Shown here: piece by piece, positions 1 to 64,000 of the stretch
Numbering within the stretch: the first letter of the stretch is position 1
Layout: each line of letters starts with the position of its first letter
NCBI RefSeq assembly: GCF_009834535.1
Contig: NC_045696.1
Location: forward strand, 22,322,001 to 22,386,000
Length of the DNA: 64,000 nucleotides
Direction of reading: 5' to 3'
Origin: Camelus ferus
Taxonomy: Eukaryota
Position numbers and translations under genes: made by a program
Notes under the pieces: model-generated
What the model was told of the DNA's origin: nothing
Seen by the model: only the letters and a program-made list of their open reading frames with translations
Database searches by the model: none

Positions 1-670
1 GGCCTCGTTTCATCATCAGTTTCTGGGACACCTTCATCTTCTGGTTCTCCTGCATTCCTTATCACTCTTTAGTTCCCAGGTTCCTCACCTCCTGCCTCCT
101 TGTTAGAGGGTGAAGTTCCCCAGCATCACATTTCACCTTCTCTTCTAGTCCTGCCTGCTTTTCCTGGTAACCTTACACAGCTGCCACCTATCAGCAGTCA
201 TTCGCAATTCTGCATCACCCATCTTTCCCTCTCTCCTGAGATCTAATCCTTCACTTACCAACTTCCTACTGGACATCTATCTTTTACTTCCGTTCCTCTC
301 AGGCACCACAAATACAACCTGGCCAAACCTAAGCCCACTGTCATCTCCCTAAAACTTGCTTCTCTTTTCTTTATTTCCTGTAGATTCCTGATGTCACCCA
401 CCATCCAAGCAAGCCAGAAATCGTATCACTTCCCTCCAACTTCTTGCCTCTCATTCAGTCAACCAGATACCAGATTCCACTGCTTTTCCCTCAAAACAAC
501 CTTCCAGATGAAAGGGGGAGCCCAGTGCCATTTGGCTGTGTTTCAACAGGGACTGCTTATGCCCAGGTCATCCCAGCTGGCTTCCTGCGTTAGATCTGTT
601 GGTTCCAGAACTGCTGCCAAGAGCTGCCCCATTCGAGAGAACAAATGTCAATGTACAACCTCACTCCTGT
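1..670. mobile_element. Degenerate L2 LINE fragment
   Basis: Pyrimidine-rich L2-like 3' ORF/UTR sequence (e.g. CCTACTGGACATCT..CAGGCACC..AAA). Boundaries approximate. Confidence 0.55.
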
Positions 671-2429
671 AACCACCTCTGCAAGCTTCTTAGTGCCACT
701 GCTGGGGTGGGGGCCTTGACAACACATAACCTGACAGCGATTGTCTCCTAAGCTCCTGGCACAATCTTTACGTCTAGTGTAAACAGTAGTGACATCATGT
801 GGAACCTGTTAAAATGCAAAACCTCAAGCTCCACGTCATACTTTCTTGTAACGACACAAGAGCACATCAAAAGTTTGAGAAGCACTCGTTAGATAATTCA
901 TACGTGCTGAACTTCTCAACTCCCAAGATGCACCATACCCCTTCAGATCTCCATCTACTGGGAATAGTCTATCAAATCTTTTGCATCTTGCAAAAATCCT
1001 GTACTACTGTAGGAACATCTAGCACAGCCAACAATATTTGAAAGACTAGATCATTTAATCAATTAATTAATGGTAAGTTCAGCTGAGGACCTGCAGGGCC
1101 GGAGGTACTCAAGTGCATTCAGGTGGAAGTGGAATGTTGGCGGCTGGAAATCGTGGCCCAGAATCCAAAGGAGAGGTGAGCTGGCAACATTTTTAAGTAT
1201 TAGCAACTACTTGGAGGATACAGCGATGGATAGATGAATGTCGCCCAGGTTTAAGACAGATTGAGAAGAGAGCTACGGGCCAAATCCCAGGGTAGGCCAA
1301 CATTTAAGGAAACTACTGTAGAAGGTAGTGGAGAGTAGGTTAACAGAGCAGGAAAGAACCAAAAAAGGTATCAAGGAGCTCTGAAAAAATACATGGATTT
1401 GGCATGTGGTTACTGATACCTTTGACAACTGAAGCAGGGAGGTAGGACAGAATCATGTGGTCACAGACAAAGCATAAGCTTAACTTCTTTAGCCCAACAT
1501 TAATGGAATGAATAATCACTAGTGGATAACCTTTTTTGGATGAGGAGGGAGAGAGAGATGGAACTGACAGCCGTAACACACACATAGTCCTAGTGGCAAA
1601 GAGGCTGAAAACGTTCAGTGACACATTTGCTGAATGCTTGCTATCTGCCAGGTGCTATAAGCTAACACTGGGACTGACTGTAACAATGAACACAGGTGAT
1701 GCCCCTGCCCTCTGACCTAGTGCAATGAGATGTATTGGGTAATTTTATGGAAACGGCAAAACAGATAAGATATGGAGCCAATGTAGGGTGGTTTGTCTTG
1801 AAGAAGCAACTTTTGCTCTGATGGTAGTATAGTGACAGGAATGTAATTAAGAGAGGCGTATGGAGGGGATAAAGTTCACATCTAATAGCCTGCATTTTTT
1901 TTAAATATAGAGAATAGTCCAGGTAAAGCAAAACAATAAACATTTCCCATTATGTCTACTGATATAGTGGGATCCCCATTCTTGACACATAAAGCAACCG
2001 AGGAACACAGAGAGGATAGGAACCTGCCTCCATTAAACGGCTAACAAATGGTTGGAAGAGCAGGATCACTGGCCAGTACTTTTTAAGTTTCACTCATGTT
2101 GGCAGTGTGAAAAGGAGCAGCACCCTAAACTTTAACAAGACCCCCAGGTGGATGCTGCTGGGTCTTGGACCACTTTAGCTTACAACTCCAGTGTTGCCCT
2201 GAATCCTGGCGTTCTCAGAGCGCCTGGAAACATTCAACTAAGATCAAGATATTAAAGGGTAATATTAAAAGCCTTCAGCATTTGGCACACAGTTAAAACA
2301 ATAAAAGATTCTCAATAAATGACAGATAACCAATGATACAAATTAAGGATGTCAATTAGAGGTAATCAAAGGGGAAAGTGGCTGTTCTAGGGGCAGAACA
2401 GCATAGCAATAAGTGCAAAGATTCTGGAA

Positions 2430-2580
2430 GAAATTTGTGGCCTTGGCAATTAAGTTACACAACCACTCTGTGCCTTTATTTCCCCACTTGTACAGCAGAG
2501 ACGATACCTAGGGATGCTAGGTACATTAAATGAGTAAAGCCCTTAGAACAGTGCCTGGCATTTAATAACTGCTTAGCCAA
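2430..2580 (+). mobile_element. MIR SINE
   Basis: AAGTTAC..AACCACTCTGTGCCT...CTTAGAACAGTGCCTGGCA, the MIR core and tail. Confidence 0.65.
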
Positions 2581-4603
2581 GGCTTTACTTTTTTACTACT
2601 GTTGCTACTGCTCTACCACTGCTGTCACTACTACTAGTGACTTGCTACTAGGTAGACAATAAAAATGCATTAAAGAGCTCCATCAGCAACCATAGTACAC
2701 CACAAAACTCTACAACCCACATAGAGACATATCTAGAGAAAGATCTACCATTGACAGCACTGCATTTTTTAAATACGTAAGCCTCCATGTTGTTTTGCCA
2801 ATCATAGAATCCAATCATGTTACTACTCAAATTGAGTTCATGGTAATGAATTTCTAAAGAGTCAAGAAGCCTCTGAAGAAATACTCAAAGCTGTATCAAC
2901 TAGTTTCTCAGTTGTTTCCTGTGCTGGAAAATTAAACATAGTTGCCTTCCTTAGTTGAAGAGAACAGTCCTTTAAAAAGATGTTCACCGTACCCTAGTGT
3001 AGTTTATGAGAATGACTCTGTATGTATCAAAATATCTTAGGTTGAGATTGTGCCTATCAAAGTGAGGTATCCAGAAAAAAATGAAATCCAATTATCCTGA
3101 TATACCTGAAAAAAAAAAATCCTCAACATGGTTTATGTTTTTCCACTTCTCTGCTTTAGATGTAGCCTAAAACTTTTTTTTTTCATAGCAATGACAATGT
3201 TCTCAATTTCTACTTCATTTCAGCCCTTGATCAAAAAAACGTGGGAATGTATCATGTAAAATGGTTATTAACCCTTCATCTTTTCTGGAAGCTTTACTTT
3301 GGGAATTTCAGCCAAGTCTAAATAACACGTATTAAAAAGGTGGAGGTAATGCAATAGACTCAGATCAAAGATTAGACTTGTTAATAGAATGTTGATCCCA
3401 TGAGTAATGCTCACGCTGTGGAATCCAACAATAGAATTAACATTTCAACCGGAAGCAAAGAGCCATCCCAATAGAAAGGGCCACTCGATCTCGCTTTACA
3501 GCGCTTAAAAAAAATCATCCTTCCGGAGGCTACACGAAGTGTGCCTCTTAGAGTCCCACTTAATGGATTTTGTGTGTGTATGTGGGGGGGAGGGGGGTGC
3601 GGGGGTGTTGTTAATGAATCTTTTGATTCCCTAATGAGACAAGTGCTTACTTCGACAAAACAAAGATCAGCTGGTTAAAACACTCACATGGAAACAGATC
3701 AGTTTTTTTAAGTGTCAAATGAGTATGCCTTCTAAAGGTCCATGCATTTTTTAAATGCCTTTTTTTCCCTCCCGAGAAAGGAGCAGTCGAACATATACTT
3801 GGCGAATCCTTTCAGAATTACCCTGTACAAGTCATCCTATCTTATCACCAAAATGAATCAAATCATTATAAACTCAAAACTGAGGTTACTAATTTAGCCT
3901 CTGCACTTTCCCCAGGGACTGCAGAAATCAATACTGCATTTTTGCAGGAACCTACTTTTTGATTTTCCACGGTCTACTTCATCGAGTTACCGTCTAGTTA
4001 ACAGCTCGTGCCTGGGCTCGCCTCTTCTGTGACCAAGAAGGCTACAGTTCGTTCAGCGCCTCTTTCCTAGAGGTAGCCTGGACGATTTGAGGCGCTGAAA
4101 GGCTCAGTGTCCATTTAATCATGGCGTTTTGTAATTCAGCCTCCCCGCCTGGACTGCTCGACAGCTGAAAACTGGCCGCCCAAGGCTTTGAAATCGGGTA
4201 ACCCTGGACGGAGACGACACGGCGGCTAACAACGGAGAGGGCAAGAGCAAATAAAGCAAAGCCTGCATCCGCGGCAAAGAATAGTCTGGGAGAGACGCCA
4301 GGCGCACCCGGCACGCCGCGCCCACCCACTCGCGCCCGAGGAGCCCTTGCACCGCCGCCCCTTATCCTGAGACTCCGTCCCCCGCTCCAGTGCCCGCTGG
4401 GCACCCTGCGGGACTCCCTTCCCAGCGGCTCCACAACCCGGCCGCGCAAAATCACCCAAGCCCAATTCCGCGCGCACCGCCGCCACTGCCGCAGCGCCCC
4501 CCAAAAGCGCCCGCCCCCTCCCCCACGCTTCATTGTTCCCGGGTGGCCGCAGGCAGCGAGCACCCCCGGGCTGACCCGAGAGACCGAATTGTCCCCCACT
4601 CAC

Positions 4604-4646
4604 CAGCGACTCCGCACAGGAGCACGACGCGCAGCAGAAGCGCCAT
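4604..4646 (-). CDS. CXADR: CXADR coding exon 1 (signal peptide); the gene continues leftwards beyond the window
   Basis: Reverse complement reads GCCAGC ATG GCG CTT CTG CTG CGC GTC GTG CTC CTG TGC GGA GTC GCT G|GTGAGT = MALLLRVVLLCGVA(D). It is a 43-nt phase-1 exon with a perfect donor and matches the mammalian CAR N-terminus (human MALLLCFVLLCGVVD). The adjacent 5'UTR GAGCCGCCTACCTGCAG..GCCCACGGC also resembles CXADR. Confidence 0.95.
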
Positions 4647-4770
4647 GCTGGCGGCCCGGCCGTGGGCGACGACTGCAGGTAGGCGGCTCTCACCGGGGTC
4701 TCAGTCACCCGGCGCCTCGCGCGCTCCGGACTGGTTGCTGGCGGCGGCGGCACCTCGCAGCCCGGTCGCA

Positions 4771-4870
4771 CCCCGCCCTCGCTCGGCAGGTGAAACACGT
4801 CACTTCCGGGAGCGGTGGAGCCCCGCGGCGAGCGCCGTCTCCGCCAGGCGCGTGGGGTTACCATGGCAAC
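4771..4870 (-). promoter_or_regulatory. CXADR: Core promoter motif cluster: GC box, E2-box, overlapping ETS-CRE, RFX X-box
   Basis: CCCCGCCC 4771-4778; CAGGTG 4787-4792; CCGGAAGTGACGT (minus strand) 4797-4809; GTTACCATGGCAAC 4857-4870. Confidence 0.75.
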
Positions 4871-5750
4871 AGGGAGCCCCGCGCCTGCTGCCCCCGGGAC
4901 CCTCCGGAGTGAGGGACTCCCTGCCCGGGGCGCTCGGGCGTTGGGGTGCGCCAGGAAGCCACTCGTCTCAACCCTGAGCAGGGATCCTCACCGGCTCAAA
5001 GCTTTCAGTTAAATCGGGGTTTGTGCACGTGGGGCGGGCCACCCCTCTCCCAGACTACTGGATCTGCCGCCGCGCCCTTGCTGAAAGGCACGGCACTGGA
5101 CAGAATTCGCCCCCCAGACTCCGCACCCCGAAGGGCTGCTGAAGCCATCGGCCACGCGTGCACTGACCCCACCCTCCCCTCGGGAGAGTACGGGTGGGGC
5201 CTCCAGCCACGCCTCCTACCTTTAGAGGTTTGCTGTTGGGGCGGGCTCCCCCACCTAAGGCTCCAGAGGAATTAACCTCGGCAGCGTCCAGCATTTGCGC
5301 CCATCTCTTTGAGTCGATTAGTTTGATGGCGGAGGGTTAGAGAAGCTTTTCCCCATCTCCAGTAATGAGTAACCCCCTAAACTGCAGCTATTGATTCGGG
5401 AAATACCCGGATTGGGTTTTCCCTCTTTATATTTAAAGGTTATTCTAGCCCTGAATTGGCCAACAAGGACCAAAGGTTGAAAAGTGGGACCAAGTAATGA
5501 CGGTTAAAGGCTTGTTGGCGGAGGAGGGGTGGCGGTAGTTGGGGAGCTGGGGAGAGATGTTAACTCTCCCAGAATTTCCCCGTCAGCCGGGCCATGCCGC
5601 TTCCGCCTCCTGGTTTCCTCCATACTTGTTCTTGTGTCATTTTGCTGCTTGTTCTCGGCTGCTCTTTCCAGATAACGTTTATTTATAACTCCTGGAAGAC
5701 TTCGGTGTTCCCAACAGTTCCTTATCAGGAGTGAACTAGAGAAGAGAAGC

Positions 5751-5905
5751 AGTGTAGTGCAGTGGTAAATTCTTGAGCTCCAGAATGAGGCAATAACTGG
5801 GCAAGTGACTTAGAAGCACCTACCTTAGCGGTAGCTGTGAAAATTAGATGAGATAATGCACTAAAGAATGCTTGGCACCATACCTGTCACATAGAAAGTA
5901 CTCAG
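5751..5905 (+). mobile_element. MIR SINE
   Basis: AGCAGTGTAGTGCAGTGGT...GGGCAAGTGACTT...AATTAGATGAGATAATGCA. Confidence 0.6.
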
Positions 5906-6397
5906 GAAAGAAGAAGCTAATAAAAAATAACACTGGAAAATTCTTGTCATTTATTGAAGCAGCAAAGGAAGCAAACCGGTTATCAGTAAGACCAAAATTG
6001 CCCAACTGCAATTTAGCCTGGTGGTTTGCAACCGTGGCTGCACCTTGAAATTATCTGAAGAACTTTTAAATTAAAAAAAAAAAAAAATCTGGGAAACTTT
6101 CGTAAAATATCAAGACTTGAATCCCCACTCCAGTGATTTAACTTGTTTCTAAGTGGAATCCTTCCTAATCTAAGGAGAGTCCAGAGTAGGGACTTCCTAC
6201 TAGTTTAGGAAACAGGAATTCTATTGGATATAATTGAAGGTATAAAATATTTGGAACTTGAATTTTGTATACCACATTAACCTTTATGAAATTAGAAAAG
6301 ATTAGGTATTAAAGTTCATATCTATTTCAGACCTTTATGAGAACTTTTCTCGTATTAATCACTTTGAAGCAGCACACATTTGTTATAAAGTTGCTAC

Positions 6398-6803
6398 TGT
6401 TACCGGGAAAAGGGAAATAAGAATTACCTCGGTTCTTAATCACCCGAAAAAAAAGAATTTTTGATGAGAGACAAAAAAAACGTGATATAAGCAAGATTTT
6501 TATTAGTGAAGTAAAAAAAAAAAAGTGAAAGATAGTACACTCCTGAGAATTGAGAGCAGGCCAATCCAAGAGAGGAAAAAATGGTGCTGTTCCCTCGCTT
6601 TCCCTGTTTTTATATCCTGGTTTCCTGATTGATTGATTGATTGATTGATTGATTAACAGCTCAGGTTTCCTGCTCTCTGGCTGATTGACACCTCAGGTTC
6701 CTTGTGTTCTGGTTAATTGACAGCTCAGGTTCCTTGTGTTCTGGATTGTTCCTTTCCCCATCCTCTCCCCCTGCCCACTGCTCATTATCTAAACTACCTA
6801 ACA
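6398..6803 (-). repeat. 3' LTR of the provirus
   Basis: TGTTAC...TAACA; minus-strand AATAAA at 6499-6504 and TATAAAAA at 6607-6614; adjacent PPT AGAGGGGAGAA (minus strand, 6804-6814). Confidence 0.92.
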
Positions 6804-6989
6804 TTCTCCCCTCTAGTCATAGGACCCCAAATCTTTGGGACATAGAGGGCGTTGACTGCTCTAGCTACTTCCTGCTGATCTGGGACAATGATGAAACTCA
6901 CTGGGGTCCCAGACTAGCTGGCTGTCACTGGGCAGGTGGTGAGCGAAGGGTCAGTGTCCATCAAGGGGCTTGTGTAAAAGCTGTCTTGG

Positions 6990-7130
6990 CTGATTGGTTG
7001 ATTACCTCGTTGTATAGCCATTTAAAGTTTGACTCTAGACAAGAAGAAACACATTTTATAAGAAGGCTGAAAAGGTAGCGGTCAAATATGTATTGCTAAT
7101 CCTAGCCAAGGGGTGAAGAGGATAAACAAG
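6990..7130 (-). pseudogene. ERV env TM C-terminal remnant
   Basis: Manual translation IFDRYLFSLLIKCVSSCLES resembles the class I Env post-TM motif (IFGPCxxNLLVKFVSSRLE). Confidence 0.65.
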
Positions 7131-7133
7131 GGT

Positions 7134-7830
7134 CTTAGAATAACTGATAACCTTCTGTTGAGCTGCCCAGAGTCCTGCCTTAACACAGATTAAAATTGAT
7201 CTCTTTCCCACTTTTGGTTAAGGTCATTATAGTCCCATCCAGGGTCCATTGGGGAACAGCTTTTTCCCCTATGGGGTACTCGTCATTAGATAGATGTAGA
7301 CTGTCTGCATATTTTCTGGCTTCTCTGAGAACCCTTTCCTTTTCTGTCTCTGATAGTGTTTGGCCAAGGAAAATATTAATATCTTCCCAGGTGAGACCAT
7401 TAGCTTGCCAAATTAGTCTTAATTTGTCTCAGCTCTACCAGAGAAAACGGCTTATATATAAACTGTGGACCAAATTTTCCATGTGTTTCTACCAGGGGGC
7501 AGGTCTTAGCTATCAGCGGTAATGGAGGACCTGAAGGCAATGTCTTTCCTGGGTATTAGGGAAACACAGGGTATATGGCAGGGAGAGCAGAAGAGGACGG
7601 ACGTTTAAGGGAGTCCTCCTCTCAAGGAGGTGTTAGAGATAGCAGGTTGCTGATAGTAACCATGGCCAAGGTGGTTATTTTGCATTTCCTTAGGAGACTA
7701 TTGCTGTCCCTTAGCAAATAAAATATCTGGATATATGACATTTTAGACCATTTGCCTGTGTATTGTAGAAGAGATCAAGCTGGAGCAAGGTGGTTGAATT
7801 TATGCTCCTATTTATGGGCCATGCTTTTGG
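7134..7830 (-). pseudogene. ERV gag remnant (MA and CA), frameshifted
   Basis: Manual translation gives NSTTLLQLDLFY/TGKWSKMSYIQIFYLLRD (matrix) and PFSLVELRQIKTNL, LTWEDINIFLGQTLSETEKERVLREARKYAD, AVP/MDPGWDYN, VISYSK (capsid). These are typical of HERV-H/W-like Gag. Confidence 0.85.
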
Positions 7831-8795
7831 CTAAGATATAGCCCAGGGGAGTCCCAGCAGGGATCAACTATTGGTTTTTCATCTGAAGGGCAGGATACCA
7901 GGGGGAAGAGGGGGTGGTCTTCAGAGCTCAGCGTCCTGAGGTGAAGCCCACAGGCTATAGTCTGACATCTCAGTCTTCTGCCTGTAGCCAAGAGTACCCT
8001 GAAGCAATGGACCAAGGAGAGCCTGGTGTCTCAGTGTCATTGGTCTGCAGGAGGAGGATTTGGCATCCCAGCCTCCTCTCTGGATGGTGAGGGTGGAGCT
8101 GGGAGTCTCCACAGTCCAAGGAACTAGTGAGTTTTAACCCTGTGAGTGGTTGGTGAGCTGGGAGCTAGAGAGCTACTCAACTGGGATAGTTGGAGAAAGG
8201 GGGAGCAAAAATGAGTGAGTTCAGGTTAGAGGGTCCACATGGAAGCTCCTGAATGGGGAAGGCAGCAGGAGAGGAGAACTTGAGCTAGAACTCCAGCAGC
8301 TCAGTTTTCTAAGGTAGAGATGTTTTCTTGCCCGAGCAAGTGTCCCCAGAGGGACATGAAGCCAGAAAGGAGTCAGAGACATTGCAGCCCATGATTACTG
8401 TCCATGGTGGTGTTTTCTAGAAAAGGCCACCAGGGACAATGTTACTCAAGCCATGTACGAAAGAGGTGGTCAGATACTTGCTGGCCGGTGAATTAGGCAA
8501 ACAGGATATGGTTATAAGTTCCCAGGGCACCGCAGGTTGAAATAGTGGCAACAAGGGCATGGCCCCAGCCGCATTAGGAAACTGAGAGTTTTCTTTTAGG
8601 TCAAAGAGTAAGTTAATAATAGCCCAGGAGGGAGGCACCCCTGTCGGGACCATAGGACCTTGCGGTGACGAGTGGGAAAGAGAGATTGAAGGAAGCTGGT
8701 TTTTTTTTTTTTTTTTAAAGAAAACTGGATAGCACAGGTCAGAAAGCAGAAACAAGGATCCCCAGCAAAGGCTACAGACCAGTATATAAAGATGT

Positions 8796-9429
8796 TGAGA
8801 CAGGATGGAAGGGGGCAGGGCACAACCACTCAAGGAATGACAGCAAATTTAACACCAAAATGGTGGAAGATTCAACTCCTAGTTAGCCTTGAGGATTAAG
8901 AGGTTTGACTTCTAGTAGACCTTGAGCTTCATTATATGCTCATTGTAACAGGGTGATAAATAACATGCCCGCAGGCGCCATGACAGCCCGAAGGCTAACT
9001 GCAAAAGGCCAAAGAATGGGCGGTGGCCCAATCCCTGGGAATCCCAGCCCCTTCCCCAGGGCAGTTGGAATGGTCCCACCTGTAGGCGTGTGACGCTACT
9101 GAGCCCATATAAAAACTGGCAACACCTCGCCTAGTGGCCTTTTTCACTCCCTTCTCTTTGGAGACAGCCCGCGCTCTGTCTACGGAGTGTGTACCTACTT
9201 TTACTTTAACCTGAGCGCCAATTCCCTCACTTCTTTCCTTGCCTTTCTCTTGCCTTACACTCTATGCAGTATCTCTCTAAATAAATCTGCTTTTACTGAA
9301 TTGTGGCTCGCACTTGAATTCTTTCCTGACTTAAGCCAAAGACCCATACTTGGCGGGGCACGTGCCAGGGCCTCAACTGAGACCTGGGACATGGCCTTCC
9401 TCACGCCCCACAGCCATTTTCCTGCATCA
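8796..9429 (+). mobile_element. Solo ERV1 LTR nested antisense in the provirus leader
   Basis: TGAGAC...CATCA ends; near-TSD ATGT/GTGT; TATAAAAA 9108-9115; AATAAA 9280-9285. Confidence 0.85.
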
Positions 9430-9926
9430 GTGTGAAGTGATAAAGTAATTGGTATACAGGCCTGGTCCGGTATCTTGGGTCAGCTGTCTACCTCAGATGT
9501 TGTCTTATTCTCTTCCTGGTTTGGTACTTTCTCCCTTGTTTGAACATTGTTTTAAGGTGGTCAGTAGTCCTCTCTGTAGGCCAGTCCAGTGTAAAGGCCA
9601 GAAGTTATTAGTTTACTGTGCTTCTAGAGTAAGCCTGGTTATCTCCAGTTGGAGCTCCATGGCAGGCGGGGCTGGCAGGGGTCAGAGCGCGCTGGGGCAG
9701 GCGTGCATGTGGCTGGGCATGGGGGAGGCGGCACATGGCTGCAGTGACTGGCTGGGCACGGGATCCCAGATGGGCCACTCACTGCTTGACTGGTCCAGCA
9801 TTGCTTGGAGCTCCATGCCCTGTATCCTCGCTCCAGCCTCCACAGCCATCCCTAAGAGCTTGTGCTCCACTGGTCCTCGGGGAGGGAGAGGGAAATGAAG
9901 GAGGAAAGATTAGGTTTAAGCATGTG

Positions 9927-9944
9927 ATCCAAGTCATGGCACCA
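9927..9944 (-). promoter_or_regulatory. Primer-binding site, tRNA-His
   Basis: Minus strand TGGTGCCATGACTTGGAT versus the His PBS TGGTGCCGTGACTCGGAT. Both mismatches are CpG-decay type, and the site lies 7 nt inside the 5' LTR. Confidence 0.85.
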
Positions 9945-9951
9945 AAATTAA

Positions 9952-10351
9952 TGTTACTGGGAAAAGGGAAATAAGAATTACCTCAGTTCTTAGTCACCTG
10001 AAAAAAAAAGAATTTTTGAAAGACAAAAAGCGTAATATAAGCAAGATTTTTATTAGTGAAGTTAAAAAAAAATGAAAGATAGTACACTCCCGAGAATTGG
10101 GAGCAGGCCAATCCTAGAGAGGAAAAATGGTGCTGTTCCCTTGGTTTTCCATCCTGGTTTCCTGATTGATTGATTGATTGATTGATTGACGGCTCAAGTT
10201 CCATGCGCTCTGGTTGATTGACAGCTCAGGTTCCTTGTGCTCTGGTTAATTGACAGCTCAGGTTCCTTGTGTTCTGGATTGTTCCTCTCCCCTTCCTCTC
10301 CCCCTGCCCCTCCCCCTGCCCAGTGCTTATTTCTGTCTAAACTACCTAACA
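9952..10351 (-). repeat. 5' LTR of the provirus
   Basis: Direct repeat of 6398-6803 (roughly 90%+ identical by eye), with the same termini and (GATT)n tract. Confidence 0.92.
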
Positions 10352-10769
10352 CTACCTTGAGTGTCTCCTCCAGTAGAAATCGAACCCACCCTTCAGGGTC
10401 ATCCTAACTGCTTACTACAGGAAATTGTTAGCAATTATCCCAAAATATTTCCATCCTAATCCCTTTCCTTCTGGTAGTTTGATTTGCAATCCTTACCTTT
10501 TGCCTCCTTCTATGGTTAGGCATCTTCATACCTATCAATCCCTTCTCTTACTCTGAATACTTCTAGAAGGCCAAAGGCACATTATTCATCTTTGTTACTC
10601 TTGAAAGCACAGCCTGGGATAGGTTCTCTAGGATCTGTTGAGCTCAATATATGTAATTTATGTATCAGTATCTTCACATATATTATTGCATGTCGATATA
10701 CATGCAGTAACTCACAAATTGTATCTTAATATATTAGCTTTTTAGAAGGTACTTCTATAATGTCAATTT

Positions 10770-11346
10770 TGTTACCCCAAAACTGGACTCACTTCTTGGC
10801 AGCTGTCGAGCCAAAAGATACAACCAAGCCAAAGATCTGGAGAAGGAAGGCTTTATTACCTACAGCCCAAGAGAACACCGGGAATCTTTCTCAAAGCAGT
10901 GTCTCCCCAACAGCAACATTGGGGAAGTTTTAAGATAAGGATATATGCACATTCATGAAGGGACTTGAGCAGAGGCGAGTTCAGCATAGAATTGGGGCAA
11001 AGATTGACTGAAGTCATAAGGGTCATCATCATCTTTCCTTCTTCCACCTGGATAACGGGTCTTAGTTCCTGTAAAACTCAGATATGTATCAGGTTGCCTT
11101 GCATATCCCTTGAGGACAAACAAGGATTCTGCTTTATCGCTGAACTACTGTTAATTGACTGCTTTTCCTTTGTTCCTGCATTCCCTCACCTCCCTTAAGA
11201 TCATTAATTTCTGAGACCTGTTCAAGGGCAAAGGCATCGTGGCCAGTAGACCACAAAATGGCTTAGGCCAAAAGTGGCTTCTCTTGTGTCAAGAAAGCCA
11301 TGCCTCGTTCTCTTTCTCTGAGAACCTCCTACCCTGTCTGCTTACA
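10770..11346 (-). mobile_element. Solo ERV1 LTR
   Basis: TGTTAC...TTACA with a perfect 4-bp TSD ATTT; minus-strand AATAAA near 10852. Confidence 0.88.
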
Positions 11347-11764
11347 ATTTTACAGAATGTCTTCTACTTTTTTAGATTCCTGAGCACAGATTTTGCCAAA
11401 TGTATCATCTCTAAGATTTAAGTAAATTTCAAAGAAGCATTTTATCTTATTTAGCAAACTTTTTAAAAAAATTACATTAAAACTGGGTGGAAAAGTTATA
11501 TGAAGTCATCTTTAGACTTAGGTTTATGAGTACATTAATTCAGATAAACAGTAGCTGAAATTATGCAGTAATCTGAAACTTCTTAATGACACTTGAAACA
11601 GCTTTTGTGGTTGTTGTCAGCTTGGAAATTATGTCTCATGGAAGCTACAATGAGATAATCTCTTTAATTCTGGAACATTCAAATACTGATTGCTTGGTAT
11701 CCTCAAGACAAGCTAACAAACAGTGCACAAACATTACATGAATCGCCTTTTCTTAGTAAGGTCT

Positions 11765-12314
11765 TGTTACTGAAGAAAAAATCTTGTACTCGATGCACAG
11801 TGAGGCCAAAAAAACCAAAACTCTGGCATTTGGAGCAGAGAAAGGTTTATATTGCAAGGCCAAGCAAGGACCGGTGGCTCACACTCAAAAAACCCGAAGT
11901 CTCCAATAGTTTCTGGGGAACAGATTTTATAGATGAAATTTGGGATGAGGGCTACAGGGTGTGTGGCTCTCTTCTGATGAGCTGGTGGTGAGGTAACAGA
12001 GCAGAGCTCCAGGAATCTTGTGCTCAGTTTGAAGTTGGCATCCTCCACCTGGGTGGGGGCCTTAGTTCCCACAAGAACTCAAAGATATTGTTATGTATAT
12101 TCCATGAGGAGGAACTGGGACCCTGCCCCAAGCCTGCACTATTGTTTCCTCCCTCACCTCTGCGTTCCCTCCCTTCCCTGATTAGCAATTGTTTGGATCT
12201 GCCTCTGGAGCTCAGGGAAGGTCAAGGTGTTTGAATGAAGCCTATTTCTTACAAACAAGAAACAAGGAAAGGATTTGTACCAGGGAGGATCCCACAGGAT
12301 CAGACTCTGCTTCA
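11765..12314 (-). mobile_element. Solo ERV1 LTR (cetartiodactyl family, partly related to 10770-11346)
   Basis: TGTTAC...TTCA ends; shares a CCACCTGG..CTTAGTTCC..AACTCA block with the neighbouring LTR. Confidence 0.8.
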
Positions 12315-12655
12315 GGACCAAGCATTCCACATTGTATAGCATCTAAACCACCAGAGAAGTGATTCCTGATCCATCAAGAAGGTGCTAATTATAGAGACAT
12401 AAATAACCATGGTTAATATAGCATCTGTCCTTACAAAGATTTCCCAAATTAATGGATTTGTCAACATACCCACAGATGATTAAAACCCTGTGATCACATG
12501 CAGAGACTGATTTATGCCTCAGAATTAAAGGATTTTCACCTCTTCCAAGCCTGGAATATAAAGGCTTGTGAAGCAAGACATCTTCTTTCCCAAGAATGAT
12601 AATGCTGTTCTTAATAAGAAGTGAAGGTTTCTCACTGTTCTGCTTCCCTTACCAA

Positions 12656-13186
12656 TGTTGGGGAGGGGAAATTTCCCTTCTTTCCCTTCTTAGTTCTTTT
12701 GTCTGGCAATTAAAATGACGTAAGGCAGATTAAGAGGAGAAAATCAAATGTATTATGGGCACACAGGGAAGTCTCATGGGAATGAAGAATCCCAAAGACA
12801 GCAAGGCAAGGTGAGGTGTATGTATATATACTGGAGGTGGGGGTCTGAGGCTTCAAGGGAAGTAAGGTAATTTGCAGGAAGATAAAAAGAGTTAATGTTT
12901 GGTAAACAAATGTTTGCTGCTGGGCCATCCAAAGACAATGGGACACAGAGAGGACTTTGATTAAATGGGCTTTGCTAAGTTCTTCCCTGTCCACCACACC
13001 TAATACTTTACACACCCCGCAAGTGATAGCTTCTTCCTAGGACAAACCTATCTTAAATTCTGTTAGGCAGTAAGAGGAAGCTCAAAGGTTTTTTCTGAGT
13101 CTTTTGGGTCTTGATTGTTTTCAGCTCAAAATTACCCTAATGCCAGAAGAGGCACATCCTGGGGCAGCCTCCCCTTAGCACCATCA
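12656..13186 (-). mobile_element. Solo ERV1 LTR, MER34-like
   Basis: TG..CA ends; near-TSD CCAA/CTAA; terminal CAGCTCAAAAT..ATGCCA..GGCACATCCTGGGG motif typical of the MER34 group. Confidence 0.75.
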
Positions 13187-13769
13187 CTAAGAACATCGGT
13201 TTTATGAATTAATACCATCCAAGTCATCTGTTTACCCCTAAGCAAATGGACTTATAAATATATATATTTTTAGTTTTATATCATGTGTGTAATATTTATA
13301 AATCAACCCTTAGCCAGAGACCCAGAATTTTTTTTCAAATTCCTAATAATGCAGATTCCAAAATGAACACATAAAAGTGATACATTTATACAGAGTGAAA
13401 TTCAGAATTTTATCGATGGCCTTTTTTTAATGTTTAAGAGTAATACCTGTTTCTTCCAGTTGCTTTCCTCTTGCCCTGTCCAAAGAACCTCTTTTTACCC
13501 ACTCAGTCTTATGCCAGCTTACAGAAGGGCAAAAGTGGGATCTTGGTGTTTAATTTTTATTTTATTTTTTCAGTAACTCTGAAACAATCACCCTGTTTTT
13601 GGTGTCACCTTTATCCCACTCTCAAATGTGCCTTAGGTGACCAAATCCTGAAACTCTGTGAAGCTTCCTTTGAACCACTGCTGGCTTAGAATTCAACTTT
13701 CTTGAGTTCTTTCAGTCTTTAAGCTTTATACATCTGCTTTTCAGTTTCCAAAAATTTGTGTTTTTCTTT

Positions 13770-13915
13770 TTTTTAACATCTTTATTGTGGTATGATTCCT
13801 ATACAGCAAACTACACATATTTCAGATGTACAATTTGATGAATTTTGATAGATTTATATACCAATGAAACCACCATCACAATCAAGATAGCTAACATTTC
13901 CATCACTCTCCAAGG
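13770..13915 (-). mobile_element. Old L1 (L1MB-like) 3' end
   Basis: TTTATTGTGGTAT..TGTACAATTTGATGAATTTTGA..ACCACCATCACAATCAAGATA. Confidence 0.7.
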
Positions 13916-14191
13916 GGTACAAATTTCGGATTCCCAATTTATCTCTTCCCACCCTCTTTACCCCTATTAACCATAAGTTTGTTCTCTATGTCTGCAAGTC
14001 TCTTTCAGTTTTATAGATAAGTTCATTTGTGTCCTTTTTTTTATATTCCACATATAAGTAATATATGGTATTTTTCTTTCTGGCTTACTTCACTTAGAAT
14101 GACAATCTTCAGGTCCATCCATTTTGCTGCAAATGGCATTTTTAATTTTTAATGGCTGAGTAGTATTCCATTGTGTGTATGTGTGTACATA

Positions 14192-14243
<52 letters not shown>

Positions 14244-14963
14244 TATATATATATATATATGCCACATCTTCTTTATCCAGTCATCTATCAATGGACATTT
14301 AGGTTGTTTCCATGTCTTGGCTATTGTAAATAATGCTGCTGTGAACACTGAGGTGTATGTATATTTTAGAATTAAAGTTTCCTCTGGATATATGCCCAGG
14401 AGTGGGATTGCTGGATCATATGGTTAAGTCTATTTTTAGTTTTTTAAGGACCCTCCATATTGTCCTTCATAGTGTCTATACCAATTTACATTCCCACCAA
14501 CAGTGTAGGAGGGTTCCTTTTTCTCCACACACTCTCCAATATTTGTCCTTTGTCGACTTTTTAATGATGGCCATTCTGACTGGTATAAGGTGATATCTCA
14601 TTGTAGTTTCGATTTGCATTTCTTTGATAATTATCAGTGTTAAGCATCTTTTCATGTGCCTATTGGCCATCTGGATGTCTTCTTTGGAGAGATATCTATT
14701 TAGGTCTTCTGCCCATTTTTTGATTGGGTTGTTTGTTTTCTGATATTAAGCCAAATGAACTATTTGTATATTTTGGAAATTAGTCCCTTGTTGGTTGCAT
14801 CATTTGCAAATATCTTCTCCCATTCTGTAGCTTGTCTTTTCGTTTTGTTGATGGTATCCTTAGCTGTGCAAAAGCTTTTAAGTTTAATTAGATCCCATTT
14901 GTTTATTTTTGCTTTTATTTCCATTACTCTAGGAGCTGGTTTGAAAAAAATATTGCTGTGATT
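13916..14963 (-). mobile_element. 5'-truncated L1 (ORF2 C-terminus plus 3'UTR)
   Basis: ORF-track peptides [37 protein letters not shown] and [19 protein letters not shown] are L1 ORF2p C-terminal sequence. Confidence 0.95.
14172..14260. repeat. Compound (TG)n(TA)n microsatellite inside the L1
   Basis: Directly visible. Confidence 0.95.
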
Positions 14964-15090
14964 TAAAAAATTTGGTATTGTTTTCTTCTGTCCTGTTATC
15001 TTTGTCCTTGTACCTGGATGGAGGCCCCTTGAAAAAATCCATTTACAGTAATTTTTTTTTCTCACAAGCAAGTTGTTGATATGAATGCAG

Positions 15091-15167
15091 TTTTTTTTTT
15101 TTTTTAATGGAGGTATTGGGCACTGAACCTCACTAAGCATGTGCTTTACCACTGAGCTATACCCTCC
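15091..15167 (-). mobile_element. Camelid Vic-1-type tRNA-derived SINE (internally deleted)
   Basis: Reverse complement GGAGGGTATAGCTCAGTGGTAAAGCACATGCTTAG...TACCTCCATTAAAAA. Confidence 0.85.
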
Positions 15168-15518
15168 ACTCGCCCCCCTCCCCTACCCCCGTTTACTGTA
15201 ATTTTAATGAGATTTTTCTTTGGGAGGAATAGAGGCAAATGCACGTGTATAGTTCTCCATCTTTATTCAAAAATCTTCCCTCAATTCGGGTGAAATGTCC
15301 CCATGCGTAGTGAAATTTTTAAAGTCTAAAGAGAATTAATATCTTTACCCTTCTCTAAATAATACAAGAATCTTAGACTGGTTTAACACCTATCAAATCC
15401 CTCTCCTAATTTATTATAATCCATTGTTTTTACTGTATCCACTTTATGATTATATATTGTCTTTTTTTTTTTTTTTTTTTTTTTTTTTTGTATAGCCGAG
15501 GTTTAATTAGACTTGTCT

Positions 15519-15950
15519 TGTGGAAAGGCAATGCTGCCTGTCATTCCAGTTCTACAAGAACCAAGCTGCCCCTCCCCCTAAGGTGCGCCCTTAGGGAAAT
15601 TCAGGATGGAGAAAAACAGAAAGCACTCTGCACTTTGGATACTAGCCCTATCTGGTTAAGATAGGTGTCTAAGGAATAATTTCAGTGAGCCCAGACTCTT
15701 GCATCTTCCCATATACAGAAAAGCTCTAAAATCATTAACTTGAGACATCAGTTTTTTATGACTGGCAGTAATCTTTTGATGTTTGACTGCGTGGCTTTTT
15801 TTTTTTTTTTTTTTTAAGCTTTTGCTTAAAAACATCTATATATCCTGGCTCCTCCCTTACTGCTTTGGAGCTGTTCCTCAGAGCTACCCAGGCTATAGGT
15901 CTCAGTAAGGTCCACAGACTCTAAGGTTGTACTTTGGTCACTAGTCTACA
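15519..15950 (+). mobile_element. Solo ERV1 LTR, MER41-like (ungulate type), inserted in an old L1
   Basis: TGTGGA...AGTCTACA; GAAATTCAGGATGGAGAAAAAC and GAGCCCAGACTCTTGCATCT blocks; same family as the reverse-oriented copy at 42067-42598. Confidence 0.75.
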
Positions 15951-16590
15951 CATTCTTCACCATTTCTTCTTGCATCTCAAACCACCTCTGGAATAATTTT
16001 CCTTCTTCTGGAAGTATATCCTTTAGTGAGGATCTCTTTAAGGTAAACTTTGTTTCTGTTTGTCCAAAAGTATCTATTTTGCCCTCATTCTTAAAAGAGT
16101 TCTTGGTATCAAATTTGGGACTTATCGGTGCGTTCTGTCAAGTGCTTTCAAAATACTATTTCCTACTCATACTTCCAAATGTCTCATATTTCTCTAAGCA
16201 TATTAGACACACAATATATATTAGGTGTGCAATAATTACATTCTTTGAAATCTCTGTGTCATTTTATTTTTTGTTCATACAGATTCTTGCTTATGTTAGG
16301 CTTCTTTTTTCATGTTTTATGACTATTTTTTTTTACTGTAGGCTCATGTTTGTGGAATTTATCTGTGCGAATTGTTTGAGAGTTTTAAGTGCTTTCCTTG
16401 AGAGAGAATTTGTATTAGCTTCTGCCAGGATATTAGGGGCACCACCAATCCAGGAAAAATTGAAAACAGATTTTGGCAGTAAGTTTATCAGATGACACAG
16501 TTGATGTAAATTTGGCTCAGAAACTGGCATGAGGAAGGGCTTGTAGTTACAAATTTTCAGTGAGGTTCATGCCTCTCATCTCAATAGTCC

Positions 16591-16760
16591 TTTTTTTTTT
16601 TTTTTTGAGTAAAGGTAGATTTAGTCAGAGAGATACATACTCCATAGACAGAGTGCAGCCTGTGTCAGATGGCAGGAGAAATGCAGTGAGGTGTGGGGGC
16701 TCAGTAGATTCACACTCCAAAGACAGAGTGCAGGCTGTCTTACTCAGAAGGGAGAGTGGC
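16591..16760 (-). mobile_element. Poly(A)-tailed L1-mediated retrocopy of an ERV LTR R region
   Basis: Poly(T) 16591-16606; TSD CTCAATAG(T/G)CCTTTT at 16580-16594 and 16761-16775; body aligns to 9137-9298 of the solo LTR. Confidence 0.8.
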
Positions 16761-17029
16761 CTCAATAGGCCTTTTAAATAAAATAACAATCCGGTGCTCT
16801 GTAGGTTAGGTATATGGAGAAATCACACGACGTCTTCCTTTGCTGATAGCCGTCCAGATTTGTTCACTTAGCTGGCTCCATTCAGTTTGTTGAATCACCT
16901 GAAAAACATGATATTTAGTTGCTTTTGTGAGATTCTCTAGTGTCTGAGTAGAATAAGTAAATCTTTGTCGAGGATTTCCTCAGTCATTTTTCTTCAAAAT
17001 TCCTAAGTGAGGCATTTCTAAAGCCACAT

Positions 17030-17215
17030 TTTAACTTTCACAGGCCCTGGGTATTTTTGCCTTTGTGAACCCCTTGCATCATTAAAAAACATTTTTTTAA
17101 ATTGTCTTATATGGCTGTGTTGATATAAAGACAAATTTAATCCAAACTAGATCATATTATTTCTTCTGATTTTAAAGGAACTGAAAACATTTTCACAGGC
17201 CCTGAGCAAGCTGCC
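17030..17215. mobile_element. hAT DNA transposon relic (ORSL-like)
   Basis: GGCCCTGGG..TTTTGCCTTTGTG..CCCC...GATATAAAGACAAATTTAATCCA..CTGATTTTAAA..CATTTTCACAGGCCC. Confidence 0.5.
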
Positions 17216-20200
17216 TCCGGGCTTTGCTTGTCTCTTCCTCCCTCTCTCCACCCCAGTGTCAGTTGTTCTGATGATTCCAATAATATTAAAGGTTTTCTTT
17301 GAAAGGAAAAGAGAGGAATCAGTTTACAAATTTCTCTCTCATCTCTGTCTCTATTTCACTTCTTTTGCCAAAAGTCTAGCCTATCCTTAAGGTTCCTTCA
17401 TCTGCCATCCCTTTTCTCCACTTTTCCTCTTGGGCCAGAACAATCCATAAAGTACTAAATTGTCCTGTACTAAAGAAAGAGAGAAGATATTTATCTAGGG
17501 AAGAAAGTTTATTGCTTATTTTATTTTAGCTCTTCCTTCATCTCCAATTCTATATTTAATATTTCAGCTTTAAGGTGTTTTTTGTTTGCTTGTTTGAATG
17601 AGAAAAAAAAAAAAAAAAAAGGACAGGCGTTGTAAACCAGGAGCTTATGTCCTTTTTTCAGAGATTTTACCCCAACTTTGGTGGTGACTTTTAAAAAGAA
17701 AGTTAAACTTTGTGAGAACTATCATAGTTCTCAGGAAGAAAGTTCTGTAGTGGCTTTCGAGAATGGATGACTTCATGTTTGCAGAGTGCTCTGGGCACTT
17801 TAGATCAAAGATGCTGCGCTTCCCCAGCGTTAAACCCATTTAATTTATACCCAGATTATACATTTAAATATCACAGAAGATGGGTGAAGCCTCATACACT
17901 TTGTATTTTGCTGGTTTCCTTTTTGGCTAGAGGCAGCTGTCTGTCTGATAGGTAATAACAATGCTTTACATTTATAGGCTGTATAACATCTTTCATCCAA
18001 GGAATTCAAAGATCTCAGCAGCTGACTCATTGTTCCCTACAATATCTCCCAACACTTCAGATGACATGCATGGAGGCCAACTGGTTATAGGTAAAGAAAC
18101 TCGGGTTTTGGAGGCATGAAAGTGTTAACAAAGCATCCCAGGGCTGCTTCGGAGATGGAATTCAGAGTAAGTCTTTCTTTGATTAGACCATAATCACTAG
18201 CACCCATTCCCTCCCCATAGTGTTAGCTCTTTATGGGCTTCCATTACGTTTATGGTAAAGATAATACTCCTTAACTATGAAGGGATTAGCTCTTACCTGC
18301 CTCTCCGAGCCCATCTCATACTCCTTACTCTCCCCCTTGGCTACAGCCACTTTGCCTGTGCTGTTCCCTCTGCCCAGAACGCTTGACTGTCTCAAGTGGG
18401 TATCTCCTAGTCATCCTTCCTGCTCCCCATCATGTTCCTCCCTAGGGGACCCCTGGACTAAATCAAATTCCAGCCTTACTGTTTCTCCAAGTATGAGGCA
18501 TCGCCCCGTCAGAGCACTTGTCACACGTGCAGTTTTATACTTGACTGTGTCAGGGGATTGTTTGGTTGATGCCTGTCCCACTCCCCTAGTTTTCCTTACT
18601 GCTGTAGCCCCCACATCTAGCTGAGTGCTTGGTGCTAAATATGGCCTCAAAATATATTTGTGGACTAAGTTAATTTAGATTTTAGGAAGAATGTTCTTTC
18701 AGAATTTGACCCCAAATTCTGAGCTTCAATTTGGAATTATAATCCAGAAGAAAATGGTTGGTGTTCTAAGTCATTATTCTAACATACCTGAATAGGAAAA
18801 TTTGTACATTGTTTTAACAAGTTAATTCAAGCTAAAACCATTAAAACTCTAGTAAGCTGACAAGAGACAAATCAGGGAAATGTTGAAAGGGGGCTAGAGG
18901 CAGCTCATAAAAACTGTGATTAAGAGGGGCTTCCACAATTTAATACAACGTTTTATCTCTGGTCTTTGGAAATCTGAGATTAGACAAGAAAGCCAGTGGA
19001 TTATTTCCAGAGCAGGAGTCCCCACTCGAACCCCAGGAGTGTACTTCTCTCTGTATTTCCCTGTAGTTTTCTCACTGTGGTTCTCTTTTCTGGACATCTG
19101 AGCAAGACTGGGAGAAGACTAGATACATTCATTCAAGCTGTTTCCTGGCCTTATTGGAGGGCTCACGTCTGAGATGCATGGAGAGCTGCTGCCAGCAAAT
19201 GCCATAGATGTACTGACCAGTTGCTCTGGTGAAACACAGAGTGGGCAAGACTCTCTCTTCGTGGTGACCACTTTGTATGGAAGCATCAAATCACTGTGCT
19301 GTGTGCCTCAAACTAACGTAGTGTCTTAGGTCAATCATACTTCAATTAAAAAATATTTTTAAAAGTATATACCTAAAGTTGAGAATCTTCAGAAGTCAGG
19401 TGTGTGTGTGTGTGGTTGTTGCTTTTTGTTTTAAACAGGGCCTGTCATAATCCTATCAGTGTTTTGGGAAGAAAACTCCAGAGGCAGAACCGAGGATGGA
19501 TCTGCAAAGAGAGTAGGAAGGAACAAAGGAAGGAGATGACTGAGGAAATTATTGTCAATAGTTACAGTAAAAGCTGGTGGGGTCCCAACTCCAGCTGTGG
19601 CAGGAGGGAGACTAGGGAGACATTGTGGAGAAAGGACGGGCAGGATTTGAGCCCAGCTGGGTGTGGGCTGTGGGGAACAGGAAACAATCGGAGCTGTCTC
19701 AGGTTTCCAGGCTGGGGATTCGGTGGATAAGGTGCTATTAACTAAACAGGGACTGGAGGACAAGCAGGTTCGGTGAAGTGTAAATGTTAGGTTTTGGGCG
19801 CCTGGGGGACATCCAAGTGGAGAAGCCAGAAAGAGAGACGACCTGGCTGGAGAACCACATTTTGGAACCTAGATTACACTCCTTTGAGGAATTAGTGGGT
19901 TTTTTTTTTTTTTTTTTTTTTGTATTGGTGTAAATCTCATACTAGCCACGCTGATTTCCTTAATTTCCCTAGAAAACACAAATACCCAGTTAGACTGTGG
20001 TGTTCCTGATAGAGCAGATGAAACGTCATTTGTAAGAATGGTTCTATGAGAACCCGCATTCACAAAGCCAACTCAGCACCCAGGGAAGCAACTTCTCTCC
20101 CTCAGGCATAGACTTGGGAGTGAGGCTTCTTGGCCAAACCTTATTCTCTTCCCAGGAACAATGGAGCATAGAATGTTTAAGGGCAAGTTGCATGTATTAC

Positions 20201-20414
20201 CATGTGGAACTAGTATAGTTTTCGGGAGAAGGGACTACATTTGCATTTAAAGAATTGAGAGGGAGATCTTTCAGGTAGGGATGAGTGAGCTAGCATGGAG
20301 AGATGCTGGGGGATGGAGTGGAAAGTGGGAGTGAAGGACCCTGGTTAGAGTTGAAACACCTGTGGCCCCAGGCAACTTTGGCGACCTTGTTAATGGGTTT
20401 GGGAAGGTAACAGC

Positions 20415-21430
20415 TGCGATATCCAAATATATGTATTTGGCCATTCAGATGACCAAAATGTATTTCTCATATGTATTTGGTCTTTGTCCACAGTACCTGG
20501 CTCACAGCTCCCAGAACGCTTGGAATCTTCCTAAGCAGTTAAAGCAATGGGAGCATCTTTTGTTACAATATTTGGTCTCGTGTTCAGAGGAATAGGGTGT
20601 CTTGATTTTCATAACAAGCTCCTTTCCACCATCCCTGGGTTTATGATAATGAGGTGACTTACGGAAATCCCCTGAAGATGGTGGGGGTGGGGTGGCTGGT
20701 TGCCAGTGAAACTATCTGTGAACAGAGGATTGGGAATTTCAGTCCCACCGCCTGATTTCTGGGGAGGGGAAGGGAGTTGGAGGTTAACTCAGTCACCAAC
20801 AGCCAGTGATTTCATGACTCATGCCTGTGTGATAAATCCTCCATAAAAATTCAAAAGGAAGGGGTTTGAAGAACTTCCTGGTCGGTAAACCAGAACCCTT
20901 TCAAGTGCCACCATGCCAGGCCCCAAACTCCGTGACGACAGAAGCACCTTTGTTCAGGACCCCGCCCTGTGTATATCTTCATCTGACTGTTGATTCCTAC
21001 CTAGCCTTTGTAATAAACCAGTTTTGCTGAGTTCTGTGAGCCACTGTAGCAAATTAACCAAACCCAAGGAGGGGGTTCTGGGAAACTGAATTATAGCCAG
21101 TTGGTCAGAAGTACAGGTAACAGTCTGGATTTGTGACTGGTATCTGAAGTCAGCTCTAGTAAATTAATTGAACCCATGGAGGGAGCCTTTGGAACCTCCA
21201 ATCAATAGCCAGTCAGTCAGAAGCACAGGTGATAATAAGAGCTTGAAACTGGCCTTTGAATGTGTGTTTGTTTGTTGGGGGTAGGGGGTGGTTCTTGTAG
21301 GACTGAGCCCTCAACCTGTGGAATCGGATGCGCTATCTGGGTAGATAGTGTAGAGCTGAGTTGAGCTGTAGGACACCCAGCTGGTGTCACAGAATTGCTT
21401 GGTAGCATACACACACATCAGAATTTGGAA
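20415..21430 (+). mobile_element. MER21-family LTR
   Basis: TGCGATAT..TATTTGGTCT start; CTGAGTTCTGTGAGCCACT..AAATTAA..AACCCAAGGAGGGGG; GTAGGACACCCAGCTGGTGTC. The right end is approximate. Confidence 0.8.
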
Positions 21431-21644
21431 TAGAACAAAGGTGTTCTGCTAATCGGTAACGAAGAAGAGAAGAAAGGTGAAGTGATGGGGGTGCCCAGGG
21501 GCAGTGGGGGTGGGGAGGGAAAGGCTGATCTTTGGATAGCCATTCATAGGTATATAGGATATTTCTAATTTCAGATTGCTAGTAGTGAGAACAAATTATC
21601 CCAACTTACAGACTGAGCTCTAAAGGACTAGGAAACTTGTAATG

Positions 21645-21807
21645 TTTTTTAAATTGAAGTATAGTTGACTTACAATGTTTGTTAGTTTCAGGTGTACAGC
21701 AAAGTGATTCAGTTATACATATATATATTCTTTTTCAGATTCTTTTCCATTATAAGTTATTACAAAATATTGAATATTGTTCCCTGTGCTATCCAGTAGG
21801 CCCTTGT
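21645..21807 (-). mobile_element. L1 3' tail (artiodactyl type)
   Basis: AATTGAAGTATAGTTGACTTACAATG..CAGGTGTACAGCAAAGTGATTCAG..CCCTGTGCTAT. Confidence 0.85.
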
Positions 21808-21981
21808 AGGTAAAATTTTTGATAAAGGAGGAGTTTTACCATTGTGCAGATGGGCAAGCTGTCAAGGTAATCTCACTTGTCTCACTTTTATAAATTTAAA
21901 AGTCAGTTAAACATTCTTTATTCAAAATCCCTTGAAAGATTTAAGATTTAAAAATTTTTTGTCATTTAAAAAAGCATTCTT

Positions 21982-22105
21982 GGGAGGAGGGTATAGCTCA
22001 ATGGTTGACTGTGTGCTTAGCATGCACAAGGTCCTGGGTTCAATCCCTGATACCTCCGCTAAAAACAATAAATAAACCTAATTCCCTCCTCCCCACAAAA
22101 AAAAA
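21982..22105 (+). mobile_element. Vic-1-type SINE
   Basis: GGAGGGTATAGCTCAATGG..GGTCCTGGGTTCAATCCC..AAATAAACCTAATT..poly(A). Confidence 0.9.
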
Positions 22106-23028
22106 TTTAAAAAAAAGCTTTTATGTCACTGCTGAGCCTTGTGGTTTCACTTTTATGTAAACTTTACTGCATGTAAAAGTAAACTGTGTTTAAGTTTGGT
22201 TTTGTTTGTTTGTTTTCTATTTCCCTGGTGCTGCTATTGCTAAGCAAGGAAGGACCATTGGGAGAATCACTGAAAGGAGATTAATTTCTGTGTCAATAAG
22301 TCAAACAAACTTCTGATTTTGCAGGAGATGCTGGGAAGGGTTGGGCATGGCAGTCAACCCTTTGGAGAAACTTAACAAAAGTAAGGAAAAACACTGAGAT
22401 ATATTTAATATGTGTTTATTTTAAAAGCATTTAGGTAGCTCCAGTTTATAGCATTTTAGTATTTGTGTCATTGTGATAGAGATTTAGTACACTCTGGCTT
22501 GACCACGTAGAAATGTGTTTGGTGCAAAGATTCGACTCTGTTAACATGATGGGAATTTTCCAGACTGTCCTGTAGATGTGCTAGGTCCTATTTTTTTTTT
22601 TTTTTTTGAGCTCTTTATTTCAATATTCTATGTTTCCTACTTTCTTGATTAAGAAAAGAAATGGATTTCTGGTGAAGAGTCCCGACATATCCCATATGGC
22701 TCTTAACAAATGGCTGTCGGCTTCCTGACATTCTCTTTGTGTAGATGCTCTTTCATGCACTAAAATTGCTTAATGGACAGGAGAAGAATCAAATGGACAA
22801 ACACTGGCAACTCAGATAGAAACTCAGATGACAGCTCAAAATGGATAACTAGGTTTGGTCTGCAGAACCGCAAAAAGCCATCTGCCAAAAGACATGCCTG
22901 CAGATTCCAGGGACTGACTTCTTAGAATGCTACTAAGATTCTGATTAATTTCTTAAGAAGCATGAAAGCCAAGTAATCATAGCAAGAAGGAAGAGTCTTG
23001 ATTCAAGTTAAAAAAACAAATAAACCCA

Positions 23029-23185
23029 GGGGGAGCGTATAGCTCAGTGGTAGAGTGCATGCTTAGCAGGCATGAGGTCATGGGTTCAATCCGGTACCTC
23101 CATTAAAAATAAATAAATAAATAAACCTGATCAGCTTCCCCCCAAACAAACAAACAGCCTCCCCCCACCAAAAAAAAAACCCCAC
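23029..23185 (+). mobile_element. Vic-1-type SINE with 18-bp TSD
   Basis: A/B boxes; perfect TSD AAAAAACAAATAAACCCA at 23011-23028 and 23186-23203. Confidence 0.93.
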
Positions 23186-23604
23186 AAAAAACAAATAAAC
23201 CCAAGTAGGGTGTAATCTTCAATAGAATGAGGAAATGAACACTTAACCTCCTGTTTTCTAGGTCAGCTCCCCTTCCACTGGTTTTATTTTTCTCCCTCAG
23301 GCCTCAAAGGGCTACTGAGAATTTTTAAGAAGCCCAGAAACCTAAAATATTAGGAAGAGTAATTCATTTTCCCCAAAAATTACCTCCAGGGCGGTATGGA
23401 GTGTGGTGAGTTTGGATACAAAGTAGGGTCTAATGTAAGCACTACAGAAGTGATTAGCAAATCGCAGGCAGATTTCCAATGATGGATGTAGGTCTAGGCC
23501 CATTGAGCAGACACTCTGATTTTAGTGTTGGTTGGTTAGTGTATAGATGACCCAAATGATAGCTAGAATGGATTATCTACCTGGGAACCAACAGGGCAGT
23601 GGTT

Positions 23605-24057
23605 TGACTTGGGCTGACCCTGAGGTACAGATCTCAGTGTAGGCTTTTATTTAGAAGGTGATCCCAGGAATCATGAGCAGGGAAGTGGGGAAGTGGGGTA
23701 CCATGGAAGACAGCCAGTAGAAGGCATGTTGATGAGCAGACTGACTCTGTGAACAATGGTTTAATCCTAAGGGGAGATCCTGGAAGATTATGTAGAATAA
23801 ATCTGAGAGTTGTCCCATTTGATGGGTGAGGAGCTGGGGTGGTTTACTTACCAGCTCTCATCCGTCAATGGCTAAAGGCTCTTCCTGGGGATATTAACTC
23901 TCCAGCATTCCCCATTGGTCCTTTAAGGGTCTAGCACATTCCTAGACCTGGAGAAAGCCTTTAGGCAGACAGTCAGTCATTGGCTTTTACCCACAGGAAA
24001 TGTGTGAACAGTAAATGCTGGATGGATATAGGCTAGGCACCTATAGCATCTGTTACA
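23605..24057 (-). mobile_element. ERVL LTR16-like LTR
   Basis: TTTATTT.GAAGGTGATCCCAGGAA...GGCACC.ATAGCATCTGTTACA terminus. Confidence 0.6.
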
Positions 24058-24539
24058 TGGTTCTTAAGTTTTTTGGGCAGTTATCAGTCACTTGGAGAAT
24101 TTGACTAAAGTTATAGATCCTTTCACTAGAAAAAATAAGAAGTGCATACATATATACATGAATTTTGCATTCAATTTATTGGGAATTTGAAGTTCCACTT
24201 GAAGTGCCAAAGAGTCTCTGTCTTGGGGGATCTATGCTGATTTAGAAAAATTTTACCTTGTCTTAGCACTGAAAGGTAAATACAGAGTGATTGGGGCCAG
24301 CAAGGGAATCATCTATCATGGAAAGCCTTGTGGAAGAAAGCATTTTGAGGTAGGAGTAACAAACTCCATACTTACATTGAAATACCATACTCTAGATGGA
24401 GGTATGGATTTCATTATTAGCAGGACTCAGTTGTATGAAAGAGGGAGACCCAGCAGGTGGGTCCTTGTAGCAGATGGCATAACTAAGATATTGTAAGAAT
24501 GTTGTAACAGAGAGATTCCTAGTGACTGAAGAATAGTAT

Positions 24540-24901
24540 TGCTGTAGACTAACTGTTTGTGTTATCCCAAAATTCGTATGTTGAACGTTAGAGAATCCCC
24601 AATGTCATGGTATCTGAGGGCCTTTGGGAGATGATTAGGTCATGAAGGTTAAGCCCTCATGAATGGAATTGTGTCCTCATACAAGACACCTCAGAGACCC
24701 ACTTCACCCTTTCCACTATGTGAGGGCACAGTGAGAAGAGGGTCATCTTTGAACTAGGAAAAGGGTCCTTGCCACACACTGAATGTGCTTGCACCTTGAT
24801 CTTGGACCTCCCAGTCTCCAAAGCTGTGAGAAATAACTATTCGTTGTTGAAGTCACTCAGTCTGTGGTATTTTGTTAGAGCAGACCAAACAGACTAAGAC
24901 A
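24540..24901 (+). mobile_element. MaLR MLT1A-type LTR
   Basis: TGCTGTAGACT...AGACTAAGACA; 5-bp near-TSD AGTAT/TGTAT. Confidence 0.88.
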
Positions 24902-26181
24902 TGTATCTTCCCGAGGGGGGAATTGTGAGCCTCAGTCTGCTTCTAAAATTTCTATAGGAACAGCACAGTAATCTATTTCACTGTACATTTTGTTTGCAGA
25001 GTAGATAATGCAATTATATGGCCCCATCTTCAATAACCGTAAAAAGATATAAAAATAAAAAATTTCCTCTAGGTCCTGAATGCCAGTCATCTATACTTTC
25101 TCCAGAAATAGTAACTGTTATCAGTTTCAAGGACAGTAGTATCAGTGGCAATACGAGTTTCAAGCACCACAGTACTGAGGGTTGTGGGAGGGAGATTACC
25201 AGTACTTAGGAAAATGAATCATTATTGAAACAGTACCCACAATTGCCATGATGTCATTATGACTCAGGAACAAAGGCCAACATCATGAAACCAGTAAATA
25301 TAGCTCTCCCTGCCTGCTCCAGGTCGAGCAGAAGGCTTTTGGGTTTACTGGTGAGATTTCAGGCACAGACCTGGCACATTGGGATACAAGGGACATGAGT
25401 ACTTTCTCTCATTGCAGTGGACCTGGGGTCACTGGATCTCTCTTGTGGCTGGGTTATGCCTTCAGGTGACCCAGTGTTGGTAGCATGCATTTCCTAGGGT
25501 CTGGTATACCACGGGGGCCTAGGCAGGCAGCCGTGTCTGGTTCACTGCTGAGACAGAGGCTTTCTCTTACACAGAAGCTGGTCAGTGTAGACACTGTAAA
25601 ACAGCTCTTGGAGGCATAAGAATTCTGTGTTTTTGTTTTCCAAGAGGACCTGCTGATCGACAGGAGAGTAAATGGTGGCACCATGTTTGACCTACATGGT
25701 TTCCATGTGGTTCCTGAGTAACTAGGGATGAGTGGAGGGGAAGGGGCCATGAACTATAGGTTATGGGCAGAAGCTCCAATTTTGGGGTGCCAGGGATATA
25801 GGTGTTTCAGAAAGTTAAGCTAGAATATACTGGGATTATTCCTATTTCTTAACTAATTTAAAGAAATGAATTATGGCCACCCCACCCCCACCCCGAAAAA
25901 AAAGAAGGAGGAGGAGGAAGTGGAGGTAGAGGAATAATTGTCCGTAATTTCAGCTTCTTGATCATCTGCTGGTGCTCATGGTCCCTGAGAATCTGTTTCA
26001 ACCAGAGCCTGACTTCCGTTAAGTAACACAGCAAAGTCTCTAAGGTTGACCTGATGGCCAAGGAGTTTTGACCTTTGATTCTAAGAGTGTGTGTGTGTGT
26101 CTGTGTTCAACAAGTCTGATAGTCCTGTTAGGCCTGAGTCATTTAGGGAGAAACGTGCACTCTGGAATGAAAAGACAGACC

Positions 26182-26570
26182 TGTGTTAGTTCAGGTCCTT
26201 CAAGAAGCAAATGGCAAGACAGGGTTAGAAGTGCATGATGTTTCTGGGGGAAAATCCCTGTGAGGGAAATGGAGAGAGAGGGAACAGGGGAGGCTGAGAG
26301 ATCCTCAGACCACAACACTGATCTGACTCCCCTGAAGGACAGAGGGAAGGAAAGAAGGGTGGGTGGGAAGAGTCTCAGACTGTAGTGCAGTTCAAAAGTT
26401 TGGGCAAAGCCAGTGGGGAGCCCTCAAGCCAAAGTCACCAGGTGAGGAACGAGCCTCCCTTTATTTCCCTACAACACGGGGCCATTGGCTGGAAGCAGCC
26501 TGTGGGCAGCTTGACCTGGGAACTGGTGGATTCAGAGCACAGCACCTGGGAGTGAGCCCAGGACTCCTGT
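26182..26570 (-). mobile_element. ERVL LTR16-like LTR
   Basis: TGTGTTAGTTCAGGTCCTTCAAGAAGCA...GAAGAGTCTCAGACTGTAGTGCAG. Confidence 0.65.
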
Positions 26571-26875
26571 AGATAGGGCTGATTTCACAAATTTGAAAAT
26601 ATCTGTAATGAATTTGGATCAGAGTTTGGAGTATTTCAGGATGATAAGAGAGGAGAGGGGGCGCTTTAGGGAATAACAACAGCCCAAACAACTGACATTT
26701 ATGTATTATGTGCACCATGTTAGTTGCTAAGCTCCAGATGATCAAATCATGTAATGCCTGCAATGACACTGTGAAGTTCTGTATTATTTCAGTTTGAAGT
26801 GGTAGAACTAAAATTAACTTAGGTGAAAAAAAAAAGAATTTCTAGAATTTACCTGCTCACATAACCAGGCTGTTT

Positions 26876-27110
26876 CAGAGCTGGGATTAGAGGGAGGCAA
26901 GTGAGGTAGGTAATGCAAGTGCAGAGTAGGATCCTGTTTTTATTTAATAAGTTAATTTTTTTCCATCATGGTTTTTTTTTATATTAATTTTGATTTTTAA
27001 AAATATCATTTAAAATACTGGGGTTTTTTGATAACTGAGTTTTGTTTGCATCCCTTTAAATTTCGCTCCTAAGATGAATGCCTCACTTGTCTCACCCTAG
27101 TCCCAACCTG
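26876..27110. mobile_element. MER96B-like hAT MITE inserted in an old MLT1 LTR
   Basis: Terminal inverted repeats CAGAGCTGGGATTAGAGGGAGGCAAGTGAGG / CCTCACTTGTCTCACCCTAGTCCCAACCTG. Confidence 0.7.
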
Positions 27111-27778
27111 CTTCAGGCATGGCTGAATCCACAGGTTCAAATGAACACATCATGACTCAGCTAGTTCCTTTGACTCTGCTTTTTCTTAGTTCGATTTTAT
27201 TTTAGCTAGGCGCCTTCTATATGTGGCTTTCAGCATTCATAAGTCAGAGGGAAAGAGACACATTCTTGGATTTTTGCAAGGACCCTGCTTGAGTCCATCT
27301 GAAACCTAGGGCATCCTGGAAGAATTTTAAATTATAAGGTATACTCCAATCCAGGAAGACATTTAATTTCTGGATTCTTATTGCTTTCTTTTTGGAAACT
27401 CAATCTTTTTTAAAAATCATATTTATAGTTTACAAAATTCTCACTGGAAAGCAAAACCAGTTTTAACTAACTTCACATATTGACTAGGTGAGAAAACCAA
27501 AGTATCTTTCATTGAGGCAGCATTTTTATGGGATAATAAATTTCTATTTGTGCAATAATAACATATCAAGGATATCTTGTTAATAGAAGAAAGCAAGATG
27601 CAAAACCATGTCTGTCATAAACCACCGTTTGTGTGAAGTACAGTATATGTATGTGTGTATGCATATGATTATTATTTCTGGAAAGATATAGAAAAACACT
27701 GATCATACTTATTGCTTCTGAGGATGGTAGTTGGGTGGCTGGGAGACCATGGGAGAAAAACTAAGTTTTCACTATATA

Positions 27779-27928
27779 GGGGGGAGGGTATAGCTCAAGT
27801 GGTAGAGTGCATGCTTAGCATGTGAGAGGTCCCGGGTTCAATCCCGGGTAACTCCTCCAAGTGGAAATCAATGAAGAAACCTAATTACCTCCCCCTCAGA
27901 AAACAAACAATACAAATTTTCATTGCAT
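27779..27928 (+). mobile_element. Vic-1-type SINE with 22-bp TSD
   Basis: TSD AAAACTAAGT(T/G)TTCACT(A/G)TATA at 27757-27778 and 27929-27950. Confidence 0.92.
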
Positions 27929-29499
27929 AAAACTAAGTGTTCACTGTATAATATCTTTTGAATTTTGTACTGTGTGCATACATTATCCATTCAAAAATTT
28001 TAAAATACTTACTTTTTTCTTAACAAATATGTGATAGATACTGTTATAGACATTAGGTATAAATTAGGGAACCAGACAGACAAATTTTCTGTGGTTCTGG
28101 AGTACATTACCAAGCCCTGATTTGGTAGAAAATGCAATTCATTATAAGATCCCCGGAGTGTAATACGGGATGTCAAAATGGCATGATTTTGTCTAATGTT
28201 CATTATTGATGTGGAAGGCAGTTTTCACTTTTTTACTCCTGAATTCTTTTACTCAAAATGAAATCCCTGCTGCAGTATAGACCCAGGGATGCTAGAGTTT
28301 TTACAAGGGATGTCTGAGATTAAAGAGACAGAAAACTAATGTTAGTTGACAATGGCAGTCTGTCCCCAATAGTAAATGCAAAGTGGAATTCATTACTGAC
28401 CCCTACCCCTGGTAATAAATATGGTGGTTGTGTCAATAATATTAAGAGCTACACAAATGTTTAATAAACATTGGTATCCAGAATTCCTGGAATGCCTGGG
28501 TGTTGAGTCAAAGAAGAAGTATGCTAATTTCATGAAGTCTCATGTTCTAGGGACCAAAGAGTTAAGATTACCTTAGGTTACCATGGCGGGAGATAATTCT
28601 GTAGTTATATGGGAGCACAGCTTCCTCCAGGAGTTTTCAGGATCTCTCCTTGCTACTCTAGAAGGCCGGAGGTGGTCATGAGTGACAGCAGGAGCGAAGG
28701 TCTCAGAATGCTTGTGCTAGCCTAGGTGATGGCGATGGGTGCTCCTCCAACTAGGAGACCTTGAGAAGCATTGGGAAAACTAGTGATTCAGTGAGGATGA
28801 GTAGAATTATCTCCTGTTTACTTCTCTGCTAAATCCCATTCGGTCCAGTTCCTGGGATTTAAAACTTTAACTCCAAAGTTTACTCATTGAATGTGTCAAT
28901 TCTTGAAGGAGCTCAAGGGCAAGTGATAATTACCTTCTATGAACATGGTAACAGTGATACAGTTTACAGAGTCCATACCTAACTTGGTCAAAATCTGCAG
29001 TGCTTCCAAGATAAACATCAGGAGAGGATGGAGGGATGTATGAATATGCAGGAACATAGGTTATGTGAAAATCCTGTCACCGAGGCAGGAGGAGGTGCCA
29101 TCACCCTGCCAGCTCATCCCCCTAGTACAGAACTGCTCAGCTGCCGGTGCGGCTAGATTTGCTTCTTCTGATAACCTCTCCCTGGACCACTTGCCTTGCA
29201 AGTCTGGAAGAAACAGCTTTTCCACCTTCATCTTTTTTTTTTTTTTTTTTTAATATCATGGAATTTACTAACATGAACACAATTGCTGTTAATACGTTGG
29301 CTATTCAAGTCTGCCTGGACTTGTTAGAGGAAGTGTATTTAGTTTCAGTGTTTCCTCACTTACCGTTTTAAATCACCATAGGTTATTCTCTAACATCTAT
29401 GTTACTATATCAGAGAACTTTAGACACAGAGAAAAGCCAAGAGATCAGTCTGTCTTATTCATTTCTCACACATGGATGCTGAGGTTCAGAGCGGAGAAA

Positions 29500-30680
29500 A
29501 GGTATTAATTTTTCCCTATTCAAAGAAAAATGATTTTACTAAAATTACTTGACAATTTGGAAAAGTACATGTAGTTAGTTCACTTTACAACAACATACCC
29601 AAATGGATTAAATAATTAAAAAAATAAAGTAATAACCAGAAGAATATATACATGTATATGTATGTGTGTATGTGTATACATACATACATAAGCTAAAAAG
29701 ATCTGTCCTACTTTTGGTAAACTTTATTGAAATATAACATATGGAAAAGAATACAAATCATAAGTGTACTGGATAAATTTTCTGAGTGAACACTTCTTTG
29801 TAATTACATAAAACCAAAGGAAGAAAACATAAGGAAAATGATAAGTTTGACAACACAAATATTTTAAAACATCTGTATGTCAAAAAAAAAATGTCAAACA
29901 AAATTACAAGCAAAAATGACAAACTTGGAAAATGTTTGGCAAATATATGACACGGATAATTACGTTAATATTTATTTTTTCAAAGTAAAAAAAATTAAGA
30001 AATTTGAATACCCCAGACAAAAACATCAGTAAAGTATACATAAGAAGCAATTAAATATGTGGGACAAAAAGAATCCTTCCCTAGTAACTAAAGAAATTGG
30101 CAATTACTGGAAAACATAACACTCCATTATGGAAGGTGCTGGAAACAGGCTTTTTGTATGCATTTCTTGCAAGAGTACAAGTGGAGTGTAAATGTAGGGT
30201 GGAAGGTGGGGGCTGTGGCTGTTTGCAGTTTGAAGTGCTTATCATGAAGCTGAATGTCTATAAGTACTTCTACTCAAAAAGTCTACTTCTAGAAATTTAC
30301 TTGGAGTTAATAATAGTAAAACAAATGAAATAGCTTAAAGTGTCCAAAAATAGGAGTTTGGTTTAACAGTAGAGCTATATGATATGATCTTCAGCCATTA
30401 AAAAAATCACAGAATATTGAATAACATGAAAAAAAATTGCAATATGTTAAATGAAGACAAATTGGAAAACCAAATGTATGCTCAGAACCCAGTTTTTAAA
30501 ATAAATGATGTACATGTATATGTGCTGAAAAAACACTGGTAGGTCTTGCATCAAAATATGAAGAAGTTTAAATACGAATGAAGAAATACAGATGATTTTA
30601 ATTTTTCTCTTTGTGTTTTTCTATATCTTCCAGGTTTTCAGTAGAGAGAATTAATTTTGTAACTAAGAAAAAAAATATGC
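29500..30680 (+). mobile_element. Old L1 (L1M) 3' fragments
   Basis: A-rich degenerate ORF2/3'UTR sequence (CTACTTCTAGAAATTTAC, CAGCCATTAAAAA). Boundaries approximate. Confidence 0.55.
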
Positions 30681-31952
30681 AATAAAAATAATTTTTAAAT
30701 GTTCTATAGCGTGATTGCATAAAGTCCATAACCTAGGCAGTAAAAATTTCCTTTTATGTGCTAAATGCACACAAAAGAAATAAAAATACTGATTCATTTC
30801 ATCTTTGTCTAAAAGTGTTAAGAAATTTTATACTCATCTTTAAAGACATACATGATATGGTTGCCTCTCTGTGGTAAAATCCAGAATCTTGACAAACATT
30901 CAACATACCACATCAGGATGAATTAAAAATAACCACTAATGAACAACCAAGGTATTAGTCTTGACAAACAGCAGAGAGAATACATTCGCTTAGAACACTG
31001 ACTAGATAAAATATATTGAATTATCAAATGTATCAAATTACTGTGATATCTCAGCATCATTTGAAGGTTTTCACAGAATTACAAGCATATAAATATTAAG
31101 CTTTTACTGACTTGCCAAATGGGATTATCTGCCAAATTTATGCCCTAAAAAGGCATAAGTACGTAAGTGTTTTCTTTCTTTTCTTATGTGAAAATGTTGC
31201 CACTCCCATCCTTGTACTGGTAGAGATGGAAAAAATCACCTCTGAGTAGATCATTAGGTCTTTTGCATTCTAGGAGGGCGTGGGCGATGCCCCAGAGAAA
31301 GGTAAAAAGAAGTATTTAGTTTAAAGCTAGCTTCTGAGCTAAGCTGTGGGACACCATTTACATCAGGACCCCAGGGGTCTTCTGGGAGGGGAGGGATAAA
31401 TACTCCAATCCTCACCCCCCAAGTTTTCTACCTGAGGTTTGATTTCGGGTAGATTTATAGGTTTGGACTAGGGTGGCCCCAACCAAGGCCCGGGTGCAAG
31501 TGATGCAGCAGGGCCTCTGAAATAAGATGTGGGGCAAGGAGCTGGCTCTGACCCTAAATTGAAAGGAAAAGCAAGGCCTTGGAGGAGCTACCCTAAGGTC
31601 TGTCCTGAACCAGGTCTCCTGGGGCCTTCTACTCCTTGAGTTGCTATTATTATGAACAGAAGAGACCACCTCTTCAAACTCTTACTTGGGATTCTGGACT
31701 CTGAAGGAATGCCTGTTCTTGAGGATCTTCTGTGAATTTTAAAGGGCTCTGTGTCAGCAGTTCTAACCGTAGAAATCTTGACTTGGGTGTTCTGGACAGA
31801 GACTCTGAATATGGGGGAGAAACTCACTCCTTTGCAGTAGTCAGGCTCTTAGAACTGGGTGAGAGAGACTGCTGCCCGGGGTCCCACACTGTAGAGGGCC
31901 ACACATGTCGCAAAAACAGCCACAAATAAATATTTAAGGAACACATAGGTAT

Positions 31953-32890
31953 CTGCTACGGACTGTACATTTGTGTCCCTCCCAAATTCATATATTGAAA
32001 CCCTAACCCCCGACGTGATGGTTTTTGGCATCATCACATTGGTCTTCGGGAGGTAAGTAGGGTTAGATTAGGTCCTGAGGGTGCTGCCCTCAGGATGGTG
32101 TTACTGAACTAGGTTACTTTTTGACCTGCAACAAGCCAGAACACGGAGACCCCGAGGTTTGCGCCAAGAGAAGCTTTATTCTCCAGGCAGCCAAAAGATA
32201 GGAGATGGAGTCTCAGATCACCCTCCCTGAAGGCAAGATGATCGGGGTGTTTATGGGATAAAGAATAATGCAGCAGGGCAGTCTGAGGCTTGGGAGCATG
32301 GGGAGCATTTGGGAAAGGTGAGTGGAAAAAGGTGCAGCAATCATTGTGCGCAGGCGTAACTAAGCTACAGGTCTCTGTACATTCAAAAATGGAGGCTCTA
32401 AGTACGATCAGAGGGTGGAGTTTTCTGCCCTCTGACGTCAAAAGGTCGCCTAGCGTACACTCGCGCATGCCCAGTTGGAGGGTCGATGGTCCCATCCAGT
32501 CTCAACCGGCTCAGCTTGAGCTAGACACAGCTGACGTCAAGTTCCCGGACAACAGCTCAGGAAAGCATCTTATTGTGTAGGCTACCTGCCTCCTGGAGGA
32601 TGTGCAAGTCTTAAAATGACCTTGATTCTCAGTGAAGACAGGTAAAATGGCAGTGGGATCAATGCCCTTAAACAAAGAGGAGGAGCCGGGGTTTCTGTCT
32701 CTGCGTGCGTCCCCACGGAAGGCGTTGTGAGGCCGTAACTGGGGAGAGGTTCGCCTCACTGAAAGCCTGACGTGCTAGCACCCTGATTGTCTTGGAGTTC
32801 CAGTCTCTAGAACTGTGAGAAATAAATGTTTGCGGTTCAAGCCACCCAGTTGATGGTATGCCGTGGGAGCAGCCCGGACTGCCTGAGACC
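31953..32890 (+). mobile_element. MLT1A-type MaLR LTR split by an ERV1 LTR
   Basis: TGCTACGGACTG..CAAATTCATATATTGAAACCCTAA. The host resumes as GATCAATGCCCTTA after the insert and ends in CTGTGAGAAATAAATG..GAGAC. Confidence 0.85.
32099..32652 (-). mobile_element. Solo ERV1 LTR, CpG-rich
   Basis: TGTTAC...GGCA; near-TSD ATGG/GTGG; minus-strand AATAAA near 32175; interrupts the MLT1A cleanly. Confidence 0.85.
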
Positions 32891-34309
32891 GCACCTTTAT
32901 CGCGCTGCCTGTGACCCGCTCAGTATCCACTCCAGTGGCCAGCGTCATTCAGGCCCCAGGACAGGCTTCTCCATGTCTCCCGACTTCCTTCAAGCTAAAG
33001 GCTACCCGTGACCACATATGAAGGTCTGCAGGACTGCTGCTGCCAGTGTCAGAAAAACACACTGCCCTATGGCGCCAGGAGGACTCGTCGAGCGGGAATG
33101 CCCAGGTAAGAGAAAGGACAGGTTGCCCAGTCCTTCCAATCAGCTGGCACGAATGCAGTAGATCCTTGCTTACTAAAGGGGCCTTTTGCAGTCAGTGGGG
33201 CGCTTGCATTTTCTTGCTTCTGTTCATGCTCCCCACTGTGAGTACCTGTCCGTTTGGCATCACGTGGTATACAGAACAGTGGCAAATGAGGTTGAAGAAT
33301 CCACGTTACTTTTAAATGTGCGTATATATGTCTGAACATACTGACATGGGATGATTCTTTGTGTTGGTAACTAGATGGACATTGAATGGTAGAATGATGC
33401 TTAATTTAAAAAATTAGTACAATGTAATTAAATTTCCAAAAGGTTAGTAAATATTCAGCATTTAAAATAATGTTGATTTAAAATTGTGATATTTTAAAAT
33501 TCTAGTTTGTATTTTGCCTTTAATTTCAATACATCTTTAAATATTTTTGAAAAATGTAGTTTTCATTATTTGGTTTTTTAACCTTTATTTTAATTTCCAT
33601 ATTTTGATGAAAGTATCATCCAGTTTTCTATACTTTGAACTTTAATCATCAAATTTTGAACACTTTGGATATAATTACATTTAAAAAATTCTTGAGATCA
33701 TTACTGTTAATTGATCACAAATTATAAGAGTGTCTTTATAACAACAAAATGCTTATTTTGCTGAAACAAGGATGAGAAAAATTGACATAAATAGTAATAT
33801 ATAAATTAAATGTCTGTTTTATTAGTGGTTCAAACATTAAACAGAGTACTGTTATTTCTCCTTCTCTTCCTCTAGCTTCTTGTATGCATAAAAAATCATA
33901 GACTAATGATGAATTATCTATAATTTCAAACAAGCTGCGTTTTGTCCTCATTAACCAGAGGTTTCATATCAAATAAATTTTAGGAGCTTGATTTACCAAA
34001 ATTATTCTGTGAATGCTCCTCTGATTTACAGTCCTCTTTCCAAAATAGATACCAAGGCAAAGTATAGAAAGGAAGCTTAGTGTGGGAAATTCAGATAACA
34101 CCTTTAGGATGCATATATGATGTGCAAGCAAAAGGAAGTAGGTTCAGTTATACGTAGGTCATCTCTTTGGTGTATTGTTTTTTCGGCACACTTGGAACCC
34201 AGTGTAACCTGCAGCTACATAAATCTGTCGACAGTACTTCTGGGGGAAATGTAATGTGTGAGTGTTTGATGGAAAATATTCAAGGTATATTCAGAACTTT
34301 ACAAAAAAC

Positions 34310-34760
34310 AAGGTAGGAATCCTATGTTGAGCTCTTATGTATTAGCACTAGGAAGAGTTTTATGTACATTATTTCCTTTAATTCTCACTATGGAAGGTAC
34401 TATTATGAACTCCATTTTACAGAAAACCAAAGCCAAAGAGATTAATTAACTTGAATAGATCCTACAGGTAGTAATTGGTGGACATGAGATCCAAACCCAA
34501 GCAAACTTCTTCCCAAACGTTTACTTTTGAGGATGGAGTTAGGCCCCGGGGTTGTCTTGTCTTTCCAGTCCTGCCTCTACCACTTACTAATTGTGTGACT
34601 TCAGGAAAGTTACTCTCCGAGGCTAGGTTTTCCTGTCTACACAATGGGACTAGCAATAGTACTAACATTGTAAGGTCACTGTGATAGTGTAAAGAGACAG
34701 TGTAACTGCAGTTCTTAGTAAAATGTCTGGTGCAGAGTAAGGGCTCAATAAATGTTGGTT
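34310..34760. mobile_element. Two MIR fragments (opposite orientations)
   Basis: CCATTTTACAGA..AGAGATTAATTAACTTG, and TGTGTGACTTCAGGAAAGTTAC..CTCAATAAATGTT. Confidence 0.6.
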
Positions 34761-35008
34761 GTAACTATATTGTAAACTACTCAATCATACTACTATTAAA
34801 ATATTCATGCTTATTGACCTAATACATCTACATTTTAGAGTCTGTTCTGAGGAATAATCAGCCATAGATAAGCAAACAAATTTATGTACGAGGCTGTTTC
34901 TTGAACTTTTATACAAATGAGATTTTAGAAAAAATTAACTGTGTAAAAAGAGGGAAATTGAAAAATGACTTCATACGATGGATGATGAACAGACACAAAA
35001 TGTTTTTT

Positions 35009-35133
35009 GAGGGGAGGGTATAGCTCAGTGGTAAAGCACCTGTTTAGCAAGCATGAGGTCCTGGTTTCAATGCCCAGTACCTCTGTCAAAACAAATAAAT
35101 AAACCTAATTACCTCCCTCACCCCAAAGAAAAG
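35009..35133 (+). mobile_element. Vic-1-type SINE
   Basis: GGGGAGGGTATAGCTCAGTGG..CAGTACCTC..AAATAAACCTAATTACCTCCC. Confidence 0.9.
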
Positions 35134-35734
35134 AAAATTCTTTTTAAAGTTTTAGAAAAATGGTCACATGGGGAATAGATTATTACATATATGAAATAGA
35201 TGCATAAAAGGGAAATGCAAGCCTATAAATACTATGTTTCCTCAATTTAAAACCATTTATTAATTAAAGTAGGAAGTGTTAATTAAGTGTCACATATGTG
35301 TGTTAGGCACTGTTCTGGGTACAGAAGATACAGCAGAAATAGTCACTGTCCTTCTCCAGGAGGACATTTATCCCAGTAGATTATATACACAATAAGAAAC
35401 CAGAAGAAAATGCTTATTTTCTACCACTGTGTATTGGAATACACACTGTCATGATTGTCAATACTCAATTATTATCATAAAATCGATATATGCATATTAC
35501 AAAGAATTTGTGGAATGCAGAAAAGCACAAAAATGAAAGTTAAAAAACATGAGATTTTGTTATTAAGAAATAACACAGTAGTATACCTTACTTAAAACAT
35601 TTTTCAATAAAAAGAAGGAAGAAGAGTGAAAGATAAACTTCTCCACAAATTGGATACTATAAGTCCTATACATAAATACAGTTTAATTCAAATATACAAT
35701 ATAAGAAAAGAAACAAATAAAACTAAAGGAATTA

Positions 35735-36239
35735 TTGAAATTTAAAATCAGGACATTGATGACAAATTGCAATGATCATGCAGTGATCACAGTTCAGGCA
35801 TACAGAAATGGAGCTGGGTGGCCACTGAGGATCTGGTCTAGGACACATCTCTGCGCCACTGAAAATTTGAATTTTCTTTGAACTGCACCAGACCCAAGGA
35901 CACTGCCAGGAAAATTCAGAACAACACCTGCCAGCTACAACCTTATGGTTTCAAGGTCTCCCCTTCTAACTATGCAACCAATTCGGACCCCAACCAATCC
36001 TTACTTAACAAGCATCCTTTCTTCTTGCCAGATCTAATTATAATTCTTGATGAAGAGCTCATGTAACTAACTGTAACCTTGTGGTTTTTTGCCTTTATAA
36101 CCCTCCCCCATTCTGTAGTCAGGCTGAACACAATTCAAGTGCTTCTTGAATTTGTGATTCCTGGGCTGCAGTCCTAACAAATCTCAAATAAATACTTTTT
36201 AAATTTAAATCAGGTCTCTTTCTAAAATTTTGGTTAACA
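35735..36239 (+). mobile_element. ERV1 solo LTR (left end uncertain)
   Basis: CCAAT boxes, TTTATAA, CCTGGGCTGCAGTCC..AAATAAA, and a terminal GGTTAACA. Confidence 0.6.
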
Positions 36240-36384
36240 TCATAGTTGTTTACTACAAGAGATAATATTTTCTAGAAGGTTCCTCTTAAGAAAGAATCTA
36301 TGAAAAATACAAAGAAGTTGCAGTCGTATTTATTTTTTAATAAAATCTTTACATCTTAGCTGGTAGTAATTAACATCCTGCTAT

Positions 36385-36705
36385 TGGCCTTAAAAAGAAA
36401 AGTCAGAAAAATGAGTTTTCTTCGGGAATAGCAGGGGAATTTCATTTCAGGACAAGCAAACTATGGTGAACCATGGGCAAGTCTGGAGAACAGGGGAGAG
36501 GGGCTAGCTCTTATAGAAGAGAGGAGGAAATCGGGGAGGCTGTGGTGGTTCTTCATTGGCTGCGAGTCGGGGGCAGCTTGTTGCTGGGTCAGAAGGAAAT
36601 CATTTTTCCTCTCAGGTTGGCAAGGGAGGGTGAGTGACATTCATGACAGTTCCCCACTCAGGGCTTCCTGACTCCGTTTTAAGTGAAGTTTCTTTTATTT
36701 TCATA
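36385..36705 (-). mobile_element. ERV LTR fragment
   Basis: GGGAATAGCAG..AAGCAAACTATGG..TTCATTGGCTG..GGGCTTCCTGACTCCGTTTTAAGTGAAGTTTC, an ungulate LTR-like block. Confidence 0.55.
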
Positions 36706-36912
36706 ATACTAAGAAAAATCAAGGACCTTACCATTCCTACAGTTCCAATATTTTTTGTTATTTACATTATTATTATTATTGTTGTTGTTGTTGTAGTAGT
36801 TTATACACTATGATCTTTAACATTTATTTTCCAGTCTGTAGCAAAATTTCCATAGTAAGTATTATTTATCCATTTTCAGAGTCAATACTCACTGTCAGTT
36901 TTTACTTAAAAA

Positions 36913-37022
36913 TTTTTTTTAATGGAGTTACTGGGTATTAAATCCAGGCCCTCATTGCATGTTAAATAAGCACGTGCTCTACCACTGAGCTATACCCTCT
37001 ACCACTGAGCTATATACCTTCC
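36913..37022 (-). mobile_element. Vic-1-type SINE with a duplicated A-box head
   Basis: CTCTACCACTGAGCTATA occurs twice (36977-36994 and 36997-37014). Confidence 0.85.
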
Positions 37023-37261
37023 TCACTCCTCAGTATCAGTTTTTCACCACAATTTCTGCTTCTGGATTCTTTGCTTTAATCTCAACTGCCTGCTTTTTCT
37101 TAACTAGTAGTTCTTTTAGTGGATCTCGCATTGCCTCACATTTTTCATTTATGAAAATACATACTTGTTAGTTTTATTCTTGAATAACATCTTTTCTAAT
37201 AGATTGTTCTTGGGTTACCCTGCATGTTTTTCTTGGGTCACACTGTGTTTCCCTTTCGGAT

Positions 37262-37790
37262 GATTGTTTTCATTATCTACTGATGCATATCACATTTCTT
37301 GAAATTTTAGACACTAACAACAAGCCTCTGTTATGGTACACAGTTTCTGAGGATCCAGAAAATGGGAGCGGCTTAGCTGTGTGGTTTGGGCTCAGGGTCT
37401 CCAGGACAAGGCATTCAATCTGCGGGCTAGGGCTGCGGGCATCTCAAGGGCTGGCATCCCAAGATGCCTCACTCAGGTGCTTGTTACCAGGAGGCTCTTC
37501 CTGTCTGGCTGATGGCAAAAGACCATGGTGATGCTGCTTTATTGCCTTGGCCTTTGCCTAGCAGCTGGCTCACCCCTGAATGAGTCATCTAAGAGAGAGT
37601 GAGTGCATCCAGGGCAGAAGTGGAGATGCCTGTTATAAAATAGCCTTGGAAGTGCCATGCCGCCATGTCTGCAGGATTCTGTGGTCACACTGACCAACCC
37701 TGTTAAAATGAGGGAGCGGACTGCACAGGGGTGTGAATATCCAGGAGGTGGGGCTTGCCATCGAAGGTCAACTTGGAGGCTCTACTAGGG
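37262..37790 (-). mobile_element. MLT1E/F-type MaLR LTR
   Basis: GGAGCGGCTTAGCTG.GTGGTT.GGGCTCAGGGTCTC..GTGAATATCCAGGAGGTGGGG. Confidence 0.7.
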
Positions 37791-39773
37791 CTCTTCTGTG
37801 TCTGGTATTGAATATTATCTTGGAGAAGTCAGAAGGCAGCCTAAATGCTCAAATGCTCTCCCTTACTACTAGTTTAACCATAAAACCTAGATGGCTGAAA
37901 TTTTTTTTTAAATTTTTGAAGATCATTAGTTTGTGAGTTGAATGTTCTATACCAAATTTGCTTTGGCACTGGTATTTTGTTCTGCTGATTCAGTTTCTGG
38001 CTCATTTCAGGGATTTTTCTTGAATTATATCTTTGAACAAATTTTTTCTTGCATTTCAGTCAAGCTTAGGTTATCTTTATCTCCCATACCTAATAGCCCC
38101 TCTCCGATTGCTTCTGTCTTTGGCTTTTTCATTCTGCTTTCCTTGTGGTGATCTCTTAGTAATGAAATTTCCACCTGCCTTTATCTCACCCCTTGCCATT
38201 CATTATCGATTCATTAGTTGTGTCTTAATATTGTTTTGGTTCTTACTTTTTTCCCTTTAGGATTGCAATATTTCTCTTTTCAAAGTTATCATTCTGCTAT
38301 TTGACTATTTTATCTGAGAGTTCTTGATTTATTCAATTCATGTTTTCATTAAGCTATTTTATAGTGTAAAATAATTGTAAGATACTTCCTTCTGTTCCAT
38401 TCTTTACAATATGTGGCCCTAAATATCTCCCAGTATGATTTGGTCAGACAAGCAAAAGCAAGAGAGTATAGAAATAGTATTAAATAACTCATTGCAACTT
38501 TCAGTTCTCTCAGGTCTGAGGCACTACAAATAAGTGATTTTTTTCCTCAGCTCATATGAACATGATGAGGGAATGGATAATAGTTAAATAGCTATGTGGC
38601 CTTACCAGTTCTGAGATGTCAGTAAAATATGAAAAAGACAACCTGAGTGCAGGTTTAGTAAAAGGAAGTTACCATAATGTCTAGCACTTTTTTCACCCTA
38701 AAATGATATAATCATTGATCCTTCTTACAAGAAACTCCTAGAGATTATCCAGATTCTTTCACTGGAATTTTGTCATATTAAGTATTATTTAAAATAAGTT
38801 AGCCATCAGGAGGAAGAAGTTTGGGATATCATTTTGATTCCTAAAGCTGATAGATGTAATTGATTTGTCTTTGTCTATTTTATGCCCATTTGCAATTTTA
38901 TCGAAATCAAAGTTGGCCAGATATTCAGTCAAAACATCTGAAACAGCTACTGCCATTGACTCCCCCATCAGTCATTTCTATTTCCAGAATTGTTTTATGT
39001 ATCTAAACCCAAGTATGTACATGTCTTTTAAAATACTCATATATACACATAAATAGGGACATACTAGAGATACTTTTTTGTCCCTGCTTTTTTACTTATT
39101 GATGTTGGAACCTTTTCCTATCAGAACATAGAGATTTAATTCAATTTAAGAAGTACCATGATTAGTTACCCTATTCTCTGCAGATAAATATTTATTTCCT
39201 TTTGTGCATGTATAAACACTGCTGCAGTTAGCATCTTTATTCATATACCTATGTGTGTACATGTCTATAGGACAAATTCCCAGGAGGAATTCATGCAATT
39301 CTTAATGTAGGATAAATATGACCTACAAGACAGCTTTCTATAAAAGAGACTTCACTTTACTTGTGTCTTTTGAGCCTGGGAAACTCAAATTTTAGGGGAG
39401 TTTATCATATTTGGGGTCTTCCTTAAGAATGCCTGAAGGTCTTTGAAAATTGTGTTTTTTTCACCTTTTTATATGATAATGTTTAATTGGTACTTTAAAA
39501 AAAAATTATTGTACTGAAATTATATAATTGATGAACTAGGTACAGTTTGTTTACCCTGGGAATGAGTGACATCTCTGGGCAGAAGACTGTTCTGAGTGTA
39601 GTCTGGTGTTTGCCATTCATGTTGTTCTAGGCCAGTCTAGGTCCTAACTTGAGGGTTTGTAATTAAAGACTAAGTTAAAATGGGCAGAGCTATTTGTTGC
39701 ATGGAATATGGAGAGTGGTATCTTCCCCTTACTTCTTACCAATAATGACAATATCAGCACTTTGCTTAGCTCA

Positions 39774-40165
39774 TGCTATAGACTGAACGCTTGGGTCCTG
39801 TCAAAATTCCTATGTTGAAATCATAACCCGCAGTGTGGTGATATTAGGATGGGTCCTCTTAGAGGAGATTAGATCATGAGGGTGCAGCCTTCATAAATGA
39901 GATTAATGCCCTTATGAAAGAGACTCCAGAGAGTTAGGGTTAGGGAGGAGACCCCAGAAAATTTCTTGCATCTTCTACCATGTGAAGACACAATGAGAAG
40001 ATGGCTCTCCCTGAACCAGAAAGCAGGCTCTCAACAGACACCAAACCTGCCAGCACCTTGGTCTTGGACGTCCTAGCCTTGAGAAGTGTTCGAAATAAAT
40101 GTGTGTTGTTTGTAAGCCACTCAGTCCATGATATTCTGTTATAGCAGCCCAAATAGATTAAGACA
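39774..40165 (+). mobile_element. MLT1A-type MaLR LTR
   Basis: TGCTATAGACTGAA...GTTATAGCAGCCCAAATAGATTAAGACA. Confidence 0.88.
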
Positions 40166-41924
40166 GTTTTTAATAAGTACTCAATAAATGTTACCTAAAT
40201 GCTCGATGTTAACTAATGCATTATATCATTTAATCATTATCACAACTCTATCAGGGAAGGGCCATTAAAATTCCCACTGGATGAATATACAAATGTTTGT
40301 CAGTATTAATATACCTAGTAAATGGCACCATTGGAATTTGAACCTAGGCCATCTGACTTCACAGATTAAACAAAGGAGATGTTGCCTTCTCCAGCAGACA
40401 GTGGCCCCAAAACAGCATACCTCTGCAAGTAAAATAGCAGTGGCAGCAACTTCAGCAAACATTGGCGTCACAGTCGCTCGCTACTCAGCAGATTGAAAGT
40501 GACCAGAGTCATATCTAACAACTACAGAGTGTTGAAGTAAGAGAGAGAGAAAAAAAAAAATGGTTCCAAGAACTAGACCAACCTGCTCGGGGCCAATAGT
40601 CATTAGTCTCTCCTAGAACAATTTTGGAAGAATAGGAGAAAACTGGAGTTCTGAAGTGATGCAAGGAGGAGATCTGGGGAAATACAAATTTTTGCTGCTT
40701 TGCTCATAGTCTTATGCTCGGCCTGGCTGACATGAATGTAAATAAGTGTGCATATGCTGTTCCTGTTACATGGGAGAACCAAGATAATAGACCATACGTG
40801 ACCACAAAGGTGTTGACTGTCAGCACCTCCGTGGGGTGTGGGGAAACCTGTAACTGAAAGTGAGAGACGCAGCTCTGTACGTGTTCTCCTAATTGTTTTG
40901 GCTCTGATTCACCTGCTGATCCTTTCGGAACTCTCCTACCAGTCTTTATTCTAGTTGTACCGTACAGATCACGCCGGGCTGGGAACTTTCTGGTATGGAG
41001 CTAAATATAGAAAGTGTATAGAATTCAGTCTGTCTACGACTGTTCACAATTCAGTTGGAAATGCTCACTTTTCATTCACATCGTGCTAATTGTTCTAGAT
41101 ATTTCTGTTTCTGTTCACTGTAGTCAGCTTTGTGTATGTGGTATGATTCTCCTTTTTCCCTCGACAAAATGGCTTTCTTTTTTGCTTCCACTGCTATTTT
41201 TTATTGATGACCTGGTTTTGGAGGGAAGTTCGCAGTGGAGTGCTTTATGAGGATTCCCATTATTTAGAAGCAATTTACACTGGTTATTTGGGACATGACT
41301 CAATGCCATTGCCTTACCCCCCTCCCTACCCCATTATTTAAACTGATTACGTAGCCTGAAGCAAGAAATGTATTTGCATATGAAGAACAAATAGTGAACA
41401 ATGAGGATTTGGAGGCTGCTTTAGATTTTAGGCTAGACCTTGTTCTTCCAGACTGTGACCTTGGGTAACATACTTAACCTCTCTAATCCTGTTTCCACGA
41501 CTGTAAAATGGCGATTAAATGATTAAATGACACCCAGCAAGAATTCTACAAGGCTCTGCTTCCTGTTTCTTTTCCATGTTTTAATTGCTTACAAGTGGAC
41601 AGTTCTCTGTTATTTACTTATTTTGAAAGATATTTTTTATTTTGGTAAAGTAGTGTTGGGAACTAACATTTTTCCTTGTGGTTGTGAAAACCAGAAAATT
41701 TTCTAAAATTTACAGCTTTTTTTTTTTGTCCTTTGTTTACCAACTGCTTCTGACAAGATTAAAAAAATTAAATTTGCTCAGAGATTTCACTGTCTATCAA
41801 GTGATTATCAGTCTGGTAATGATTTTCTCAAGCAGAATTCTTGAATTTTTGGAATTAAAAAAATGAGAATGAGAAATTTATTCAGAAGGCAGAAGATGTT
41901 GGTGAACTAAGAACTAATGACTTT

Positions 41925-42690
41925 TTTTTAATTGTGGTGAAGTATAAATAATTAAAAAAATTGCCATTTTAACCATTTTTAAGTGTAAATTTCAGTGGCA
42001 GTAGGTACACTTACACTGTTATGCAGCCATCATCACCATCCATCTCTAGAACTTTTTCATCTTCTGTATCAACTGAAAACAAACAAACAAACAAAAAGCT
42101 TAAACACTTAAAACTTAAAACACATACTTAAAAGTTGAGAGTTATATTATATTTAGGGAACTTACTGAGAACTATAGCCCTGGATACAGCCTCTCAGATA
42201 GCTCCAAAGAAGTTAGGGAGAAGCCAGAATACGTAAGAGTTTTTGCTAAAAAACAAAAACAAAGACAAAAACACATGTAGTTGAACATCAAAAGATTACT
42301 GCTAGTCACAAAGAACAGACTTTGGAGGTTAACAATTTCAGTGCTTTTTGATGAATATGTAGATACAAGAATCTGGGCTCACTGAATTTATTCCTTTGGC
42401 AAACACCTTAACTGTCTAAGGCCAGGAACTGGTTTTTCTCCATCCTGAATTCCCCTCAGGGCACACTGCAGGGGTTGCAGTGGCTGATGACTTGATGGAG
42501 GGCAACACTCTGTTGTTTACTGGAATGGCTGACGATATTTTTTGTTTACTGAAATGGCAGGCAACAGTTTTTTTTTTTTTTTTTTTTTTTGGTCCACATC
42601 CCCAAATGAAACTCTGTACCCATTAAACAATAACTCCTCATTCTCCCCTCTCCCCAGCCTCTGGTAACCACCAGGCAGCTATCTGTGAGA
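41925..42690 (-). mobile_element. L1MB-like 3' end interrupted by an LTR
   Basis: TTAATTGTGG..ACCATTTTTAAGTGT..AACTTTTTCATCT | CCCAAATGAAACTCTGTACCCATTAAACAATAACTCC. Confidence 0.8.
42067..42598 (-). mobile_element. Solo ERV1 LTR, MER41-like (ungulate type)
   Basis: Reverse complement starts TGTGGAC and ends ~TTTCAGTTGATA; homologous to 15519-15950. Confidence 0.8.
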
Positions 42691-43962
42691 GCAGATATTT
42701 TTAAGGAGAAAGAAAATGGGATGGTGCTTCCATAGCTTGTGACAGGCATTGCATTTCCGCCCCAGGTCTGTGCTTTCCCACAAAATTTTAATCTGCCTTC
42801 TCTCCACAGCGACCTCCCAGAGGAATGCCCGGTTTGACCAGAGCACCTGGCTCTCGGGGCTGCCCCATCCCCACCTGCTGCTTCTGAGAAATCAGTCCTA
42901 GCCTTGATATCCAGTGTTAGGCTCTGCTCAGCCTCTGACTGTTCCTTTCAAGCCTTGAATTTCAGGTGCGGGACTTCAGCAGGTTTGACACCAGCCTGCC
43001 AGTCCCAGCTCAGTTTCTACCGCACCAAGAACTTACCGTTCAGAACCCACCTCTGGTTCCTCCAGCTCAAATACTGACCCGGTAAAGGCATTATAGACCG
43101 CGGTGCTTATCTGTAAACTGATGAGGGTGAATTAGGCAACCTCAAAGGTATTTTCAGCTCTAAAAGTAGTTACTGTCTGGTTCAAGACAAACAAATCCTG
43201 ATGTCCTAATGTGATAGGTTAGATAAGGTTCTCCTGTGGAAATTCCCTCCTGGTGTAAGTCATATTTTGACAGAAACAGAAATGCTAAAAACATTATGTT
43301 TGCTTTGAAAGTTCAGCTAATGGTCAGCAAAGCTTCATGGAATTTAGGAGAAAGGATGATCTGTTAGTTCAAAGAATTTCATATCCTGCATATAATCCTG
43401 AAAAAAATTGGTGATCTCCTAGGAGCCTTTGGATGGACTTGGTGTGCTAGCTTTGCATAAAGTTGTTTTGACTTTCACTCTAATACATCCTTAGCCCAGG
43501 TGAAGGCAAGTAGCTTGCTATTTGATACGGAGATTTACATTTCAAGGCTACTCAGTATTAAATCATCTTCTGGTAAAAGAAGAGTAAGAGGGTCATTGTG
43601 TGTATTTTATTATGTGTAAACTCCCAGGAAAACAAGTGGTGAGGCTGAGAGAGCTCACTCAAATTCTAGCAGATAAGAAAGTGGCTTATGTAAAAGCTCT
43701 CTTATTGGGTGAGTTACTCATTTCTTCTGGCCAAGAGAGCCAGCAGGGTCATGTGACTGCTAAGCTTTCTAAGGAAGTGAAAACAAAATGTGGAGAGAAT
43801 AACCATGTTTATTTCCAGTACAGACCCTCTGCTTAAGGTAAAATCACCTCTTAAATCTTTAGCTTTCATTCCTCTGTAACCAGATGGTTACTTTTCAGGA
43901 TCTTTAATAGTTTGGATTAATTAATTAAATTCAGATCAAACTTGATTATACCTCTAGTTCAG

Positions 43963-44094
43963 CTGTTTTTTTGTTTTTGTTTTTTGTGGGGGGAGGGGTA
44001 ATTATTTATCTATTTAATGGAGGTACTGGGGATTCGAACTCAGGACCTTGTGCATGCTAAGTACTTGTTCTACCACTGAGCTATACCCTCCTCC
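43963..44094 (-). mobile_element. Vic-1-type SINE with 12-bp TSD
   Basis: TSD CCTCTAGTTCAG at 43951-43962 and 44095-44106. Confidence 0.92.
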
Positions 44095-44103
44095 CCTCTA
44101 GTT

Positions 44104-44272
44104 CAGTGGTTCTTAACCTGAGCCCATTAGAAGCATCAGGGGAAAAGAAAAATATTGATGCTGTTGCCTTAACCCAGAGAACTGATATAATTGGTTTGGG
44201 GTGGGGCCTGGTCATCAATATTTTTTAATAGTTCCCAGGTGATTCTCCTGGGTTGAAGGTTGAGAACCACTA
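44104..44272. mobile_element. MER5-type hAT MITE
   Basis: TIRs CAGTGGTTCTTAAC / GTTGAGAACCACT. Confidence 0.8.
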
Positions 44273-44691
44273 GTCTAACTTTTGTCCTGAATGTATCTTT
44301 CCTTTCAAAAAAAGAAAAAAAAAAGACCTTATTGACTTTCCCAATGTCTATAGCTGTGATCTCAATTTTTGATTGCACACATCTATTAGTTAAAAAAAAA
44401 TTAGAGCACATACAAATACCTGTGTGTATGTACTATGCTAATATATTATCTGTATTATAAAACAGAAAATCAGATATTTATAAAAGTATGAATAATAATA
44501 AATATTTTCTTCCTATATTCCTGAGCATCCTTTTAGCCACTCTACTTTGGAAACCTTTGTTTCACAGGATAAAGTCCAAATTCCTTAGCACAGAATTCAA
44601 GGTTTTCTCCAAACAGAATTTCATCTCTCTTTTATCATTGTTATATCCCATACTGTCTTAGTTTACTGACTGATTGATTGTTGTATTTCCA

Positions 44692-45065
44692 ATGGTCTTA
44701 GGTCCACTTTCCTGGGAAGTAGACTTAGAGACAGAGATGTGCATGAAGAGAGTTTATTGAGAAGTGAAGGATGTAGGTAGGATTGGGCAGAAGATGGAGG
44801 AGATGCAGTTGCAACAAAGAGTTCTGGAGCTGGGTTGACCCTTCACTGATGCTCCACCTTGAGGCAAGGGCGTTAGGCTTCATATTCCCACTCTCCATCC
44901 AACGTTAAGTACATTAAGTAGTAATTTGTGTGGGCTACTCATGGGAAATCTGGGGTTTTTTTTGACGGCAAATCCCAGGGAGCCATCACACGCCAGCCTG
45001 CCAGCTGTTGGGGGAATGAATGCCTCAGTCCTAGAGGGGATCTGGGATGCTCGTCATAGCATTCA
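44692..45065 (-). mobile_element. ERVL LTR16/33-like LTR
   Basis: GTCTTAGGTC..GGAAGTAGAC..GAGTTTATTG...GGGGAATGAATGCCTCAGTCCT..GGGGATCTGGG. Confidence 0.6.
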
Positions 45066-48000
45066 TTTTGTTCCCTGCTTTTATGAGTTAACACAGTTGT
45101 TCCTTACACTGGAATGTTTTACCCTCAATCTCTGCACACAGAAACCTATCATTCCTCATAGGCCCAACTCAAAATGCCACCAGAGACTCAACTCAAAATG
45201 CCACCACCTCCTTGAAGTTTCCCTGTACTCCCTTGTAGTACCAGGAGACAGAGTAGAGAGAGTCACAGACACCTAGGTTTGGATACTGGGTTTTAGGGAG
45301 CTTAGTTGGGTAAATTATTTGACTTCTCTGAGTCTGACTATAACTATTGAGACCTGCTCTACAGGATTCTTGTAAGGATTAATTGAAAAACTCACTCAGT
45401 GATGACGATGTTTTCTTTCTAGCTTTCACTTTCTCATCTCCAGATTTCTATAGAAGTCTTAAATGATTTAAATGACAAAATAGGATGCTGTGATGATTTT
45501 TTCCTATTTATTCAATTTAAAATCCTACACTTTATTCTAAGGTAATGTGTCATCTACTTTTATGAAAAATTGATTTTTTTTCAGCGTTATGAAAATCTGG
45601 TAGCAGGTTAGCAGATTTTTTTGCACAACAAATTCATGATGGTATAAATTATGTAACAGTGGATTTTTGAAGTAATCTTAATTAGGAAAATAAACTTTTG
45701 TCATATATACATGCAAATATATGCATTAATTTAAAAAAATTATTGGTTCATGAAATTTAAGAATGTGCAGATACATGCAGTGAATCTTAGCACTGGTCCA
45801 TTATGCTAATATATATTAGATGTATATTAACATATTATACATATGCTAATATTATTTGTCATTAACTACTTCTGTAAGGATCAATTATTAAGCACCTATA
45901 GCACCTATAATATAGAAAACTTTTAAATTTGTGCTATTAGAAAAAACAAAGATAGATGAAATAGGATCCCTATTGTGAAGGAGCTTGAAATTATTTAACA
46001 GATGAAAAAGTAAACAATGATACACATGTTTCAAATAACATTTTTTTTTTAAAGGGAGGTCAGTGGAATAGTTCAGATCATTTATGTAATTGGTGCTAAC
46101 ATTTCTGAATATACCACTGAATTTCATAGGCCAGGCTGGTGTGGAGACATTCTCTCAAAGCATGGAGAGAATTTACATAGGCAATGAAGTCCCTGATTAG
46201 TAGTGGCCTGATCTGGTATGACTTTGCATATCACACACTGCTTGATATGTGCTTAGGCCCTCAGTTAAAAAAATAAAAAAGTAACACACACACAGTTTAG
46301 ATAAATGCTGACTGTTTAAATTGGGTAGCTGGAGAAGAATGGGGAAGGATTCCAGGTCAGTGACAGAGTCTGAGGGAAACCGCAGAGATGACAGAGTTCA
46401 AGACGTGCTGGGAGGTCAAAGGGCACGTGTGGGGTGGAAGCGGAGCGCTCTTACAGGAGCAGGATGGGCAAGGGGAGGTGGGGTGGGGGAGACTTCTTAG
46501 AGCTTAAATAATAGATTTAGATTGTCCTCGGCATGAAACAGGGAGAATGCATAAGAGCGGGCTAAGGAAACACAAATCTGAGCAAGTTGCTTTCAGGATC
46601 CAGGATTTACATGGGTTAAGTCTGAATTCCTCAAGCAGACTTCCATTCTTAATTCTCCAATCTCTCTTCATTCCGTAATCTCCTTGTTTACGCACTCTTC
46701 TGACATTCCCACGTGGTCACTGCACACACTAGCAAATCCCCCAGTTGGAATTAATCTTCCCATATTCTCAAAGCTCTTCGTTTAATCCATGGTCGTAGCC
46801 CTTGTTAGTTTGCCTTTTGAGTGGGTGTGTGTCTCAGGCACCAGACTGCATGCATATAGCGAGCACATCACATGTCTAAGTCATCTGTGCCCGCCTCCTT
46901 CCAGCACTCAGTCGGTACAGACTAGTATTGAGTGAAGTTTATTTGAAATGTGACTTCTTATTATAAACTAGTGAAAATGCTGAATGCCATTGCCTCTTAC
47001 AAGCTGACATTAATACACATTACAAGTAGGCCCAACATAAAAAGGCACTTAATGAATGGTAAAAGGCAGCGTCATATAAATTCCTGTTTGAAGAATTATT
47101 TCCACCTGAATCACAAGGTGTTTTTGATCCAACTAACATAAGTAGTTGTGTCAAGTCTTAGAAATGCTTGACAGGGGTGAAAAAGAATTATAGCAAAGGT
47201 CGGTTACTATTAGGAAAAAAGTTCTCTTACTGAAAGAACACTTTTACAAATGATAATAAATAAATCCTTCATGATTAGATTTTTATGACCTTCCTGGGTT
47301 GGTAGTATTAAAGAGAAGCAATATTGTAAAACAGCTATACTTTAATTAAAAAAAAAGAAACATTTTTTGGTGGTTGTTATAGCTTGATTAAAAAAAATAG
47401 AAAGAATGGTCATGATAATCGAACTTGACTTTCTGTTGTCAATGAGGGTCATGTCAGCTGTTTGGGGTGCAGGGCTGGACTTTATTCCGCTGGTTGATAA
47501 GCATTATCAACATTTTACAAGACAGAAAGTTTCAATGAAACTGATATTTTTATTGCCAAGTTCATAGTTGGTTTCGAATGTCTGCCTGCTTTGTGCTTAC
47601 ATTGGTCACTAAGTATACTTTCACGTCAGGGGTAGAGAGAGGGGCACCAGATGGAGGTTTCTGGTGTCTTGGCCAGAAGAACACACACCTGGGCTGTTCA
47701 TTAATGAATAACCAGCATGTATGAATGAATAACATAATGAATGTACAATAATCTGCTTATTGAAAAATGTTTGTTAATCACTCTCAGAGGGCCCAGGCTA
47801 GGTGACTATGTCATTCATACTTTTTAAATGACCTTCACTAAATATACAACTGCAGGGAATGCCCTCTGTGGCTCGGCTCCAGGGAATGTAATGAAAATAG
47901 TGCTCTCTGGAGTTGGGGAACCTGGAAGTTCTGCCCACCATAGAAAGTGTTCAGTAATGATTCCTGAATGAAGGAATGACTGACCTAAAAGGTTCATTCG

Positions 48001-49698
48001 GAATGTTAAGGCGAAAGTCTGGCAAAAGCCATTTTTGAAACTCGGGCCATTATTATGGTATTAGTCTGAACAGTGTGACCCATGAATAAACATGACAGTG
48101 TCAAATTAGCCACTGCAGATGCTTAAGGAAGCATGCCTCCCTAGGAAGATGAGTTAAAAAAAATTCCCCATACAATTACCAGCAAATACGTTTTCTGCTG
48201 GAAATAGTAGGGACAAGTTCAACATCAGTATGAAGTTTAGAAAATCATTTCTGAATATGGTTCTCCCCTTCTTTATCCACTGCCCCTCTCCCCTCTGCCA
48301 TCCCTGGGGCCGAGAGCTGCCCTTTAATTGGAGTAAGAAGCTGTACTGAGTCATATTTGCTATCTTTAATACACAGACATGTGAGAGAGCTGTTTGGTAG
48401 AGGATTTGCTTGCCAGCAAGTGGATTTGTGAAAGTCCAGGCTTCATGCCAGATTCTGGGATGAGGTAGAAGTGGGGACTAGACAGAAAAGCTTGTAGGCT
48501 TTTCAGACTAGAACAGAGAGGCTGCAGATGTAAAACTAGGGTTTAATTTGAGCGGTAATTTAGAGTAGGTGTTGATTTAGGAAGATCTAAAAGATCTAGA
48601 ATTAATGGAAAGGTTAACAACGGGCCTCTTGAAGTGGAAGAATGATGACAGATTATGGAATTCGCTTAGCTCTTAATCATTACGTATTTTAATACCTAGG
48701 TGCTAAAAAGTAGTAGCTGATGGTAAATAGCGGTACATTTTAAATTAGTAGATTTCTTCCCTTCTCTGAATTTCTAACCTTATTTCGTGACCATGAACCT
48801 GACTTTCACCTATAAAGGAACTTCATACTAGGCAGCAAAGCAGAGAGACTAGTGATTTTTCAACTAATGAGTAGGAAAGTACTCATTGAGATTGGGGAAT
48901 TATTATTTGTGTGCTTATTTAAGATATTTATTTGTGTATTTGGTGCCTTGTTCCACAGATAATTTAGGCAGAAATGATAGGTAATTTAGGACAATGCGAC
49001 ACTGATGTGAAACTCGCGCACCCAGCCATCTCCCATATCTGGAAGCCGGGTGAGAAATTAAGAGTAACCCCCCAAATCTCACTGCATAGAAATAGATGTT
49101 ACAAGTTTCATGCATTAAGTCAGTCAGTACTTTTTAGCCATAAAAAAACCACTCAGGCCTTCACTCATTATTTATTTACTTAAATTTTACACATGATTAT
49201 AATAAGCTTGGTTATCTGGGTTCACGTAGCCCACAGGAGACTAGAGCGGCGCACTGCTGCATATTTCCTTGGCATTAACAATTACACAAAGGGCTTTCAC
49301 ATCCATTACTAGCTGCTCGAGGCAGACACAACAGTAACATCAAGAAGTGACCGTTGACTGCCTGACAGCTCCAAGAAGACTGAAGAATTCTAAATAGTCA
49401 GCACATAGACCGCAAGAAAACCCTCGTCTACTGCTGTGATGAGCGGGGAGAAAGGCACACGTCACTCTCCCTGGAGGCATCATCACCACAGTCCAGACTC
49501 AGAGCCCCAGATGAATACAGAGGTCGTCCAGCCAAGCCTCCCAGTCAGCACGTGGTTCACCTCTGTAGTTCTTCTCTCAGGTGGTTAGACTGCCTCTGCT
49601 AAATTCTCTCCAGTTGACAAAGAATTTGTTGATTAATTTTATGTGTCATTGATTGGGTGATGGTGCGGTCAAATATCATTCTGGACGTTTCTGTCAGG

Positions 49699-50082
49699 TT
49701 TTTTTTTTTTTTCACCAACAGCTGCTCACATGTTTTCTTACAAAAGTCGGACAGTGAAAACTTATAATGCTTTAAATTTAACGATCTGCAAAATCCTGTC
49801 TAGCCTGTTACACATTTGTCTATTTTGCATATAAGAATGTACATCAAGCAGGTGAAACTTAAACTTTGCTGTGTATGTAATTGTGTTTGTCACATATATT
49901 ACGTGGTTGCATAGTCACCTGCAAATTTTTCTATAAGCAGACATACACAGACTAGATTTTTTAAAAAGACCGATGTAAAGCTATAACCTTTCTAAGTAAT
50001 GACATGTTTACAATAAATTTAAAAATATCCTCAGAAATAACAGGAAAAATTTAATGCTGAGAGCTACACACACAAAATAATA
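49699..50082 (-). pseudogene. Orphan processed retrocopy (3'UTR-like fragment or 3' transduction)
   Basis: Poly(T) 49699-49712; TSD GTTT(C/A)TGTCAGG at 49687-49698 and 50083-50094; interrupts the MLT2 and does not resemble a repeat I recognise. Confidence 0.75.
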
Positions 50083-50373
50083 GTTTATGTCAGGCAGGTT
50101 TTGGATGAATTAACATTTAAATTGGGGAACTCTGAGTAAAGCAGATTGCCTTCCATAATTTGGGGGTGGGCTTCATCCAATCAGTTGAAGGTCTGGATGG
50201 AACAAAATACTCACCTCCCCTGAGAAAGAGGGAATTTCACAGGAGATGGCTTTTATACTTGAACTATATCATTGGCTCTTCTCTGAGTCTCCAGCCTGCT
50301 GGCCCCACCTTGCAGATTTTGGACTTTCCCAACTCCATATTCATATAAAAAAGTTGTTAAAGTAAATCCCTTT

Positions 50374-50453
50374 GGAGGGTATAGATCAATGGTAGAGCAC
50401 ATGCTTAGCATGCACATGGTCCTGGGTTCAATCCCCAGTAGCTCCTCTGAAAA

Positions 50454-50484
<31 letters not shown>

Positions 50485-50520
50485 ACCTAATTACCCCCTC
50501 CCAAAAAGTAACAACAACAA
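50374..50520 (+). mobile_element. Vic-1-type SINE with (AAAT)n
   Basis: GGAGGGTATAGATCAATGG..GGTCCTGGGTTCAATCCCCAG. Confidence 0.9.
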
Positions 50521-50522
50521 AA

Positions 50523-51012
50523 TAGTTGTGGTGTGCACGCGCACACACACGCACACAGGAATACTACTCAGCTATAAAAAAGAATGAAATAATGCAATTT
50601 GCAGCAACATGAATGGATCTAGGGATTATTATACTAAGTGAAGTAAGTCAGAGAAAGACAAGTATCATATGATATCACATATACGTGGAATCTAAAAAAA
50701 TGACAGAAGTGAACTTACTTACAAAACAGAAAGAGACTCCCAGACATAGAAAATAAACTTACGGTTATCAAAGAGGGAGTCGGGGAGGGATAAACTAGGA
50801 TTTGGGGACTTGTAGATACAAACTACTATATGTACAGTAGATAAACAACAAGGTCCTGCTGTATAGCACAGGAAATAAATTATATTCAATATTTTGTAGT
50901 AACCTATAATGAAAAAGAATATATATGTGTAACTGAATTACTGAGCTGTACACCAGAAACTAACACAATGTTGTTAATCAACTATGTGTCAATAAAAACT
51001 TAAATTTAAAAA
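50523..51012 (+). mobile_element. 5'-truncated L1 3'UTR
   Basis: GGAATACTACTCAGCTATAAAAAAGAATGAAATAATG..CTAAGTGAAGTAAGTCAGA..AATAAAAA. Confidence 0.9.
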
Positions 51013-51702
51013 ACCTATTTATGCCTGTCTGTCTACCATCCATGTCCTATAGGTTCTGTTTCTTTGGAGAACTCTGAATACAGAATCCCTTTTAAAGTTA
51101 GGGCATAATATAAACCAACTATACTTCAATTAAAAATTATTTAATTTTCAAAAAAATAAAATTTATAATATTTAGAAAAATAAAGTTAGGGCACAGTACA
51201 TTGCATAGCTCTGATTGTGTCATTACTTTGTTAAAAATTCTTAATGGAAAATGTTCTTTGTAGCTTTGTTTATGATGGCAATAAGTTGGAATTAACCTAA
51301 ATATCCATCAATAGTGAGTTGGACAAATGATATAGTAGAATGTATTCCATATACTAGAATATTATGGTTCCATAGAAAGTGATTGAGATAGAGCTACATC
51401 TACGTGTGGTGATATAAAAAGATGTTCAAGATACATTGTTAGTGAAAAATTGCAAACTGCAGTGAAGTACACATAATAATAGGATTCCATTTATGTGGAA
51501 ATAATTACATATGGTATAGTTCTATAGGAAAATAGTATAAAAAAACTATCACTGCTAACAGTTACTGAGGGCTTCCTATATGCATGCTTCCTAAGTTCAA
51601 GGAGATTTACATGTATCAACTCTTTTCATTCATTCAGTTCAATAAATACAAATATTTATCATATGCTCTGCTGAGTGAGAGGCATTCAGCAGTAAATGAG
51701 AC

Positions 51703-51922
51703 CAGTGGTTCTCAACCTGGGGGGATTCTGCCCCCAGGGGACATTAGGCCACACCTGCAGACATTTTTGGTTGTCACAAGAGCTTGTGTGGAGGCGGCTT
51801 GCTCCTGGCGCCTAGTGAGTGGAAGCCAGGGATGCTGCCGCCTGTCCTCCAGTGCACAAGACAGCTTCCCACGGCACAGAGTTATTCAGCCTAAAATGTC
51901 AACAGGGCAGAGGCTGAGAAAC
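51703..51922. mobile_element. MER20 hAT transposon
   Basis: CAGTGGTTCTCAAC..GCCCCCAGGGGACATT..GACATTTTTGGTTGTCACA..AAAATGTCAA..GAGGCTGAGAAAC. Confidence 0.85.
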
Positions 51923-52195
51923 GTTGAACTAGATGAAATCCCTGCCTTCCTGGTTCTGACAATTATTCATTTAATTCTCATAAGCCTCTATGAGGTAGGC
52001 ACTATTCTTAAGTGTTATTATAGATGTGAAGCTTGAGCCACAGAAAGGTTAATTAAGTAAAGTTACAAGCTACATTGTTCATGGTGACCTCTGGGAATTG
52101 GGTTTGGTGGTGAACTTCTACTTTGTACATAATATATTTTGTTTTCTTTGTATTTTTACTAATAAATCTATTTAACTTTTAAAATTGCTTTTCTA

Positions 52196-52462
52196 GGGAG
52201 GGATAAATTGGGAGTTTGGGATTTGCAGATACTAACTACTACATATAAAGTAGATAAATAAGAAGGTGATTTGATACTGTATAGCAGGGAACTATATTCA
52301 GTACCTTGTAATAGCCTATAATGAAAAAGAATATGAACAGGAATATATGTATGTGCATGTATGTGAATGTGTATGTGTGTGTATATATATATATAACTGA
52401 ATCACTATGTTGTATGCCCAAAATTAACACATTGTAAATTGACTATACTTCAATAAAAAAAT
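52196..52462 (+). mobile_element. L1 3' tail with TSD
   Basis: GGGAGGGATAAATTGGGAGTTTGGG..GACTATACTTCAATAAAAA; flanked by AAAATT(G/A)CTTTTCTA. Confidence 0.9.
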
Positions 52463-55400
52463 AAAAATTACTTTTCTAATTTAAATTTGAGTTGAAAAGG
52501 ATTTTAAAAGGCTTTATCACTCCCAACTGCCTGTTTAAAACAACCTAAATCCTCAACTTAGTTTTCCAGTTCTTCCAAGGTCTGGTTCCATCTGCTTTTC
52601 CGATGGTCTTGCTTTCCGCCTTACACACTCCACATTCCAGTTTCAGTAGGCTAATGTCTCTTTTAGGAGGCCTGTACTTTGATTTGCTCATCTCTCTAAT
52701 ACCTGTGAAACTAAATAAGATCTTGCACATAAATTGTGAACTGAAGTGAATTGCAAAAATGAGTTCCTTTCACAATGAATCAAAATCTGCTTCCCTATAG
52801 TAATTTTTATGCACTGGTTCTCTGCTCTTGGTGCTTATGATTTATATCTAAGGCATCTTCACAAGACAATACTACCAACATTTAAATATTTATCTTCTCT
52901 GGGTTTTCTCTTTGTAAGTGAAGCTTCTCTAATTCTTTCAGTCATTTCCCTGACTGGACCTTATTTCTAGACCATTTACCATCCTAGCTGCCCTAAAATG
53001 CTCTACTTTGCCGAAATCCTTCCTAAAGTGATACATCAGAGTTCAGGGGTGAAACGAGTAGTTAGAAAGCAAACAGTCTCTTACTGCTGCTTTTTTCTGA
53101 ACTTCCTGTAAGTAGGTAGGTTTTCATTGCACTCACTCTCTTGGTGGTTGTGTCACACGTCATGAGTCACAGCTTGCCGTGGTAAAAGATGTTTAGCACA
53201 GTGCTGAGTCATCAACAAAACATGAAATCATATTCAGGACACTGCTGAAGAAGGCAGGGAAGCATGTAGTGCAATTTATATTTTTATATAAAATAGATAC
53301 AAATTCTTTTTAAAATGGGTGTTTCTTAAAGAGATGTTCGTACAACTCTGTGGAGCACTACATTCTACAAAAAAAACAAAACAAAAAACCCCCCAAAACC
53401 CAAAACCCCTAAAGATCTGGGAGACAACATTTAAGGAATCAGAATGAATCAAGAGAAACTTTCTTAGAGCCCAGCAAGAATCCTAAAGATTAAAGATAGA
53501 CACATGTTCCAGTGATTTCAAAGCTTGTTTTTGAAATACCCAAGAAGGTTTAGAATAAAAAAAAGTTCCATGGTTTGCCAAAGGTCACTCAAGAAGTCAG
53601 TGACACAGTCCCAAATCCAAGGTCAGGGTCTGAAGTGCTCAAAATAAAACTGACTTCAGTTTACCTCTGAAAAATCAGACATTTAGGAGATGATATATTT
53701 GTGTGGACAAATGATTGGCAGGCAGTCAGCTGGGTATTATATCTCTGCAAACTCTTTATTTCTTTAGCTGACTTATCTATGAAATGCTTGCTTTCCCATC
53801 TCCTGGGAGAAGCTACTCTTTGTACAACAATGTGAAATACATAATAGCTACCAGCGAACACCTTTAGCAGTAGTTCGAGTGACCAAAATTTTACCTTTTA
53901 TCTTCTTCAACTGTTCTCTTCCAAGCAACAAGGCTCATCTTCCAGTGGTCCTCTGATCAGATTACTGTCCTTCTCCAAAGCCTTTAGGGGCTCCCAACTG
54001 TTTTTGAAATTAGATGAAAATTTGAAGTAATGGACTTCAAGACCCTCTTACAAATTGACCTTTCTTTATCACACAGGCTCTAATTTTCATCCCACATGGT
54101 GTTTCCACCCCAGACAGGAGAGACTGCCTACTTTCCCCCAAACAAGATTGACCACCTCTGGAATTTGAGGACATGCTTGCTATGTTAGTTCATGCTTTGT
54201 AAGAGCTCTGTCTAGAGTCATGAATTTTATCAAATAGCACTAAGTTTAATGGCCCAGATGCACTCATTTAAGCCACCTCTTCACAAACTAAAAATGCAGT
54301 GGAATCAAGGTTCTGGGAAGATGGCTTGAGGACTCTGCTTTATTAGGAAGCAAGTTTTGGAATGCACACCTACTTTTTTGACTACTCTTACCTGTATATG
54401 GATTCTGTTAGGAAAAAATGTAGGAATTTTGGATTAAGGGACAAATGTAGAGGAGTAGGTGTTGGGGGTGAGTTTCCACGATTAACACTGAGTCAGATTT
54501 ATTTTGAAATTGAAACGATTTGAGATTGAAAAAAAAACCAAACAGAAAAGAGAATGGATGGTAGATACGGAGATTTTACCATGTATCTTTAGGCACAACA
54601 TTCAACTTGAAATGAAAAATGGAAACTTTGTGTGTGTGTGTGTGTATGTAAAAACAGGAAGCTAAGATAAATAGTCTGAAAGTGTGTCACAAAATTATAT
54701 CACTTGCTGTATGATGGGGATCATAAACTGAGGTAGGATAATTATATATTGAAAGATTAATCTGGATATTGAAAAAGGTTGAGAAGTAGTACAAAATGTT
54801 TGCTATAGAAAATAAAAGTCAGATAGTAAGACAAGCAGTTTTTATCCCAGATAAGGCTATATTTCTCTAAGTCTTGGAACCTAAAGTCCATCTGAAATTA
54901 GAGTTGACTTGGAGGATGAAGAGATTAGAGCTGTTGGTGGGAAAACAAAGCAACAACAATAAAATTTCCTTTGTCTCTTGCTCCTCTGCCAATAGATATT
55001 ATTTGACCTACAACATTAATTGACGTTTTTCAATTAATTGACGTTTCTCCCAATTTAATTTTTAAAACATTCTAAATTTGCAAGGTCAGTCTGAGAAAAA
55101 TTTGATCTCTAGCTCCAGTGTAATTTCCATTCTCAGTTCCTGCGAACCTGGGAGTTCTCTTTTATATTTTCTTTCTCAAGGATGAGGCTTGAAGGAACCT
55201 TAAATACGTGCTCAGAATCAGTGTAAAGTTTATACAGAGAGGAAGTTACAAATGAATAGAGGTGCTAAGTAGTCCAGCTTTGTCTGATTCAGAATAAATC
55301 TCAGATTTTAACTAATTCTGTTTATCCAGCCAAGTTGTTTCTTGCACAGTTTCCTTTATTTGGCAGTTGGAATCTGGAATTTTTTTTTTTTTTTTTTTTT

Positions 55401-55769
55401 AGTTCCCATTACTTCTCACTGTGCCTATTTAGAAGTGCCACCACCACCGACAACCCTTGTGGTTACTTTACTTTCAGTCCAGATGATCTTACCCAGAGTG
55501 GTCATCTTAAGTAAGCAGGTTCTTCTAAATCTGTTGACTTCTTGCTCATTCCTTCTCTAATGAATCACACAGTTTCATTAGACTTTACAGGATTTATCTT
55601 CTCACCATTGTACAAATAATTTGTTCTTAGCTGAGTGTGATTTGATGGGAAGAGAACTACACGGTATGTTGAGAACCCTTGGTTATCTCAGTGTGTCCCC
55701 TACCTACCCACCCAAGTGACTTCATCCTCAGAGTTGCCTCATCAGCAAAATGAAGGAATAGGATTATAG

Positions 55770-55930
55770 CAGTTGTTCTCAATTCTGGTTGCAAATTAGA
55801 AGCATCTGGGGAATTTAAAAAAAATACTGCTACTTGGCCACACCAGACAAGCTAAGTCAAATTTCTCTGAGGTAAGACCTGCACAATTGGTATTATATTA
55901 AAAGGGTCAACTAGGGCTAGAAGCCAGTGG
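55770..55930. mobile_element. MER5-type hAT MITE
   Basis: CAGTTGTTCTCAA..ATTAGAAGCATCTGGGGAA..GGGCTAGAAGCCAGTG. Confidence 0.6.
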
Positions 55931-57199
55931 ATGAATGATTTTCATGGGCCTTTCCAACTTTGTGATTCCCTTATTCTTACACTTGCTGACTTGGACTTCT
56001 TTTCTGACCTAATCTTCAGACAGTAAAGGAGGAGGGCTTACTTGATTTGGTTAATTAACAGTTACAAATGTGAGCTATATAGTCATTATGGGACATTTTA
56101 ACCACACTGGGTACCTGCCTTCTTGCTGAGAAAAATAAGCATAGTAGAGAGAAGAGTTTGTGTCTCAAATCTTTTAAGACCTTCTTAAAAGGGTTCATTT
56201 CTATCTCCATGATTTAAAACATATCCCTTACATGCTGAATGCTAAATGTACAATTGAAAAGCCTTCTGTGGTATCTTTACTGAGGGAGATAGTCAAGAAA
56301 AGCAGGGATTCACAGAGGTATGCGTGAGCTGCATTGGGAGCCTAGAGAAGGGCCACCTGTCTCAGCCTGGGGCACAGAGACTTCCCTGTAATCCTGTGTC
56401 TGCAACTGTGAGTGCAAGTATCTAGAGGAAAAGGAGGCAGACATTGTGTGTGTGTGGGGGGGTGGTATCAGGGAAGATGTGATGTCCTCTGACAAGTGCA
56501 AGGAGTTGCGTGCAATGTGAGCAGTTGGCATGATAAGGATAGAGAAATCTTGGGGGAGCATATTGTGAAGATCTTATTTGAACTTTATCTGTGTAATTAT
56601 CTCACCTCACTTCCCTAGAGCCTTTTGTAGTCATTCAGCCTCTCTCTACCACTATGACGTTAATTAGATGTTTTCAGAAATGTACATTGTTATATCTAAA
56701 TAAACTAAAACAGTAATACACGCTTTAAGAAAATAATTCAAACCTGCTAATAGCAAATCCCTAGTCTGGTTAAACTTTCATTTACTCTGTTAGATTTTAA
56801 AAATTTTTATTCATTCTTTGACCTAATATAATTACTGTACTGGAGTTAATCTCCTTACCTTAAATTGTAATTCCTTAATTCCTGTTCTGGTAACTATTTG
56901 GATAAATAATAAATTGTTTTTCTTCACTGAAATCCTTCTTACGAGTCGAATAAGTATGCTTTCCTACACCTATATATTTCAGCCTAAACTAAAGAACCCT
57001 TAACCAAAATGCCTTCACCATCATTCTATAATATATCCCCCACTTCTCCTATCCTCTTCTTTAGTTGGGAAAAAAATAAATCCTCTGTGAAACGTTCCAT
57101 CATCACTCATTAAACTTATATCGATTTCCGCCTCCCCTAAATTTATGCTACTTGATTTATTTTTAAATTTTAAATCAAAGTACCCAAAATTATTTTGTA

Positions 57200-58100
57200 T
57201 TATTTCTATTTTATTAAGTTTGACTACTTACATGATAGTAATATAAATAACAATTAGGATATTGACCCATATTAGCCAAGAAAATTTTAAAAGTTAAGAG
57301 AAATAGAAGTTTGTATCACTGGCTGTTGTAATGTGTCAAATGCTCTATAAATAAACTTATATAGTACTAGTATTAGAAATGACTTATAGATCAGTGCAAT
57401 AGAATTAACAGTCCATAAACATATTTAAGTGTTTAAAAAATGATAATTCAAATTTAATGTAGATCAGTGGACTGGTATCTAAAACATCTTGACAAGTCCA
57501 GCATTCTTTCCTAATTAAAAAAATAAAAGAAAAAGAAAACAAATATACCAATAAGAAACCCAAATCCAGTGTAATAGGAAAAGATGTAAAACTTCTTTGA
57601 CATTAAAATTGTGTATGTGTATAAAATATACCAAAGCCAGCATCATTTTAACGAAAGATTTAGAAGTTTTTTTAAGGAAAGACAAAGAACCCTATCATCA
57701 TTACCAGTACTCCTAGCTTAGAAGTACTGACCAATGTAATTAGACATGAGAAAGTAAGAAGAGGTATGAATATCTGAAAGAAGGAGACAGAATTATTATC
57801 ATTGGCAGATGATAATATATTAAGAAGAACATAGAAGTAAAAAAATATTATTGGAAACAATGAGATAAATCAGGATGGTGGTTGATTTCATACACACAAA
57901 AATGTATCCAAATCAATAGTTTTCCTATCTGTAAAAAAGATTGGCTAGATAATATAGTGGAGCAGAATTACCACTTGCTAGAGCAACCAAAGAAGAAAAA
58001 ATACTTAGAAATAAATTTGACAAGAAATGGGCAGAAATTTGGTGAAGAAATGTTAACCTTCTTGAGAGATTTAACAGAAAAAGATGAGAAGAAATGCTGT
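57200..58100 (+). mobile_element. Old L1 ORF2 fragments
   Basis: Degenerate RT-region sequence (GAAGTACTGACCAATGTAATTAGACA.GAGAAAG; TTGGCAGATGATA; ORF-track peptide KKYLEINLTR). Confidence 0.7.
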
Positions 58101-58639
58101 GATTAACTTCTGGAGTTGGGCAAGATATCAAGGGCATGTTTAAAATCAGTAAGATGATTTTCCAGTTATCTTCTAAGGAGAGCAGTTTTTGGTAACTTGA
58201 GGGCCTTTTGTTTGGCTGAATATCTAGACAAGTTTGAGGAAGCAAGATGAGGAGAAAAAGTGAATTGTTTGTAAGCCAGTCCCTATTTCAGCCCCAGGTA
58301 TAGCTGGTAATAAGAACAGACCTGTCTACTGGGGATTTTTCTGTAGGGTGTGTTTTGCAAAACCTGTTCTCCACCTTCTCTGTGAAAACGTCAGTTACTG
58401 TGTTCATGTTCACTAGGTTTTGCACTTGAAGGTTTTTTAAGAGCATCAGAGACATGCTGAGTTCATGTATCCTAGTAGTCAGAGGCATGGAACAAACATA
58501 AAGGCAGCTATGTGGACACCATGTTGTTCTCCCCACCTCCCCCACCAACTTCTAAAATTAGGAGACATTTGAAATCTAGGTTATCTCGGAAAAATGTTTG
58601 CAATGTATTTTTTTATGTTTAGAGATTCTTTTTTAGGTA

Positions 58640-59013
58640 TATATTTTTACTGAACTATAGTCAGTTTACAATATTGTGTCAGTTTCTGGTGTACACCATA
58701 ATGCTTCAGTCATACATGAACATACATATATTTGTTTTTATATTCTTTTTTATGTTACTGCAAGATATTGAATATAGTTCCCTGTGCTATTCAGTATAAA
58801 CTTGATTATCTATTTTATATATATTAGAATCTGCAAATCTCAAACCCCCAATTTATCCTTTCCCACCCTCTTCCCCCACTGGTAACCACAAGTTTGTTTT
58901 CTATGTCTGTGAGTCTGTTTCTGTTTTGTAAATAAGTTTGTCTTTTTTTTTTTTTTTTTTAGATTCCACATGTAAGTGATATCATATGGTATTTTTCTTT
59001 CTTTTTCTGGCTG
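58640..59013 (-). mobile_element. L1 3' tail (artiodactyl type)
   Basis: ACTATAGTCAGTTTACAAT..CCCTGTGCTAT..GGTAACCACAAGTTTGTTTTCTATGTCTGTGAGTC..AGATTCCACATGTAAGTGATATC. Confidence 0.9.
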
Positions 59014-60199
59014 AAATTTTTTTTGACAAAGTTCTAACAACTTGTGTAATAAGAATTTAGGAAGAGACAAATAAAAATAAAAGGGCAAAGGCAATTCAAA
59101 AAATAAAAGATACAATGGTCAATAAGCATAAGAAATCATGTAACTTTACTATAAAGTAAAGCACATCCAGAGAAAGTTATCACCTATAAGTTATCACCTG
59201 TCAGGTTGAAAACACCTATCTATTTTTCATCTATATGAAAATAATCTTCAGATGATAACAACATTATGAGAAAAAGAAATGTCATACATTGATGTTGGGT
59301 ATGAATTGGCACTATTCTTCTACAGGGCAATTTAGAGTTTTATTTATTTAAAAACTTTAAATGAATGAATGAATAAATAAATAAATAAATATCCTTGACC
59401 CATCAATCACAATTCTGAGAATTTAAAACATAATCAGACACATGCACAAAAATTTATGCAAAAGGATGTTTATTGTAGAATTGTTTATAATTATTAAAGT
59501 TGGAAAGAATTTAAACAATCAACCATAAGGTATTTGTTAAATGACTTACGGAACAAACAGAAAGGAATACTTTGCACCCATTGACAATGGTGTGGTAGAT
59601 GTTTATTTACTGATACGGCAAGATTTTTCTATGATATGTTGTTAAGTGAAAAAGGTAATGTATATAACAAAATATAATTTATGATATCATTTGTCTAAGA
59701 AACATTTCTTTGCTTGTCTGTAACAAAATCTATGTGTATGTATGTGTCTGCAAATATGCACATGCATAGCCCACATGTTTAGATATTTGGGTCGAATTGT
59801 TAATCTCCCTTAATGACTTAATAATGTCTTTACTTCTCTATGTTTTCTGTTTTTTAATGAAACAAACATGATTAATTTCTATGATGATGGTGATAAAGAA
59901 AAATTTATGCCCCCATCAGATCTCTTTGTATTTTTCTATTCCCTGAAAAATATTTCTTTTACATTCTTATGTCATTCTACTTTGTAACTTTAAACCATGT
60001 TCTTTTAAAGTGAAGCAACAGCTCCTCTCCTCTCCCTCAGGGAACTACATCTTTCCTAGTATTTTTTGGCATGAAAGAGCTGGAAAGAGAGGGGGTCATT
60101 GTCTTCTCAGCAGCCCAGTGGTGTTTACAGTTAAGAACATTACTATTTTGGCACCTGTTCCAACACCCTAAGCAATTCTCCTGAGCCAGAAGCTTTCTC

Positions 60200-60216
60200 A
60201 GTGTGAGTGTGTGCAT

Positions 60217-60250
<34 letters not shown>
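60200..60250. repeat. (TG)n microsatellite
   Basis: Directly visible. Confidence 0.95.
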
Positions 60251-60252
<2 letters not shown>

Positions 60253-62360
60253 TAGAAGTGGAACAATAAAAATAAACAGGCGCTGGCTGAGAGCTCCTGG
60301 GAATGTGTGTGTATACACTTTTAGACAGAAGACTTGAAACCAAGCCTGTACACAGACTACATGGACAGTCAGATGATTTTTCTTTCTATTTTCCTATGTA
60401 TTTTATAAACTAAATCAAATCAGTGTTTGCAGGTACTCTTAAGTTTAAACCCAAGTAAGATACCATTTAAGGTATCCCTCAATGAGCCTATTGAAAGACA
60501 GAATAAATGCTGCTGGGCATATGGGGACTGAGAAAGAGCACTTGGGTCAGATAGGCCAGTTCTCCAGCCACATAATTGAATGTCTTAAGTGTTAACATAT
60601 CTTTTTACCAACAAAGAGATTAGGGGGTAGCCTGGACAGAAAAATCACTCAAAACTTAAATGTAAGCTACAGAGAGAGGACGGAATCTCACCAGTGAAAT
60701 ATCTTAGCGGCGTCTGGGTCCTTCGAGGTACTTTTAGTGTATGTACAGTAGAATTTATGCTATAAAAGAACATGACTTGCCGTAAGTGTCCGTTCTCTTA
60801 TGTGTGCAAACTTGTGCAGATGATGATGGAATGAAGGTGTGTTTGCTCTCTTTGTTTTCCTTTGAATCAGACTGTTTTTAGTGACATTAACCCTAACTTG
60901 CTCATGAACCTCACCCACTTCCCTGATTTGCTAGTAAATGATTGGGCTAAAAACTTATTATAAAAAAAAGTCTAAAGAATCTGGTTAATGAACTACTTGA
61001 GTTGGCCCAGCAGATCAAGTAATTTGCCATAGTGACTGGTTACTAGGTTGAGTAGGATTTCTAGAGAGGGAGGTATTGGGGAGGCTGGATGGAGCATGAT
61101 AAATTCCTTAATTTGTGCCTTTTACTCTCAGTGAGAAAAATGGTGGTTATTCAAAAGCGTCTGAACATTTTAATTTTTTTCTGCAAGTTTTATATTGCTT
61201 ATTTATGTATGCCACACTTCCTAGAGAGGAAGGAAAGGATAGAACTGGGTGATAAGCTAGACAATGGAAGAGAGTTAGTGGGCCATAGTGTCTTCCTTTT
61301 GTGTTTCCAGCATCTGCCTACCACTAGGGAAATCACAGGACGTGGCATATAAGTAGGGCAGAGGATTCGCCACTCAGCACTTCAATCAGCAAGTCACATT
61401 ACTTGGCATCACTGTGGCAGCTGTAAGGAAACTCCAGAGGATTTTCTGGAGTAAGATGAGCTGTACATGGTGCCTCCCAGCTGGAAGCAAGCTATTTTGT
61501 CCACATTATTTATAAGATGCTCCCAGGCCATCCTAGTTTTCCTAATGACGCTTGCTGTCTACAACTAGCTGAGCTTATTTCAATATGATTTGTCAAAGGT
61601 TAACTGAGAGAAGTCACCAGGAACTAAGAAAACAGATGTAAAATGAAAGAGGGAAAACAAAATCACTTATTTTGAATGGGTACACTTGGTGGCCTAACCA
61701 GGGATGCAAAACGGCTCCAGAATGGAATGAAAAGGATAAAAATAGGAACACAGTTGGGCAGAGCACAGAAAGCCATGAGCAGTTAAAACAGACTGATGCA
61801 AATGTGGCTCTTGAGCACATTATATTTTTAAAAAGAGTGATAAACATATTGAGTATCGTTTATTCTGAGGACCTTTCCCCAAAGGACAGAATTCTGCTTT
61901 TCAAGGCATGGGCTCTCTGCCTTTAAGGCCCGTGCCAGTCTTCTTCACACAGGGTCAGAGGAAGGATGCATTGAAAGTCAGTAGAGCTGTAATTCCTCCA
62001 CAGCAGTGGTAAAGTTAGATCCTGCTGACTGGAGCAGCTCACTCCTGAGGACGGTGATCTTCTCATAAAACAGCTGGCATTGCCTGAAAGGGAGGTATTG
62101 TTGGTAGGTAAGCCAGCTCCTAGGGGCTGGGACACGGCCAGCATCTCATATAGCAAACATGCTGCTGGTTCACTTCTGTTTGTTTTCCCAGATGAAAAGT
62201 GATTGCAACACATTTCAGGGCCAACGCAAAAACTTTGCCTTTGTAATGTATTAACTTGCTCTCCATAGTGAGATGTTCTAAATCACTAAACTAGAAAACA
62301 ATATCTAACTTAAGAAAACAAAAAGAAACCTAGTTAAAAGGTCAATGGGCGAGGGGGGTA

Positions 62361-62500
62361 GGGGGTAGGTATAGCTCAGAGGTAGAGTGCATACTTACTA
62401 TGCATGAGGTCTTGGGTTCAAGCCCCAGTACGTCCATTAAAAAAAACGAATGAGTAAATAAACCTAATTACCGCCCCCCCAAACCCCAAAAAACAAAAAA
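62361..62500 (+). mobile_element. Vic-1-type SINE
   Basis: GGTATAGCTCAGAGGTAGAGTGC..GGGTTCAAGCCCCAGTAC..AAATAAACCTAATTACC. Confidence 0.9.
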
Positions 62501-62669
62501 TGCTCAATTGGCCAGGAAGTTACTTGTATATTACTTTTGTAAAATGATCATCAGTTTGGGTTTTTTTTTTTTTTTTTCCAGCAGGGGGAAAGACTTGGGG
62601 TGTTGCCAAAGAAGCAAAAAATCCATACTTCAGTAAATGTTTTCTTTACTTCCTTTCACCAGGCAGTTC

Positions 62670-62880
62670 TGATTTAGCAGGACACATACTAGATTAAGCT
62701 TCAAAATACTTGGATAGTAACTGTCCTACTTTGGGCAAATCATTTAATCTTCCTGAGCTCCAGTTCATTCACTTATAAAATGACAATAACCATACTTCCA
62801 GTGACTACTGTACTATATGATTAAAATGATTACATGAGAAATTATTTGTGAAAGCATTTATCAACTTCAAGGCATGATAC
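62670..62880 (+). mobile_element. MIR SINE
   Basis: TTGGGCAAATCATTTAATCTTCCTGAGCTCCAGTTC..TATAAAATG. Confidence 0.65.
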
Positions 62881-63175
62881 TGTGTGTGTGTGAGGTCTGA
62901 AGGGATCATCTTTGTTTTCCTTGGAGCAGATGTTGGTGCTAGGGCATTGGAGATGTAGGGAGGCCCCACACCAGTTCTTTCTCATCATCCCAGGCCTGAG
63001 AGGCTGGAAGAAAAGAGTGCATCCTGAGGTAGCAACTTCCATTTCTTTATTAATTTGCACAAATAAATCATTTTCAGCCTTTTCCCTCTCCATGAAGTCA
63101 GAGTCCTTTCCTCTAAATGTTAGAGAAACTTATTGACTATCTAGCCTTTTCTCCAGTTCTGCTACTTTGTCTAGA

Positions 63176-63455
63176 CCTGTGTCATCCCAACACAGGAGCC
63201 ACTAGTGACTTGAGGTTATTGAACTCTCAAAATGTGGCTGGTCACAACTGTCCAGAAAAAGGGAAAATATCTTGTTAATACCTTTTACATTGATTACATG
63301 TTGTAATGATAGTATTTTAGGTGTATTGGGTTAAGTAAAATATATTGTTTAAGGAAGTTTTATCTATTTCTTTTGACTTCCTAAAATGCAGCTACTATAA
63401 AATGTAGAATTCCATGTATGGGACGCTTCGTATTTCTCTTGGCTGAAACTGCTCC
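63176..63455. mobile_element. MER3/MER33-type hAT transposon
   Basis: AGCCACTAG..AAATGTGGCT..TTTTACATTGATTACATGTTG..TATTGGGTTAAGTAAAATATATT. Confidence 0.75.
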
Positions 63456-64000
63456 AGACAGTCAGAGGAGGGAGGAAAGACCTGGGTCCTGATGGCCTTA
63501 TTCACATGCCTTTTGCACTTCCCAGTCCCTATGCGTGCTATGTGGGGCTCTCTTTCCTACTCGGTCCAGTTCTTGGGCAGCCAGTTCAATCGAGAAGAAA
63601 TCAAAGAAGGCTCAATGGGAAAGTCATTCCATCCCCTAGGGCACATGGCACAAAGTAGGCATCCAGTATTCATTCATTCATTCATTCATTCAATCTTGCA
63701 TTCAATTAAAATAGAGAAATTTGACAAGCTCATATGTTGAAAATTCACTCACGAATTCTGTAAAGGGAGAGATACTGTGATTGGGCTTTATAGTGTCGTG
63801 TGTCTGAGTCACTTATTAAATCTTATTTTATAAAAGGGTATTTACCTGCATTTCATATCTCCCTTCTGAAGGTGTAGATCCCCTGAAGTCGGGGAATGTG
63901 TTTACATGTCTTGCTTTGTATCTAACAGGTGCAACAGCCAGTCTTGTTGAATATTATGGGTAAGATAAATAATATCACGAGTCTATTAGTGTATCTTTCT

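Follow-up and report, generated by a model that had tools for sequence, protein, structure and literature searches.

The closest described counterparts of the element reported here are the TINEs of tarsier. These are sequences derived from long terminal repeats (LTRs) that start from the LTR TATA box, end at the LTR poly(A) signal and were mobilised by L1; TINE1/2 comprise 29,041 copies and TINE3 1,668, together ~30,700, and the copies match their consensus at 88–89% (PMC5059674). Their authors term them retropseudogenes or short retrosequences (PMC5059674), and a reviewer comment explains TINE1 by polyadenylation at a solitary LTR and states that it is found in other primates too (PMC3183009). 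In the literature that we searched, TINE-type elements tied to L1 and LTRs were found only in the tarsier paper (PMC5059674). Further searches of that literature, with passages from two camelid repeat surveys (PMC8605555 and PMC6675863), found no TINE-like family in camelids; such a family may already be catalogued. Transcripts that start and end within one solo LTR are on record for human HERV-K, where they make up 29 of 194 reads (PMC13238051).

We analysed a stretch of 64,000 nucleotides, hereafter the window, in which a short element at 16580–16775 on the minus strand invites comparison with these systems. As in TINEs, its body is LTR-derived, its end lies at the position of the LTR poly(A) signal and it bears the marks of L1 insertion. 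TINE sources are LTR77_TS and a MER83B-like LTR (PMC5059674), whereas the present element, compared by description, stems from another LTR family in a non-primate host. The element works like a TINE and is not classed as a TINE member, because source LTR and host differ and no second copy spanning the body was seen among the pieces examined. With the processed pseudogenes of HERV-W it shares an ERV RNA as putative template for L1, a tail after R, an endonuclease-type site (TT/AAAA in HERV-W), a target-site duplication (TSD; 5–15 bp in HERV-W) and the lack of a 3' U5; those pseudogenes copy proviral mRNA (R-U5, internal region, U3-R), whereas the element consists of R only (PMC5016936). Like tRNA-derived SINEs the element is short, has an A-rich tail and would depend on L1; SINEs of that type carry an internal Pol III promoter and their copies can become sources, whereas the element is without one. 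SVA combines Alu-like and VNTR parts with a SINE-R part that derives from HERV-K10, whereas the element is LTR sequence only. The two have in common an ERV-derived 3' end with a poly(A) signal and movement by L1 (PMC2912911), which for our element is a proposal.

Anatomy of the element

Read along the minus strand, the element opens with one copy of a 15-bp TSD (16775–16761), continues with a body of 154 nt (16760–16607) and an uninterrupted tail of 16 A (16606–16591), and closes with the second TSD copy (16594–16580), the last 4 nt of the tail being common to tail and TSD. The two TSD copies are identical at 14 of 15 positions. On the plus strand the right copy (16761–16775) is followed by AAAT, which places its end at a TTTT/AA target site of the endonuclease type. 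The preliminary description had likewise read a minus-strand body of ~155 nt with poly(A) and a 15-bp TSD ending in TTTT/AA, and had left the single mismatch unmentioned. The body is collinear with the R region of an ERV-type LTR. It holds two copies of an LTR motif of ~35 nt, 75 nt apart: unit A (16706–16738) and unit B (16631–16663), 29/33 alike; the solo LTR of the window has one intact copy. A hexamer ACTAAA (16620–16625) sits at the LTR poly(A)-signal position, 13 nt before the tail. Features that may bear on the age of the insertion are an unbroken tail, a single change in the TSD and, among the relatives listed in public contigs, differences at 9 of 82–84 places in the closest long ones.

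TSD, A tail and TTTT/AA site occur together at this element, a combination that argues for L1. TSDs of L1 and of L1-mobilised copies peak at 14–16 bp (PMC2912911). Could the same picture have arisen without retroposition? In that case deletions would have left a decayed piece of an LTR, slippage would have lengthened its A run, and the flanking repeat would be fortuitous. A/T runs of at least 12 nt are indeed common enough in the window (n = 16), and the 100 nt beyond the tail bear a weak likeness to the U5 end (score 32.5, a value that 11 of 2949 random segments attain). We judged the latter to be chance, since the first 72 nt of U5 are skipped and the longer flank scores at the null level. 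Against the decayed fragment, the 14/15 repeat exactly bounds body plus tail, and up to 3000 random draws over a grid of the same size equalled such a match twice. When the A/T runs of at least 11 nt in the window were scanned for flanking repeats of at least 12 nt, two cases emerged, and only the present element had one of 15 nt. Moreover, coincidence would have to account for the endonuclease-type site as well as for both R boundaries. We regard this as the least probable of the explanations considered, with hardly any weight.

The element lacks what would make it a SINE. Allowing one mismatch to the box patterns, no Pol III A or B box was matched in it, and none of the seven Rfam hits in the window falls within it, so that a small-RNA head was not detected either. 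With no Pol III boxes and no promoter of its own the element is a retropseudogene rather than a SINE, and the earlier wording 'SINE-like' was too strong. A solo LTR, such as that at 8796–9429, runs through U3, R and U5 between TG..CA ends and is flanked by a short TSD; the element has R without U3, U5 or TG..CA, and its TSD measures 15 bp. The predicted RNA fold of the body is unremarkable (z = -0.15), and a search for translated relatives with a stop-free frame that crosses the element gave no match.

Relation to a solo LTR in the window

A related solo LTR at 8796–9429 on the plus strand served as a ruler. It has TG..CA ends, 4-bp flanks (ATGT/GTGT), a TATAAAA at 9108 and an AATAAA at 9280. 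Local alignment of the body to this LTR scores 113, whereas 200 shuffles reach at most 48.5 and 577 random window segments at most 56; the pairing contains 110 matches in 133 paired columns (83%) and 50 gap columns. CpG dinucleotides number 0 in the body versus 4 in the R region of the solo LTR. Because of this identity, the number of gap columns and the CpG difference, we take the solo LTR, judging by its sequence, to be a same-family relative of the element and not its source.

Both ends of the body fall at meaningful places on the ruler. The first base corresponds to 9137 in a gapped and to 9141 in an ungapped alignment, that is 29–33 nt past the first T of TATAAAA, a position read off the relative and not off the source. 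A spacing of this order is usual for Pol II starts. The putative cap site thus comes from an LTR that is 83% alike and carries an ambiguity of 4 nt, which counts against the proposed origin, as does the poly(A) hexamer, which in the element is the variant ACTAAA versus AATAAA in the solo LTR. The tail starts 13 nt past the aligned hexamer. The 400-nt flanks of the element score 38 and 41 against the solo LTR (null mean 36, sd 6.6), and therefore no U3 or U5 lies beside the body. As to both ends and the absent LTR parts, our measurements bear out the preliminary description, which had aligned the body to the same LTR, placed its 5' end at ~9137, ~29 nt past the TATA box, and its tail ~13 nt after the position of AATAAA, and had noted neither U3, U5 nor TG..CA. 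Mean R length is 70 bp in gamma-type ERVs and 150 bp in lentiviruses (PMC3601003), so that the R of the element's LTR is long for a gamma-type ERV.

In another layout, the body would comprise U3 and R of an LTR that has lost its TATA box; unit A would then lie on the promoter side, and the element would be a truncated piece made up of U3, R and tail. Body positions 44–65 do match the stretch before the TATA box of the solo LTR (19/22). This layout, however, reaches a score of 44.5 versus 108.5 for the R-collinear alignment and leaves the first 43 nt without a partner, and relatives match the linker gap-free where the TATA box would have to sit. In addition, related contigs show in part an arrangement in which an intact TATA box is followed by unit A, the linker and unit B. 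We consider the U3-plus-R layout very improbable.

Locus and relatives in public sequencing runs

Of the sampled words, a share of 0.93–0.99 is present in 14 of the 24 listed public runs, these 14 coming from 6 studies, versus ~0.79 expected for an empty allele. The samples concerned thus carry the insertion, which is real. Runs X20–X24, with a share of 0.20 or less, do not count as evidence. We considered whether it is fixed in the species and make no such claim: runs are ranked by word share, and heterozygotes look alike. Contigs of 4 of the 24 runs were then compared with 16380–16980 at 80% likeness. The comparison skips 16582–16615, so that the A tail versus U5 of other copies is out of its view; contigs break in repeats, and indels split the matching pieces. 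In both DNA runs one contig covers 16631–16980 with no differences and a depth of 10–12, equal to that of the flank, so that the exact sequence behaves as single-copy. In the contigs of the four runs no listed joint skips the element, as one from an empty site would.

A different picture is obtained for its relatives. Summed depth amounts to ~2,600–2,700x the flank over unit B, ~570–630x over unit A and ~55x over the linker, values that are not copy numbers and that, being many times the flank, point to a large LTR family. We examined 32 of 1911 matching pieces, mainly the longest; 7 come from the element locus and 25 from elsewhere. The foreign pieces among those listed measure 61–90 nt, carry 7–16 differences and lie entirely inside 16616–16705, and the source LTR was not found among them. 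A second piece that spans the body at 80% likeness does not occur among the 32 listed of 1911 in the four runs. A young homogeneous burst of the element variant is unlikely. An older or mixed family may exist; one of TINE age would, by our reckoning, have pairwise identities near the 80% cut-off. Several related contigs extend without a gap from unit B through the linker as far as 16698–16705, which means that two-unit R regions exist in the LTR family. Two motif patterns retrieved 0 stretches from viral, metagenome and prokaryote contigs.

What happens at the 5' end of the body in other copies? In the 24 of 240 rows examined, loose ends gather at 16756 in 19 contigs of run X2 (agreement 0.52) and at 16760 in 4 contigs of run X16 (agreement 0.56); rows of LTR subfamilies show similar agreement. 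About 40–90 flank-equivalents of depth reach the first bases of the body. These mixed loose ends and the depth at the body start could reflect other copies with unrelated flanks or a mixture of LTR subfamilies. One contig of run X7 joins motif-end sequence ahead of the first bases of the body (16760 to 16630), and the body start is therefore an internal unit boundary in some relatives. Run X19, an RNA run from a reproductive-system sample, contains motif relatives and no listed piece of the element locus across the element; run X16, which is RNA only by guess, contains the element locus with its flanks. Contigs from these two runs carry no start, end or strand information and have no bearing on expression.

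Proposed origin

Based on the anatomy and on the end positions relative to the solo LTR, we propose that the element descends from an RNA whose start and end both lay within one LTR and which was copied by L1. This is the best reading of the element, and we hold it with considerable confidence. Pol II, directed by the TATA box of an LTR of the same ERV family at another genomic site (in the simplest case a solo LTR), would have made an RNA that was polyadenylated at the LTR's own signal ~150 nt downstream. The ORF2 protein of L1 would then have bound the A tail and nicked a TTTT/AA site, and reverse transcription through to the 5' end would have left the 15-bp duplication. The preliminary description had put forward the same interpretation, a short Pol II RNA of one LTR copied by target-primed reverse transcription, and it fits every feature tested. 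Its further suggestion of a distinct retroposon class, made for the case of multiple copies, does not hold: the mechanism was already described for tarsier TINEs (PMC5059674). The class of mechanism is known and no new one is needed. As it has no U3, hence no promoter, and no Pol III boxes, the element should be a dead end and not itself a source; siblings, if any, would derive from source LTRs.

The proposal comes in two forms. That the insertion was a one-off or one of a few copies has roughly an even chance. We put forward only tentatively, as the less probable form, that the element belongs to a so far unrecognised TINE-like family of its lineage, probably camelids. Such a family would comprise tens to hundreds or more R-only, tailed, L1-inserted copies, derived from one or several LTRs and annotated as LTR fragments.

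The most serious competitor is truncation: the element would be a processed pseudogene, shortened at its 5' end, of a longer RNA ending in the R of this LTR family. That RNA would be either an ERV mRNA as in HERV-W or a host transcript that used the LTR poly(A) signal, and L1 would have stopped near the R start by chance. This reading predicts an identical tail, TSD and target site. Precedents exist: of 213 HERV-W elements 135 are processed pseudogenes of this kind, and pieces of 0–0.5 kb abound in an earlier data set (PMC5016936), while solo LTRs act mostly as poly(A) donors (100 of 194 reads; PMC13238051). Motif sequence does lie ahead of the body start in some relatives, and a source LTR with an extra upstream unit would make the element a truncated copy. 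Two features oppose truncation. The element contains zero U3 bases, and its 5' end lies 29–33 nt past the TATA box; under an assumed exponential length model the chance that a truncated long RNA ends at most 5 nt from a given site is ~0.5–2%, or 2–3% among LTR-only pieces, odds that are post hoc since the element was originally picked for its R-start fit. On balance we find truncation unlikely and favour an RNA that was short from the outset.

What would such an RNA imply? As a single copy, the element would be a clean fossil of a short RNA, confined to one LTR, that existed in the germ line or early embryo, and it would delimit the R region of an LTR family independently of RNA data. If there is such a TINE-like family, its implications are broader. 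It would represent a second mammalian lineage with TINE-like elements, of independent origin outside primates, and would indicate that long-R LTRs repeatedly seed retroposon families in mammals. Repeat annotation would have to be corrected, since counts of LTR fragments would include L1 insertions, and the copies would supply presence/absence markers.

Other features of the window

The flanks of the element (15930–16580 and 16776–17000) resemble what we take to be an old L1-type repeat in antisense orientation. Of 51 stop-free stretches in the surroundings of the element, 25 were searched against Pfam; this returned two sub-threshold hits and did not confirm the L1 likeness. A few related contigs match 16401–16442 in the flank.

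An LTR retroelement occupies 6398–10351 on the minus strand, with LTRs at 10351–9952 and 6803–6398 that are 87% alike and the same 4-bp repeat, GTAG, at either end. A stretch resembling a primer site follows the first LTR, and a purine tract precedes the second. The solo LTR at 8796–9429 lies inside this retroelement in the opposite orientation and was therefore inserted later. Two copies of a further repeat, presumably another LTR-like kind, are found in opposite orientation at 15575–15913 and 42157–42474; they are 71% alike, and the former carries a 20-nt T run where the latter has a short T-rich stretch.

Nine tRNA-headed SINE copies with A-rich tails are scattered over the window (15080–15185, 21970–22130, 23015–23170, 27765–27925, 35000–35150, 36890–37010, 43950–44105, 50360–50480 and 62350–62520), seven of which score as tRNA in Rfam. 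In our estimation they resemble the camelid Vic-1 SINE, and their presence makes a primate host unlikely. At 49687–50094 on the minus strand, a 14-nt A run is accompanied by a 12-nt flanking repeat with one mismatch, its copies 384 nt apart, and by no endonuclease-type site; the repeat may be due to chance. Finally, the GC-rich stretch at ~4040–5000, which contains several overlapping stop-free frames, is probably a CpG-island promoter.
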